A DNA stretch of 10,454 nucleotides from a virus (lineage: Duplodnaviria; Heunggongvirae; Uroviricota; Caudoviricetes). The position numbers were made by a program, and so were the translations under genes. How positions within the stretch are numbered: the first letter of the stretch is position 1; every line of letters begins with the position of its first letter. Location of the stretch: the IMG/VR virus record IMGVR_UViG_2541047595_000021; one strand, written 5' to 3'. This document shows, in pieces, positions 1 through 10,454 of the stretch. The notes beneath the pieces are model-generated. The model was given only the letters and a program-made list of their open reading frames with translations, was not told the origin of the DNA and did not search any database.

Positions 1-19
1 ATGGCGCTCATAAATCTGG

Positions 20-25
20 TATACT
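20..25 (+). promoter_or_regulatory. Candidate -10 hexamer (TATACT) of the ssrA promoter; the -35 would lie outside the window
   Basis: TATACT sits about 15 nt upstream of the mature tmRNA 5' end, consistent with a short processed leader. Sequence pattern only. Confidence 0.3.
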
Positions 26-39
26 TACCTTTACACATT

Positions 40-402
40 GGGGCTGATTCTGGATTCGACGGGATTTGCGAAACCCAAGGTGCATGCCGAGGGGCGGTTG
101 GCCTCGTAAAAAGCCGCAAAAAATAGTCGCAAACGACGAAAACTACGCTTTAGCAGCTTAATAACCTGCTTAGAGCCCTCTCTCCCTAGCCTCCGCTCTT
201 AGGACGGGGATCAAGAGAGGTCAAACCCAAAAGAGATCGCGTGGAAGCCCTGCCTGGGGTTGAAGCGTTAAAACTTAATCAGGCTAGTTTGTTAGTGGCG
301 TGTCCGTCCGCAGCTGGCAAGCGAATGTAAAGACTGACTAAGCATGTAGTACCGAGGATGTAGGAATTTCGGACGCGGGTTCAACTCCCGCCAGCTCCAC
401 CA
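40..402 (+). ncRNA. ssrA: tmRNA (transfer-messenger RNA, SsrA), 363 nt
   Basis: Begins GGGGCTGATTCTGGATTCGACGGG (tRNA-like acceptor 5' half) and ends GGTTCAACTCCCGCCAGCTCCACCA (T-arm plus CCA). Contains the tag-peptide frame at 129..161. Matches the enterobacterial tmRNA as I recall it. Confidence 0.93.
129..161 (+). other. tmRNA tag-peptide reading frame ANDENYALAA plus stop
   Basis: gcaaacgacgaaaactacgctttagcagcttaa translates to A-N-D-E-N-Y-A-L-A-A-stop, the canonical E. coli-type degradation tag. Confidence 0.88.
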
Positions 403-438
403 CTTGCTCTTCCGGATACGTCCGGAGAAATCCTGAAA

Positions 439-470
439 GCCCGCATGGCACAAGCTCTGCGGGCTTTTTT
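439..470 (+). terminator. Rho-independent terminator downstream of ssrA
   Basis: GC-rich stem GCCCGCA...TGCGGGC followed by a run of six T (465..470). Confidence 0.6.
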
Positions 471-514
471 GTGTCTACCGTTGTCCGAGGATATCCAGCT
501 AAATCCAGTGATTA

Positions 515-566
515 TTGGTATACGTTTAGGTATACGGTAGGATGTATACCTAAACGCGTATACCAA
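515..566. repeat. Imperfect inverted repeat (about 21-bp arms, 8-bp spacer) just upstream of int; possible integrase arm sites or int operator
   Basis: Left arm TTGGTATACGTTTAGGTATAC (515..535); right arm 544..566 is its reverse complement with a 2-nt CG insertion. Repeated GTATAC cores. Sits between the ssrA terminator and the int ribosome-binding site. Confidence 0.55.
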
Positions 567-586
567 TTCATGAAGGAGCGGCCACA

Positions 587-1792
587 GTGGCAAGAACGAC
601 ACGCCCCCTGACCAACACAGAAGTTCTGCGCGCTAAAGCGTTAGAAAAGGATCTAACGTTACATGATGGCGATGGCCTTTTTCTGCTCATTAAAACGAAC
701 GGTAAGAAGTTGTGGCGTTTCCGTTATCAACGTCCAGCAACAAAACAGCGGACAATGATGGGGCTTGGTGCTTTCCCCGCCCTTTCACTTGCTGATGCTC
801 GACGGTTAAGAGCGGATTACCTTGCTTTGTTGGCTAATGGTATAGACCCACAAGTTCAAGCTGAATTTATCGAAGAACAACAACAGATAGCTCTAGACAG
901 TATTTTTTCGACTGTTGCGACCAACTGGTTCCAGATAAAAAGCAAAAGTGTTTCCCCTGATTACGCTAAAGATATATGGCGCTCGCTGGAAAAAGACATA
1001 TTCCCAGCCATTGGAGAGATTCCCGTCCAACAAATCAAAGCCCGTACGCTAGTCGAAGCTCTTGAGCCAATCAAAGCTCGTGGGGCTCTTGAAACTGTAC
1101 GTCGACTGATACAGCGGATTAACGAGATAATGATTTACGCTGTAAACACTGGTCTGATTGATGCCAATCCAGCATCGGGGGTTGGGATGGCCTTTGAGAA
1201 GCCCAAAAAGCAAAACATGCCAACATTGCGGCCAGAAGAATTGCCGAAGCTGATGCGTTCTTTAGCTATGTCAAACCTATCTGTTTCGACTCGCTGTCTC
1301 ATTGAATGGCAACTCCTGACACTTGTGCGTCCTTCTGAAGCCTCTGGTGCTCGTTGGGCAGAGCTCGATCTTGATACAAAGCTCTGGACTATTCCGGCAG
1401 AGAGAATGAAAGCCAAACGAGAGCACATTGTTCCTTTATCACCCCAAGCTTTAGATATTTTGGAAGTGATGAAGCCCATCAGTGCTCATCGTGAACATAT
1501 TTTTCCTAGCAGAAATGATCCTAAGCAATCAATGAATAGCCAAACTGCTAATGCAGCTTTAAAACGTATTGGTTTTGGAGGAAAGCTAGTTGCTCATGGC
1601 CTCCGATCTATTGCAAGTACAGCAATGAATGAAGCTGGGTTCAATGCGGATGTTATTGAAGCAGCTTTAGCTCACAGTGATAAAAATGAAGTTCGTAAAG
1701 CCTATAATCGTTCAACCTACCTGGTTCAAAGAAAAGATTTAATGAACTGGTGGGGATTATTTTGTATTAGTTCGAAGAGTGTGAATAAATGA
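587..1792 (+). CDS. int: Tyrosine recombinase, P4-type integrase (N-terminal arm-binding DUF4102-like domain), ssrA-specific
   Basis: GTG start with AAGGAG 9 nt upstream. N-terminus LTNTEVLRAKA...DGDGLFLLIKTNGKKLWRFRYQ is the typical P4-integrase arm-binding motif. C-terminal catalytic motifs HGLRS and AHSD...RKAYNRSTY (H-x-x-R ... Y). Directly adjacent to a tmRNA gene. Confidence 0.9.
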   Translation: MARTTRPLTNTEVLRAKALEKDLTLHDGDGLFLLIKTNGKKLWRFRYQRPATKQRTMMGLGAFPALSLADARRLRADYLALLANGIDPQVQAEFIEEQQQIALDSIFSTVATNWFQIKSKSVSPDYAKDIWRSLEKDIFPAIGEIPVQQIKARTLVEALEPIKARGALETVRRLIQRINEIMIYAVNTGLIDANPASGVGMAFEKPKKQNMPTLRPEELPKLMRSLAMSNLSVSTRCLIEWQLLTLVRPSEASGARWAELDLDTKLWTIPAERMKAKREHIVPLSPQALDILEVMKPISAHREHIFPSRNDPKQSMNSQTANAALKRIGFGGKLVAHGLRSIASTAMNEAGFNADVIEAALAHSDKNEVRKAYNRSTYLVQRKDLMNWWGLFCISSKSVNK

Positions 1793-3426
1793 ATACTTAT
1801 AAGCAAACCATTAAACAAAAATCAAGATTAAACATATGGGAAACAGCTATCGCAAGGTTGACAACCCAAGCTGAGAGCTCAAGAATCTTAGAATCAAACT
1901 ATTTAACAAATCTTATAGATTTTTGTTGGAAAGATACACTAAATCAAGTTGCTATATATGATGAGAGCATTGTATTACGCAATGGTTATAATTGGGTGCA
2001 AAAAATAAGTGATAGTTATAAACCTAAAGCTGCAAGTGAACTAAAGATTGCTTTCTTTTGCGGCCCTGAACCAGAAAATGACTTGGATATACTCTTATCA
2101 TTAGATGTTAGAATAGAAAATGTCTGGGCTTTTGAAATTGATAACAATTCATATAACACTGCCTTACAAAAAGCTAAAGAGTTCTATCCAAAATTAAAAA
2201 TATTCCCTGGTTCTATTGGGGAGTTTTTTAAAACCACACATCATACCTTTGATATTATTTACCTTGATTTTACAAGTTCGTTATTGACTAAAAAGAGCCC
2301 TCCCCTTGGAGTAATAAACTCTGTATTTGACAATCAGGCCCTATCAGACTTAGGGGTGTTAATTGTAAACTCTTGCGAACCCGATGCTAACGAAGATAAC
2401 GCAACATTTCTTGCAAGTTATTTCATGAATCACGAAATAATTGAATCATCTGTAATTAACAAAACTAATGATGATGATTATGATGATAACTATGATTATT
2501 TTTCACTTTTTATTGAATCCCCCACATCACAAGGATACGATGATATAAAGTCATTAGCAAAAGTTATAAAGACTAACATATCCGGAGCGTACTCTGCCTT
2601 TTCAACAAGTTATGTAATGCACTATGCTTCAATGATTAGTCCAACACTTCGTTTTCTACAAAATAACTCATTAAAAAGACAATTATTTAATGATAAAAAA
2701 GCTGAAGTAACTGCAACCTTTGCAGAAATTGGATCAACTGACTTTTTCAAAACATTAATATCAACAGATGGTGAAGCATCGTCCCCCTCCATTTTAGGAA
2801 ACAGATTCCTAGATAATGAAAGCTACCCATTCTGGAATTTCATTGATTCATTAAATGGCTCAGGAACAAGTATTTCATCTTACTTTAAGAGCTTTTTCAC
2901 CACCGCTAAAGAAGGTGTATCCATTTTAAATGCCGTGCAATTTCTGGAATCATTTCACTCAATGCTTACAGGAGCTAGAAAGCTATTATCTCAGCGAATG
3001 CTCAATGCAATACCCCAAATAATAAAAGCAATTCCTGATGCTAGAGGTGGTTTATTCTGTGACATTCCTTTACCCCACCTTTGGTTAGAGGTGGCACTTA
3101 ATCAGTTAGGTGCACCATACCATGTAAACGTGAAAATGCATAATCGATGGAAATATAAAGCAAAAACTCGCACAATGCATACGGACTTATTTGTTTTTGA
3201 TAGATGCAGAGGTTTTTATGACTCAATGCCTATGATAGATCAATACGAAACGATTCTTACTAACATCGAAGAACAAATTTTCGCTAGGTGTTGTATTGAT
3301 ATTATTGGTAAGCAATGTCGTTGGCCAACTCCAAAACTTTATTTTGGTTCGAACCTAATTGGAATAAACGAGTCTGATTGGTCTGAGTTCGCCGAACTTC
3401 GTGAAAGAGAAATTATAAAAGAATAA
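1789..3426 (+). CDS. Hypothetical protein, 545 aa; sole cargo gene in the int-to-cos hotspot; candidate anti-phage defence or abortive-infection protein, function unknown
   Basis: Long uninterrupted ORF whose ATG overlaps the int stop (ATGA). Strongly AT-rich with AT-rich codon usage (AAA, AAT, ATT, TTA), unlike the GC-rich psu/delta/sid/alpha backbone. Residues about 85-165 (KIAFFCGPEPEND...VWAFEID...FDIIYLDF) look like a Rossmann-type nucleotide-binding fold, but this is a weak guess. Acidic D/Y-rich segment NDDDYDDNYDY encoded at 2467..2499. Confidence 0.8.
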   Translation: MNTYKQTIKQKSRLNIWETAIARLTTQAESSRILESNYLTNLIDFCWKDTLNQVAIYDESIVLRNGYNWVQKISDSYKPKAASELKIAFFCGPEPENDLDILLSLDVRIENVWAFEIDNNSYNTALQKAKEFYPKLKIFPGSIGEFFKTTHHTFDIIYLDFTSSLLTKKSPPLGVINSVFDNQALSDLGVLIVNSCEPDANEDNATFLASYFMNHEIIESSVINKTNDDDYDDNYDYFSLFIESPTSQGYDDIKSLAKVIKTNISGAYSAFSTSYVMHYASMISPTLRFLQNNSLKRQLFNDKKAEVTATFAEIGSTDFFKTLISTDGEASSPSILGNRFLDNESYPFWNFIDSLNGSGTSISSYFKSFFTTAKEGVSILNAVQFLESFHSMLTGARKLLSQRMLNAIPQIIKAIPDARGGLFCDIPLPHLWLEVALNQLGAPYHVNVKMHNRWKYKAKTRTMHTDLFVFDRCRGFYDSMPMIDQYETILTNIEEQIFARCCIDIIGKQCRWPTPKLYFGSNLIGINESDWSEFAELREREIIKE

Positions 3427-3441
3427 ATCTCCACGCGCGCA

Positions 3442-3460
3442 GTGCTTTCCCCGCCTCGCC
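3442..3460 (-). other. cos: cos site: 19-nt cohesive-end sequence of P2/P4-type phages
   Basis: Plus strand reads GTGCTTTCCCCGCCTCGCC, the reverse complement of GGCGAGGCGGGGAAAGCAC, which I recall as the shared P2/P4 cohesive end. Position between the hotspot and psu matches the P4 prophage layout. Confidence 0.65.
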
Positions 3461-3563
3461 CGCCCGCTTTGCGGGGCGGTTTTAATGCAGTTGCACTGAC
3501 ACGCTCAGACCGCGCTGGGAATGGCGCGGTTTGCAGAAAATGAGGCAGGGAAACGCATGCAAA

Positions 3564-3594
3564 GCCATGCACCTTATCGATGCATGGCTTTTTT
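3564..3594. terminator. Hairpin terminator between cos and psu (perfect 8-bp stem, T6 on the plus strand, A-tract on the other side; possibly bidirectional)
   Basis: GCCATGCA-ccttatcga-TGCATGGC followed by TTTTTT. Lies just past the 3' end of psu (minus strand) and downstream of the cargo gene (plus strand). Confidence 0.55.
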
Positions 3595-3624
3595 CAGTAA
3601 AAACGGGCGGATTTTCGGGGAATT

Positions 3625-4197
3625 TTACACTGACTGACGTGATGCAAGTTGCGCACTTTTACGCGAAAAAATCATGTTCTGCGCAGGGGTGAATTTTTCA
3701 CGGCTGTCATCCACCGAAGCCACGTCAGGCCTGAATCCGATGGTCGTTAAAATGTCGCTATCCTGTGCGGAATAATTAATTTTTTCACCCTTCGCAAGCC
3801 AGGACAGAAGGGCTTCACGCAGGGCATCTGTGGCACGCTGTATGGCACAGTTTCGGGCAATGGCCGTCAGCTCACTGTAGCCCATCAGCTCCGGTGCCAG
3901 TGCGGCCGCCAGTACTGTGCCGTGCTGCTGCATAAAATCATTCAGCCGGTCGCGGATGCTGATGTGCTGAACGGCTTCATGCGAACGAATATAACGACCG
4001 GCGGCCTGATTCACCTGCCATTTTCTGACTTCGATAATATTGCGTAATTCGTCCAGGCGGCTGACGTTTCTGCCTTCTCCTGACAGAAGCCGCAGATATT
4101 CCTGTTCGGCCGCTGCCAGCTCATTTTTGCGTTGCAGCCATGCTGCTTTGTTATTCTGACAGGTGTCAAAGGCCTGCTGTAAGGCTGTGCTTTCCAT
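3625..4197 (-). CDS. psu: Psu (polarity suppression protein; capsid-decorating, Rho-antagonist), 190 aa
   Basis: 190-aa ORF starting MESTALQQAFDTCQNNKAAW, as I recall P4 Psu. Correct position and orientation at the end of the sid-delta-psu operon. Confidence 0.85.
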   Translation of the reverse strand: MESTALQQAFDTCQNNKAAWLQRKNELAAAEQEYLRLLSGEGRNVSRLDELRNIIEVRKWQVNQAAGRYIRSHEAVQHISIRDRLNDFMQQHGTVLAAALAPELMGYSELTAIARNCAIQRATDALREALLSWLAKGEKINYSAQDSDILTTIGFRPDVASVDDSREKFTPAQNMIFSRKSAQLASRQSV

Positions 4198-4270
4198 CGT
4201 TATCTCTTTCTCATCATGCTGAAGAATAAAAATACGGTGTGCGGCGACGGCCGGGGTTAACCGGCAGCCC

Positions 4271-4771
4271 TCATTCCAGACGCAGCGAATATGATTGTGT
4301 TTTTAACCGTACTGGCGGCAGTTCCTGTTTTTCATGCAGGCGTTCTGCCAGTTCGTCCGGCGTGACCGGGCGGACAATGAAGCGGGTGATGGTCTGAAGC
4401 GTTTTAAACACCAGACCACAGTCCGGATCCGTGCACACATAAAAACGCTCGGTGACTTCCTGAGACAGACGCCGCGATGTTCTTGACAGCGCAAGGCCTT
4501 TACATCTCCGACAACAATATCCGGTAACAAGCATTCTTTTCGGGCGTTTCATACTGCCGGAGGCTGACGTCAGTGAATCGCGGTATCTCTGTTTGCCTGA
4601 AATGTATTCCATTCCTGAATCTTTACTGTCAGAGAAAAAGCTTTCACTCGCTTCAAATGTCTCAGAGCAATAAATATTCCGGCACTGTGCAATCATTATC
4701 TTGGTGCCATCGTCCATGAAATGTGCGCGACGGGTGTGAGCAACATGTCCACACGACGGGCAGTAAATCAT
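4271..4771 (-). CDS. delta: Delta (Ogr/Delta-family zinc-finger late transcription activator, duplicated Ogr-like domains), 166 aa
   Basis: Two C-x2-C...C-x4-C zinc-finger units (CPSCGHVAH...CRNIYC and CCRRCKG...CTDPDC) typical of Ogr/Delta. Length 166 aa as in P4. Start overlaps the sid stop (ATGA). Confidence 0.85.
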   Translation of the reverse strand: MIYCPSCGHVAHTRRAHFMDDGTKIMIAQCRNIYCSETFEASESFFSDSKDSGMEYISGKQRYRDSLTSASGSMKRPKRMLVTGYCCRRCKGLALSRTSRRLSQEVTERFYVCTDPDCGLVFKTLQTITRFIVRPVTPDELAERLHEKQELPPVRLKTQSYSLRLE

Positions 4772-5502
4772 GACAGCAGTCCTCTGGCCTTAAGCTCTGC
4801 TCCCTGCTGGTCTATTTTGTCCTGCCACACCTTGCGCTGTGCCGGTGTGCCTGCCACCTCATAATCCATGTGCGGGAGTGTTGCCGCTGACAGTCCGGTC
4901 AGCCGGAGAACCGGCTCGCCGGTGAGGCTGATTTGCATCTGTTTAATTTTCTGTTCCAGCGATGATTTCACCTGCTGCATGACAGCTTTATCGGGTGCGA
5001 CGTAGCCCTGATGGCCGGTGGTGTTGGCGAGCGGATTTTCCTGTACCAGGATACTCAGATGCATTGCCCGGACAAGCGCCTCACAGGTTTCATTCAGGGC
5101 GTGTTCCAGCTCATGCTCTGCATACAGACTCAGAAGGTGATGATGTGCCTTCCGGTAGGCGGTGGCCGTGCTGTCACACGCCCCTTTCAGGCGTTCACGT
5201 TCGAAATTCAGCACCACGGCCAGATTGTCATATTCCTGTACCAGCTCCCGGCGTGCCACGCGCTCAATGTGGCGCTGTTTCAGCTCGTCGCTCAGGACAC
5301 CACCGGCTGCACGAAAGGCCGTGCGCCAGTCGTCAGCGTCGTTTCCGTTGGCCTGCGTCAGCGCATTTTTTTCCTGCTCTGCCCGTTCAATGGCCGTGAT
5401 GGTCTCATCCATCAGGCGGGCGTTCTCAAGATGAGCGGCTCTGGCCTTTTCCAGTTGTGCCAGTGCGGGTTGCAGATATTCAGGGATGGTGTTGTCAGAC
5501 AT
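4768..5502 (-). CDS. sid: Sid (capsid size determination, external scaffold), 244 aa
   Basis: The track ORF runs to a GTG at 5520, but the ATG at 5502 (MSDNTIPEYLQ...) has a GAGGAG 7 nt upstream and gives 244 aa, matching P4 Sid. Coiled-coil-like, Ala/Glu/Leu-rich composition. Confidence 0.8.
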   Translation of the reverse strand: MSDNTIPEYLQPALAQLEKARAAHLENARLMDETITAIERAEQEKNALTQANGNDADDWRTAFRAAGGVLSDELKQRHIERVARRELVQEYDNLAVVLNFERERLKGACDSTATAYRKAHHHLLSLYAEHELEHALNETCEALVRAMHLSILVQENPLANTTGHQGYVAPDKAVMQQVKSSLEQKIKQMQISLTGEPVLRLTGLSAATLPHMDYEVAGTPAQRKVWQDKIDQQGAELKARGLLS

Positions 5503-5574
5503 TTTCCGGCTCCTCGTCACTTCAGGTTAAGAAAATTGTGACGTACACCGGACAACAACACGACGCATTGCAGA

Positions 5575-5592
5575 TGTGCCAGCCCTGACACA
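5575..5592 (-). promoter_or_regulatory. TGT-N12-ACA activator box (Delta/Ogr/Cox-type) of the candidate late promoter Psid
   Basis: TGTgccagccctgacACA lies about 70-90 nt upstream of the sid ATG. P2/P4 late promoters are activated through a TGT-N12-ACA dyad centred near -55. Confidence 0.5.
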
Positions 5593-5671
5593 GGAGACTC
5601 ATCCTCACACCGGCAAGCCAGGAAAAGGTCGCAGGAAAAACCGGCTTACTGTTTGTTTTTTTATATTTTAC

Positions 5672-5775
5672 TGTTCACCTCTGTTCACCATAAGAAAAAA
5701 GATAAGTAATACAGTAAGTTAAAGGGTGAACAATCGCAGTAATGACTGTTCACCGTCTGTTCACCACTGTTCACC
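5672..5775. repeat. Cluster of six TGTTCACC octamer iterons (five direct, one inverted) in an AT-rich region; candidate alpha-binding cis replication region (crr) or origin
   Basis: TGTTCACC at 5672..5679, 5682..5689, 5747..5754, 5758..5765 and 5768..5775; inverted copy GGTGAACA at 5725..5732. This octamer is the P4 alpha-protein binding iteron in ori and crr, as I recall. Confidence 0.65.
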
Positions 5776-5879
5776 CGTTGATGGGCTTTTTGTGCTGTTT
5801 ATTACTGTTTATTTTTATTAATTCGCCGGGAATGAATAAGAAAAAACGATTTGTATTTCACTATAAAAATTACGAATTG

Positions 5880-5909
5880 CTTTAAGTGGCTTTAAATGAC
5901 TTTAAGTGG
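5880..5909 (+). repeat. Three tandem 10-bp units (CTTTAAGTGG / CTTTAAATGA / CTTTAAGTGG), helically phased; candidate protein-binding sites upstream of PLL
   Basis: Direct tandem repeat read from the sequence, 26 nt upstream of the PLL TGT-N12-ACA box. Confidence 0.5.
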
Positions 5910-5934
5910 AGATGAACAAAAAACACACAAGCAT

Positions 5935-5952
5935 TGTAAGGCTGCCGGAACA
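5935..5952 (+). promoter_or_regulatory. TGT-N12-ACA activator box of the candidate late leftward promoter PLL driving vis
   Basis: TGTaaggctgccggaACA centred about 110 nt upstream of the vis ATG, a position consistent with a -55 activator site plus leader. Confidence 0.5.
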
Positions 5953-6054
5953 AATCCCCCCTGTTGCGTCTGCCAAAAATATTCACAAAATAAAGCGCTA
6001 CCCGAAGCCGGACGGACTTATCCGGTGCTGTATGGACATTAACGAGGTAGCCCG

Positions 6055-6321
6055 ATGCAAGCTGTTTTTTCTTCCCCGTCTCCCGCCCCTGTGACGCCAC
6101 TGATGCCGCTGCCGGACATCACGCAGGAACGTTTTTTACGTCTGCCGGAAGTAATGCACCTGTGCGGCCTGTCACGCTCGACCATCTATGAACTCATCCG
6201 TAAGGGGGAATTTCCGCCGCAGGTGAGTCTTGGCGGTAAAAATGTGGCCTGGCTGCACTCTGAAGTCACCGCATGGATGGCCGGGCGCATTGCCGGACGC
6301 AAACGGGGGTACGACGCATGA
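6055..6321 (+). CDS. vis: Vis/AlpA-family helix-turn-helix regulator and excision factor, 88 aa
   Basis: [47 protein letters not shown] is a typical AlpA/Vis-type HTH. 88 aa as in P4 orf88 (Vis). GAGG ribosome-binding site 7 nt upstream. Confidence 0.8.
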
Positions 6322-6917
6322 TGATGCCCGCTCTGCAAAAACTCCCTTTTTCTGGCTTGCCTTTTTCCGGCATTTGCGGATATAGTTTTCCCGCTGCCGC
6401 AAAATCGGCAGCCGGGCGTGGAAACCCGAGCAATCTAACGGCGACATATGACGCGCCATGCGTCTTTTTTTGTGTCGCAATCAACGCCACAGAGCGCCAG
6501 ATTATGGTGTGGTGTGTGGTCAGTCGAGCAGATGGCACTCCGTGCATCCTGCCCGCGTCCGCTCATTATGCCGCAGAGTCAATGGTAGCTCAGGCGGGGC
6601 AGCCTCCGGGCTGGCCGGTATCCGTTAGAGCCGGTATTTCCACCCCCGTCTGGGCTATCGCCATCGAGCGTGGAAACTCCGGCGATAGCGTAACCTGCTA
6701 TCTAACGGAGGCTGCCATCATGGCTACAACCCTTACCCCTTCACACCCTGAATTTGTCTTTGTGTTTGCGGCTGTCCGTCGCGCAGACCGTCATCCCCGT
6801 ATCTGCATGCTTCGCACCGTCGCCGGTGATGAACGCAGTGCCCGCCGTTCCCTTGTCCGTGACTATGTGCTCTCCCTTGCTGCCCGTCTGCCGGTGGTGG
6901 AGGTGTCCCGTGCGTAA
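6318..6917 (+). CDS. Long ORF (199 aa from the ATG overlapping the vis stop) spanning the immunity region; possibly kil-like with a nested in-frame gene, or largely spurious
   Basis: Open frame across a GC-rich regulatory region. Its ATG overlaps the vis stop (ATGATGATG). P4 is reported, as I recall, to have nested kil/eta genes in this region. No good ribosome-binding site, and long spurious ORFs are common in this GC-rich stretch. Confidence 0.3.
6357..6386 (+). promoter_or_regulatory. Candidate sigma70 promoter (PLE-like): -35 TTGCCT, 18-nt spacer, -10 TATAGT
   Basis: Hexamers at 6357..6362 and 6381..6386, just downstream of vis and upstream of the seqA element. Pattern match only. Confidence 0.35.
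6418..6441 (+). promoter_or_regulatory. seqA-like element (GTGGAAA...TCTAACGG), RNA target complementary to seqB
   Basis: Contains GTGGAAA and TCTAACGG separated by 9 nt. The reverse complement of 6622..6643 contains the same two blocks. Confidence 0.5.
6450..6471 (+). terminator. Short hairpin plus T7 tract; possible intrinsic terminator or attenuator within the immunity region
   Basis: GACGC-gccat-GCGTC followed by TTTTTTT. The stem is only 5 bp, and the position between seqA and seqB is awkward if seqB must be transcribed from the same promoter. Confidence 0.3.
6622..6643 (+). ncRNA. cI: seqB-like core of a putative CI-type immunity RNA (antisense to seqA and seqC; RNA ends undetermined)
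   Basis: CCGTTAGAgccggtaTTTCCAC is the reverse complement of the GTGGAAA...TCTAACGG blocks found at 6418..6441 and 6669..6708. This three-way arrangement matches the P4 CI RNA immunity system as I recall it. Confidence 0.45.
6669..6708 (+). promoter_or_regulatory. seqC-like element; its TCTAACGG block overlaps the Shine-Dalgarno of the ORF starting at 6720
   Basis: GTGGAAA (6672..6678) and TCTAACGG (6701..6708), with the GGAGG ribosome-binding site at 6707..6711. A 9-bp hairpin (6652..6660 with 6681..6689) encloses the GTGGAAA block. Confidence 0.5.
6720..6917 (+). CDS. Small protein, 65 aa (eta-position nested ORF), function unknown
   Basis: ATG at 6720 with a strong GGAGG 8 nt upstream. 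In frame with, and nested in, the longer ORF. Its stop overlaps the GTG start of the next gene. Confidence 0.45.
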
Positions 6918-7197
6918 TAAAAAAGCCCCTCAGACCGTCTCAGCACGTCATGACGCCCGTGAACACCTCAGCATTGAGGCTTACCATAAGCTCAACCGCG
7001 CCAGCGCCGTATCCCAGTTTGTTGGGGGTGATTTGATTCACCGTGAACTCTCCGGCCTGCATCAGCTCTACATTCCGCATATTTTCAGCTACCTGAATGA
7101 AGATATTGATTTTGTGCTGAATGAGCTGAAAGCCAAAGGCCTGTGCCGCGATTTTCTCGCCCAGCAGAAAGACCGGGGAGACAGGACGCATGTTTGA
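6910..7197 (+). CDS. Epsilon-position protein, 95 aa; possible helper-prophage derepression factor (antirepressor)
   Basis: GTG start with GGAGG 6 nt upstream. Sits immediately upstream of orf151 in the P4 order. The track ORF from 6754 is an upstream extension in the same frame without a ribosome-binding site. Assignment is by position and size only. Confidence 0.5.
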
Positions 7198-7645
7198 TTT
7201 TCCCCAGCCCGGTGAGATTTACCGTTCTGCCGGTTTTCCCGATGTGGCCGTGGTCGGCATTCTGGAAGACGGTATTCCGTGGGAAATGCCGTACCGCTGC
7301 CCGGACATTGTCTGGAACCCGTACCGCCGTAAATTCAGTATCCTTGTGCGTATCCTCGCTGACGGGCGCACCACAGACATCCCGCTGGGGCGTTTTCTGC
7401 GGGAATTTACCTGTGACCGTCCTGACCTGTTTAAACGCAGCCCCGTAAACCGGCATGCGGTACTGAAAGAAATGGCCGGAGACCCGGAATTACAGAAATG
7501 GCGGGAGAAATATCTGGATATTTACCCGCAGGACACTGTTCCGGTCAGCCGGGCGGCACCGGTGGCGCGGGAATGGCGGGAAATTCCCCGCACGGAGCCT
7601 GACCCGGAAATCACCCCGGATAACAGTTACCGCAATTATCTGTAA
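7190..7645 (+). CDS. Conserved P4-family protein orf151 (151 aa), function unknown
   Basis: Exactly 151 aa, in the P4 position between the epsilon-position gene and alpha. Start overlaps the upstream stop. Confidence 0.7.
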   Translation: MFDFPQPGEIYRSAGFPDVAVVGILEDGIPWEMPYRCPDIVWNPYRRKFSILVRILADGRTTDIPLGRFLREFTCDRPDLFKRSPVNRHAVLKEMAGDPELQKWREKYLDIYPQDTVPVSRAAPVAREWREIPRTEPDPEITPDNSYRNYL

Positions 7646-7673
7646 TTAAAAAACGACACCCGAAAAATTAAAT

Positions 7674-7699
7674 GTGCGTATTCGCGCAGGGATACGCAC
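7674..7699 (+). other. 8-bp-stem hairpin between orf151 and orf106; possible attenuator or processing site, no T-tract
   Basis: GTGCGTAT-tcgcgcaggg-ATACGCAC read directly from the sequence. Confidence 0.3.
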
Positions 7700-7780
7700 G
7701 TCTTCAGGAGACGCAGATATGCCTTATCAGTTAATGCAACCGGCACGGAATGCAGTCATCTGTCACAGGGAGGAAAACAA

Positions 7781-8101
7781 ATGAAAACACCCTTACCGCC
7801 CGTCTTACGCGCTGCCCTTTACCGTCGCGCTGTCGCCTGTGCCTGGCTGACCGTGTGCGAACGTCAGCACCGCTACCCGCATCTCACCCTTGAGTCACTG
7901 GAAGCGGCCATCGCCGCTGAGCTGGAAGGCTTTTATCTGCGCCAGCACGGTGAGGAAAAAGGGCGTCAGATAGCCTGTGCCCTGCTGGAAGATTTAATGG
8001 AATCCGGCCCCCTGAAGGCCGCGCCGTCGCTGTCCTTTCTCGGGCTGGTTGTGATGGATGAACTCTGTGCCCGTCACATAAAAGCGCCGGTACTGCACTG
8101 A
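7781..8101 (+). CDS. Conserved P4-family protein orf106 (106 aa), function unknown
   Basis: 106-aa ORF immediately upstream of alpha, as in P4. A 21-codon upstream ORF (7719..7784) ends in an ATGA overlap with its start. Confidence 0.65.
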
Positions 8102-8115
8102 AGGAGAACAACACC

Positions 8116-10454
8116 ATGAAAATGAACGTAACCGCCACCGTCAGCCATGCGCTCGGCCACTGGCCGCGTATTCTCCCGGCGCTGGGGATTCAGGTGCTGA
8201 AAAACCGTCATCAGCCCTGTCCGGTCTGTGGCGGGAGTGACCGCTTCCGTTTTGATGACAGGGAGGGGCGCGGCACCTGGTACTGCAATCAGTGTGGTGC
8301 CGGTGACGGCCTGAAACTGGTTGAAAAGGTGTTTGGTGTCTCCCCGTCCGACGCGGCCGCAAAGGTGGCTGCCGTGACCGGCAGCCTGCCCCCGGCTGAC
8401 CCGGCAGTGACGGCTGCCGCCGGTGCTGAAACAGACGCTGCCCGGAAGAACGCCGCCGCACTGGCACAAACCCTGATGGCGAAAACCCGTCCCGGAACCG
8501 GTAACGCCTACCTGACCCGCAAGGGCTTTCCCGGCCGGGAATGCCGGATGCTGACCGGCACACACAGAGCCGGTGGCGTGAGCTGGCGTGCCGGTGACCT
8601 TGTGGTGCCACTGTATGACGACAGCGGCGAACTGGTTAACCTTCAGTTAATCAGTGCTGACGGCCGTAAGCGCACCCTGAAAGGCGGACAGGTCAGGGGC
8701 ACCTGTCACACCCTTGAAGGACAGAATCAGGCCGGAAAACGTCTGTGGATAGCGGAGGGATACGCGACCGCACTTACCGTGCATCACCTGACCGGTGAAA
8801 CGGTGATGGTGGCGCTTTCTTCCGTGAACCTCCTTTCTCTGGCCAGCCTTGCCCGGCAGAAGCATCCGGCCTGTCAGATTGTCCTTGCCGCAGACCGTGA
8901 CCTCAGCGGTGACGGCCAGAAAAAAGCCGCCGCAGCCGCAGATGCGTGTGAAGGTGTTGTTGCCCTGCCGCCGGTCTTCGGTGACTGGAATGATGCCTTC
9001 ACGCAGTACGGCGGGGAGGCCACCCGTAAGGCCATTTACGATGCCATCCGGCCACCGGCTGAAAGCCCGTTCGACACCATGAGTGAAGCGGAGTTTTCCG
9101 CCATGAGTACCAGCGAAAAGGCCATGCGTATCTATGAGCATTACGGCGAGGCGCTCGCGGTCGATGCCAACGGCCAGCTTCTGTCCCGCTATGAAAATGG
9201 TGTCTGGAAGGTGCTGCCGCCACAGGACTTTGCCCGGAATGTGGCCGGGCTGTTTCAGCGGCTGCGCGCGCCGTTCTCCTCCGGGAAGGTGGCCTCCGTG
9301 GTGGACACCCTGAAGCTGATTATTCCGCAGCAGGAAGCCCCCTCCCGCTGCCTGATTGGCTTTCGTAACGGCGTGCTCGACACGCAGAACGGCACGTTCC
9401 ACCCGCACAGTCCGTCACACTGGATGCGTACCCTGTGCGATGTGGATTTCACCCCGCCGGTGGAAGGGGAAACGCTGGAAACCCACGCCCACGCGTTCTG
9501 GCGCTGGCTTGACCGTGCCGCCGGTGGCCGTGCGGAAAAACGCGACGTGATTCTGGCCGCACTGTTTATGGTGCTGGCAAACCGCTATGACTGGCAGCTC
9601 TTTCTGGAGGTGACCGGTCCCGGCGGCAGCGGCAAAAGTATCATGGCCGAAATAGCCACCCTGCTGGCCGGGGAGGATAACGCCACGTCGGCCACCATTG
9701 AGACGCTGGAATCCCCGCGTGAACGTGCCGCGTTAACTGGCTTCTCACTGATACGCCTGCCGGACCAGGAAAAATGGAGCGGCGACGGAGCCGGACTCAA
9801 GGCCATCACCGGCGGCGATGCAGTGTCCGTTGACCCGAAATACCGGGATGCGTACTCCACGCATATCCCGGCGGTGATTCTGGCCGTGAACAATAAAATA
9901 ACCCGATGCGCTTCACCGACCGCAGCGGCGGCGTGTCACGCCGGCGGGTGATTATTCACTTCCCGGAACAGATAGCCCCGCAGGAGCGCGACCCGCAGCT
10001 TAAGGACAAAATCACCCGCGAGCTGGCGGTCATCGTGCGTCACCTGATGCAGAAGTTCAGCGACCCGATGCTCGCCCGGTCACTGCTTCAGTCCCAGCAG
10101 AACTCAGACGAGGCACTGAACATCAAACGGGATGCCGACCCGACGTTTGATTTTATCGGCTATCTGGAAACCCTGCCGCAGACCAGCGGCATGTATATGG
10201 GGAACGCCAGTATCATCCCGCGTAATTACCGTAAATACCTCTATCACGCCTATCTGGCCTACATGGAGGCAAACGGCTACCGGAATGTACTCAGTCTGAA
10301 AATGTTCGGGCTGGGGCTGCCGGTGATGCTGAAGGAATACGGACTGAATTACGAGAAGCGCCATACCAAACAGGGGATACAGACCAACCTGACACTGAAA
10401 GAGGAAAGCTACGGCGACTGGCTGCCAAAATGTGACGCCCGTGCAACAACCTGA
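8116..10454 (+). pseudogene. alpha: Alpha primase-helicase (zinc-ribbon primase, TOPRIM, SF3/D5-type helicase, C-terminal DNA-binding domain), interrupted by a +5 frameshift near 9892..9901
   Basis: AAGGAG ribosome-binding site 9 nt before the ATG. Zinc-ribbon CPVCGG...CNQC, TOPRIM acidic motifs (IAEGY, LAADRD), Walker A VTGPGGSGKS. Reading frame 1 stops at 9951 and frame 0 continues from 9906 to the stop at 10452..10454. Combined length is about 777 aa, as for P4 alpha. The breakpoint coincides with a tandem AATAA-AATAA. Confidence 0.75.

Follow-up and report, generated by a model that had tools for sequence, protein, structure and literature searches.

A probable P4 satellite integrated at ssrA in Escherichia coli, with a CP4-57-type integrase module and a methyltransferase-like cargo gene

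We analyzed a 10,454-nt stretch of DNA (hereafter, the window), which is very probably the left 95% of a P4 satellite integrated in an Escherichia coli chromosome, in which the segment that, in the circular form, starts where crr ends, spans attP and int, and reaches cos has been swapped. Judged from its sequence, the swapped-in segment combines an IntA-family (CP4-57) integrase/att module with a different cargo gene (Table 1). Positions 3461–10454 aligned with positions 4636–11624 of phage P4 (NC_001609 / X51522) as a single collinear piece with 98.2% nucleotide identity (megablast), extending from cos to the end of alpha in the gene order of the prophage form of P4. At the left exchange boundary, the homology to P4 ended approximately 10 nt past the 19-nt cohesive end, which the two elements share. 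The right edge of the window is the alpha stop codon, and, as the preliminary description of this DNA had noted, only the left junction falls inside. In near-identical genomes, the homology picked up again at crr, which is also shared with P4, and the right exchange boundary was placed where this homology ended with the second 120-bp crr repeat (genome MMC-J-0105, locus L001); the int/att block was contiguous between the cos-side and crr-side boundaries. The attL–attR span in relatives was approximately 10.55 kb, compared with 11.6 kb for P4. These results support the earlier proposal of a P4-type core combined with an ssrA-specific integrase module, and place the boundaries of the exchange at cos and crr. 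The integrase module had also been described as more AT-rich than the core; the GC content of int (44.5%) is indeed lower than that of the P4 core (56%), but the deepest trough (33.9%) corresponds to the separate cargo gene and not to the integrase.

Table 1. Features of the 10,454-nt window, with their positions, strands, and supporting evidence
Feature	Position	Strand	Evidence
ssrA (tmRNA), intact, tag peptide ANDENYALAA	40..402	+	ARAGORN; Rfam RF00023, 295.8 bits, full length
attL core, final 15 nt of ssrA (CCGCCAGCTCCACCA), also present at attR of relatives	388..402	+	Alignment of attL, attR variants, and empty attB
Element-derived P' arm, replacement terminator and four arm-type repeats	403..586	+	Sequence, terminator scan, motif search
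Tyrosine integrase, IntA (CP4-57) type, 401 aa, 44.5% GC	587..1792	+	Pfam, NF007246, identity to IntA
Hotspot cargo gene, 545 aa, 33.9% GC	1789..3426	+	Predicted class-I SAM-methyltransferase fold and C-terminal domain
cos region	3431..3502	.	Matches P2-family cos regions
19-nt cohesive end (GTGCTTTCCCCGCCTCGCC)	3442-3460	Reverse complement of P4 left end	Identical to that of P4
psu, polarity suppression and capsid decoration protein	3625..4197	-	Pfam Psu, E 4e-88; 99% identity to P4
delta, Ogr/Delta transactivator of helper late genes	4271..4771	-	Pfam Ogr_Delta; 97% identity to P4 Delta
sid, external scaffold setting small capsid size, 244 aa	4768..5502	-	98% identity to P4 Sid
P4 ori region (P4 9086-9809), putative	5276..5999	.	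Coordinate transfer via the collinear 98.2% alignment and the P4 feature table
vis (ORF88), AlpA-family excisionase/regulator	6055..6321	+	Pfam Phage_AlpA; 99% identity to P4 Vis
P4 immunity region with upstream target and leader elements	6380..6665	+	Rfam matches above gathering scores
c4-a1b1	6380-6432	+	Rfam, 51.9 bits
isrK	6393-6470	+	Rfam, 75.4 bits
CI RNA (C4 family)	6578-6665	+	Rfam C4, 76.2 bits
epsilon, helper derepression protein	6910..7197	+	99% identity to P4 Epsilon
orf151, 151 aa	7190..7645	+	PHROG 10748, E 7e-102; inside the 98.2% P4 block
orf106 (DUF5375), 106 aa	7781..8101	+	Pfam DUF5375, E 3e-63; inside the 98.2% P4 block
alpha (primase-helicase), interrupted	8116..10454	+	98% and 100% identity to P4 over two pieces

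All members of the P4-like satellite core set as defined by de Sousa and Rocha (int, psu, delta, sid, alpA, epsilon/ash, and alpha) were present in the canonical order. The proteins Psu, Delta, Sid, Vis, and Epsilon and the pieces of alpha shared 97–100% identity with their P4 counterparts, in agreement with the earlier assignment of the core genes to the P4 family. The start of sid is the ATG at position 5502, the same as in P4, and Vis shared 36% identity with AlpA of K-12. For orf151 and orf106, which have P4 lengths and stand in P4 order, the likeness to P4 was taken from the nucleotide block and the family matches. The statement that the core follows P4 in order and size held for psu-delta-sid, vis, orf151, and orf106 (151 and 106 aa for the last two), but failed for alpha, which is split into ORFs of 611 and 182 aa. 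This split, a difference between the IMG/VR copy and P4, results from a tandem 5-bp duplication (AATAA) at positions 9892–9896; the frame is broken after P4 residue 594, just beyond helicase motif C, in a protein with Zn_Ribbon_Prim, Toprim_3, D5_N, and Pox_D5 domains (Pfam). In near-identical genomes, alpha is whole (777 aa), and of 1078 complete E. coli genomes holding the alpha segment, none had the duplication; it is private to the IMG/VR sequence. With alpha frameshifted, this copy of the satellite has probably lost the ability to replicate, provided that the 5-bp insertion is not an artifact of sequencing.

The element had been placed at ssrA and not at leuX, the leucine tRNA gene used by P4, and this placement was confirmed: attL lies inside the 3′ end of ssrA, and empty sites establish attB. 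The attL, attR, and attB sequences were reconstructed by comparing occupied with empty sites in related genomes; for example, WEM25 has an empty attB, in which the ypjA-side flank directly follows ssrA. A repeat of the ssrA 3′ end had been expected within approximately 1–3 kb downstream, and in relatives it was found, with a length of up to 15 nt, at an attR located 485–500 bp (~490 bp) beyond the end of the window. The attR of AREA_486 is a perfect 15-nt repeat of the ssrA 3′ end, that of E27 is a T-to-C variant, and that of MMC-J-0105, the closest complete genome, contains a 5-nt deletion. In SW07099, a second integrase gene follows the attR of the satellite, and tandem arrays occur at ssrA. 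The integrase gene is the downstream neighbor of ssrA but does not directly abut it, as had been stated, since 184 bp lie in between. Within this interval, a terminator scan detected a replacement rho-independent terminator for ssrA at about 437–473, and CP4-57 of K-12 has a similar terminator at the same position after ssrA. Four arm-type repeats (T[TA]GGTATAC[GA]) are located at 515–566, just upstream of int, the first two in tandem and the next two as an inverted pair. All six exact copies of the motif in the 26-kb locus L001 fell inside the two att arms (6/6), the motif total being not above chance (7 found versus 5.3 expected). Furthermore, the P' arm and the attR arm have a 23-nt direct repeat (family D4) in common. 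Paired arm repeats with 12-nt spacing flank the core on both sides, which is the layout of the P4 attP in a different sequence.

The integrase contains the Arm-DNA-bind_3, Phage_int_M, and Phage_integrase domains (Pfam) and matched the NCBIfam model NF007246 with 588 bits (cutoff, 434). In the comparison with CP4-57 and P4 that the preliminary description had proposed, it shared 62% identity with IntA of the K-12 CP4-57 versus 37% with P4 Int, while the core showed the 98.2% identity to P4 given above. Because the integrase is only distantly similar to P4 Int, and because neither the attP core nor the arm repeats are related to those of P4, the integration site is ssrA instead of leuX. P4 also differs in having its own gop-beta-cII cargo, in place of which the window has a single 545-aa gene.

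CP4-57 of E. coli K-12, which carries intA and alpA, was reportedly described by Kirby et al. in 1994. It shares with the element in the window the ssrA-ypjA site, an IntA-family integrase, the similar replacement terminator, and an imperfect ssrA-derived attR, of which the remnant is annotated as psaA. In contrast, CP4-57 is approximately 22 kb long, is without psu, delta, sid, cos, and P4 alpha, and is P4-like through its integrase and AlpA only; it is not a capsid-hijacking satellite. CP4So of Shewanella oneidensis is likewise a P4-family integrase element at the ssrA 3′ end, and its imperfect att repeats have the consequence that excision changes the tmRNA (PMC5148205). However, CP4So, a cryptic prophage of mosaic make-up with 30 genes, lacks the P4 hijack module, and its excision, regulated by AlpA and H-NS, has been experimentally shown (PMC5148205). 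From such examples as CP4-57 and CP4So, ssrA is recognized as a target of P4-like integrases (PMC5148205), and integrases are frequently exchanged among P4-like satellites (de Sousa and Rocha 2021, PMC8628076). P4-like satellites with hotspot cargo (PMC9122126, PMC8628076, NAR 2026 PMC13586616) have the same seven core components in canonical order, variable cargo between int and cos/psu, and an integrase exchanged relative to the core, with no structural difference from the element in the window. In a set of 5426 complete E. coli genomes, the satellite was present at ssrA in 290, each with at least 80% of the window, and the ssrA-int junction in 429. The novelty that had been implied for a P4 element sited at ssrA thus does not hold, because the configuration is common and of an established type. 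Outside E. coli, a P4-like satellite of Rahnella is also located at ssrA and has an integrase with 74% identity, and a K. aerogenes satellite shares 92% (int) and 84% (cargo) amino acid identity, while its Psu shares only 60%.

Alternatively, the element could be a decaying cryptic remnant like CP4-57 that has ceased to be a satellite. Its P4 genes would then be relics, fixed at ssrA and passed on by vertical descent or by homologous recombination in the flanking DNA. The alpha frameshift of the IMG/VR copy and the 5-nt attR deletion in MMC-J-0105 would fit such decay and suggest that some copies have been immobilized; the deletion-variant span also occurred in about five of eight evenly sampled full-length attR rows. 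However, the remaining core genes are intact at 97–100% identity to P4, cos and CI RNA are intact, as is crr in relatives, and the alpha frameshift is the private one described above (0/1078 genomes). Furthermore, AREA_486 retains the perfect 15-nt attL/attR repeat, and the turnover of cargo among elements that are identical in other respects points to an active lineage. We consider decay of this kind unlikely, although it retains some weight, and we favor a P4 satellite with a swapped int/att and cargo segment.

The start of the cargo gene of this satellite overlaps the int stop codon (ATGA). Its protein gave Foldseek matches to methyltransferases, and a class-I SAM-dependent, Rossmann-like fold is predicted, together with a conserved C-terminal domain of approximately 300 aa with no matched fold. 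The residues G92-P93-E94-P95, E116, and D160 were invariant in 45 homologues, and we infer that they correspond to the motif I loop and the motif II acidic residue of methyltransferases. The protein had no match in Pfam or NCBIfam at E ≤ 0.1 and no hit against the PADLOC defense models; other members of the family showed sporadic weak matches to curated methyltransferases, and 4 of the 45 weakly matched the methyltransferase region of mad2. The family, with proteins of about 540 aa, is widespread and without annotation. The overlap with int could mean that the 545-aa gene is a part of the integrase module that serves integration and not an independent accessory gene, and the pair is kept in K. 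aerogenes despite the divergence of Psu and is adjacent in Rahnella too. This is very improbable, because in otherwise matching elements the same integrase is found with SIR2, NACHT, SEC-C, or ATPase genes in the slot, and because the family occurs without an integrase neighbor: in a variable slot of P2-like prophages, flanked by the genes for tail-fiber assembly and for the sheath; in a Vibrio cassette array resembling an integron; in the accessory region of a lambdoid prophage; and alone on chromosomes. Tandem arrays at ssrA, such as that in SW07099, and the GC steps from 44% to 34% to 56% might also point to two juxtaposed elements, namely, an ssrA island remnant (int and the AT-rich gene) beside an integrase-less P4, but this is scarcely credible given that int and cos are not separated by a second att site, that the P4 homology is bounded by the cohesive end and crr, that the int-side arm repeats reappear right after crr, that the attL–attR span is near that of P4, and that int and the core occur as a unit, with differing cargos, in 290 genomes.

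The psu-int hotspot of P4-like satellites is a variable cargo site (Rousset et al. 2022, PMC9122126), and the cargo protein of the window, WP_021572920, is listed in Table S1A of that study among the unannotated “hypothetical” systems (PMC9122126). We found no record of WP_021572920 having been tested. With its predicted fold and its position, the gene is a candidate for defense or counter-defense: it might encode a defense effector, or an orphan modification enzyme that shields satellite and helper alike from restriction.

The proposed course of integration is that the IntA-type integrase would recombine an attP core similar to the 3′ end of ssrA (...AAACTCCGCCAGC[T/C]CCACCA) with the final ~15 nt of this gene, at a presumed crossover position. 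The element would provide the sequence 3′ of the crossover and a new terminator, so that the tmRNA would remain functional, and the displaced or duplicated ssrA 3′ end would become attR beside ypjA. Upon infection by a P2-type helper, on which the satellite presumably depends, the P4 core would act as it does in P4: Epsilon would derepress the helper, Delta would switch on the helper late genes, Sid and Psu would form small capsids, and the P2 terminase would cut cos. For excision, Vis would have to partner a foreign integrase; because Vis is of the P4 type (99%) and the integrase and arms are foreign, cognate excision control is only putative. A weaker reading is that excision upon helper infection would turn off tmRNA in the infected cell, because the satellite supplies the working ssrA 3′ end while many attR copies are defective.

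The integration site in itself is of minor importance, since ssrA has long been known as a target of P4-family integrases. The element is an example of an established pattern, in which a conserved hijacking core is combined with swapped integrase/att modules and hotspot cargo, and it illustrates this pattern well, since the exchange can be delimited exactly, at cos and at crr. The remaining point of interest is the uncharacterized methyltransferase-like cargo gene, which recurs in the accessory slots of several kinds of mobile elements. The chance that it is the first representative of a single-gene system not yet described in phage–host or phage–phage conflict is, in our estimate, slightly short of even. 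Should the cargo prove to act in defense or counter-defense, it would represent a new single-gene system based on a methyltransferase.

The preliminary description had read this stretch as a P4-type satellite at ssrA, in which a P4-type core is combined with an ssrA-specific integrase module, and comparison with known elements confirmed the location and supported the composite structure. P4 positions 4636–11624 aligned with positions 3461–10454 of the window at 98.2% identity in one megablast piece, and the core genes matched those of the P4 family at the protein level, with 97–100% identity (Psu, 99%; Delta, 97%; Sid, 98%; Vis, 99%; Epsilon, 99%; first and second pieces of alpha, 98% and 100%, respectively). 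In reverse complement, the cohesive end matched the left end of P4 exactly, and the P4 similarity ended approximately 10 nt past it. The identity of the core and its proteins, together with the shared cohesive end, indicates that the element is P4 itself, beyond a P4-like relative, except for the segment between attL and cos. E. coli chromosomes matched the full window at up to 99.9% identity, and in these genomes it was positioned between smpB-ssrA and ypjA. In the P4 immunity leader, the Rfam model of isrK, an Hfq-binding small RNA described in Salmonella, scored 75 bits at positions 6393–6470, overlapping the c4-a1b1 target element.

Features of the satellite and the adjoining tmRNA gene, with their positions in the window
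Feature	Position	Strand	Description or models matched
ssrA (tmRNA)	40–402		Intact, tag ANDENYALAA; ARAGORN, Rfam
Tyrosine integrase	587–1792		401 aa; Arm-DNA-bind_3, Phage_int_M, Phage_integrase
Cargo ORF	1789–3426		545 aa
cos site	3442–3460		19-nt cohesive end
psu	3625–4197	minus	
delta	4271–4771	minus	
sid	4768–5502	minus	
vis	6055–6321		
CI-RNA immunity region	6380–6665		Rfam C4, c4-a1b1, isrK
epsilon	6910–7197		
orf151	7190–7645		
orf106	7781–8101		
alpha	8116–10454		

The integrase shared only 37% identity with P4 Int, in contrast to 62% with IntA from CP4-57, a cryptic prophage of K-12, and scored above the cutoff of the NCBIfam IntA-type model NF007246 (588 vs 434 bits). At the other end of the element, in the locus of the near-identical complete genome MMC-J-0105 (L001), alpha preceded its terminator and a pair of 120-bp crr repeats, which all still resembled P4, after which the homology was abruptly lost. 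From the limits of homology at crr and cos, the foreign block in the circular form begins where crr ends, takes in attP and int, and reaches as far as cos. The P4 core had a GC content of 56%, compared with 44.5% for int and 33.9% for the gene of the 545-aa cargo protein. Fourteen nucleotides of the cohesive end (GTGCTTTCCCCGCC, 3442–3455) also occur within int at 768–781, but this is probably a chance match, since approximately 0.2 such matches are expected per 10 kb by our own estimate.

The attR site was located by comparison with the empty site, which is present in many genomes (in WEM25, ...CCCGCCAGCTCCACCA joined to ATCATGATTGGACGG..., then ypjA). In occupied genomes, the ypjA-side flank restarted 485–500 bp past the alpha stop codon, with TTCAAACTCCGCCAGC... 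before the flank, so that in these relatives an attR repeating the 3′ end of ssrA was found at the downstream side, where it had been anticipated within 1–3 kb. The attR of AREA_486 was a perfect 15-nt repeat (CCGCCAGCTCCACCA), and that of E27, a genome with 99.9% identity to the window, was GCCAGCCCACCA, with a T-to-C change at a base pairing in an acceptor-stem G-U. In MMC-J-0105, 5 nt were deleted from attR (GCCAGCCA, L001 18934–18952), and the attR of CP4-57 in the K-12 locus L004 (TTCAGACTCCGCCAGCCCACCA, 22567–22590), annotated as the ssrA remnant psaA, is of the same kind. When the closest genome was searched for direct repeats of the ssrA 3′ end, attR was missed because it contains 1-nt and 5-nt indels there. 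A 23-nt repeat was ruled out as the att core, as it lies 112 bp from ssrA, belongs to a palindromic set shortly before int, and is absent from the empty site; it may be read as arm-type integrase-binding sites. The evidence for attR comes from related genomes, and the window stops short of its own right junction, which would be expected to consist of the two 120-bp crr repeats, ATTGGTATACGATTAGGTATACG, ...AAACTCCGCCAGC(T/C)CCACCA, ATCATGATTGG, and then ypjA. In the strain SW07099 (L007 290–502), the attR core was followed directly by other DNA and a second integrase gene, indicating that elements are arrayed in tandem at ssrA.

The crossover could occur anywhere within the 15-nt block. If it occurred in CCGCCAGC, the last 7 nt of the tmRNA would come from the element, and a defective attR would give a defective ssrA on excision; if it occurred in CCACCA, ssrA would be restored by excision. 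Depending on the crossover position, many genomes would thus be left with a defective tmRNA after excision. Kirby and coworkers reportedly described a defective ssrA on excision of CP4-57 in 1994. The same outcome has been reported for CP4So (PMC5148205).

Between ssrA and int lie 184 bp of element DNA, in which a terminator scan detected a stem-loop followed by a T-run at approximately 437–473, in the place of the native terminator context. A similar terminator-like hairpin is found downstream of ssrA in K-12 CP4-57 (L004 600–640). Because the satellite and CP4-57 each bring their own hairpin, elements at ssrA swap the 3′ flank of the tmRNA gene and its terminator. Immediately before the int start codon, the motif T[TA]GGTATAC[GA] occurred four times, with two copies in tandem and two inverted relative to each other, and a further tandem pair was present on the opposite arm, beside attR. 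Exact copies of the motif numbered six in the 26-kb L001 locus and were confined to the two att arms, whereas the count with one mismatch allowed showed no excess over chance. In arrangement, the 12-nt-spaced pairs around the core mirror the arm repeats annotated in P4 attP, although their sequence is unrelated, and we regard them as putative arm-type Int sites. Vis, the excisionase and regulator of P4, is nearly unchanged (99%), yet the integrase shares just 37% identity with P4 Int and the arm repeats are unrelated; it is possible that Vis works on the new arms, or that Int together with host factors suffices for excision. This combination of P4 Vis with a foreign integrase is widely distributed, and some genomes have perfect att repeats, both of which argue that it is, or was, mobile.

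The alpha gene of this copy differs from those of the closest genomes by a tandem AATAA duplication at 9892–9896, which breaks the reading frame after P4 residue 594 and leaves a 611-aa product and a separate 182-aa ORF. The 611-aa product ends within the helicase and is without the C-terminal part, which we take to carry the origin-binding function. The duplication was absent from every one of the 1078 complete E. coli genomes with this alpha segment; either alpha was recently inactivated by mutation or the sequence is in error at this point. The strains E27 and AREA_486 are examples in which the copy has an intact alpha.

Among 5426 complete E. coli genomes, all of which matched ssrA, the ssrA–int junction with this integrase family was present in 429, and at least 80% of the window was present in 290. 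Among the matches listed, those without only approximately 16% of the window (H6–H25, 83–84% covered) carried another gene in the 1789–3426 slot, examples of which are SIR2, NACHT, SEC-C, and P-loop ATPases. This agrees with the published description of the psu–int interval beside cos as a hotspot for variable, often antiviral, cargo (PMC9122126). The cargo gene of the window occurred only five times in complete E. coli genomes, in every case in this satellite, and its protein (WP_021572920) is a single "hypothetical" hotspot system in Table S1A of Rousset et al.

Searches of Pfam, PADLOC, PHROGs, and NCBIfam gave no match to the 545-aa cargo protein, and a sequence profile search of the PDB gave nothing usable. 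The family consists of single proteins of approximately 540 aa from Enterobacterales, Vibrio, Aeromonas, Pasteurellaceae, and Burkholderiales, as well as from records labelled Myxococcia, Paenibacillus, and Methanosarcina, and all members except one are annotated as hypothetical. An alignment-based AlphaFold2 model was confident (pLDDT 90.8) and showed an SAM-methyltransferase fold with a conserved C-terminal domain. The residues invariant across 45 homologues included G92-P93-E94-P95, E116, and D160, which may be read as methyltransferase motifs I, II, and IV. The last ~300 residues also contained many invariant positions, and no structural match was found for them. Membership of the MADS mad2 family was rejected, as only 4 of the 45 homologues matched, at approximately 23 bits over the methyltransferase core; the match may hint at a distant methyltransferase relatedness.

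Homologues of the cargo gene were found in various genomic contexts. In a P4-like satellite of K. aerogenes, the same slot was occupied by a homologue with 84% identity, next to an integrase with 92% identity, whereas Psu was only 60% identical, suggesting that int and the cargo gene moved together between satellite lineages. The ATGA overlap of the int stop and cargo start codons (1789–1792) was also kept in this satellite (L013 7001–7004). In Rahnella, ssrA is likewise occupied by a P4-like satellite, whose integrase is 74% identical and which carried a homologue in the same slot. In an E. coli P2-like prophage, the homologue lay between the sheath gene and a gene for tail-fibre assembly, presumably the position of P2 Z/fun. 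Other homologues were located in Vibrio parahaemolyticus, within a series of short genes on the same strand that looks like the chromosomal superintegron; in the accessory cluster of an Aeromonas lambdoid prophage, beside HNH and KAP-NTPase genes; and in a Salmonella island that also carries integrase and relaxase genes. Two more contexts were uninformative, and no partner gene was conserved across the contexts examined.

The targeting of ssrA by P4-type integrases has been described previously (PMC5148205, citing Williams 2003). Because each element of this picture has already been published, the finding of a P4 satellite at ssrA is correct yet ordinary, and the cargo gene is the sole lead worth pursuing. 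Judged by its associations, our best guess is that it is an accessory gene in phage conflict, which would act by nucleic acid methylation.

Follow-up and report, generated by a model that had tools for sequence, protein, structure and literature searches.

The window analysed here, 10,454 nucleotides long, holds a P4-like satellite in which a single gene coding for a protein of 545 residues lies between the integrase gene int and the cohesive end site cos (Table 1). Other parts of the P4 backbone found in the window are a sid-like ORF, alpA, DUF5375 and the alpha primase, together with the P4 immunity RNAs C4 and isrK. The cos site lies 15 nt 3' of the stop codon of the inserted gene, referred to below as the cargo gene, and its region is overlapped by the candidate terminator hairpin. 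From window position 3461 onward the sequence aligns (99.3%) with linear P4 at its right end, and reference P4 has psu and cos in common with the window (99%) but lacks the cargo gene. The order int, cargo, cos, psu therefore follows from the backbone genes, the exact cos match and the P4 alignment, all of which agree with the first-pass annotation in making this gene the sole cargo of the int-cos/psu hotspot. It matches the description of P4 hotspot cargo, which lies from int to cos/psu-delta-sid and varies in content between elements.

Table 1. Features of the window and parts of the cargo gene
Feature	Position	Strand	Evidence or remark
ssrA (tmRNA), chromosomal attachment site of the satellite	40..402	+	ARAGORN; Rfam 295.8 bits; annotated context
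int, P4-type tyrosine integrase	587..1792	+	Pfam Arm-DNA-bind_3, Phage_int_M, Phage_integrase
Cargo gene, 545 aa, unnamed methyltransferase-fold family (predicted)	1789..3426	+	ORF list, homologues, dN/dS, AF2
N-terminal helical region, residues 1-80	1789..2028	+	Basic
Predicted class-I SAM-methyltransferase core, residues about 81-220	2029..2448	+
Motif I, FFCGPEPEND	2053-2082	+
Motif II, VWAFE, includes E116	2122-2136	+
Motif-IV-like, FDIIYLDFT, includes D160	2248-2274	+
Variable acidic loop, residues 221-250	2449..2538	+	Gap-rich columns, low pLDDT
NDDDYDDNYDY, residues 227-237	2467-2499	+	Inside the acidic loop
Family-specific C-terminal region, residues 251-545	2539..3423	+	Helical, with one beta-hairpin (452-471)
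cos, 19-nt P2/P4 cohesive end	3442..3460	-	Exact match, 0 expected by chance
GC-rich hairpin then T-run, possible int-cargo terminator	3460..3479	+	Pattern scan, consensus match only
psu, right border of the hotspot	3625..4197	-	Pfam Psu, 3.9e-88
delta	4271-4771	-

The cargo gene in its slot

A single ORF is listed at this position, with an ATG start and a TAA stop at 3424-3426. The start codon (1789-1791) overlaps the int stop codon TGA (1790-1792), and the junction reported at first pass is indeed an ATGA at 1789-1792, reading AAATGAATA. The motif AAGAG lies 9 nt 5' of the ATG. Judging from the ATGA coupling, the cargo gene is probably transcribed and translated jointly with int. Because of this translational coupling to int, a native promoter in the 200 bp 5' of the gene is unlikely. 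The composition is foreign, as had been claimed: the overall GC content is 0.34 (0.29-0.39 along the gene), whereas the remainder of the element spans 0.47-0.66 with a backbone at about 0.5-0.6; GC3 is 0.26, and the corresponding values of int and psu are 0.37 and 0.55. At such a composition, the probability of 545 codons without a stop is about 7e-19. The dN/dS ratio against the Klebsiella and Photorhabdus orthologues is 0.06-0.10, and full-length homologues of the protein number in the hundreds. These three results disfavour a chance ORF, and the cargo gene is a real and strongly conserved one.

The int-psu/cos slot is the main defence hotspot of P4 (PMC9122126; PMC13586616). In a P4-hotspot study, six of eight randomly picked unknown cargo loci were protective (hotspot papers: PMC9122126; PMC13586616). 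Among 5426 complete E. coli genomes, only 5 carry the cargo gene, and its relatives occupy the equivalent slot in Escherichia, Klebsiella, Rahnella and Photorhabdus satellites of the P4 type. The int and cargo genes have co-diverged over a long time. Defence cargo of P4 typically swaps rapidly (PMC13586616), and the stable linkage to int, being unlike such swapping, weighs against reading the gene as defence cargo.

Predicted fold and conserved residues of the cargo protein

The AF2 model of the cargo protein (pLDDT 91.5, pTM 0.93) predicts a Rossmann-like alpha/beta fold of alternating strands and helices at residues about 81-220, which bears out the first-pass suggestion of a Rossmann-type, possibly methyltransferase-like, N-terminal third. 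The cofactor motifs of class-I methyltransferases are all recognizable, namely the Gly loop, the acidic residue of strand 2 and the Asp/Asn of strand 4: G92, E116 and D160 fall at predicted strand ends, and few if any of 76 sequences deviate at these positions. Across both family branches represented in these 76 sequences, G92, P95, N97, D98, E116, D155, Y158 and D160 are conserved. The G-rich loop FFCGPEPE that had been singled out (residues 89-96) corresponds to motif I of the core, and G92, P93, E94 and P95, together with N97 and D98, are invariant in an alignment of 56 sequences. On the model, the protein thus contains a class-I SAM-methyltransferase core with invariant cofactor-binding residues, and it would be expected to bind SAM. 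The two branches differ immediately after D160, with F-T in the main branch and A/G-C in the second, in which the aromatic residue at position 161 is missing.

Outside the core, the N-terminal region has a family median pI of about 8.9 and contains the universally conserved residues Y4, K9, R13, L24 and T25. The acidic D/Y patch described earlier is present, but it belongs to a variable loop (pLDDT 62-75) and not to a conserved functional element; the sequence of this loop is not conserved, yet it is acidic in most members (median net charge -3). An invariant polar cluster lies in the C-terminal region (R453, Y456, K459, M463, D466, D471, R474, Q496, R500, D504 and R540). Modelled alone, this region reaches a pLDDT of only 71.8 compared with 91.5 for the full-length protein, a drop that suggests one integrated catalytic body and not two modules. 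Across the family, neither the N-terminal nor the C-terminal part occurs without the other, fragments aside. The protein as a whole is acidic (pI 5.3) and so gives no pointer to a nucleic-acid target. Three specific assignments were rejected: a PD-(D/E)xK nuclease and a Zn site, both in the C-terminal block, as the second branch does not conserve C424, H451, C473 and C502 and the order of acidic residues and Lys is unfit; and an m5C-type catalytic Cys (D-A/G-C), as the main branch has Thr there.

The first-pass annotation had placed the protein in no family, and the searches led to the same outcome. No match was found in Pfam at E<=0.1, in NCBIfam, in PHROGs or in PADLOC-DB v2.0.0 (2023; 0 families at E<=10), and PDB sequences searched with the protein and two profiles gave nothing significant (best YrrM, E 0.6). 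The Pfam and PADLOC profile searches, proposed as a check, pointed to no housekeeping, structural or named defence family. With 56 aligned members, the Pfam matches were generic methyltransferases only, all sub-threshold. In structure, RNA and small-molecule methyltransferases come closest, a BFVD structure search gave weak matches to the methyltransferase core only, and the C-terminal 300 or so residues had no structural match to a known fold. Class-I RNA base methyltransferases (Trm1, TYW2/Taw2, RsmD-like, TrmI) share 9-16% identity with the cargo protein, 15% over 212 aligned residues in the case of Trm1, and no Pfam family reached threshold. Unlike them, the cargo protein has an unusual GPEPxND as motif I and lacks DPP(F/Y) or DPFG, and it has in addition the basic N-terminal helical region and the long C-terminal one. 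Its gene is mobile-element cargo and no part of core genomes. With neither a Pfam match nor a structural counterpart of its C-terminal region, the protein does not qualify as a member of the TRM (Trm1) family.

No description of the family was found in the papers covered, which dealt with P4 hotspots, retron classification, DefensePredictor, domain-centric discovery and integron defence. Defence systems named after 2023 were compared through the literature alone, the models used being those of PADLOC v2 (2023). The family appears to be new to curated defence models, with some chance of a recent naming elsewhere.

Genomic contexts and retron fusions of the family

The unnamed family comprises 522 clusters at 50% identity, distributed sparsely and patchily over many bacterial phyla and one archaeon. 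Its members are nearly always one protein of about 530 residues. No recurrent partner gene emerged from 57 loci, in which the best neighbour cluster was present 6 times; of the Pfam families on 149 flanking ORFs, integrase came first with 3 matches, and only 2 of 58 loci have an Xre-type regulator upstream. Beside the cargo gene of the window, where the neighbours are int and cos/psu, no restriction or other partner gene was found. Known defence proteins are encoded near some members (RdrB, ThsA, AbiEi, PD-T4-6, pPIWI, a type IV REase, PDC-S02 and PDC-S06), and about 7% of the nearest neighbours match defence models at E<1e-10, a raw share taken without formal control. Ordinary metabolic genes surround many other members. 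The contexts of plasmid-borne loci were uninformative.

Two further settings resemble the P4 slot. A clade 41% identical to the cargo protein resides in P2-like prophages, between the tail-fibre assembly and sheath genes; in P2 this site takes single-gene cargo, and it has been reported as a defence hotspot of minor rank (PMC13586616). The P2-associated clade was not found in complete E. coli genomes. In Vibrio parahaemolyticus, a member at 8001-9620 of its locus forms a one-gene cassette of a chromosomal integron array, bounded by attC-type repeats of about 130 nt (TAACAAA...GCGTTA) at 7826-7959 and 9626-9757. This repeat family counts 12-14 copies and separates the neighbouring cassettes. 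A single ORF between attC sites of an array defines an integron cassette, which holds for the Vibrio member of the family. The arrangement, one gene flanked by attC-type repeats, is shared with phage-defence integron cassettes (BRiCs and defence cassettes of chromosomal integrons); a methyltransferase-like cassette is not mentioned in the integron defence papers covered. From their gene neighbourhoods, family members travel as one-gene cargo among defence and accessory hotspots, with copies in the int-cos slot of P4, the tail-gene slot of P2 and an integron cassette.

Two distant relatives of the window protein, P0239 and P0262, consist of a retron reverse transcriptase (RT) followed at the C-terminus by the cargo family (hhalign probability 98.8%). 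Their RT parts match the PADLOC model RT-Protease_XI (5e-130 and 2e-116, respectively), and they are 34% identical to each other. The RT fusion is confined to two clusters, both metagenomic, and the search for a retron ncRNA beside it gave a sub-threshold Acido-Lenti-1 match only. The closest RT relatives have a pPIWI-nuclease, CHAT, DUF4435, TIR, DUF4062 or trypsin domain at the equivalent position. Single-gene retrons of clade 8 include types I-C (RT-Toprim), XI (RT-protease) and XII (RT-TIR) (Mestre et al. 2020, PMC7736814), and none of the three fused domains on record for the clade is an effector of methyltransferase fold (PMC7736814). By domain comparison, relatives of the cargo family take the place of TIR, protease or nuclease effectors at the C-terminus of clade-8 retron RTs. 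P0239 and P0262 have the clade-8 architecture of an RT with a C-terminal effector. The window protein differs in having neither RT (no RVT_1 or PADLOC RT match) nor ncRNA and is no retron; it would represent the effector module alone.

Candidate function and competing readings

The first-pass annotation had proposed an undescribed single-gene defence system. The idea of single-gene defence is supported by the absence of a conserved partner, the one-gene integron cassette, the clade in the P2 slot and the RT fusions. The metabolic neighbourhoods, the scarcity of RT fusions and the long co-divergence of int and cargo appear to count against it. On balance, we put the chances at about even that the cargo protein is a stand-alone effector of a new family, directed against phages in conflicts between elements. 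On infection, such an effector would transfer a methyl or other SAM-derived group onto a phage or host molecule or, alternatively, consume SAM. Either phage development would be blocked directly or the infected cell would be arrested, and the C-terminal region would supply target recognition or sensing. More tentatively, the methyltransferase-fold enzyme may itself be the immune weapon, modifying an essential phage or host molecule or burning SAM, in place of serving a nuclease as self-marking partner. No methyltransferase acting alone as a defence effector was found in the literature, so this mechanism has no precedent.

A methyltransferase of RNA, protein or small molecules that benefits the host otherwise (stress, antibiotic or toxin tolerance) and hitch-hikes in cargo slots would explain the metabolic surroundings of many members, a patchy spread expected of any accessory gene and a long-term linkage to int of a kind unusual for defence cargo. 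Functions other than defence are also found in integron cassettes and prophage morons. Such an enzyme is nevertheless an unlikely solution, as the family recurs in two P2/P4 cargo slots documented as defence hotspots, is exchanged on retron RTs for effectors of the TIR, protease and nuclease types, has the above share of defence-model matches among its nearest neighbours and is unlike known resistance methyltransferases in sequence and size.

Somewhat more doubtful is a defence protein whose methyltransferase fold would act as a sensor of SAM, a SAM-like or a phage-derived ligand, for instance reporting SAM depletion by phage SAM lyases, with the C-terminal region as the toxic effector. The C-terminal region has no known fold, the densest invariant polar cluster (R453, Y456, K459, D466, D471, R474, Q496, R500 and D504) lies within it and looks like an active site, and the substrate-positioning residues after D160 differ between the branches. 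Against such a division of labour stand the inseparability of the two parts, the lower confidence of the C-terminal part modelled alone and the invariance of D160, which takes the catalytic place in motif IV.

The least probable of the readings weighed, and in our view a rather remote one, is an orphan DNA methyltransferase that marks satellite or host DNA to evade restriction as a counter-defence, or serves as an epigenetic regulator, a role known from many methyltransferases of phages. It would account for a methyltransferase fold with intact SAM motifs, for a weak match (E 1.4e-4) between one divergent member and mad2, a methyltransferase model of MADS, and for carriage on packaged elements that pass into new hosts; the strand FDIIYLD(F/A)(T/C) presumably resembles FDxIxxDPP(F/Y) of amino-methyltransferases. 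Yet the window protein matches no DNA-methyltransferase family of Pfam or NCBIfam (N6_Mtase, N6_N4_Mtase, DNA_methylase and Dam-type families included), its motif IV is neither (D/N/S)PP(Y/F/W) nor PC...ENV, the aromatic at position 161 is not general, the nearest structures are RNA and small-molecule methyltransferases, and the protein is acidic. Orphan DNA methyltransferases are common on phages, whereas the family was not found among 50,697 phage records, which argues against a typical phage enzyme. A self-protective mark is also hard to reconcile with the retron effector slot, and no anti-defence genes were found in P4 (PMC13586616).

Methyltransferases of RM, BREX, DISARM and MADS systems resemble the cargo family in their SAM-dependent fold and in being encoded in defence loci. 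They mark self DNA and act with a nuclease or other partners. The cargo family, by contrast, has no conserved partner and no DNA-methyltransferase motifs, and the window protein matches none of the models of these four systems. A closer parallel to the proposed stand-alone effector is offered by the single-gene systems of the P4 int-psu and P2 slots, which likewise consist of one gene of AT-rich foreign DNA in a cos-adjacent position. They reportedly include a TIR system of the P4 hotspot from the work of Rousset in 2022 and Toga and Reve from that of Moura de Sousa in 2026; Z/fun, old and tin are single-gene cargo of P2. The family is unrelated to this published cargo, and none of the descriptions of the latter (TIR, KAP P-loop ATPase, Ppl/SMC-like) suits a methyltransferase fold.

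The hotspots of P4 and P2 are proven sources of new immune systems, and for the cargo family no name, curated model or published test was found. To our knowledge, defence effector chemistries so far comprise nucleases, NADases, proteases, pores and nucleotide depletion. If the family is protective, SAM-dependent group transfer or SAM consumption would join them, and a so far unclassified retron type would be accounted for. Were the methyltransferase itself the weapon, it would define a new single-gene defence class and a new class of retron effector, common to P4 satellites, P2 prophages and integrons and reaching archaea and possibly eukaryotes. The stable linkage to int is a counter-example to the rapid turnover reported for P4 cargo. 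A single gene of 1.6 kb is easy to test, and the spread over many phyla offers orthologues for target finding.

The cargo gene and its satellite

The backbone of the window is a P4-like satellite integrated at ssrA. Besides the features collected in the table, it carries a sid-like ORF, alpA, DUF5375 and the alpha primase-helicase gene. Positions 3461-4300 aligned at 99.3% with the final 840 nt of the P4 genome in its linear form; the cos segment of ~75 bp is shared by P2 phages. The gene layout and the position of cos thus make the 545-aa gene (the cargo gene) the sole cargo between int and cos/psu, the slot in which the first-pass annotation had placed it and the main defence hotspot of P4 (Rousset et al. 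2022, PMC9122126; Moura de Sousa et al. 2026, PMC13586616).

Features of the satellite (positions in the window)
Feature	Position	Strand	Remark
tmRNA (ssrA)	40-402		
P4-type integrase int	587-1792		
Cargo ORF	1789-3426	+	single ORF, ATG start, 545 aa
P2/P4 cohesive end, exact 19 nt	3442-3460	-	chance matches expected: none
GC-rich hairpin and T-run	3460-3479	+	pattern match only; candidate terminator
psu	3625-4197	-	
delta	4271-4771	-	
c4-a1b1 RNA	6380-6432		P4 immunity region, intact
isrK RNA	6393-6470		P4 immunity region, intact
C4 antisense RNA	6578-6665		P4 immunity region, intact
alpha	8116-10454	+	broken into two frames

The gene had been described as one ORF of foreign composition joined to the int stop by an ATGA overlap, and each of these points was recovered. 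A single ORF lies exactly there, and since 545 codons without a stop have P ~7e-19 at this base composition, it is not a chance frame. Its GC content is 0.29-0.39 versus 0.47-0.66 elsewhere in the element (300-nt windows), and its GC3 is 0.26, versus 0.37 for int and 0.55 for psu; the final ~300 nt of int are AT-rich as well (GC 0.37). The int stop TGA (1790-1792) overlaps the cargo ATG (1789-1791), with AAGAG 9 nt upstream. Comparison with the Klebsiella aerogenes and Photorhabdus orthologues (84-85% amino acid identity) gave a dN/dS of 0.08-0.10 at a dS of ~0.8-1.1, therefore strong purifying selection. Promoter-like sites just upstream of the gene did not exceed chance expectation, from which we infer co-expression with int; the hairpin and T-run could mark the end of the int-cargo transcript. 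As dS is ~0.8 for int and cargo alike, the two genes have co-diverged and been linked for a long time, in contrast with the fast exchange of cargo that P4 hotspots are reported to show (PMC13586616).

Long spurious ORFs overlap the P4 immunity RNAs (6380-6665) on both strands. Relative to the intact 2334-nt copy of E. coli NCTC9699, the frame of alpha is broken by a 5-bp insertion, AATAA, at ~9892-9896 (window 9885-9900), which may reflect a replication-defective satellite or a sequencing error.

Protein family and predicted fold

The cargo protein had been said to fit no recognised family, and indeed it found no match in Pfam, NCBIfam, PADLOC v2, PHROGs or PDB sequences. A word-indexed search recovered 163 homologues, nearly all full-length (510-590 aa), from Enterobacterales, Vibrio, Aeromonas, Burkholderiales, Paenibacillus, one myxobacterium and Methanosarcina. 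They are named 'hypothetical', except for a few automatically labelled 'class I SAM-dependent methyltransferase'. An exhaustive profile search extended the family to 522 clusters at 50% identity (239 below 1e-30), almost all covering the whole profile in one stretch.

An AlphaFold2 model built from a 56-sequence alignment reached a pLDDT of 91.5 and a pTM of 0.93. In the predicted order of strands and helices, motif I is FFCGPEPEND (residues 89-98), E116 ends strand 2, and FDIIYLD-F-T (154-162) forms strand 4 with the motif-IV Asp. When 20 divergent members were added (76 sequences), G92, P95, N97, D98, E116, D155, Y158 and D160 were kept in all or nearly all; F161-T162 is replaced by (A/G)-C in the second branch. 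The predicted fold order and the conserved motifs therefore uphold the earlier suggestion of an N-terminal, methyltransferase-like Rossmann domain, whose core looks cofactor-competent by prediction. Outside this core the protein is specific to the family. In the basic helical region of residues 1-80 (median pI 8.9), Y4, K9 and R13 are conserved universally; overall, the protein is acidic (pI 5.3, net charge -14). The segment 251-545 consists of helices and a single hairpin, and holds a second conservation hot spot (R453, Y456, K459, M463, D466, D471, R474, Q496, R500, D504, R540). The acidic patch NDDDYDDNYDY (227-237) singled out in the first-pass annotation is present but does not define the family: it sits in a gap-rich, low-confidence loop whose sequence is unconserved, though acidic in most members.

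Two members carry additional domains. P0257 (897 aa) carries a zf-MYND finger at its N-terminus together with long inserts of low complexity, suggestive of a family member from a eukaryote or a giant virus. In P0175 (777 aa), an N-terminal poly-gamma-glutamate-hydrolase-type domain (PF05908) is fused to the family.

Genomic settings and retron fusions

Orthologues at 84-85% occupy the int-psu/delta slot of P4-like satellites in Klebsiella aerogenes and Photorhabdus asymbiotica, as does a Rahnella orthologue (67%). The 90% cluster also takes in Salmonella and E. albertii. Of 5426 complete E. coli genomes, just 5 carry the gene, always at ssrA. Amino acid identities of int and cargo are 92 and 85% between E. 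coli and Klebsiella, and 74 and 69% between E. coli and Rahnella (homologue loci L012, L014, L018). An E. coli clade 41% identical to the cargo protein (P0043) is located in P2-like prophages, where the sheath gene borders it on one side and the gene for tail-fibre assembly on the other (L075 7871-9529; L076, L077); it was found in draft assemblies only and is absent from the 5426 complete genomes. The same slot of reference P2 holds one unrelated 299-aa gene, which by established P2 genetics is Z/fun, a T5-exclusion gene. This tail-gene region is a minor defence hotspot (PMC13586616).

Clustering of all flanking ORFs at 57 loci from species-representative genomes revealed no partner gene. The most recurrent flanking cluster was present at 6 of the 57 loci (median distance 3.8 kb), the top Pfam family among the 149 nearest ORFs was phage integrase (3 matches), and an Xre-type gene lay upstream at just 2 of 58 loci. 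The family is a one-gene module, complete in itself. Its Vibrio parahaemolyticus copy (L003) makes up a single cassette in an integron array of the chromosome; the ~130-nt TAACAAA...GCGTTA repeats at its borders also stand between neighbouring cassettes. The same array (L003 5000-16000) contains conflict-type cassettes (T5orf172/MUG113, PLDc_2, NTP_transf_6, a Tse2-like ADP-ribosyltransferase, several GNAT acetyltransferases), with these attC-type repeats between one cassette and the next. Near the Methanosarcina member (L007 1-5612) are genes for a DEAD/ResIII helicase (at ~2.4 kb) and a 1313-aa nSTAND NTPase (at ~4.3 kb), a possible archaeal defence island.

In P0239 and P0262 (34% identical to each other), a retron-type RT is directly followed by this family. 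The best PADLOC models for the RT were RT-Protease_XI, RT-TIR_XII and RT-Toprim_I-C (5e-130, 2e-116), and the family part was matched by hhalign at 98.8% probability over 416 columns spanning the N-terminal helices, methyltransferase core and C block. The closest relatives of these RTs (44-52% identical) carry, from the same start position, a pPIWI-associated nuclease, CHAT, DUF4435, TIR, DUF4062 or trypsin-like domain, showing that on retron RTs the family can take the place of toxic effectors of the classical kind. Fusions reported for this RT clade comprise Toprim, TIR and protease only (Mestre et al. 2020, PMC7736814); RT plus cargo family is apparently a single-gene retron architecture that has so far gone unclassified. 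In P0239 (L016 2012-5386), the initial ~235 residues look like a mis-called N-terminal extension; within it, an Acido-Lenti-1 match (L016 2379-2434, minus strand; 27.3 bits, below the gathering score of 37) could mark the retron ncRNA region. These comparisons show a compact autonomous protein, a methyltransferase core with a conserved novel region, that is mobile between conflict hotspots.

Candidate function and its alternatives

The absence of a partner at 57 loci, the P4 and P2 slots, the integron cassette and the RT fusions support the single-gene defence proposal as a candidate. We give about even chances to an anti-phage effector, SAM-dependent or SAM-depleting, with C-terminal recognition or sensing. 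The protein would be expressed together with int and, upon infection, would either draw on SAM to modify a target of phage or host origin, or deplete SAM, so that the phage is blocked or the cell arrested.

At least 9 of the 149 nearest ORFs matched defence models (E<1e-10: RdrB twice, mad2 twice, PDC-S02, PDC-S06, AbiEi, ThsA, a type IV REase, PD-T4-6, pPIWI), an uncontrolled count that is suggestive of a link to defence. Many others are plain metabolic genes. An accessory methyltransferase acting outside defence is an unlikely reading. The roles within a defence protein could also be distributed differently, the methyltransferase fold serving as ligand sensor and the C-terminal region as weapon, which we consider rather improbable. 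D160 is followed by a motif that fits neither DPP(F/Y) nor PC and differs between branches, and the overall acidity of the protein gives no nucleic-acid signal. Orphan DNA methyltransferases are commonly carried by phages, whereas the family is found in 0 of 50,697 phage records and 3 of 72,556 plasmids, so that such an enzyme, serving self-protection or epigenetics, is improbable.

Compared with known systems, the cargo protein shows the fold and motifs of the class-I methyltransferase superfamily but lacks the distinguishing features of the DNA methyltransferases, of Trm1 and of every PADLOC v2 system; as it lacks an RT, it is not itself a retron. By published descriptions, it fits none of PARIS, TIR, RT-nitrilase, Crouga, Bandua, Aernus, Toga, Reve and Hailong, the P4/P2 systems of the two hotspot papers (PMC9122126, PMC13586616), although in genomic terms the gene behaves as a typical P4-hotspot cargo. 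The literature searched contained no description of a methyltransferase as defence or retron effector. The kind, one-gene cargo of a satellite defence hotspot, is already known; the protein family and its implied effector chemistry are not. A truly new defence mechanism is a tentative candidacy, possible though doubtful. The cargo gene is distinguished by comparative evidence from many independent sides, by an effector type without precedent and by being one gene that is easy to test. Many other unknown P4 cargo genes exist, most of which are expected to prove defensive; six of eight randomly picked unknown cargo loci of the P4 hotspot were protective on test (PMC13586616).

What the first reader, a model, noticed from the sequence alone, without database searches (positions are those of the whole stretch)
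3427..3624. Cos site defines the hotspot boundary; the cargo gene is bracketed by int and cos with terminators on the cos side
The 19-nt cohesive-end sequence at 3442..3460 places the variable gene exactly where P4 carries its own accessory genes (gop, beta, cII). A hairpin at 3564..3594 and a GC-rich hairpin with a T-run overlapping cos (about 3455..3484) would insulate psu from cargo transcription. An intact cos means the element, cargo included, could still be packaged and mobilised by a helper.
Basis: partly seen in the sequence, partly recalled or inferred. Interest (0 to 1): 0.45.

Follow-up and report, generated by a model that had tools for sequence, protein, structure and literature searches.

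The report
P4 satellite cos site beside cargo hotspot
This stretch is the DNA-packaging (cos) site of a P4-like phage satellite inserted next to the E. coli ssrA gene; the swappable cargo gene begins 7 bases past it, an arrangement already published in 2022.

Summary
The exact P2/P4 19-nt cohesive end (GGCGAGGCGGGGAAAGCAC) lies at 3442-3460 on the minus strand. Window 3435-10454 is 98% identical to phage P4. Window 1-3434 (ssrA, a different P4-family integrase, a 545-aa cargo ORF) has no P4 nucleotide similarity and replaces gop/beta/cII.

In 119 distinct P4-like loci, conservation stays near 2 bits through cos plus 7 nt (TGCGCGC). It falls to 0.08 bits at window 3434. That edge is the end of the 55-bp P2/P4 cos core. 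Cos does mark the hotspot boundary.

This is already known. Rousset et al. [quoted passage not shown]

Both hairpins exist and carry T-runs on the cargo-sense strand, so a terminator role is plausible here. But they are conserved backbone, not cargo-specific. The GC hairpin lies inside the cos core and decays in satellites with other cos types. The 11-bp hairpin sits exactly 129 nt from cos in 130/130 satellites and, in register, in P2-like helper phages.

Packaging is plausible. However, alpha in this copy is split by a 5-nt duplication.

The parts
40..402 (+). ssrA (tmRNA) gene; its 3' end is the integration site (attL side) of the satellite
   Evidence: ARAGORN; Rfam RF00023, 295.8 bits; annotated ssrA in the identical E. 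coli locus L002
587..1792 (+). P4-family tyrosine integrase (401 aa), 37% identical to P4 Int. Its last ~10 codons, after the ...LMNWWG motif, already belong to the variable region.
   Evidence: Pfam Arm-DNA-bind_3 / Phage_int_M / Phage_integrase; NCBIfam PRK09692; BLASTP against P4 Int; 3'-end alignment of six loci
1789..3426 (+). Cargo ORF (545 aa). Its ATG overlaps the int stop codon (ATGA). GC content is 31-37% against 50-58% for the backbone. It has a class I methyltransferase-like fold and unknown function. It occupies the place of P4 gop/beta/cII.
3427..3434 (.). Last 8 nt of the variable cassette. The conserved/variable junction lies between 3434 and 3435.
   Evidence: Information content 0.08 bits at 3434 against 1.76 bits at 3435 in 119 distinct loci; alignment of six E. 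coli loci plus P4
3435..3489 (-). 55-bp cos core shared by P2 and P4: 7 nt (TGCGCGC in psu sense), the 19-nt cohesive end, and about 29 nt on the psu side.
   Evidence: Ungapped P2 / P4 / window comparison; P2-like phage hits covering window 3435-3515; the '55-bp core' of Ziermann & Calendar 1990 as cited in PMC5694545
3442..3460 (-). 19-nt cohesive-end sequence GGCGAGGCGGGGAAAGCAC. The inferred terminase nicks are at 3461|3460 on the psu-sense strand and at 3442|3441 on the other strand.
   Evidence: Exact match; P4 record ends; P2 cosL/cosR annotation. The nick positions are inferred from the record ends, not measured.
3460..3483 (+). GC-rich hairpin CCGCCC-N8-GGGCGG followed by TTTT. It is terminator-like on the cargo-sense strand and lies inside the cos core.
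   Evidence: Terminator scan; -12.9 kcal/mol; strong in 42/42 P2/P4-type backbones; mean -7.3 kcal/mol in 68 backbones with other cos types, while TTTTAATG is kept in 101/110; not in the RNAalifold consensus
3506..3533 (.). Middle inverted repeat CAGACCGCGC / GCGCGGTTTG, within the extended cos region
   Evidence: the repeat finder pair I6; partly conserved in A1, where only the pairs 111-122 and 112-121 were predicted and 4 sequences carry a two-sided change. Function not tested.
3561..3595 (.). Perfect 11-bp inverted repeat (AAAGCCATGCA / TGCATGGCTTT). T6 follows it on the + strand, and TTTGCATGCG follows it on the psu-sense strand. It is a candidate bidirectional terminator and/or an element of the extended packaging site.
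   Evidence: the repeat finder pair I4; folds (psu-sense z = -3.5); invariant 129 nt from cos in 130/130 loci; the pair is G-C in 56 and G-U in 54 sequences on the psu-sense strand; in-register homologue in P2, S164, SW9 and Midge
3625..4197 (-). psu (190 aa), 99.5% identical to P4 Psu
   Evidence: Pfam PF07455, E = 3.9e-88; tblastn
4271..5520 (-). delta (4271-4771) and sid (4768-5502/5520), which together with psu form the late operon that converges on cos
   Evidence: Pfam Ogr_Delta; tblastn against P4 Delta 97% and Sid 98%
8116..10454 (+). alpha primase-helicase gene, split into 611-aa and 182-aa ORFs by a 5-nt AATAA tandem duplication near 9892-9901
   Evidence: ORF list; alignment to the intact copy in L002; two tblastn segments in different frames

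Best explanation
Window 3427-3624 is the cos packaging region of a P4-like satellite prophage integrated at ssrA.

Shown:
- The 19-nt P2/P4 cohesive end lies at 3442-3460, inside the 55-bp core (3435-3489) that P4 shares with its helper P2.
- The whole 164-nt psu-to-cos spacer is 98.8% identical to P4. It aligns without indels to the right-end cos region of P2-like helper phages.
- The variable 'hotspot' cassette runs from just after the integrase ...WWG motif (about 1760) to 3434, seven bases beyond the cohesive end. Here it holds one 545-aa methyltransferase-fold gene in place of gop/beta/cII.

Inferred mechanism:
- After excision and circularisation, a P2-type helper terminase binds the extended cos region and nicks at 3461|3460 and 3442|3441. 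It packages the roughly 10.6-kb circle, cargo included, into Sid-shrunken capsids.
- Everything up to the edge of the terminase-constrained core is free to be swapped. Swapping occurs by recombination between the conserved flanks (cos/psu on one side, the int 3' end on the other) or through cos-end recombination as proposed by Rousset et al. Either route explains why the conservation cliff sits exactly at the core edge.
- The cargo is probably co-transcribed with int, because its start overlaps the int stop (ATGA). It has no terminator of its own: its stop is 15 nt from cos. Its transcript therefore most likely ends at the backbone hairpins, namely 3460-3479 plus U4 and then 3561-3591 plus U6.
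- The 3561-3591 hairpin also faces the convergent sid-delta-psu transcript. These hairpins are thus dual-use backbone elements whose conservation is driven mainly by packaging and by the late operon.
For: - Exact 19-mer.
- P4 alignment at 98.1% over 3435-10454, across the cos junction.
- P2 cosL/cosR and the shared core; the 55-bp core cited in PMC5694545.
- Six E. coli ssrA loci with the same flanks but different cargo: SEC-C, SIR2, AAA+DUF4435, NACHT and two unrelated hypothetical proteins.
- Conservation cliff at 3435|3434 in 119 distinct loci, and the 7-mer TGCGCGC conserved at 97% or more.
- The same cargo (84% aa) beside a different cos type and a 61%-identical Psu in Photorhabdus, with its stop again 15 nt from cos.
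- All P4 core genes present.
- Hairpin anatomy.
- 15 of 45 cos-facing cargo ORFs end 35 nt or less from cos.
- Helper-phage in-register homology.
- Rousset et al. 2022 describe the same architecture and list this cargo protein.
- A P4 cos on a plasmid is sufficient for P2 packaging (PMC9942202).
Against: - No transcript 3' ends or packaging data exist for this element.
- Terminator-like patterns are not enriched over shuffles, and + strand fold z-scores are weak.
- The GC hairpin is not conserved as a hairpin in satellites with other cos types and is absent from the consensus fold.
- The + strand U-tract of the 11-bp hairpin is broken in many backbones.
- Cassettes without room for their own terminator are not significantly enriched for intact backbone U-tracts: 14/15 against 23/30.
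- Alpha is frameshifted in this copy, which may prevent replication and lower packaging.
- The attR assignment is weak (16 nt with gaps) and lies outside the window.
Confidence: 0.85

Rival explanations
1. The two hairpins are not transcription terminators. They are protein-recognition elements of an extended cos site (binding sites for terminase small subunit or accessory proteins), and the T-runs are part of that DNA signal.
For: - The GC hairpin lies inside the 55-bp P2/P4 core.
- TTTTAATG is conserved in 101/110 backbones even where the hairpin has decayed.
- The 11-bp hairpin is at an invariant 129 nt from cos in 130/130 loci, and the whole spacer has no indels. A terminator would not need that spacing.
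- P2, S164, SW9 and Midge carry the TGCAT-N8-TGCAT-N5-TGCAT array or hairpin in the same register, although they have no psu.
- P2 annotates its own tQ terminator elsewhere, at 160-181.
Against: - The 11-bp stem goes beyond the TGCAT motifs.
- It begins about 33 nt after the psu stop.
- It has a canonical U6 on one strand and tolerates G-U on the other. These are RNA-level features.
- In S164 a rightward CDS also ends just before the element.
- The two roles are not exclusive.
Confidence: 0.35
2. The 3561-3591 hairpin is primarily the intrinsic terminator of the late sid-delta-psu operon (psu sense). It keeps late transcription, which Psu makes Rho-resistant, from crossing cos into the cargo. 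Its effect on cargo-sense transcripts is incidental.
For: - Psu-sense fold of -19.5 kcal/mol with z = -3.5, against z = -1.0 on the + strand.
- The pair at columns 48-72 is G-C in 56 and G-U in 54 sequences on the psu-sense strand, which would be a C-A mismatch on the other strand.
- The T72-T74 tail is invariant, whereas the upstream A-tract (the + strand U-tract) varies.
Against: - The psu-sense tail UUUGCAUGCG is a poor U-tract.
- On this window the + strand has the better canonical terminator (U6).
- The loci were selected with a pattern covering the stem, so stem invariance is uninformative.
- Helper phages without psu have the same element.
Confidence: 0.3
3. The element is a decaying, immobile remnant. 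Cos is retained only because too little time has passed, and the cargo is now a fixed chromosomal gene.
For: Alpha is split by a 5-nt duplication in this copy. Only 5 of 5426 complete E. coli genomes carry this cargo at this site.
Against: - Every other P4 gene is intact at 94-100% aa identity, and the cos region is 98.8% identical to P4.
- The sister copy in L002 has an intact alpha.
- The same cargo occurs in a distant Photorhabdus satellite and in an IMG/VR contig, which indicates recent mobility.
Confidence: 0.1

Closest known systems
Satellite phage P4 (NC_001609 / X51522): cos and the non-essential region gop-beta-cII
   Same: The 19-nt cohesive end is identical. The psu-cos spacer is 98.8% identical and the identity over psu to alpha is 98.1%. 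Gene order is the same: int, accessory region, cos, psu-delta-sid ... alpha.
   Different: The accessory region holds one unrelated 545-aa gene instead of gop/beta/cII. The integrase is only 37% identical and targets ssrA; P4 integrates at leuX (own knowledge, not checked here). Alpha is frameshifted. One base differs in the 7-mer next to cos (T against C in P4); T is the family majority and is also the P2 base.
P4-like satellite defence hotspot (Rousset et al. 2022, Cell Host Microbe, PMC9122126; Moura de Sousa & Rocha 2021, PMC8628076)
   Same: The variable cassette lies between psu and int, directly adjacent to cos, in either orientation. The neighbouring E. coli loci carry PARIS-like AAA+DUF4435, SIR2, NACHT and other genes. 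This cargo protein, WP_021572920, is itself in their Table S1A.
   Different: Nothing differs in architecture. Added here: the base-exact position of the cliff (cos + 7 nt, the edge of the 55-bp core) across cos types and genera, and the left edge inside the int 3' end. This cargo was not among their tested systems, and its function is unknown.
P2 cos site and 55-bp core (Ziermann & Calendar 1990; P2 NC_001895)
   Same: The 19-mer is identical, as are the 7 nt on the left-end side and about 29 nt on the right-end side, including the GC hairpin and TTTTAATG(C).
   Different: In P2 the variable hotspot (old/tin) lies on the other side of cos, the right-end side, beyond the core. The side that is variable in P4 carries tQ and gene Q in P2. 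Beyond the core only the TGCAT array is shared with P2.
Intrinsic bidirectional terminators between convergent genes
   Same: A perfect 11-bp stem flanked by an A-tract and a T-tract lies between the convergent cargo and psu genes.
   Different: It has a fixed spacing to cos and an in-register homologue in helper phages. The psu-sense U-tract is imperfect. No 3'-end data are available.

Membership tests
P2/P4-type cos site | 19-nt cohesive-end sequence GGCGAGGCGGGGAAAGCAC | tested here: met
   Exact, single occurrence at 3442-3460 on the minus strand. Equals P4 bases 1-19 and the annotated P2 cosL/cosR.
P2/P4-type cos site | Conserved ~55-bp core around the cohesive end, shared by P2 and P4 | tested here: met
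   Window 3435-3489 matches P2 except for 2 loop bases. P2-like phages hit window 3435-3515 at 85-92%.
P2/P4-type cos site | Cleavage by helper terminase and helper-dependent packaging | not testable with these tools
   Needs a transduction or cos-cleavage assay. Literature shows that a P4 cos on a plasmid is sufficient (PMC9942202).
P4-like satellite (core components of Moura de Sousa & Rocha 2021) | psu, delta, sid, alpA (orf88), epsilon, integrase and alpha in conserved order | tested here: met
   All are found by tblastn at 94-100% aa identity, with int at 36-37%. Caveat: alpha is split by a 5-nt duplication in this copy.
P4 defence hotspot (Rousset et al. 2022) | Variable gene content between psu and int, adjacent to cos, among otherwise related elements | tested here: met
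   Six ssrA loci with different cargo; 98 distinct cassettes among 130 loci; conservation cliff at 3435|3434.
P4 defence hotspot (Rousset et al. 2022) | Cargo is an anti-phage system | not tested
   No PADLOC, Pfam, NCBIfam or PHROG hit. Only context supports it: homologues sit in an integron cassette and an integrase/relaxase island. Needs plaque assays.
Intrinsic (Rho-independent) terminator | GC-rich stem-loop immediately followed by a U-tract on the transcribed strand | tested here: met
   On the + strand: 3460-3479 plus UUUU, and 3561-3591 plus U6. On the psu-sense strand only UUUG follows the stem.
Intrinsic (Rho-independent) terminator | Hairpin plus U-tract conserved across relatives (or covarying), beyond chance | tested here: inconclusive
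   The scan shows no enrichment over shuffles. The GC hairpin decays in other cos types. The 11-bp stem is invariant, but the loci were selected on it. There is one G-C/G-U pair. The + strand U-tract is broken in about 30 of 68 non-P2/P4-type backbones.
Intrinsic (Rho-independent) terminator | Transcript 3' ends map to the U-tract | not testable with these tools
   Needs Term-seq or 3' RACE.

The most novel reading that the evidence does not exclude
The hotspot works as a 'plug-in socket'. Cassettes can be swapped without their own promoter or terminator because the backbone supplies both: int read-through via the ATGA overlap on one side, and the cos-flanking hairpins as shared, dual-use packaging and terminator elements on the other. 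The cassette plugged in here, a widespread 545-aa methyltransferase-fold protein with no annotated family, would be a new single-gene anti-phage system.
Probability: 0.25. Interest if true: 0.45.

Novelty: already known. Interest (0 to 1): 0.15.

Why it matters
The result confirms that the window is a textbook P4-like satellite with its defence or accessory hotspot abutting cos. The cargo gene should therefore be read as satellite-borne, helper-mobilisable cargo, and it is a reasonable candidate anti-phage gene.

The architecture itself adds nothing beyond Rousset et al. 2022. The modest additions are these:
- The conservation cliff is base-exact, at cos + 7 nt, which is the edge of the 55-bp P2/P4 core. 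This holds across cos types and genera.
- The whole psu-cos spacer is in-register homologous to helper-phage cos regions.
- Many cos-facing cassettes leave no room for a terminator of their own.

Tried and rejected
- Rfam, at gathering thresholds over the whole window and at permissive E-values on 3380-3680, found nothing in the interval. It found only tmRNA, C4, isrK and c4-a1b1 elsewhere.
- Pfam, PADLOC, NCBIfam, PHROGs and a PDB sequence search gave nothing for the cargo.
- The Psu-based scan of genome contigs returned only 6 loci. A DNA-pattern scan of IMG/VR was used instead. This biases the set: the stem of the 11-bp hairpin was part of the pattern, so its invariance is not evidence.
- RNAalifold on 110 backbones gave almost no covariation: 1 pair with two-sided changes.
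- I had guessed that the GC hairpin is the terminator of the P2 P-Q operon reaching across cos. I dropped this because P2 annotates tQ at 160-181, before cos.
- I tested whether cassettes that end 35 nt or less from cos are enriched for backbones with intact cargo-sense terminators. The result was 14/15 against 23/30, not significant.
- Literature searches for mapped 3' ends of P4 late transcripts, or for the minimal P4 cos fragment, found no open-access primary data. The Ziermann & Calendar details are known only through citations.
- The cargo of L003, which also overlaps the int stop, is unrelated to this cargo.

Full report
**What is in the sequence**

The interval 3427-3624 is the gap between the stop codon of a 545-aa ORF (1789-3426, + strand) and the stop codon of psu (3625-4197, - strand). 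The 19-mer GGCGAGGCGGGGAAAGCAC occurs once in the window, at 3442-3460 on the minus strand, with no mismatch. With up to three mismatches allowed, shuffles give 0.03 matches. It equals bases 1-19 of the P4 record and the annotated cosL/cosR of P2.

A BLAST against circularised P4 gives one 98.1% alignment, from window 3435 to 10454. It runs from P4 base 26 back through the cos junction (window 3460 = P4 base 1, window 3461 = P4 base 11624) to the stop codon of alpha. Window 1-3434 has no P4 nucleotide similarity.

**The element**

The window starts with ssrA (40-402). Next comes a P4-family integrase, 37% identical to P4 Int, then the cargo ORF, then cos. After cos come psu, delta, sid, orf88, the cI/C4 RNA region, epsilon, orf151, orf106 and alpha, at 94-100% amino-acid identity to P4. 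P4 gop, beta and cII have no counterpart. The window is therefore a P4-like satellite prophage at ssrA. Its cargo gene sits exactly where P4 has its non-essential region.

**Does cos define the hotspot boundary?**

Five of 5426 complete E. coli genomes carry the same cargo at this site. Many others have the same ssrA-int and cos-psu flanks with different content: SEC-C, SIR2, AAA+DUF4435 (PARIS-like), NACHT, and another unrelated hypothetical protein. In all of these, and in P4, similarity resumes 5-8 nt before the 19-mer.

I widened the sample with a DNA-pattern scan of IMG/VR and six Psu-anchored genomic loci from other genera. This gave 130 loci, 119 of them distinct. They carry several cos variants:
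- 52 of the P2/P4 type;
- 50 GGCGTGGCGGGGAGAGCAT;
- 12 GGCGGGG...;
- the rest rarer variants.

Information content is 1.8-2.0 bits through the cohesive end and through the next seven bases (TGCGCGC; window 3441-3435). It falls to 0.08 bits at window 3434. Comparison with P2 shows that 3435 is the edge of the P2/P4 shared core: about 29 nt + 19 nt + 7 nt. This matches the "55-bp core" of Ziermann & Calendar, as cited in PMC5694545.

On the other side, similarity among the integrase genes ends just after the ...LMNWWG motif. The last ~10 codons of int therefore belong to the cassette. Composition agrees: the cargo is 31-37% GC against 50-58% for the backbone.

**This is already published**

Rousset et al. 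2022 (PMC9122126) describe the psu-int hotspot of P4-like satellites. [quoted passage not shown] Their Figure 1A shows the conserved and variable cos-proximal sequence, and they suggest that cos ends may drive recombination. Their Table S1A lists WP_021572920, the product of this very cargo ORF as annotated in the identical locus L002, as a "hypothetical" hotspot occupant. Moura de Sousa & Rocha 2021 and a 2026 NAR paper say the same.

**The hairpins**

Both hairpins are present.

The GC hairpin has a 6-bp GC stem at 3460-3479, followed by TTTT on the + strand. The second hairpin is a perfect 11-nt inverted repeat at 3561-3571 / 3581-3591, followed by T6. On the cargo-sense strand both look like intrinsic terminators. 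As patterns they are not beyond chance: 2 found against 1.8 expected, with + strand z-scores of -0.3 and -1.0.

Both are P4 backbone, not part of the cassette. Their comparative behaviour is informative.

1. The GC hairpin.
   - It lies within the cos core and is also present in P2.
   - It is -12.6 kcal/mol in 42/42 P2/P4-type backbones.
   - It averages only -7.3 kcal/mol (range -1.7 to -12.9) in 68 backbones with other cos types.
   - The following TTTTAATG is kept in 101/110 backbones.
   - It is absent from the RNAalifold consensus.

2. The 11-bp hairpin.
   - It starts exactly 129 nt from cos in 130/130 loci, and the spacer has no indels.
   - P2-like helper phages that have no psu (S164, SW9, Midge, and more weakly P2 itself) carry the same TGCAT-N8-TGCAT-N5-TGCAT element or hairpin in the same register.
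   - On the psu-sense strand one stem pair is G-C in 56 sequences and G-U in 54.
   - The psu-sense tail TTTGCATG is essentially invariant (109 of 110).
   - The cargo-sense U-tract is broken in roughly 30 of 68 non-P2/P4-type backbones.

The conserved constraint is therefore packaging and/or psu-sense termination.

A local terminator role for cargo transcripts remains plausible. The cargo stop is 15 nt from cos, both here and in the Photorhabdus copy. Fifteen of 45 cos-facing cargo ORFs in other satellites end 35 nt or less from cos, leaving no room for their own terminator. An association between such cassettes and intact backbone U-tracts was not significant (14/15 against 23/30).

**Mobilisation**

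- The cos region is essentially that of P4.
- Sid, Delta, Psu and Epsilon are intact.
- The element is about 10.6 kb, judged from a weak attR-like match outside the window in L002. P4 is 11.6 kb.
- A P4 cos on a plasmid suffices for packaging by P2 without P4 replication (PMC9942202).
- Against full competence, alpha is split in this copy by a 5-nt AATAA tandem duplication. The sister copy in L002 is intact.

**The cargo (outside the finding proper)**

- The same gene is 99.9% identical in an IMG/VR contig.
- It is 84% identical at protein level in a Photorhabdus asymbiotica P4-like satellite whose Psu is only 61% identical and whose cos is of another type. This is direct evidence of cassette exchange between distant backbones.
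- The family is widespread, at about 540 aa, with no Pfam domain.
- Homologues sit in a Vibrio superintegron cassette and in a Salmonella integrase/relaxase island.
- An AlphaFold2 model is confident (pLDDT 88, pTM 0.91).

**Verdict**

The core interpretation (cos, hotspot position, boundary) is correct but already known. The terminator/insulator role and the mobilisation are plausible inferences with the caveats above.

Noticed in passing
[not shown]
   Followed up: partly
L013:6553-8428 (Photorhabdus asymbiotica DSM 15149) compared with window 1789-3460: The same cargo (81% nt, 84% aa) sits beside a different cos type (GGCGTGGCGGGGATAGCAT) in a satellite whose Psu is only 61% identical and appears frameshifted. 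The cargo stop is 15 nt from cos in both. This indicates cassette exchange between distant backbones.
   Followed up: partly
window 9885-9905: A 5-nt tandem duplication (AATAA) splits alpha into 611-aa and 182-aa ORFs. The 99.6%-identical copy in E. coli LC-1302-2020 (L002) lacks it and has a 777-aa alpha.
   Followed up: yes
window 1760-1795: The left edge of the variable region lies inside int. Similarity among ssrA-type integrases ends after ...LMNWWG, and the last ~10 codons differ with each cassette. Here, and in L003, the cargo ATG overlaps the int stop (ATGA), which suggests co-transcription or translational coupling with int.
   Followed up: partly
window 3435-3634; L133-L137: The whole 164-nt psu-cos spacer aligns without indels to the right-end cos region of P2-like helper phages. 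It includes a TGCAT-N8-TGCAT-N5-TGCAT array at a fixed 129 nt from cos. These may be terminase or accessory-protein binding sites.
   Followed up: partly
window 3446-3457 and 3542-3553: An inverted repeat of the cohesive-end core (TTTCCCCGCCTC / GAGGCAGGGAAA, 11/12) lies 84 nt away. It drives the strong long-range fold of the psu-sense strand (z = -5.1). Its conservation in other cos types looks weak.
   Followed up: no
L133/L134 (P2 NC_001895) compared with the window: The P2 hotspot (old/tin) lies on the opposite side of cos from the P4 hotspot. The side that is variable in P4 carries tQ and gene Q in P2.
   Followed up: partly
window 514-570; L002:18859-18881: Integrase arm-type repeats (ATTGGTATACG / TTAGGTATACG, plus inverted copies) lie upstream of int and again after the crr repeats at the far end of the element. 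A weak attR-like copy of the ssrA 3' end is at L002 18935-18950.
   Followed up: partly
window 6380-6665: Rfam finds the P4 immunity RNA system (C4 antisense RNA 6578-6665, c4-a1b1 targets 6380-6432) and isrK (6393-6470), so the immunity region looks intact.
   Followed up: no

Follow-up and report, generated by a model that had tools for sequence, protein, structure and literature searches.

Replication of the satellite phage P4 reportedly starts bidirectionally at ori and proceeds in the theta mode, with the alpha protein said to link ori to a second site, crr, and with Cnr (ORF106) reportedly tuning alpha binding. The minimal origin, ori1, is said to be 123 bp in length, to comprise the six iterons plus an AT-rich region of 35 bp and to be inactivated by small insertions. 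In the P4 record (X51522), an 'origin of DNA replication' is annotated at 9086-9809 and, within it, the stretch 9185-9525 carries six copies of an 'ori type 1 repeat' and three of an 'ori type 2 repeat'. The 'cis required region for replication' (crr) has its own entry at 4291-4590, downstream of alpha and next to attP, and is built from two 120-bp direct repeats with five type 1 iterons in mixed orientation each (5 of the 10 exact, the rest degenerate); according to published work, alpha binds this region too, and crr is needed in cis together with ori and is essential for replication. From N- to C-terminus, alpha consists of a bacterial-type primase, an SF3 helicase and a winged-helix domain that binds DNA (PMC2777425), and both alpha binding and alpha-dependent initiation have been described for P4 itself (PMC4234260; Ziegelin 1993 as cited in PMC8628076). 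P4-type origins share with other iteron-type theta origins, including pri-rep of an E. coli PICI and lambda ori with its O protein, the use of helix-phased arrays of short initiator sites which flank or enclose an AT-rich melting region. They differ from these in that their initiator is a single polypeptide (primase, SF3 helicase and winged helix) and in that they are bipartite, the second iteron site being ~4.7 kb away.

P4 ori1 and its TGTTCACC iterons are already known and were described decades ago. Here, we compare with them an iteron cluster present in a 10,454-bp stretch of viral DNA (hereafter the window, i.e. the whole of the sequence analysed). What our analysis adds is modest: the ori1 architecture proves to be conserved throughout the family, ori and crr iterons co-vary, and there is a K/N difference at residue 750 of alpha.

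Results

Six iterons in AT-rich DNA between sid and vis

Six exact copies of the octamer TGTTCACC, five direct and one inverted (Table 1), lie in AT-rich DNA between sid (4768-5502, - strand) and vis/ORF88 (6055-6321, + strand), exactly where a previous sequence-only reading had placed them, and no other exact copy occurs elsewhere in the window. In 200 dinucleotide-preserving shuffles, the octamer was found 0.37 times per window on average and twice at most, and six or more copies were never reached (0/200); with a composition-based Poisson estimate of ~1e-14 for six or more copies within 104 bp anywhere in the window, chance clustering is ruled out. An independent repeat scan recovered the same units, lengthened to 10 nt as (A/T)CTGTTCACC, at start-to-start distances of 10, 65, 11 and 10 nt; the six exact copies are spaced 10/43/22/11/10. 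GC content is 34% at 5640-5880 compared with 51% for the window and 28-30% in the flanks of the 35-bp spacer which interrupts the cluster (Table 1). This spacer probably represents the unwinding region of the element, a role that we infer.

Iterons 3 and 4 form an imperfect dyad. A hairpin at 5725-5754 (- strand), which might be taken for a terminator, coincides with this inverted iteron pair and is not followed by a T-run, so that we dismiss the terminator reading.

On either side of the cluster, at 5646-5667 and 5792-5823, we also observed repeats rich in T, (T/G)(T/C)ACTGTTT(G/A)TT, which have an ACTGTT prefix in common with the extended iteron. These may be iterons that have degenerated, or unwinding elements.

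Table 1. Positions in the window of the iteron cluster, its neighbouring repeats and the genes for alpha and ORF106, with P4 coordinates from X51522.
Feature	Position	Strand	Basis
Counterpart of P4 'origin of DNA replication' fragment (X51522 9086-9809)	5276..5999		coordinate transfer; no indels relative to P4
Type 1 iteron 1 (TGTTCACC)	5672..5679	+	exact; P4 'ori type 1 repeat' 9406-9413
Type 1 iteron 2	5682..5689	+	exact; P4 9396-9403
AT-rich spacer inside iteron cluster, 35 bp, 20% GC	5690..5724		sequence and GC content
Type 1 iteron 3, inverted	5725..5732	-	exact; P4 9353-9360
Type 1 iteron 4	5747..5754	+	exact; P4 9331-9338
Type 1 iteron 5	5758..5765	+	exact; P4 9320-9327
Type 1 iteron 6	5768..5775	+	exact; P4 9310-9317
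Three tandem 10-bp 'ori type 2 repeats' (CTTTAAGTGG / CTTTAAATGA / CTTTAAGTGG)	5880..5909	-	P4 9176-9205, annotated type 2
ORF106 (DUF5375)	7781..8101	+	Pfam E = 2.9e-63; P4 ORF106
Alpha N-terminal fragment: Zn-ribbon, Toprim primase, D5_N, truncated SF3 helicase	8116..9951	+	ORF list, Pfam, alignment to P4 alpha
AATAA 5-bp tandem duplication, frameshifts alpha	9892..9896	+	absent from P4 and from the 99.9% sister genome
Detached ORF, alpha residues 596-777: rest of helicase (RRR arginine-finger region) and winged-helix origin-binding domain	9906..10454	+	Pfam Pox_D5

The cluster aligns with the P4 origin inside a P4-type satellite at ssrA

Positions 3461-10454 of the window are collinear with, and 98.2% identical to, the reverse complement of phage P4 (X51522 11624-4636). 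The octamer, which the sequence-only reading had taken for the alpha-binding site, is indeed the P4 type 1 iteron, a feature that X51522 marks in ori as well as in crr. Around the cluster, positions 5560-5900 match P4 9185-9525 with 97.9% identity over 341 bp, all within the annotated rep_origin (9086-9809), and base-by-base alignment equates the cluster with P4 9310-9413, with no change in any of the six iterons, in their spacings or in the three type 2 repeats. The two origins share their position between sid and ORF88/vis as well as the order, orientation and spacing of their TGTTCACC iterons and the type 2 repeats, and they differ by seven substitutions per 341 bp, none in an iteron; the only two that fall within the cluster are both located in the AT-rich spacer.

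The element in the window also differs from P4 in being integrated at ssrA, in carrying another integrase and other cargo and in having a frameshifted alpha gene. Its order reads attL, int, cargo, cos, psu, delta, sid, iteron cluster, vis, epsilon, ORF151, ORF106, alpha, starting from the tmRNA gene ssrA (40-402) and a tyrosine integrase (587-1792) and with the P4/P2 cos junction at ~3435-3479. ORF106 is the putative copy-number regulator gene cnr of P4. In the nearest complete E. coli genome (NZ_CM128543, hereafter the sister genome, 99.9% identical), the element lies between smpB-ssrA and ypjA and is ordered in the same way. The integrase is of the PRK09692 type and 401 aa long, unlike P4 Int (440 aa), and this fits the frequent integrase swapping among P4-like elements reported in PMC8628076.

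Between integrase and cos, in the position of the P4 anti-phage 'hotspot', we noted an ORF for 545 aa (ORF545, 1789-3426, + strand) without a match in Pfam, PADLOC, NCBIfam, PHROGs or PDB sequences. It corresponds to WP_021572920, listed as 'hypothetical' single-gene hotspot cargo (Rousset et al. 2022, Table S1). Other P4-like elements integrated at ssrA carry SIR2, NACHT or SEC-C genes at this spot, and ORF545 is a candidate for an uncharacterised defence gene.

A second iteron cluster downstream of alpha and outside the window had also been anticipated, and this is borne out by crr, which is found there in P4 and in the sister genome. In the latter, it lies intact directly after alpha and is ~97% identical to P4 crr. 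Since the window stops exactly on the alpha stop codon, its own crr is to be expected ~46 bp past the window end.

A 5-bp duplication splits the initiator gene

Alignment to P4 and Pfam searches confirm that alpha, as previously suspected, is frameshifted: a duplicated AATAA divides the gene into ORFs for 611 aa and 182 aa. The former (8116-9951) matches Zn_Ribbon_Prim, Toprim, D5_N and the SF3 helicase family DUF5906, the last truncated at residue 593, and consists of 593 native plus 18 out-of-frame residues. The latter (9906-10454) is 100% identical over its residues 76-175 to PDB 1KA8, the P4 origin-binding domain. As a consequence of the frameshift, the helicase fragment is deprived of the arginine-finger region and the winged-helix domain. 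An alpha gene with a perfectly conserved origin-binding domain is thus present in cis, yet five duplicated base pairs part this domain from primase and helicase. We consider it unlikely that the 182-aa ORF supplies a free origin-binding protein, as no Shine-Dalgarno sequence is present before its ATG (alpha M596) and there is no translational coupling, the stop codon of the upstream ORF being located 45 nt past that ATG.

Among 1,078 E. coli genomes with the alpha segment, there is no full-length match of at least 99% to the version that bears the duplication, and the full-length matches listed have 94.8% identity, which is the value a 5-base gap yields. The sister genome differs from the window, besides the AATAA duplication, by six substitutions only. 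Because the lesion is absent from this genome and from nearly all E. coli genomes with the segment, it is either recent or a sequencing artefact.

Abutting the duplication, at 9885-9892 within alpha, lies a near-iteron, CGTGAACA (reverse complement TGTTCACG). It encodes V-N of the helicase VNNN motif, and exact TGTTCACC occurs at the same codon position in ~14 diverged loci. Rather than an internal origin, CGTGAACA is probably a coding coincidence, as it specifies part of VNNN; the internal origin that has been published, ori2, is not known to contain type 1 iterons.

The ori1 architecture is conserved among P4-like satellites

With alpha as query and one genome taken per species, we assembled 80 P4-like loci (alpha identity 57-99%) from Enterobacter, Citrobacter, Klebsiella, Raoultella, Pantoea, Erwinia, Serratia, Pectobacterium, Yersinia and other Enterobacterales. 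Clusters of exact TGTTCACC recur among them 1.6-2.6 kb upstream and 55-315 bp downstream of alpha. A motif-free search came to much the same regions, GTGAACA being the most clustered 7-mer 1.6-2.6 kb upstream and 55-330 bp downstream of alpha in most loci of at least 78% identity. In Pantoea-type loci, this search shows that both regions change to CTTCACC, with YCTTCACC at both sites. Using the relaxed motif NNTTCACN, the upstream cluster is seen in 61 and the downstream cluster in 54 of the 80 loci.

The upstream layout (+ + - + + +, spaced 10/43/21-22/11/10) is kept down to 57% alpha identity, and 94% of 281 successive inter-iteron distances come within 0.15 turn of whole 10.5-bp turns as opposed to 30% if distances were uniform. 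Identity to the window is 90% in iteron columns and 53% in spacers, a contrast that is inflated since extraction was anchored on the motif core; the 35-bp spacer is well conserved in 57 diverged loci. The type 2 repeats, by comparison, are not conserved (27% identity in other genera), which suggests that they probably lie outside the core origin and may be an accessory peculiar to one lineage.

Element by element, the iteron variant at ori goes with that at crr (n=38, uncorrected for phylogeny), the Spearman coefficient being 0.76 for the 3' T variant and, for C at position 2, 0.54. Such agreement is expected if a single protein reads both sites. As for the protein, among elements with ...CACC iterons at ori and crr, 27 of 35 have K at alpha residue 750 (HTK|QG; window ~10368-10370), and 24 of 25 elements with ...CACT iterons have N there, a correlation confounded by phylogeny.

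Discussion

Homology to the mapped P4 fragment, six iterons spaced near the helical repeat, an AT-rich block and a location between the divergent genes sid and vis are all found at this locus, and to our minds it is about 95% probable that the cluster belongs to a P4-type satellite prophage at ssrA as the iteron half (ori/ori1) of its bipartite origin; no feature of the sequence speaks against its identity with P4 ori. In the following, we weigh this against three other views of the repeats.

With alpha split into a 611-aa and a 182-aa ORF, one might argue that the cluster is a decaying relic whose iterons, now that the initiator is dead, are non-functional leftovers of a defective prophage. 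We find this improbable, as functional P4 has the identical six iterons, iteron spacing and type 2 repeats, as the rest of the element (int, cos, psu, delta, sid, vis, epsilon and cnr) looks intact and as the AATAA duplication is missing from the sister genome as well as from 1,077 of the 1,078 E. coli genomes with the alpha segment. If the lesion is recent (or an artefact), the origin has had no time to decay. So the earlier suggestion that the sites may be orphaned stands in one respect, namely that there is no functional initiator in cis, but not in the other, for the site itself is undecayed and has kept six iterons and a spacing identical to P4.

Even less likely, we think, is a main role of the repeats as a transcriptional operator which alpha or another regulator binds to control divergent late promoters on the sid side and the vis/alpha side. 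This would agree with the position of the cluster in the 550-bp divergent intergenic region of sid and vis, and in iteron plasmids, initiator binding at the origin often affects nearby promoters. The P4 record, however, labels the segment a replication origin, the octamer recurs at crr, which is a non-promoter site past the alpha terminator, and helical phasing around an enclosed AT-rich block is an origin-type feature. A scan of 5450-6100 for sigma-70-like promoters was empty and says little, because P4 late promoters depend on an activator. A secondary regulatory effect of the cluster may nonetheless exist.

The view with the least to commend it is that of the sequence-only reading, which saw a crr-like element here and which is refuted: the type 1 octamer is shared with crr and cannot by itself tell ori from crr, but the cluster aligns with P4 9310-9413 rather than with the separately annotated and differently built crr (4291-4590), no long direct repeat of the crr kind is present at 5520-6060, the iterons are exact and not partly degenerate, the position is 2.3 kb upstream of the alpha start instead of downstream of its terminator by the attachment site, and the true crr sits after alpha in the sister genome, outside the window. 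Because X51522 annotates the matching stretch as origin, we call the cluster ori, and the appropriate annotation label is ori1, not crr.

Taking the cluster as ori1, a working scheme can be put together largely from the P4 literature. Alpha would bind the six sites, which lie on one face of the helix around the 35-bp AT-rich stretch, and melting would probably begin in this spacer; alpha would then unwind and prime the DNA, and replication would start without a host initiator. The second iteron cluster after alpha, crr, would be needed in cis. The conserved helical phasing and the conserved spacer that we see across the family fit the minimal ori1 reported for P4. In the present copy, where alpha is broken after residue 593, no protein joins the helicase to the DNA-binding domain, and the frameshift is the reason why we do not expect firing in cis. 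The origin is intact but would be silent unless a compatible alpha comes in trans, a form of rescue we infer with the help of the literature.

How readily might such help be available? Of 5,426 complete E. coli genomes, 1,051 (~19%) contain the ori segment, which is found at 1,253 places altogether and up to four times per genome; roughly one in six of the genomes that have it hold more than one copy. Being so common, and multi-copy in some genomes, the segment makes supply of alpha from another P4-like element plausible in general. None of 12 E. coli RefSeq matches sampled has an annotated feature beneath the ori match (0/12), and standard PGAP annotation appears to miss P4 ori. An origin long described and a segment this common in E. 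coli carry little weight as a discovery. The conserved architecture together with ori-crr co-variation does, on the other hand, provide a simple sequence signature by which origins of P4-like satellites can be annotated.

For the satellite studied here, the private lesion in its initiator gene suggests a copy that can probably still excise and be packaged and would not amplify by itself unless alpha is provided by another P4-like element. More tentative, and in our opinion rather doubtful on present sequence comparisons, is the idea that the wing of the winged helix sorts P4-like satellites into replicon specificity groups, with residue 750 reading the 3' base of the iteron. If true, an initiator-less origin such as this one could respond only to a co-resident satellite from its own group, and compatibility or cross-activation between satellites would follow from their iteron and wing variants.

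Follow-up and report, generated by a model that had tools for sequence, protein, structure and literature searches.

A P4-type antisense RNA immunity region with a non-P4 specificity allele in a satellite prophage at ssrA

The window analysed here, the whole stretch of 10,454 nucleotides, is by its sequence a satellite prophage of the P4 family that has integrated at the E. coli tmRNA gene, ssrA, and we consider it highly probable that its immunity region works in the way described for P4. The system is of the known P4 type, with a specificity allele that is not that of P4. The mechanism of P4 immunity is summarised in PMC4825925, PMC3632133 and PMC10111431, and the RNA families C4 and isrK are those of the P4 CI RNA and of P4 seqA, respectively (PMC3632133, PMC4825925).

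The region is built around three copies of a bipartite motif. As the initial annotation had noticed, they lie in direct, inverted and direct orientation: GTGGAAA-N9-TCTAACGG at 6418-6441 (+ strand), the reverse complement CCGTTAGA-N7-TTTCCAC at 6622-6643 and GTGGAAA-N24-TCTAACGG at 6670-6708 (+ strand), each seen on direct reading and again in a pattern search. The coordinates of the first two copies had been given correctly, while the start of the third had been placed one base early, at 6669. These three matches compare with 0.01 expected from 200 dinucleotide shuffles, none of which reached three. The boxes are named as follows.

6418..6424, + strand: a1 box of seqA, GTGGAAA, complementary to a' of the CI RNA
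6434..6441, + strand: b1 box of seqA, TCTAACGG, complementary to b' of the CI RNA
6622..6643, + strand: seqB, antisense recognition element, with b' CCGTTAGA at 6622-6629 and a' TTTCCAC at 6637-6643
6670..6708, + strand: seqC, downstream target, with a2 GTGGAAA at 6670-6676 and b2 TCTAACGG at 6701-6708, 24 nt between them

The complementarity of seqB to seqA and to seqC is exact (7+8 nt each), with a-b spacings of 9 nt in seqA, 7 nt in seqB and 24 nt in seqC. The predicted duplexes reach -34.7 kcal/mol for seqB:seqA and -37.3 kcal/mol for seqB:seqC; none of 500 dinucleotide shuffles of either target was as low (means -21.6 and -21.0, respectively), and the proposed duplexes thus held up against shuffled controls. 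Perfect pairing of seqB with b2 extends over 9 nt (6701-6709), and the predicted duplex continues to 6714 with one bulge. A sliding duplex scan was dropped as a test of specificity, given that the GC-rich 36-mer also yields about -37 kcal/mol at an unrelated site (8475-8529, - strand); the exact-motif search was taken as the valid test.

The same pairing is seen across relatives. In an alignment of 109 related loci, a1 and a' are paired in 99.7% of cells, with double changes at 5 of the 7 pairs, and b1 and b' in 98.9%, with double changes at 7 of the 8. Overall, 99.3% of the seqA:seqB cells and 99.0% of the seqB:seqC cells are paired, against 33-52% in slid controls, and in either case 12 of the 15 pairs show double changes. 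Together with the duplex energies, this covariation bears out the earlier proposal that the middle element pairs with both flanks. The non-Watson-Crick cells, counted at aligned columns, comprise 123 G.U and 7 A.C (21 and 6 once a dominant column is removed, p 0.003), and this excess of G.U therefore indicates a constraint acting on the + strand RNA. Apparent b2 variants pairing only through G.U, obtained from an unconstrained best-site scan, were rejected as non-homologous sites beside a2.

Upstream of and between these boxes lie the other parts of a P4-like leader.

6357..6386, + strand: P_LE-type constitutive sigma-70 promoter, TTGCCT, 18-nt spacer, TATAGT, inside eta; activity predicted
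6380..6432, + strand: c4-a1b1, Rfam RF03163, 51.9 bits (gathering threshold 46.7)
6393..6470, + strand: leader RNA with seqA, IsrK-like element, Rfam isrK RF01394, 75.4 bits (gathering threshold 50)
6450..6471, + strand: intrinsic terminator, homolog of P4 t1, hairpin GACGCGCCATGCGTC then T7 (terminator scan)
6578..6665, + strand: CI RNA gene, C4 antisense RNA family, Rfam C4 RF01695, 76.2 bits (gathering threshold 45)
6654..6689, + strand: alternative hairpin, an inverted repeat of 9 Watson-Crick pairs (6654-6662:6681-6689) with a2 in its 18-nt loop

The promoter is the single site of a consensus scan for which 0.2 were expected. The P4 record X02534 has a -10 annotated at the corresponding position, both hexamers are kept in the alignment of 109 loci, and the transcript is predicted to start near 6393. 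In the minimum free energy fold of the leader, a hairpin at 6393-6412 is followed by a second one at 6413-6428 with a1 in its loop, by a single-stranded b1 and by t1. This terminator, which corresponds to the 3' hairpin of the isrK model, is kept in 109 of the 109 aligned loci. Rfam matches were accepted at covariance-model scores at or above the curated gathering threshold, and those to C4, c4-a1b1 and isrK are all full-length. C4 and c4-a1b1 belong to Rfam clan CL00128. Matches to the three families are arranged alike in P4, in the P1-like phage D6 and in the N15-like phiKO2.

The full-length isrK match, at 75.4 bits, also speaks for a different reading, in which a short seqA RNA would be the main trans-acting species and would titrate CI, or refold the long transcript so that the kil ribosome-binding site becomes accessible, in the manner of IsrK on Gifsy-1 orf45/anrP. 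The IsrK/STnc1160/orf45-anrP region of Gifsy-1 (Salmonella) shares with our window an IsrK-like leader reaching to an intrinsic terminator and then a C4-like RNA, which is processed in Gifsy-1 and predicted to be so here, and P4 seqA has been described as a structural homolog of IsrK, with the processed C4-like RNA STnc1160 downstream of isrK (PMC4825925). The seqA and seqC boxes being identical, free seqA RNA would moreover compete for CI. However, since they are identical and not complementary, seqA RNA could not pair directly with the kil translation initiation region (TIR), and any effect it has must pass through CI, to which the P4 literature assigns immunity (PMC4825925, PMC10111431). 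In Gifsy-1 the short IsrK RNA is reported to activate orf45/anrP translation in trans (PMC4825925), whereas in the P4 model applied here CI would be the trans-acting species, as a repressor; the likeness rests on the IsrK-like RNA match. We regard this reading as improbable.

The mature CI RNA is predicted to span approximately 6583-6661 (79 nt). Its fold consists of a long closing stem and two hairpins, the second of which carries b' in its loop, and a' lies in a single-stranded joint; the fold has a minimum free energy of -48.1 kcal/mol (z -5.2), and across the family it is 99.9% paired with 6 double-change pairs. A stable RNA had been anticipated at about 6600..6670, which is the right region, although the Rfam C4 match (6578-6665) and the stable fold (6583-6661) put the start about 20 nt further 5'. 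The closing stem reads as tRNA-acceptor-like with GCCA on its 3' side, and processing itself is predicted from P4. Over 11 nt, CI hairpin 1 (6598-6608) is also a perfect complement of the kil TIR (6706-6716). This pairing was considered as an additional mask of the Shine-Dalgarno sequence (SD) and rejected, because its covariation equals the shuffled value and three of its positions are often unpaired.

The alternative hairpin at 6654-6689 covaries as well (98.4% paired, double changes at 7 of 9 pairs; slid controls 23-69%). It and the bottom of the CI closing stem are mutually exclusive, both using the bottom of the CI 3' arm, and by eye the same complementarity occurs in the P1-like phage D6. 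This hairpin has no place in our best explanation of the region.

The coding features around the module are the following.

6055..6321, + strand: orf88, AlpA/Vis-type helix-turn-helix protein (Pfam PF05930, E 7e-21; P4 ORF88 annotation)
6318..6917, + strand: eta, 199 codons, in frame with kil (PGAP CDS in locus L003)
6707..6711, + strand: kil Shine-Dalgarno GGAGG, which shares its first two G with the 3' end of b2; kil ATG at 6720
6720..6917, + strand: kil, 65 codons, Icd-like protein (NCBIfam NF033153, full domain, E 1.6e-21)
6910..7197, + strand: epsilon, helper derepression protein (Pfam PF25738, E 8e-51; P4 annotation)

On the P4 model, which we favour, the constitutive promoter at 6357-6386 would transcribe a leader containing seqA (a1, b1), t1, the CI RNA gene and seqC (a2, b2), and the CI RNA (approximately 6583-6661) would be excised from it and accumulate. 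The exposed b' loop and a' joint would pair in trans with a1/b1 and a2/b2 of new leader transcripts. Pairing at seqA would favour termination at t1, and pairing at seqC would cover the kil SD, leaving the leader untranslated, with transcription stopping before epsilon and the alpha primase. The prophage would be kept quiescent and incoming satellites of the same specificity would be blocked, until a late promoter upstream fires and ribosomes coupled from orf88 translate eta across the module, overriding the control. We directly observe the elements, which are homologous to those of P4, together with the RNA fold, the complementarity with its covariation, the SD overlap and the open eta frame; the processing of the RNA, the action on termination and the resulting immunity are carried over from the P4 literature and would hold here by analogy. 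On the same analogy, epsilon is the first downstream gene of the left operon gated by the module. Work on P4 by Sabbattini (1995), Forti (1995, 1999, 2002) and Briani (2000) is said to cover RNase P/PNPase processing, the terminators t1, t4 and timm, and the 65- and 199-codon sizes.

The first ORF translatable from the P_LE transcript is kil, which is 63-67 codons long in most relatives and shows an excess of variation at third codon positions (pi 0.196/0.114/0.406). The initial annotation had proposed that seqC overlaps the GGAGG of the ORF starting at 6720. This is the case: the exactly complementary box covers the first two G, and b2 ends in the kil SD in every aligned family member, as well as in D6 and in the N15-like phiKO2. 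The conserved overlap, together with the resemblance of the Icd-like kil to P1 icd, would also suit a purely translational repressor of the P1 c4/icd type, in which CI would do no more than mask the kil ribosome-binding site at seqC, downstream termination would follow secondarily as Rho-dependent polarity on untranslated RNA and seqA/t1 would merely set the CI level. Two chimeric loci, L091 and L151, retain a cognate seqC despite a non-cognate seqA, which suggests that seqC is indispensable, and Briani in 2000 reportedly found that deletion of t1 still allows lysogeny. On the other hand, covariation with seqB is as tight for seqA as for seqC, and the t1 hairpin is retained throughout the aligned loci; the seqA/t1 arm is therefore under selection. 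Work on P4 reportedly showed that CI stimulates termination at t1 in vitro without translation. In P4-like prophages of S. Typhi the IsrK-like (seqA) element is reported to be required (PMC3632133). We thus consider the purely translational alternative unlikely, though it is the strongest competitor of the P4 model.

The whole module is embedded in the conserved reading frame of eta, as published for P4. Eta encloses the promoter, seqA, t1, CI and seqC, and its ATG at 6318 overlaps the stop codon of orf88 (ATGA), which couples it to orf88. In 116 of 121 loci the 300 nt preceding kil are free of stops in the kil frame, compared with 1 of 121 for each other frame. We had considered the 199-aa PGAP CDS an over-call through RNA genes and rejected this view, as the CDS is eta and its frame is conserved open. 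The open frame, along with the label 'transcriptional repressor' given to RefSeq P4p10 and to PHROGs 6928 and 1743, could point to a protein repressor encoded through the region, with the repeats as its DNA operators. However, the family alignment shows no third-codon-position excess anywhere upstream of kil, and the amino-acid sequence therefore lacks the conservation expected of a protein. In protein terms the box changes are radical (R-G-N vs R-E-N; S-V-R vs S-C-E), yet in RNA they are perfectly compensatory, G.U is favoured over A.C, and the direct/inverted/direct layout with its unequal a-b spacings fits RNA pairing, not a common operator. Moreover, it is the translation of Eta, not its product, that prevents termination (PMC10111431). 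A protein repressor is, in our opinion, extremely improbable, and the 'transcriptional repressor' or 'regulator' labels on this ORF are an annotation trap that arises from translating an RNA gene.

Aligned to the P4 immunity region (NC_001609, 8155-8755), positions 6330-6930 of the window are 95% identical over 601 nt, with counterparts of seqA, cI/seqB and seqC. The spacing is identical, with 0 indels across 609 nt, and both have the same promoter, t1, CI fold, kil TIR and eta frame; the element differs from P4 in its location at ssrA and in its cargo gene. This identity, the P4 gene order and the Rfam matches to C4, c4-a1b1 and isrK above gathering support the earlier suggestion of a P4-like CI RNA immunity. 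Taken alone, this matters little: a classic P4 RNA immunity switch is re-identified, and Rfam already recognises all three of its RNA parts.

The differences from P4 number 30 in 609 nt. The boxes, 45 nt in total, contain 18 of them (Fisher p 5e-15), every one compensated in all three copies, and the remaining background is 98% identical. The a box reads GTGGAAA here and GTGAGAA in P4, and the b box TCTAACGG here and TTCACAGG in P4, in seqA, seqB and seqC alike. Cross-duplexes with P4 give -20.7 to -24.6 kcal/mol, which is the shuffle background. Because all 18 specificity bases differ and compensate one another, we propose reciprocal heteroimmunity: the duplex energies predict that the element is immune to itself and not to P4, nor P4 to the element, and it probably no longer cross-reacts with P4. 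The 18 coordinated changes and the family covariation amount to a natural compensatory-mutation experiment that independently supports the published seqA/seqB/seqC pairing model. The predicted heteroimmune allele, the P1 c4 naming of the boxes, the predicted RNA at 6583-6661 and the embedding in eta, which the initial annotation had not noticed, are four refinements of its proposal.

A relative of P4, the retronphage phiR73, is reportedly heteroimmune (Sabbattini et al. 1996, Virology 216:389); it integrates at selC and carries a retron. This P4-like element is said to have shifted its specificity through base changes in the CI RNA with matching changes in the targets, and resembles the present case in concept.

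Our two-box a/b naming is that of P1 c4. Citron and Schuster in 1990 reportedly described immI of P1 and P7 as a c4 antisense RNA with a1b1 and a2b2 targets, icd and ant. P1/P7 immI falls in the same Rfam families (RF01695, RF03163), and P1-type immI shows about 70% DNA similarity from C4 to the icd/kil start. In D6 the a1b1 leader with its terminator, c4, a2b2 and an Icd-like ORF follow one another as they do here, and b2 likewise ends in GGAGG; each of the four boxes can pair perfectly with the D6 c4, and the leader-to-C4 spacer is 44 nt compared with 107 nt here. Like immI, the window has a c4 whose a' and b' are complementary to a2 and b2, with b2 at the ribosome-binding site of an icd-like ORF. 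However, P1 and D6 gate the antirepressor ant (in D6, Ant directly follows icd), whereas here epsilon, orf151, orf106 and the alpha primase follow. A domain search 3' of kil identified epsilon (Pfam Derepression), orf151, DUF5375 and the alpha primase, and no Ant, KilA or Rha domain among the genes downstream of kil. As no antirepressor lies downstream, the module is homologous to immI but is not an immI locus.

The anti-immunity locus of N15 and phiKO2 likewise carries isrK, c4-a1b1 and C4 in the same order 5' of an icd-like ORF. It differs by the antirepressors antA and antB downstream, by a spacer of 25 nt and by the start of its first ORF. Ravin et al. in 1999 reportedly described the N15 locus with a small processed CA RNA, icd, antA and antB.

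The prophage as a whole shows the P4-like gene order int, cargo, psu, delta, sid, orf88, eta/kil, eps, orf151, orf106 and alpha. The flanking genes are one-for-one counterparts of P4 genes, with the immunity leader between orf88 and epsilon/alpha. The cargo ORF at 1789-3426 had no match in Pfam, NCBIfam, PADLOC, PHROGs or PDB sequences. By comparison with a 99.9% identical element with intact alpha, the alpha primase is split by a 5-bp insertion at 9892-9896 into ORFs of 611 aa and 182 aa; the element may therefore be unable to replicate, which might leave the module with no role beyond the control of kil or the exclusion of incoming satellites. The insertion could also mean that the module is an intact-looking relic, functionless here, in a decaying cryptic prophage. 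We believe this to be quite unlikely: the six boxes are mutually perfect, the promoter, t1, CI fold, SD, kil and eta are intact, the same a/b allele recurs in 8-9 other loci, and a toxic kil would still need control. The insertion itself may have arisen recently or reflect a sequencing error.

Across relatives, the a and b boxes evolve about 12 times faster than the sequence around them. Among 155 copies there are at least 27 a/b combinations, and one b allele is found with all three common a alleles. We tentatively propose, with slightly less than even confidence in the two points jointly, that a (7 nt) and b (8 nt) form a combinatorial address code that has diversified into dozens of mutually orthogonal immunity types, presumably because competing satellites select for it, and that the code changes through concerted change at three separate sites. 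Such change may come about by patchy recombination via viable intermediates with a mismatched seqA, as exemplified by L091 and L151, or by templated correction between inverted copies. If this is true, the window carries one address from a natural library of orthogonal antisense-RNA switches. In the literature searched, large surveys of P4-like satellites do not mention this RNA system; a hypervariable two-box code would be relevant to satellite-satellite exclusion, to the typing of P4-like elements and possibly as a source of orthogonal RNA regulators. The region is carried by roughly 1,000 complete E. coli genomes.

The gene order of the window indicates a P4-ordered element inserted beside ssrA. 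Based on the P4 annotation, the annotation of a 99.9% identical E. coli chromosome and Pfam, the order is integrase, a 545-aa cargo ORF, psu/delta/sid (minus strand), orf88 (AlpA type), the immunity region, epsilon, orf151, orf106 (DUF5375) and the alpha primase. The P4-type integrase (587-1792) lies directly 3' of a complete tmRNA gene, which argues that ssrA was used as the attachment site, as it is in CP4-57. The region is present in about 1,089 of 5,426 complete E. coli genomes. Within it, 6330-6930 matches the P4 immunity region (NC_001609 8155-8755; BLAST, phage records) over its full length at 95% identity, supporting the CI-type immunity module proposed in the initial annotation.

Features of the element and its immunity region
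40-402, tmRNA, complete gene, tag ANDENYALAA (Rfam, gathering threshold)
1789-3426, + strand, cargo ORF, 545 aa, in the int-psu position
6357-6386, sigma-70-type promoter, TTGCCT-18-TATAGT, matching the -10 marked in the old P4 record
6380-6432, c4-a1b1 (Rfam, gathering threshold, 51.9 bits)
6393-6470, isrK (Rfam, gathering threshold, 75.4 bits)
6418-6424 and 6434-6441, copy 1 (seqA), direct, GTGGAAA and TCTAACGG (read from the sequence and motif search)
6450-6464, hairpin of an intrinsic terminator, followed by T7, 3' of seqA (terminator scan; kept in all loci)
6578-6665, C4 antisense RNA (Rfam, gathering threshold, 76.2 bits)
6622-6629 and 6637-6643, copy 2 (seqB), reverse complement, CCGTTAGA and TTTCCAC (read from the sequence and motif search)
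6654-6662 with 6681-6689, alternative hairpin, 9 bp, bottom of the CI 3' arm paired downstream, a2 in the loop (covariation)
6670-6676 and 6701-6708, copy 3 (seqC), direct, GTGGAAA and TCTAACGG (read from the sequence and motif search)
6720-6917, kil, 65 codons, complete Icd-like domain NF033153

The IsrK-like element is P4 seqA, the upstream target, and the C4-like RNA is the P4 CI RNA (PMC3632133, PMC4825925), whose recognition part is seqB; the terminator after seqA corresponds to P4 t1. The ORF at 6720-6917 is P4 kil and shows the third-position excess expected of a genuine gene (pi 0.196/0.114/0.406). The immunity system is already well described, and the window's copy is a new member with non-P4 specificity; what goes beyond the descriptions we found is limited to the alternative hairpin and to the two-box code at population level.

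The three-copy bipartite motif in direct, inverted and direct orientation, noticed from the sequence alone, is present: exactly three gapped sites occur on both strands of the 10.4-kb window vs 0.01 expected from 200 dinucleotide shuffles. The copies at 6418 and 6622 stand as first placed, while the third starts at 6670 rather than 6669. In an ungapped alignment of 609 nt, 30 differences separate the window from P4. The six boxes, 45 nt in all, hold 18 of these and the remaining 564 nt hold 12 (Fisher p 5e-15), and each change in a box has its counterpart in both other copies. Box a reads GTGAGAA in P4 and GTGGAAA in the window, and box b TTCACAGG and TCTAACGG, respectively, identically in seqA and in seqC (the downstream target) and as the complement in seqB.

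Predicted duplex energies (RNAduplex, kcal/mol)
Window seqB with its own targets: seqA -34.7, seqC -37.3
P4 seqB with its own targets: seqA -35.5, seqC -38.1
Window seqB with P4 targets: seqA -20.7, seqC -24.6
P4 seqB with window targets: seqA -23.0, seqC -23.8
Shuffled targets, mean of 500: seqA -21.6 (SD 3.5), seqC -21.0 (SD 3.3)

None of the 500 target shuffles reached the cognate energies, so the duplexes of seqB with seqA and seqC proposed initially both lie beyond their shuffled controls. With cognate pairing strong and the crosses with P4 near the shuffle mean, these energies predict that the window's element would be heteroimmune to P4. The retronphage phiR73, which Sabbattini reportedly described in 1996, is a published precedent for a heteroimmune variant of the P4 kind.

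We then consider the pairing across relatives. One genome per species and IMG/VR were scanned with the conserved CI scaffold, its specificity positions set to N, yielding 31 and 119 loci, respectively, in genera including Serratia, Pantoea, Erwinia, Citrobacter, Klebsiella, Hafnia, Rahnella and Edwardsiella. Among the 155 seqB copies there are 27 different a/b combinations, and 109 non-identical loci were aligned.

Covariation in the alignment of 109 loci
seqA:seqB, 99.3% of cells paired, double compensatory changes in 12/15 pairs, slid controls 40-52%
seqB:seqC, 99.0% of cells paired, double compensatory changes in 12/15 pairs, slid controls 33-48%
CI fold (Rfam C4 structure), 99.9% of cells paired, double changes in 6/27 pairs, slid controls 29-52%

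This covariation strongly and independently supports the published pairing scheme and, together with the duplex energies, bears out the claim that the middle element can pair with both flanks. Among non-Watson-Crick cells of the two intermolecular helices, 123 are G.U vs 7 A.C. Most G.U cells come from seqB position 6622 (C in 57 loci, U in 52), opposite an invariant G in both targets; without this column the counts are 21 and 6 (p 0.003). The excess of G.U over A.C therefore places the constraint on the + strand RNA and not on DNA operators.

The predicted folds place a1 in a hairpin loop and b1 single-stranded in the leader, b' in the loop of the second CI hairpin and a' in an unpaired joint. 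At the kil start (GGAGG 6707-6711, ATG 6720), b2 ends in GG and the predicted CI:seqC duplex spans 6701-6714, the whole SD, with one bulge, in agreement with the overlap first noted between seqC and this ribosome-binding site. In every aligned locus the GG of GGAG(G) closes b2, and the ATG follows 8-9 nt downstream. CI hairpin 1 and the kil TIR are complementary over 11 nt, but this possible extra interaction was discarded as it is without covariation support.

As in P4, the constitutive promoter P_LE would produce a leader transcript from which CI would be excised and accumulate. Pairing of CI with seqA, for which our data argue directly, would favour termination at t1, and its equally supported pairing with seqC would block kil translation, so that the leader would end before epsilon and alpha. 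Alternatively, the seqC/translation arm alone may matter, termination being secondary polarity as in P1 c4/icd. This has some support from two natural chimeras in IMG/VR, L091 and L151, in which seqB and seqC share one specificity and seqA has another (mismatched at both boxes in L091, at b1 only in L151), suggesting recombination between seqA and CI and persistence of elements with a mismatched seqA. However, seqA covaries equally and t1 is universal, which argues for selection on both arms.

Late-promoter transcripts would be translated through eta, the longer frame containing kil, and escape. Previous work places the constitutive promoter, seqA and CI inside eta, with Kil a truncated Eta; full-length Eta is made only from the upstream late promoter, its translation coupled to the alpA homolog, and Eta translation prevents termination (PMC10111431). 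The possibility that the 199-aa PGAP CDS 6318-6917 is an over-call was ruled out by the kil frame, which has no stop over 300 nt upstream in 116/121 loci vs 1/121 for each other frame. Moreover, seqA-to-CI spacer lengths differ by multiples of three, and the eta start codon (6318) and the orf88 stop overlap in ATGA. Upstream of kil the third-codon-position excess is absent (spacer 0.086/0.191/0.149, leader 0.136/0.087/0.077, CI 0.118/0.134/0.125). A frame kept open without amino-acid conservation fits the act of translation itself mattering.

Protein annotations have been placed on an RNA gene (window 6318-6719; L001 1672-2088). RefSeq P4 continues to carry a 'cI gene product / transcriptional repressor' of 137 aa, and PHROG 6928, 1743, 995, 821 and 3960 ('transcriptional repressor' / 'regulator') match Eta mainly over translated CI RNA/seqC DNA. 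These functional labels are probably artefacts inherited from the earlier view of the repressor as a protein.

P1-like D6 and N15-like phiKO2 share the window's order of isrK-like leader, C4 and Icd-like ORF, and the three modules are homologous. In D6, c4 is perfectly complementary to each of the phage's own a1, b1, a2 and b2 boxes, and b2 ends in GGAGG as in the window. The gated genes differ (ant in D6, antA/antB in phiKO2, epsilon through alpha in the window), and the window locus therefore belongs to the P4 system and to the Rfam C4 clan but does not count as a P1 immI locus.

The alternative hairpin 6654-6689 covaries strongly (98.4% paired, with double changes in 7/9 pairs) and is mutually exclusive with the bottom of the CI closing stem; the same complementarity is visible in D6. 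It could serve a2 presentation, processing control or as P4's atypical terminator t4.

The boxes evolve far faster than their surroundings. Where the backbones of two loci are 97-99% identical, the boxes diverge by 0.25 per site vs 0.02 outside, and specificity already differs in 34% of pairs at >=99% identity. All three common a alleles are found in combination with each of the b alleles TCTAACGG, TTCACAGG and CTCGAAGG, even though the spacing between a and b is only 7-24 nt, at three separate sites.

One IMG/VR contig, L086, has two CI copies 2.6 kb apart (3154-3192 and 5771-5809) with one and the same specificity, which L037, another contig of its genome, also carries. This would be unexpected if co-resident elements must be heteroimmune, and may reflect a duplication or the assembly. 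Two assemblies labelled 'Clostridiales bacterium' MAG and 'Vagococcus sp.' (L012, L018) also contain near-identical P4-like immunity regions of enterobacterial type, most likely through contamination or mis-binning.

Compared with the 99.9% identical E. coli element, a 5-bp insertion, AATAA (9892-9896, a local duplication), breaks the alpha primase-helicase gene into two ORFs of 611 and 182 aa, indicating either a replication-defective element or a sequencing error. The int-psu position is a defence-gene hotspot of P4-like satellites (PMC9122126). The ORF there has a GC content of 33% vs 55-62% in the backbone and no match in Pfam, NCBIfam, PADLOC, PHROGs or PDB sequences. Its AlphaFold model is confident (pLDDT 89, pTM 0.92); only the N-terminal third weakly resembles class I SAM methyltransferases (E about 3e-4, TMq 0.18), about 300 C-terminal residues being without match. 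The protein belongs to a widespread hypothetical family, conserved at full length in many Proteobacteria, Paenibacillus, Melittangium and Methanosarcina, and its gene is a candidate uncharacterised cargo or defence gene.

Follow-up and report, generated by a model that had tools for sequence, protein, structure and literature searches.

A tandem AATAA duplication splits the alpha primase-helicase gene of a P4-type satellite prophage in one Escherichia coli draft assembly

Replication of satellite phage P4 depends on its essential alpha protein, which has known primase, helicase and ori-binding activities and attaches to the ori repeats by a C-terminal winged helix (PMC8628076; PMC4234260). Some P4-like satellites lack core genes or carry them as pseudogenes; Type B variants and elements in which alpA is frameshifted are examples (PMC8628076, Moura de Sousa and Rocha 2021), and P4-like variants without detectable alpha also exist (PMC8628076). 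The element analysed here resembles the satellites with an alpA pseudogene in having a frameshifted core gene in an otherwise complete P4-like element, but pseudogenes of alpA occur often and are kept in several clades, whereas the alpha lesion reported below was found in a single assembly. The cryptic P4-like prophage CP4-57, at ssrA in E. coli K-12, is likewise a P4-family genome inserted at the 3' end of the tmRNA gene; CP4-57 is extensively decayed, whereas the present element has a complete P4-type genome with one lesion.

The window (the whole stretch of 10,454 nt that was analysed) carries a complete P4-type satellite prophage at ssrA in which alpha is frameshifted. Its gene order runs from ssrA through the integrase, a 545-aa ORF, psu-delta-sid (on the minus strand), alpA/ORF88, the CI (C4) RNA region, epsilon, ORF151 and ORF106 to alpha, and the window ends at the alpha stop codon. 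The left end is organised as follows.

40-402: ssrA (tmRNA), 295.8 bits; the window begins 39 nt before the gene
587-1792: integrase, 401 aa, used instead of the 440-aa P4 integrase

All seven P4-like core components were present in P4 order, alpha in frameshifted form only; the others were recognised as the integrase, Psu (PF07455), Ogr_Delta (PF04606), a 244-aa sid homologue, AlpA (PF05930) and Derepression/epsilon (PF25738). The satellite lacks cII, beta and gop of P4. Its identity to P4 is 98.1% over the 7.3 kb that run from psu to the end of crr, within which both the ori and the crr region of P4 align, and the two 120-nt crr repeats, which P4 replication requires in cis, lie just past the window (10501-10620 and 10681-10800 in window coordinates; contig 12386-12505 and 12566-12685). 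No direct repeat of at least 16 nt that could mark attL and attR was found between the end of ssrA and the region after crr. No gene besides alpha is disrupted in the element, in keeping with the first-pass annotation of this DNA, which had proposed that the satellite may be defective in replication but retain its cargo and capsid-hijack genes.

Within the alpha homologue, the pentamer AATAA occurs twice in direct succession on the plus strand (9892-9896 and 9897-9901), in the sequence GTG AAC AAT AAA ATA ACC CGA TG (9886-9908), and the gene is split into two open reading frames. The features of this region are listed here, with the limits of the Zn-ribbon, Toprim and D5_N domains as given by Pfam for the repaired 777-aa alpha.

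9892..9901 (+): AATAA-AATAA tandem duplication, a surplus of 5 nt against all homologues examined
8116..9951 (+): truncated alpha ORF, 611 aa, predicted mass 65.2 kDa
alpha residues 30-66: Zn-ribbon (PF08273, Zn_Ribbon_Prim), retained in the 611-aa ORF
residues 210-299: Toprim (PF13362, Toprim_3), with EGYATA at 214-219 (8755-8772), retained
residues 336-467: D5_N (PF08706), retained in the 611-aa ORF
residues 500-593: remainder of the SF3 NTPase (PF19263), retained
9616-9639 (+), residues 501-508: Walker A, GPGGSGKS, retained
9748-9771 (+): Walker B region, LIRLPDQE, retained
9871..9902 (+): SF3 motif C region, AVILAVNNN where alpha is intact, here broken up by the duplication
9906..10454 (+): C-terminal remnant of alpha, out of frame, 182 aa from internal Met596; the frame is open from 9897
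9927-9962 (+): Arg-rich segment GGVSRRRVIIHF, within the 182-aa remnant, out of frame
10131..10430 (+): part that encodes alpha residues 671-770, the winged-helix origin-binding domain

The first frame closes with ...PAVILAVNNKITRCASPTAAAACHAGG*, which forms the C-terminal end of the 611-aa ORF, while the other frame, NNPMRFTDRSGGVSRRRVIIHF..., stays open to the last base of the window; it reads NNPMRFTDRSGGVSRRRVIIHFPEQ... and its stop codon is the final triplet of the window. A five-sequence alignment with P4 and three E. coli elements showed a single, clean 5-nt insertion in the window. Compared with P4 gp-alpha (NP_042036.1 in NC_001609; 777 aa), the gene is 98.1% identical at the nucleotide level from end to end (2339 nt here against 2334 nt in P4), and 12 of 777 amino acids differ once the 5 nt are removed. 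The two share the order Zn-ribbon, Toprim/EGYATA, D5_N, SF3 NTPase and winged-helix ori-binding domain, and also their neighbours, ORF106 upstream and crr downstream of alpha. Unlike in P4, the frame is broken at codon 594, which leaves the Arg segment and the ori-binding domain outside the protein. A perfect tandem repeat of two 5-nt units is by itself unremarkable (8 were observed in the window against 7.4 +/- 2.6 in shuffled sequences), and the AATAA repeat is significant because of the comparison with homologues and the broken frame rather than as a repeat. The sequence contains no Ns and the duplication site is not at a scaffold join.

The break lies within the Asn run of motif C (V591-N592-N593-N594), a motif that we assign in alpha partly on the strength of established knowledge of SF3 helicases. 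The truncated protein consists of wild-type residues 1-593 followed by 18 frameshifted residues (KITRCASPTAAAACHAGG); it thus keeps AVNN, with the first two Asn of the motif, and has Lys in place of the third, N594. Distant homologues were used solely to locate the break relative to the catalytic motifs: the staphylococcal island primase-helicase (7OLA/7OM0; E = 5e-8) and vaccinia D5 share with alpha the D5_N and SF3 NTPase domains, Walker A/B and the motif C Asn, followed by an Arg segment, and 7OLA (SaPI-type) aligns across the break (VILAVNNNPMRFTDRSGGVSRRR against VIQSTNGMPKFKDKTGGTLRR) with the pattern N-x-x-P-x-F...GG..RR. In the C-terminal half of the repaired alpha, Pfam placed DUF5906 (the SF3 NTPase) at 500-608 and Pox_D5 at 670-768. 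In the 611-aa product, the DUF5906 match is cut at 593 of 608 and Pox_D5 is removed, the latter being contained in the 182-aa remnant. The solved origin-binding domain of P4, PDB 1KA8, matches residues 671-770 at 100% identity, and this domain is no longer in frame with the primase-helicase. The 611-aa product therefore has the Zn-ribbon with the Toprim/EGYATA primase and the D5_N domain with the SF3 core that characterise P4 alpha-type proteins, and the Arg segment and winged helix are not joined to them in one polypeptide. Judged from its sequence, the gene reads as alpha by descent and, as written, as a pseudogene allele.

These results bear out the main observations of the first-pass annotation, which had described an AATAA tandem duplication as the cause of a frameshift in alpha at SF3 motif C, expected a single +5 insertion on alignment to P4 alpha, and noted an Arg-rich segment after the Asn run; this segment is out of frame, and the Pfam and 1KA8 matches place the C-terminal origin-binding domain likewise out of frame. 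The truncated product of about 66 kDa that it foresaw is close to the predicted mass. Its location of the break at motif C also holds, although the lesion lies inside the Asn run, at N594, and not just after the motif as had been stated.

By exact lookup, the 611-aa and 182-aa products correspond to CCP98056.1 and CCP98057.1 of E. coli O10:K5(L):H4 ATCC 23506 (Bi 8337-41); the alpha split thus already appears in GenBank in the form of two annotated CDSs. Both products were found on one contig only, CAPK01000194.1, from which the window comes (for the 611-aa product, among ~15 billion proteins). The 2013 draft genome of ATCC 23506 was produced from HiSeq 2000 101-bp paired reads (~28 M reads) assembled with Velvet at k=93, with a reported coverage of ~38-fold (PMC3593327).

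Searches of 5,426 complete E. coli genomes with a 601-nt query around the site returned 1,305 matches in 1,083 genomes, the best of which were identical except for the 5-nt gap (596 nt, 99.2%), and with a 96-nt query the best match was 91/96. The duplication was present in none of ~1,280 alpha copies in these genomes (0/~1,280). A 50-nt query, built so that only carriers of the duplication could give a 28-nt seed, likewise gave zero matches among the complete E. coli genomes, and exact 38-mer scans for the duplication gave zero in GTDB representative genomes, IMG/VR and JGI metagenomes.

The nearest complete genomes (MMC-J-0105, Z0117EC0055 and E27) are separated from the window by six SNPs and the 5 nt within the element; two of the three also differ at three bases upstream of ssrA. 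Five of the SNPs are coding (2122, 2945, 4662, 6367 and 10441) and one is intergenic (3516). All five coding changes are nonsynonymous, and from the nearest genomes to the window they read I112V and R386L in the cargo protein, A37E in delta, F17S in the Icd-like protein and P774R in alpha; the last falls downstream of the break.

When alpha was repaired in silico and looked up by exact sequence, the repaired 777-aa protein was found to exist, as WP_115197795.1 (P0031), as STJ64390.1 on a 5.23-Mb contig, as HAH9057307.1 and in Logan. This intact allele (WP_115197795.1 / STJ64390.1 / HAH9057307.1) is the same protein, including the private R774, and its gene has one AATAA where the window has two. 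The private cargo and delta alleles were found on seven contigs; the NCBI assemblies that have them number four, and one of these bears the name O10 str. Bi8337-41, a synonym of ATCC 23506. Of the seven contigs, those of CAPK01, DABDAE01, DAOJUC01 and Logan ERR3062224 were compared at the nucleotide level, the other three being the 5.2-Mb contig and two contigs of 20-50 kb. Contig DABDAE010000024.1 (GCA_012738635.1) equals the CAPK01 source contig over 15,316 nt save the 5 nt, and the Logan assembly of ERR3062224 equals the whole window save the same 5 nt. Since DABDAE01 and Logan ERR3062224 may derive from the same reads, the intact allele was taken to have at least two independent sources, with STJ64390.1 as the second. 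The intact element carries all six lineage-specific SNPs together with the 777-aa alpha, and alpha is intact in every other sequencing of the genotype that covers the site. The six SNPs are true lineage markers, because the assemblies with intact alpha share them, and the duplication alone is private to CAPK01, because its twin is identical but for the 5 nt; the lesion is thus confined to a single assembly or stock. Zero substitutions in 15.3 kb between the two alleles indicate a very recent separation, and such a split would fit divergence of a culture-collection stock rather than long-standing inactivation.

One contig of this genotype, DAOJUC010000063.1 (GCA_029729415.1), stops near window position 8390, short of the duplication site and still within the 5' part of alpha. 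To judge from the TPA accessions, GCA_029729415.1 is probably the assembly named O10 str. Bi8337-41. The break of this contig in alpha may reflect a second alpha-like copy in the strain, which could complement the defect or complicate assembly.

The reading that we favour, and regard as probable, is that the duplication is a real mutation that arose very recently, is private to one stock or clone and abolishes the function of its alpha gene. It would have arisen as a 5-bp tandem duplication through strand slippage or misalignment during replication, in the culture of ATCC 23506 (Bi 8337-41) that was sequenced in 2013; small tandem duplications are a classic class of spontaneous mutation. The frameshift would truncate alpha after residue 593, with loss of the Arg-rich segment, presumed to supply the arginine finger for inter-subunit ATP hydrolysis in the SF3 hexamer, and of the C-terminal winged helix that binds the ori/crr iterons. 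The truncated alpha is predicted to be unable to recognise ori/crr or to complete an inter-subunit ATPase site. Autonomous replication of the satellite should therefore fail, and an excised element would be unable to start its own replication. Integration, immunity (the CI/C4 RNA), manipulation of the helper (epsilon, delta, sid and psu) and the cargo gene in the hotspot are all untouched. The defect could be masked by a second alpha-type gene or by rare reversion through loss of one repeat copy.

The main competitor to a real mutation, less likely than it and in our estimation doubtful, is that the extra AATAA is a sequencing or assembly artefact of the 2013 Velvet draft and that the alpha of the strain is truly intact. 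Such an error would account for the confinement of the duplication to CAPK01, for the intact state of the identical element in GCA_012738635.1, Logan ERR3062224 and STJ64390.1, and for the fact that one of the assemblies sharing the private cargo and delta alleles bears the same strain name, O10 str. Bi8337-41; it is also conceivable that Velvet collapsed a bubble from a second alpha-like copy, given that the same-genotype TPA contig ends in alpha near 8390. However, HiSeq chemistry rarely produces indels, its errors being mostly substitutions, and every 93-mer of a Velvet contig built at k=93 must occur in the reads, such that a 5-nt insertion would have to dominate deep coverage in order to survive in the de Bruijn graph. 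The assembly is also locally clean, because no other difference was found over 15,316 nt or across the window, and the site is away from any contig join. The same identity of the twin over 15.3 kb weighs against domestication, which the first-pass annotation had proposed. On that reading, loss of alpha would have immobilised the satellite, and selection on its cargo and anti-helper genes would have maintained it. The intactness of all other genes, the position of the cargo gene in the known psu-int defence hotspot and the existence of P4-like variants that lack detectable alpha would suit this proposal; yet the lesion is shared by none of the complete-genome copies and had no exact match in the three large collections, an intact 777-aa allele that is otherwise identical leaves no time for selection or its signature, and secondary decay is absent. 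Domestication did not hold up under this comparison and we consider it very improbable. An equally slim chance attaches to the idea that a real duplication was selected in a laboratory or collection lineage, either because it ends a costly plasmid-state replication or because a 21-kDa origin-binding fragment blocks ori/crr in trans; in the latter variant, which is put forward as a possibility, the fragment would be translated separately, starting at ATG 9906 behind a newly formed A/U-rich leader, and would be trans-dominant against incoming P4-like satellites that are related to this one. If the selected-inactivation or the blocker reading were true, a mobile satellite would have been converted in one step into a fixed immunity or defence island.

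A functional two-frame arrangement, in which either a programmed -1 frameshift restores alpha or the two ORFs act as separate subunits, is the least credible of the readings and in our view hardly tenable. It draws on the observations that the downstream frame would be regained by a -1 shift at any point in 9897-9948, that the remnant ORF starts with ATG and that the duplication puts an A/U-rich tract just upstream of it. The split, however, cuts through the ATPase core, parting sensor-1 from the Arg segment, and a conserved two-frame arrangement in homologues, which the first-pass annotation had named as the finding that would speak for programmed frameshifting, was sought and did not appear in any of the alpha copies in complete E. 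coli genomes. No slippery heptamer of the form X XXY YYZ occurs between 9886 and 9949, the overlap included, and programmed frameshifting was rejected on these two grounds. Independent translation of the 182-aa remnant is likewise unlikely: no Shine-Dalgarno sequence precedes ATG 9906, where pairing with the anti-Shine-Dalgarno sequence was +0.4 kcal/mol, against -7 to -11 kcal/mol at the real starts of the element. The exception among the latter is the 545-aa cargo ORF (-3.3 kcal/mol), the ATG of which overlaps the int stop codon.

On the favoured reading of a recent private mutation, this is an ordinary lesion in a well-known gene and is not evidence of domestication; the alpha gene, its domains and the effect of truncation are textbook P4 biology and add little significance of their own. 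The case has two practical consequences. A satellite census that scored this element as one without intact alpha would log a stock- or assembly-specific lesion and not a natural variant, and the duplication site needs to be checked before ATCC 23506 is used as a donor of a P4-like satellite. More generally, a lone frameshift in one draft assembly should not be called domestication before sister genomes have been checked.

Two further parts of the element are of interest apart from alpha. The psu-int hotspot, which in P4-like satellites houses anti-phage systems (PMC9122126), is occupied here by the 545-aa ORF (1789-3426, plus strand). Its product had no match in Pfam, PADLOC or PHROGs, and its 90%-identity cluster includes Salmonella enterica proteins, one of them on 172 contigs; the ORF is a candidate for an undescribed defence gene. 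In the immunity region, Rfam identified C4, c4-a1b1 and isrK at 6380-6665, with isrK (an Hfq-binding sRNA family; 75.4 bits) at 6393-6470 overlapping the c4-a1b1 target element, which lies upstream of the CI RNA. Three sites (6433-6441, 6621-6629 and 6700-6708) differ from P4 in concert: the two target-like sites read TCTAACGG (P4: TTCACAGG) and the loop of the CI/C4 RNA reads CCGTTAGA (P4: CCTGTGAA). Complementarity between the RNA and its targets is thus kept with a changed sequence, which implies an immunity specificity differing from that of P4.
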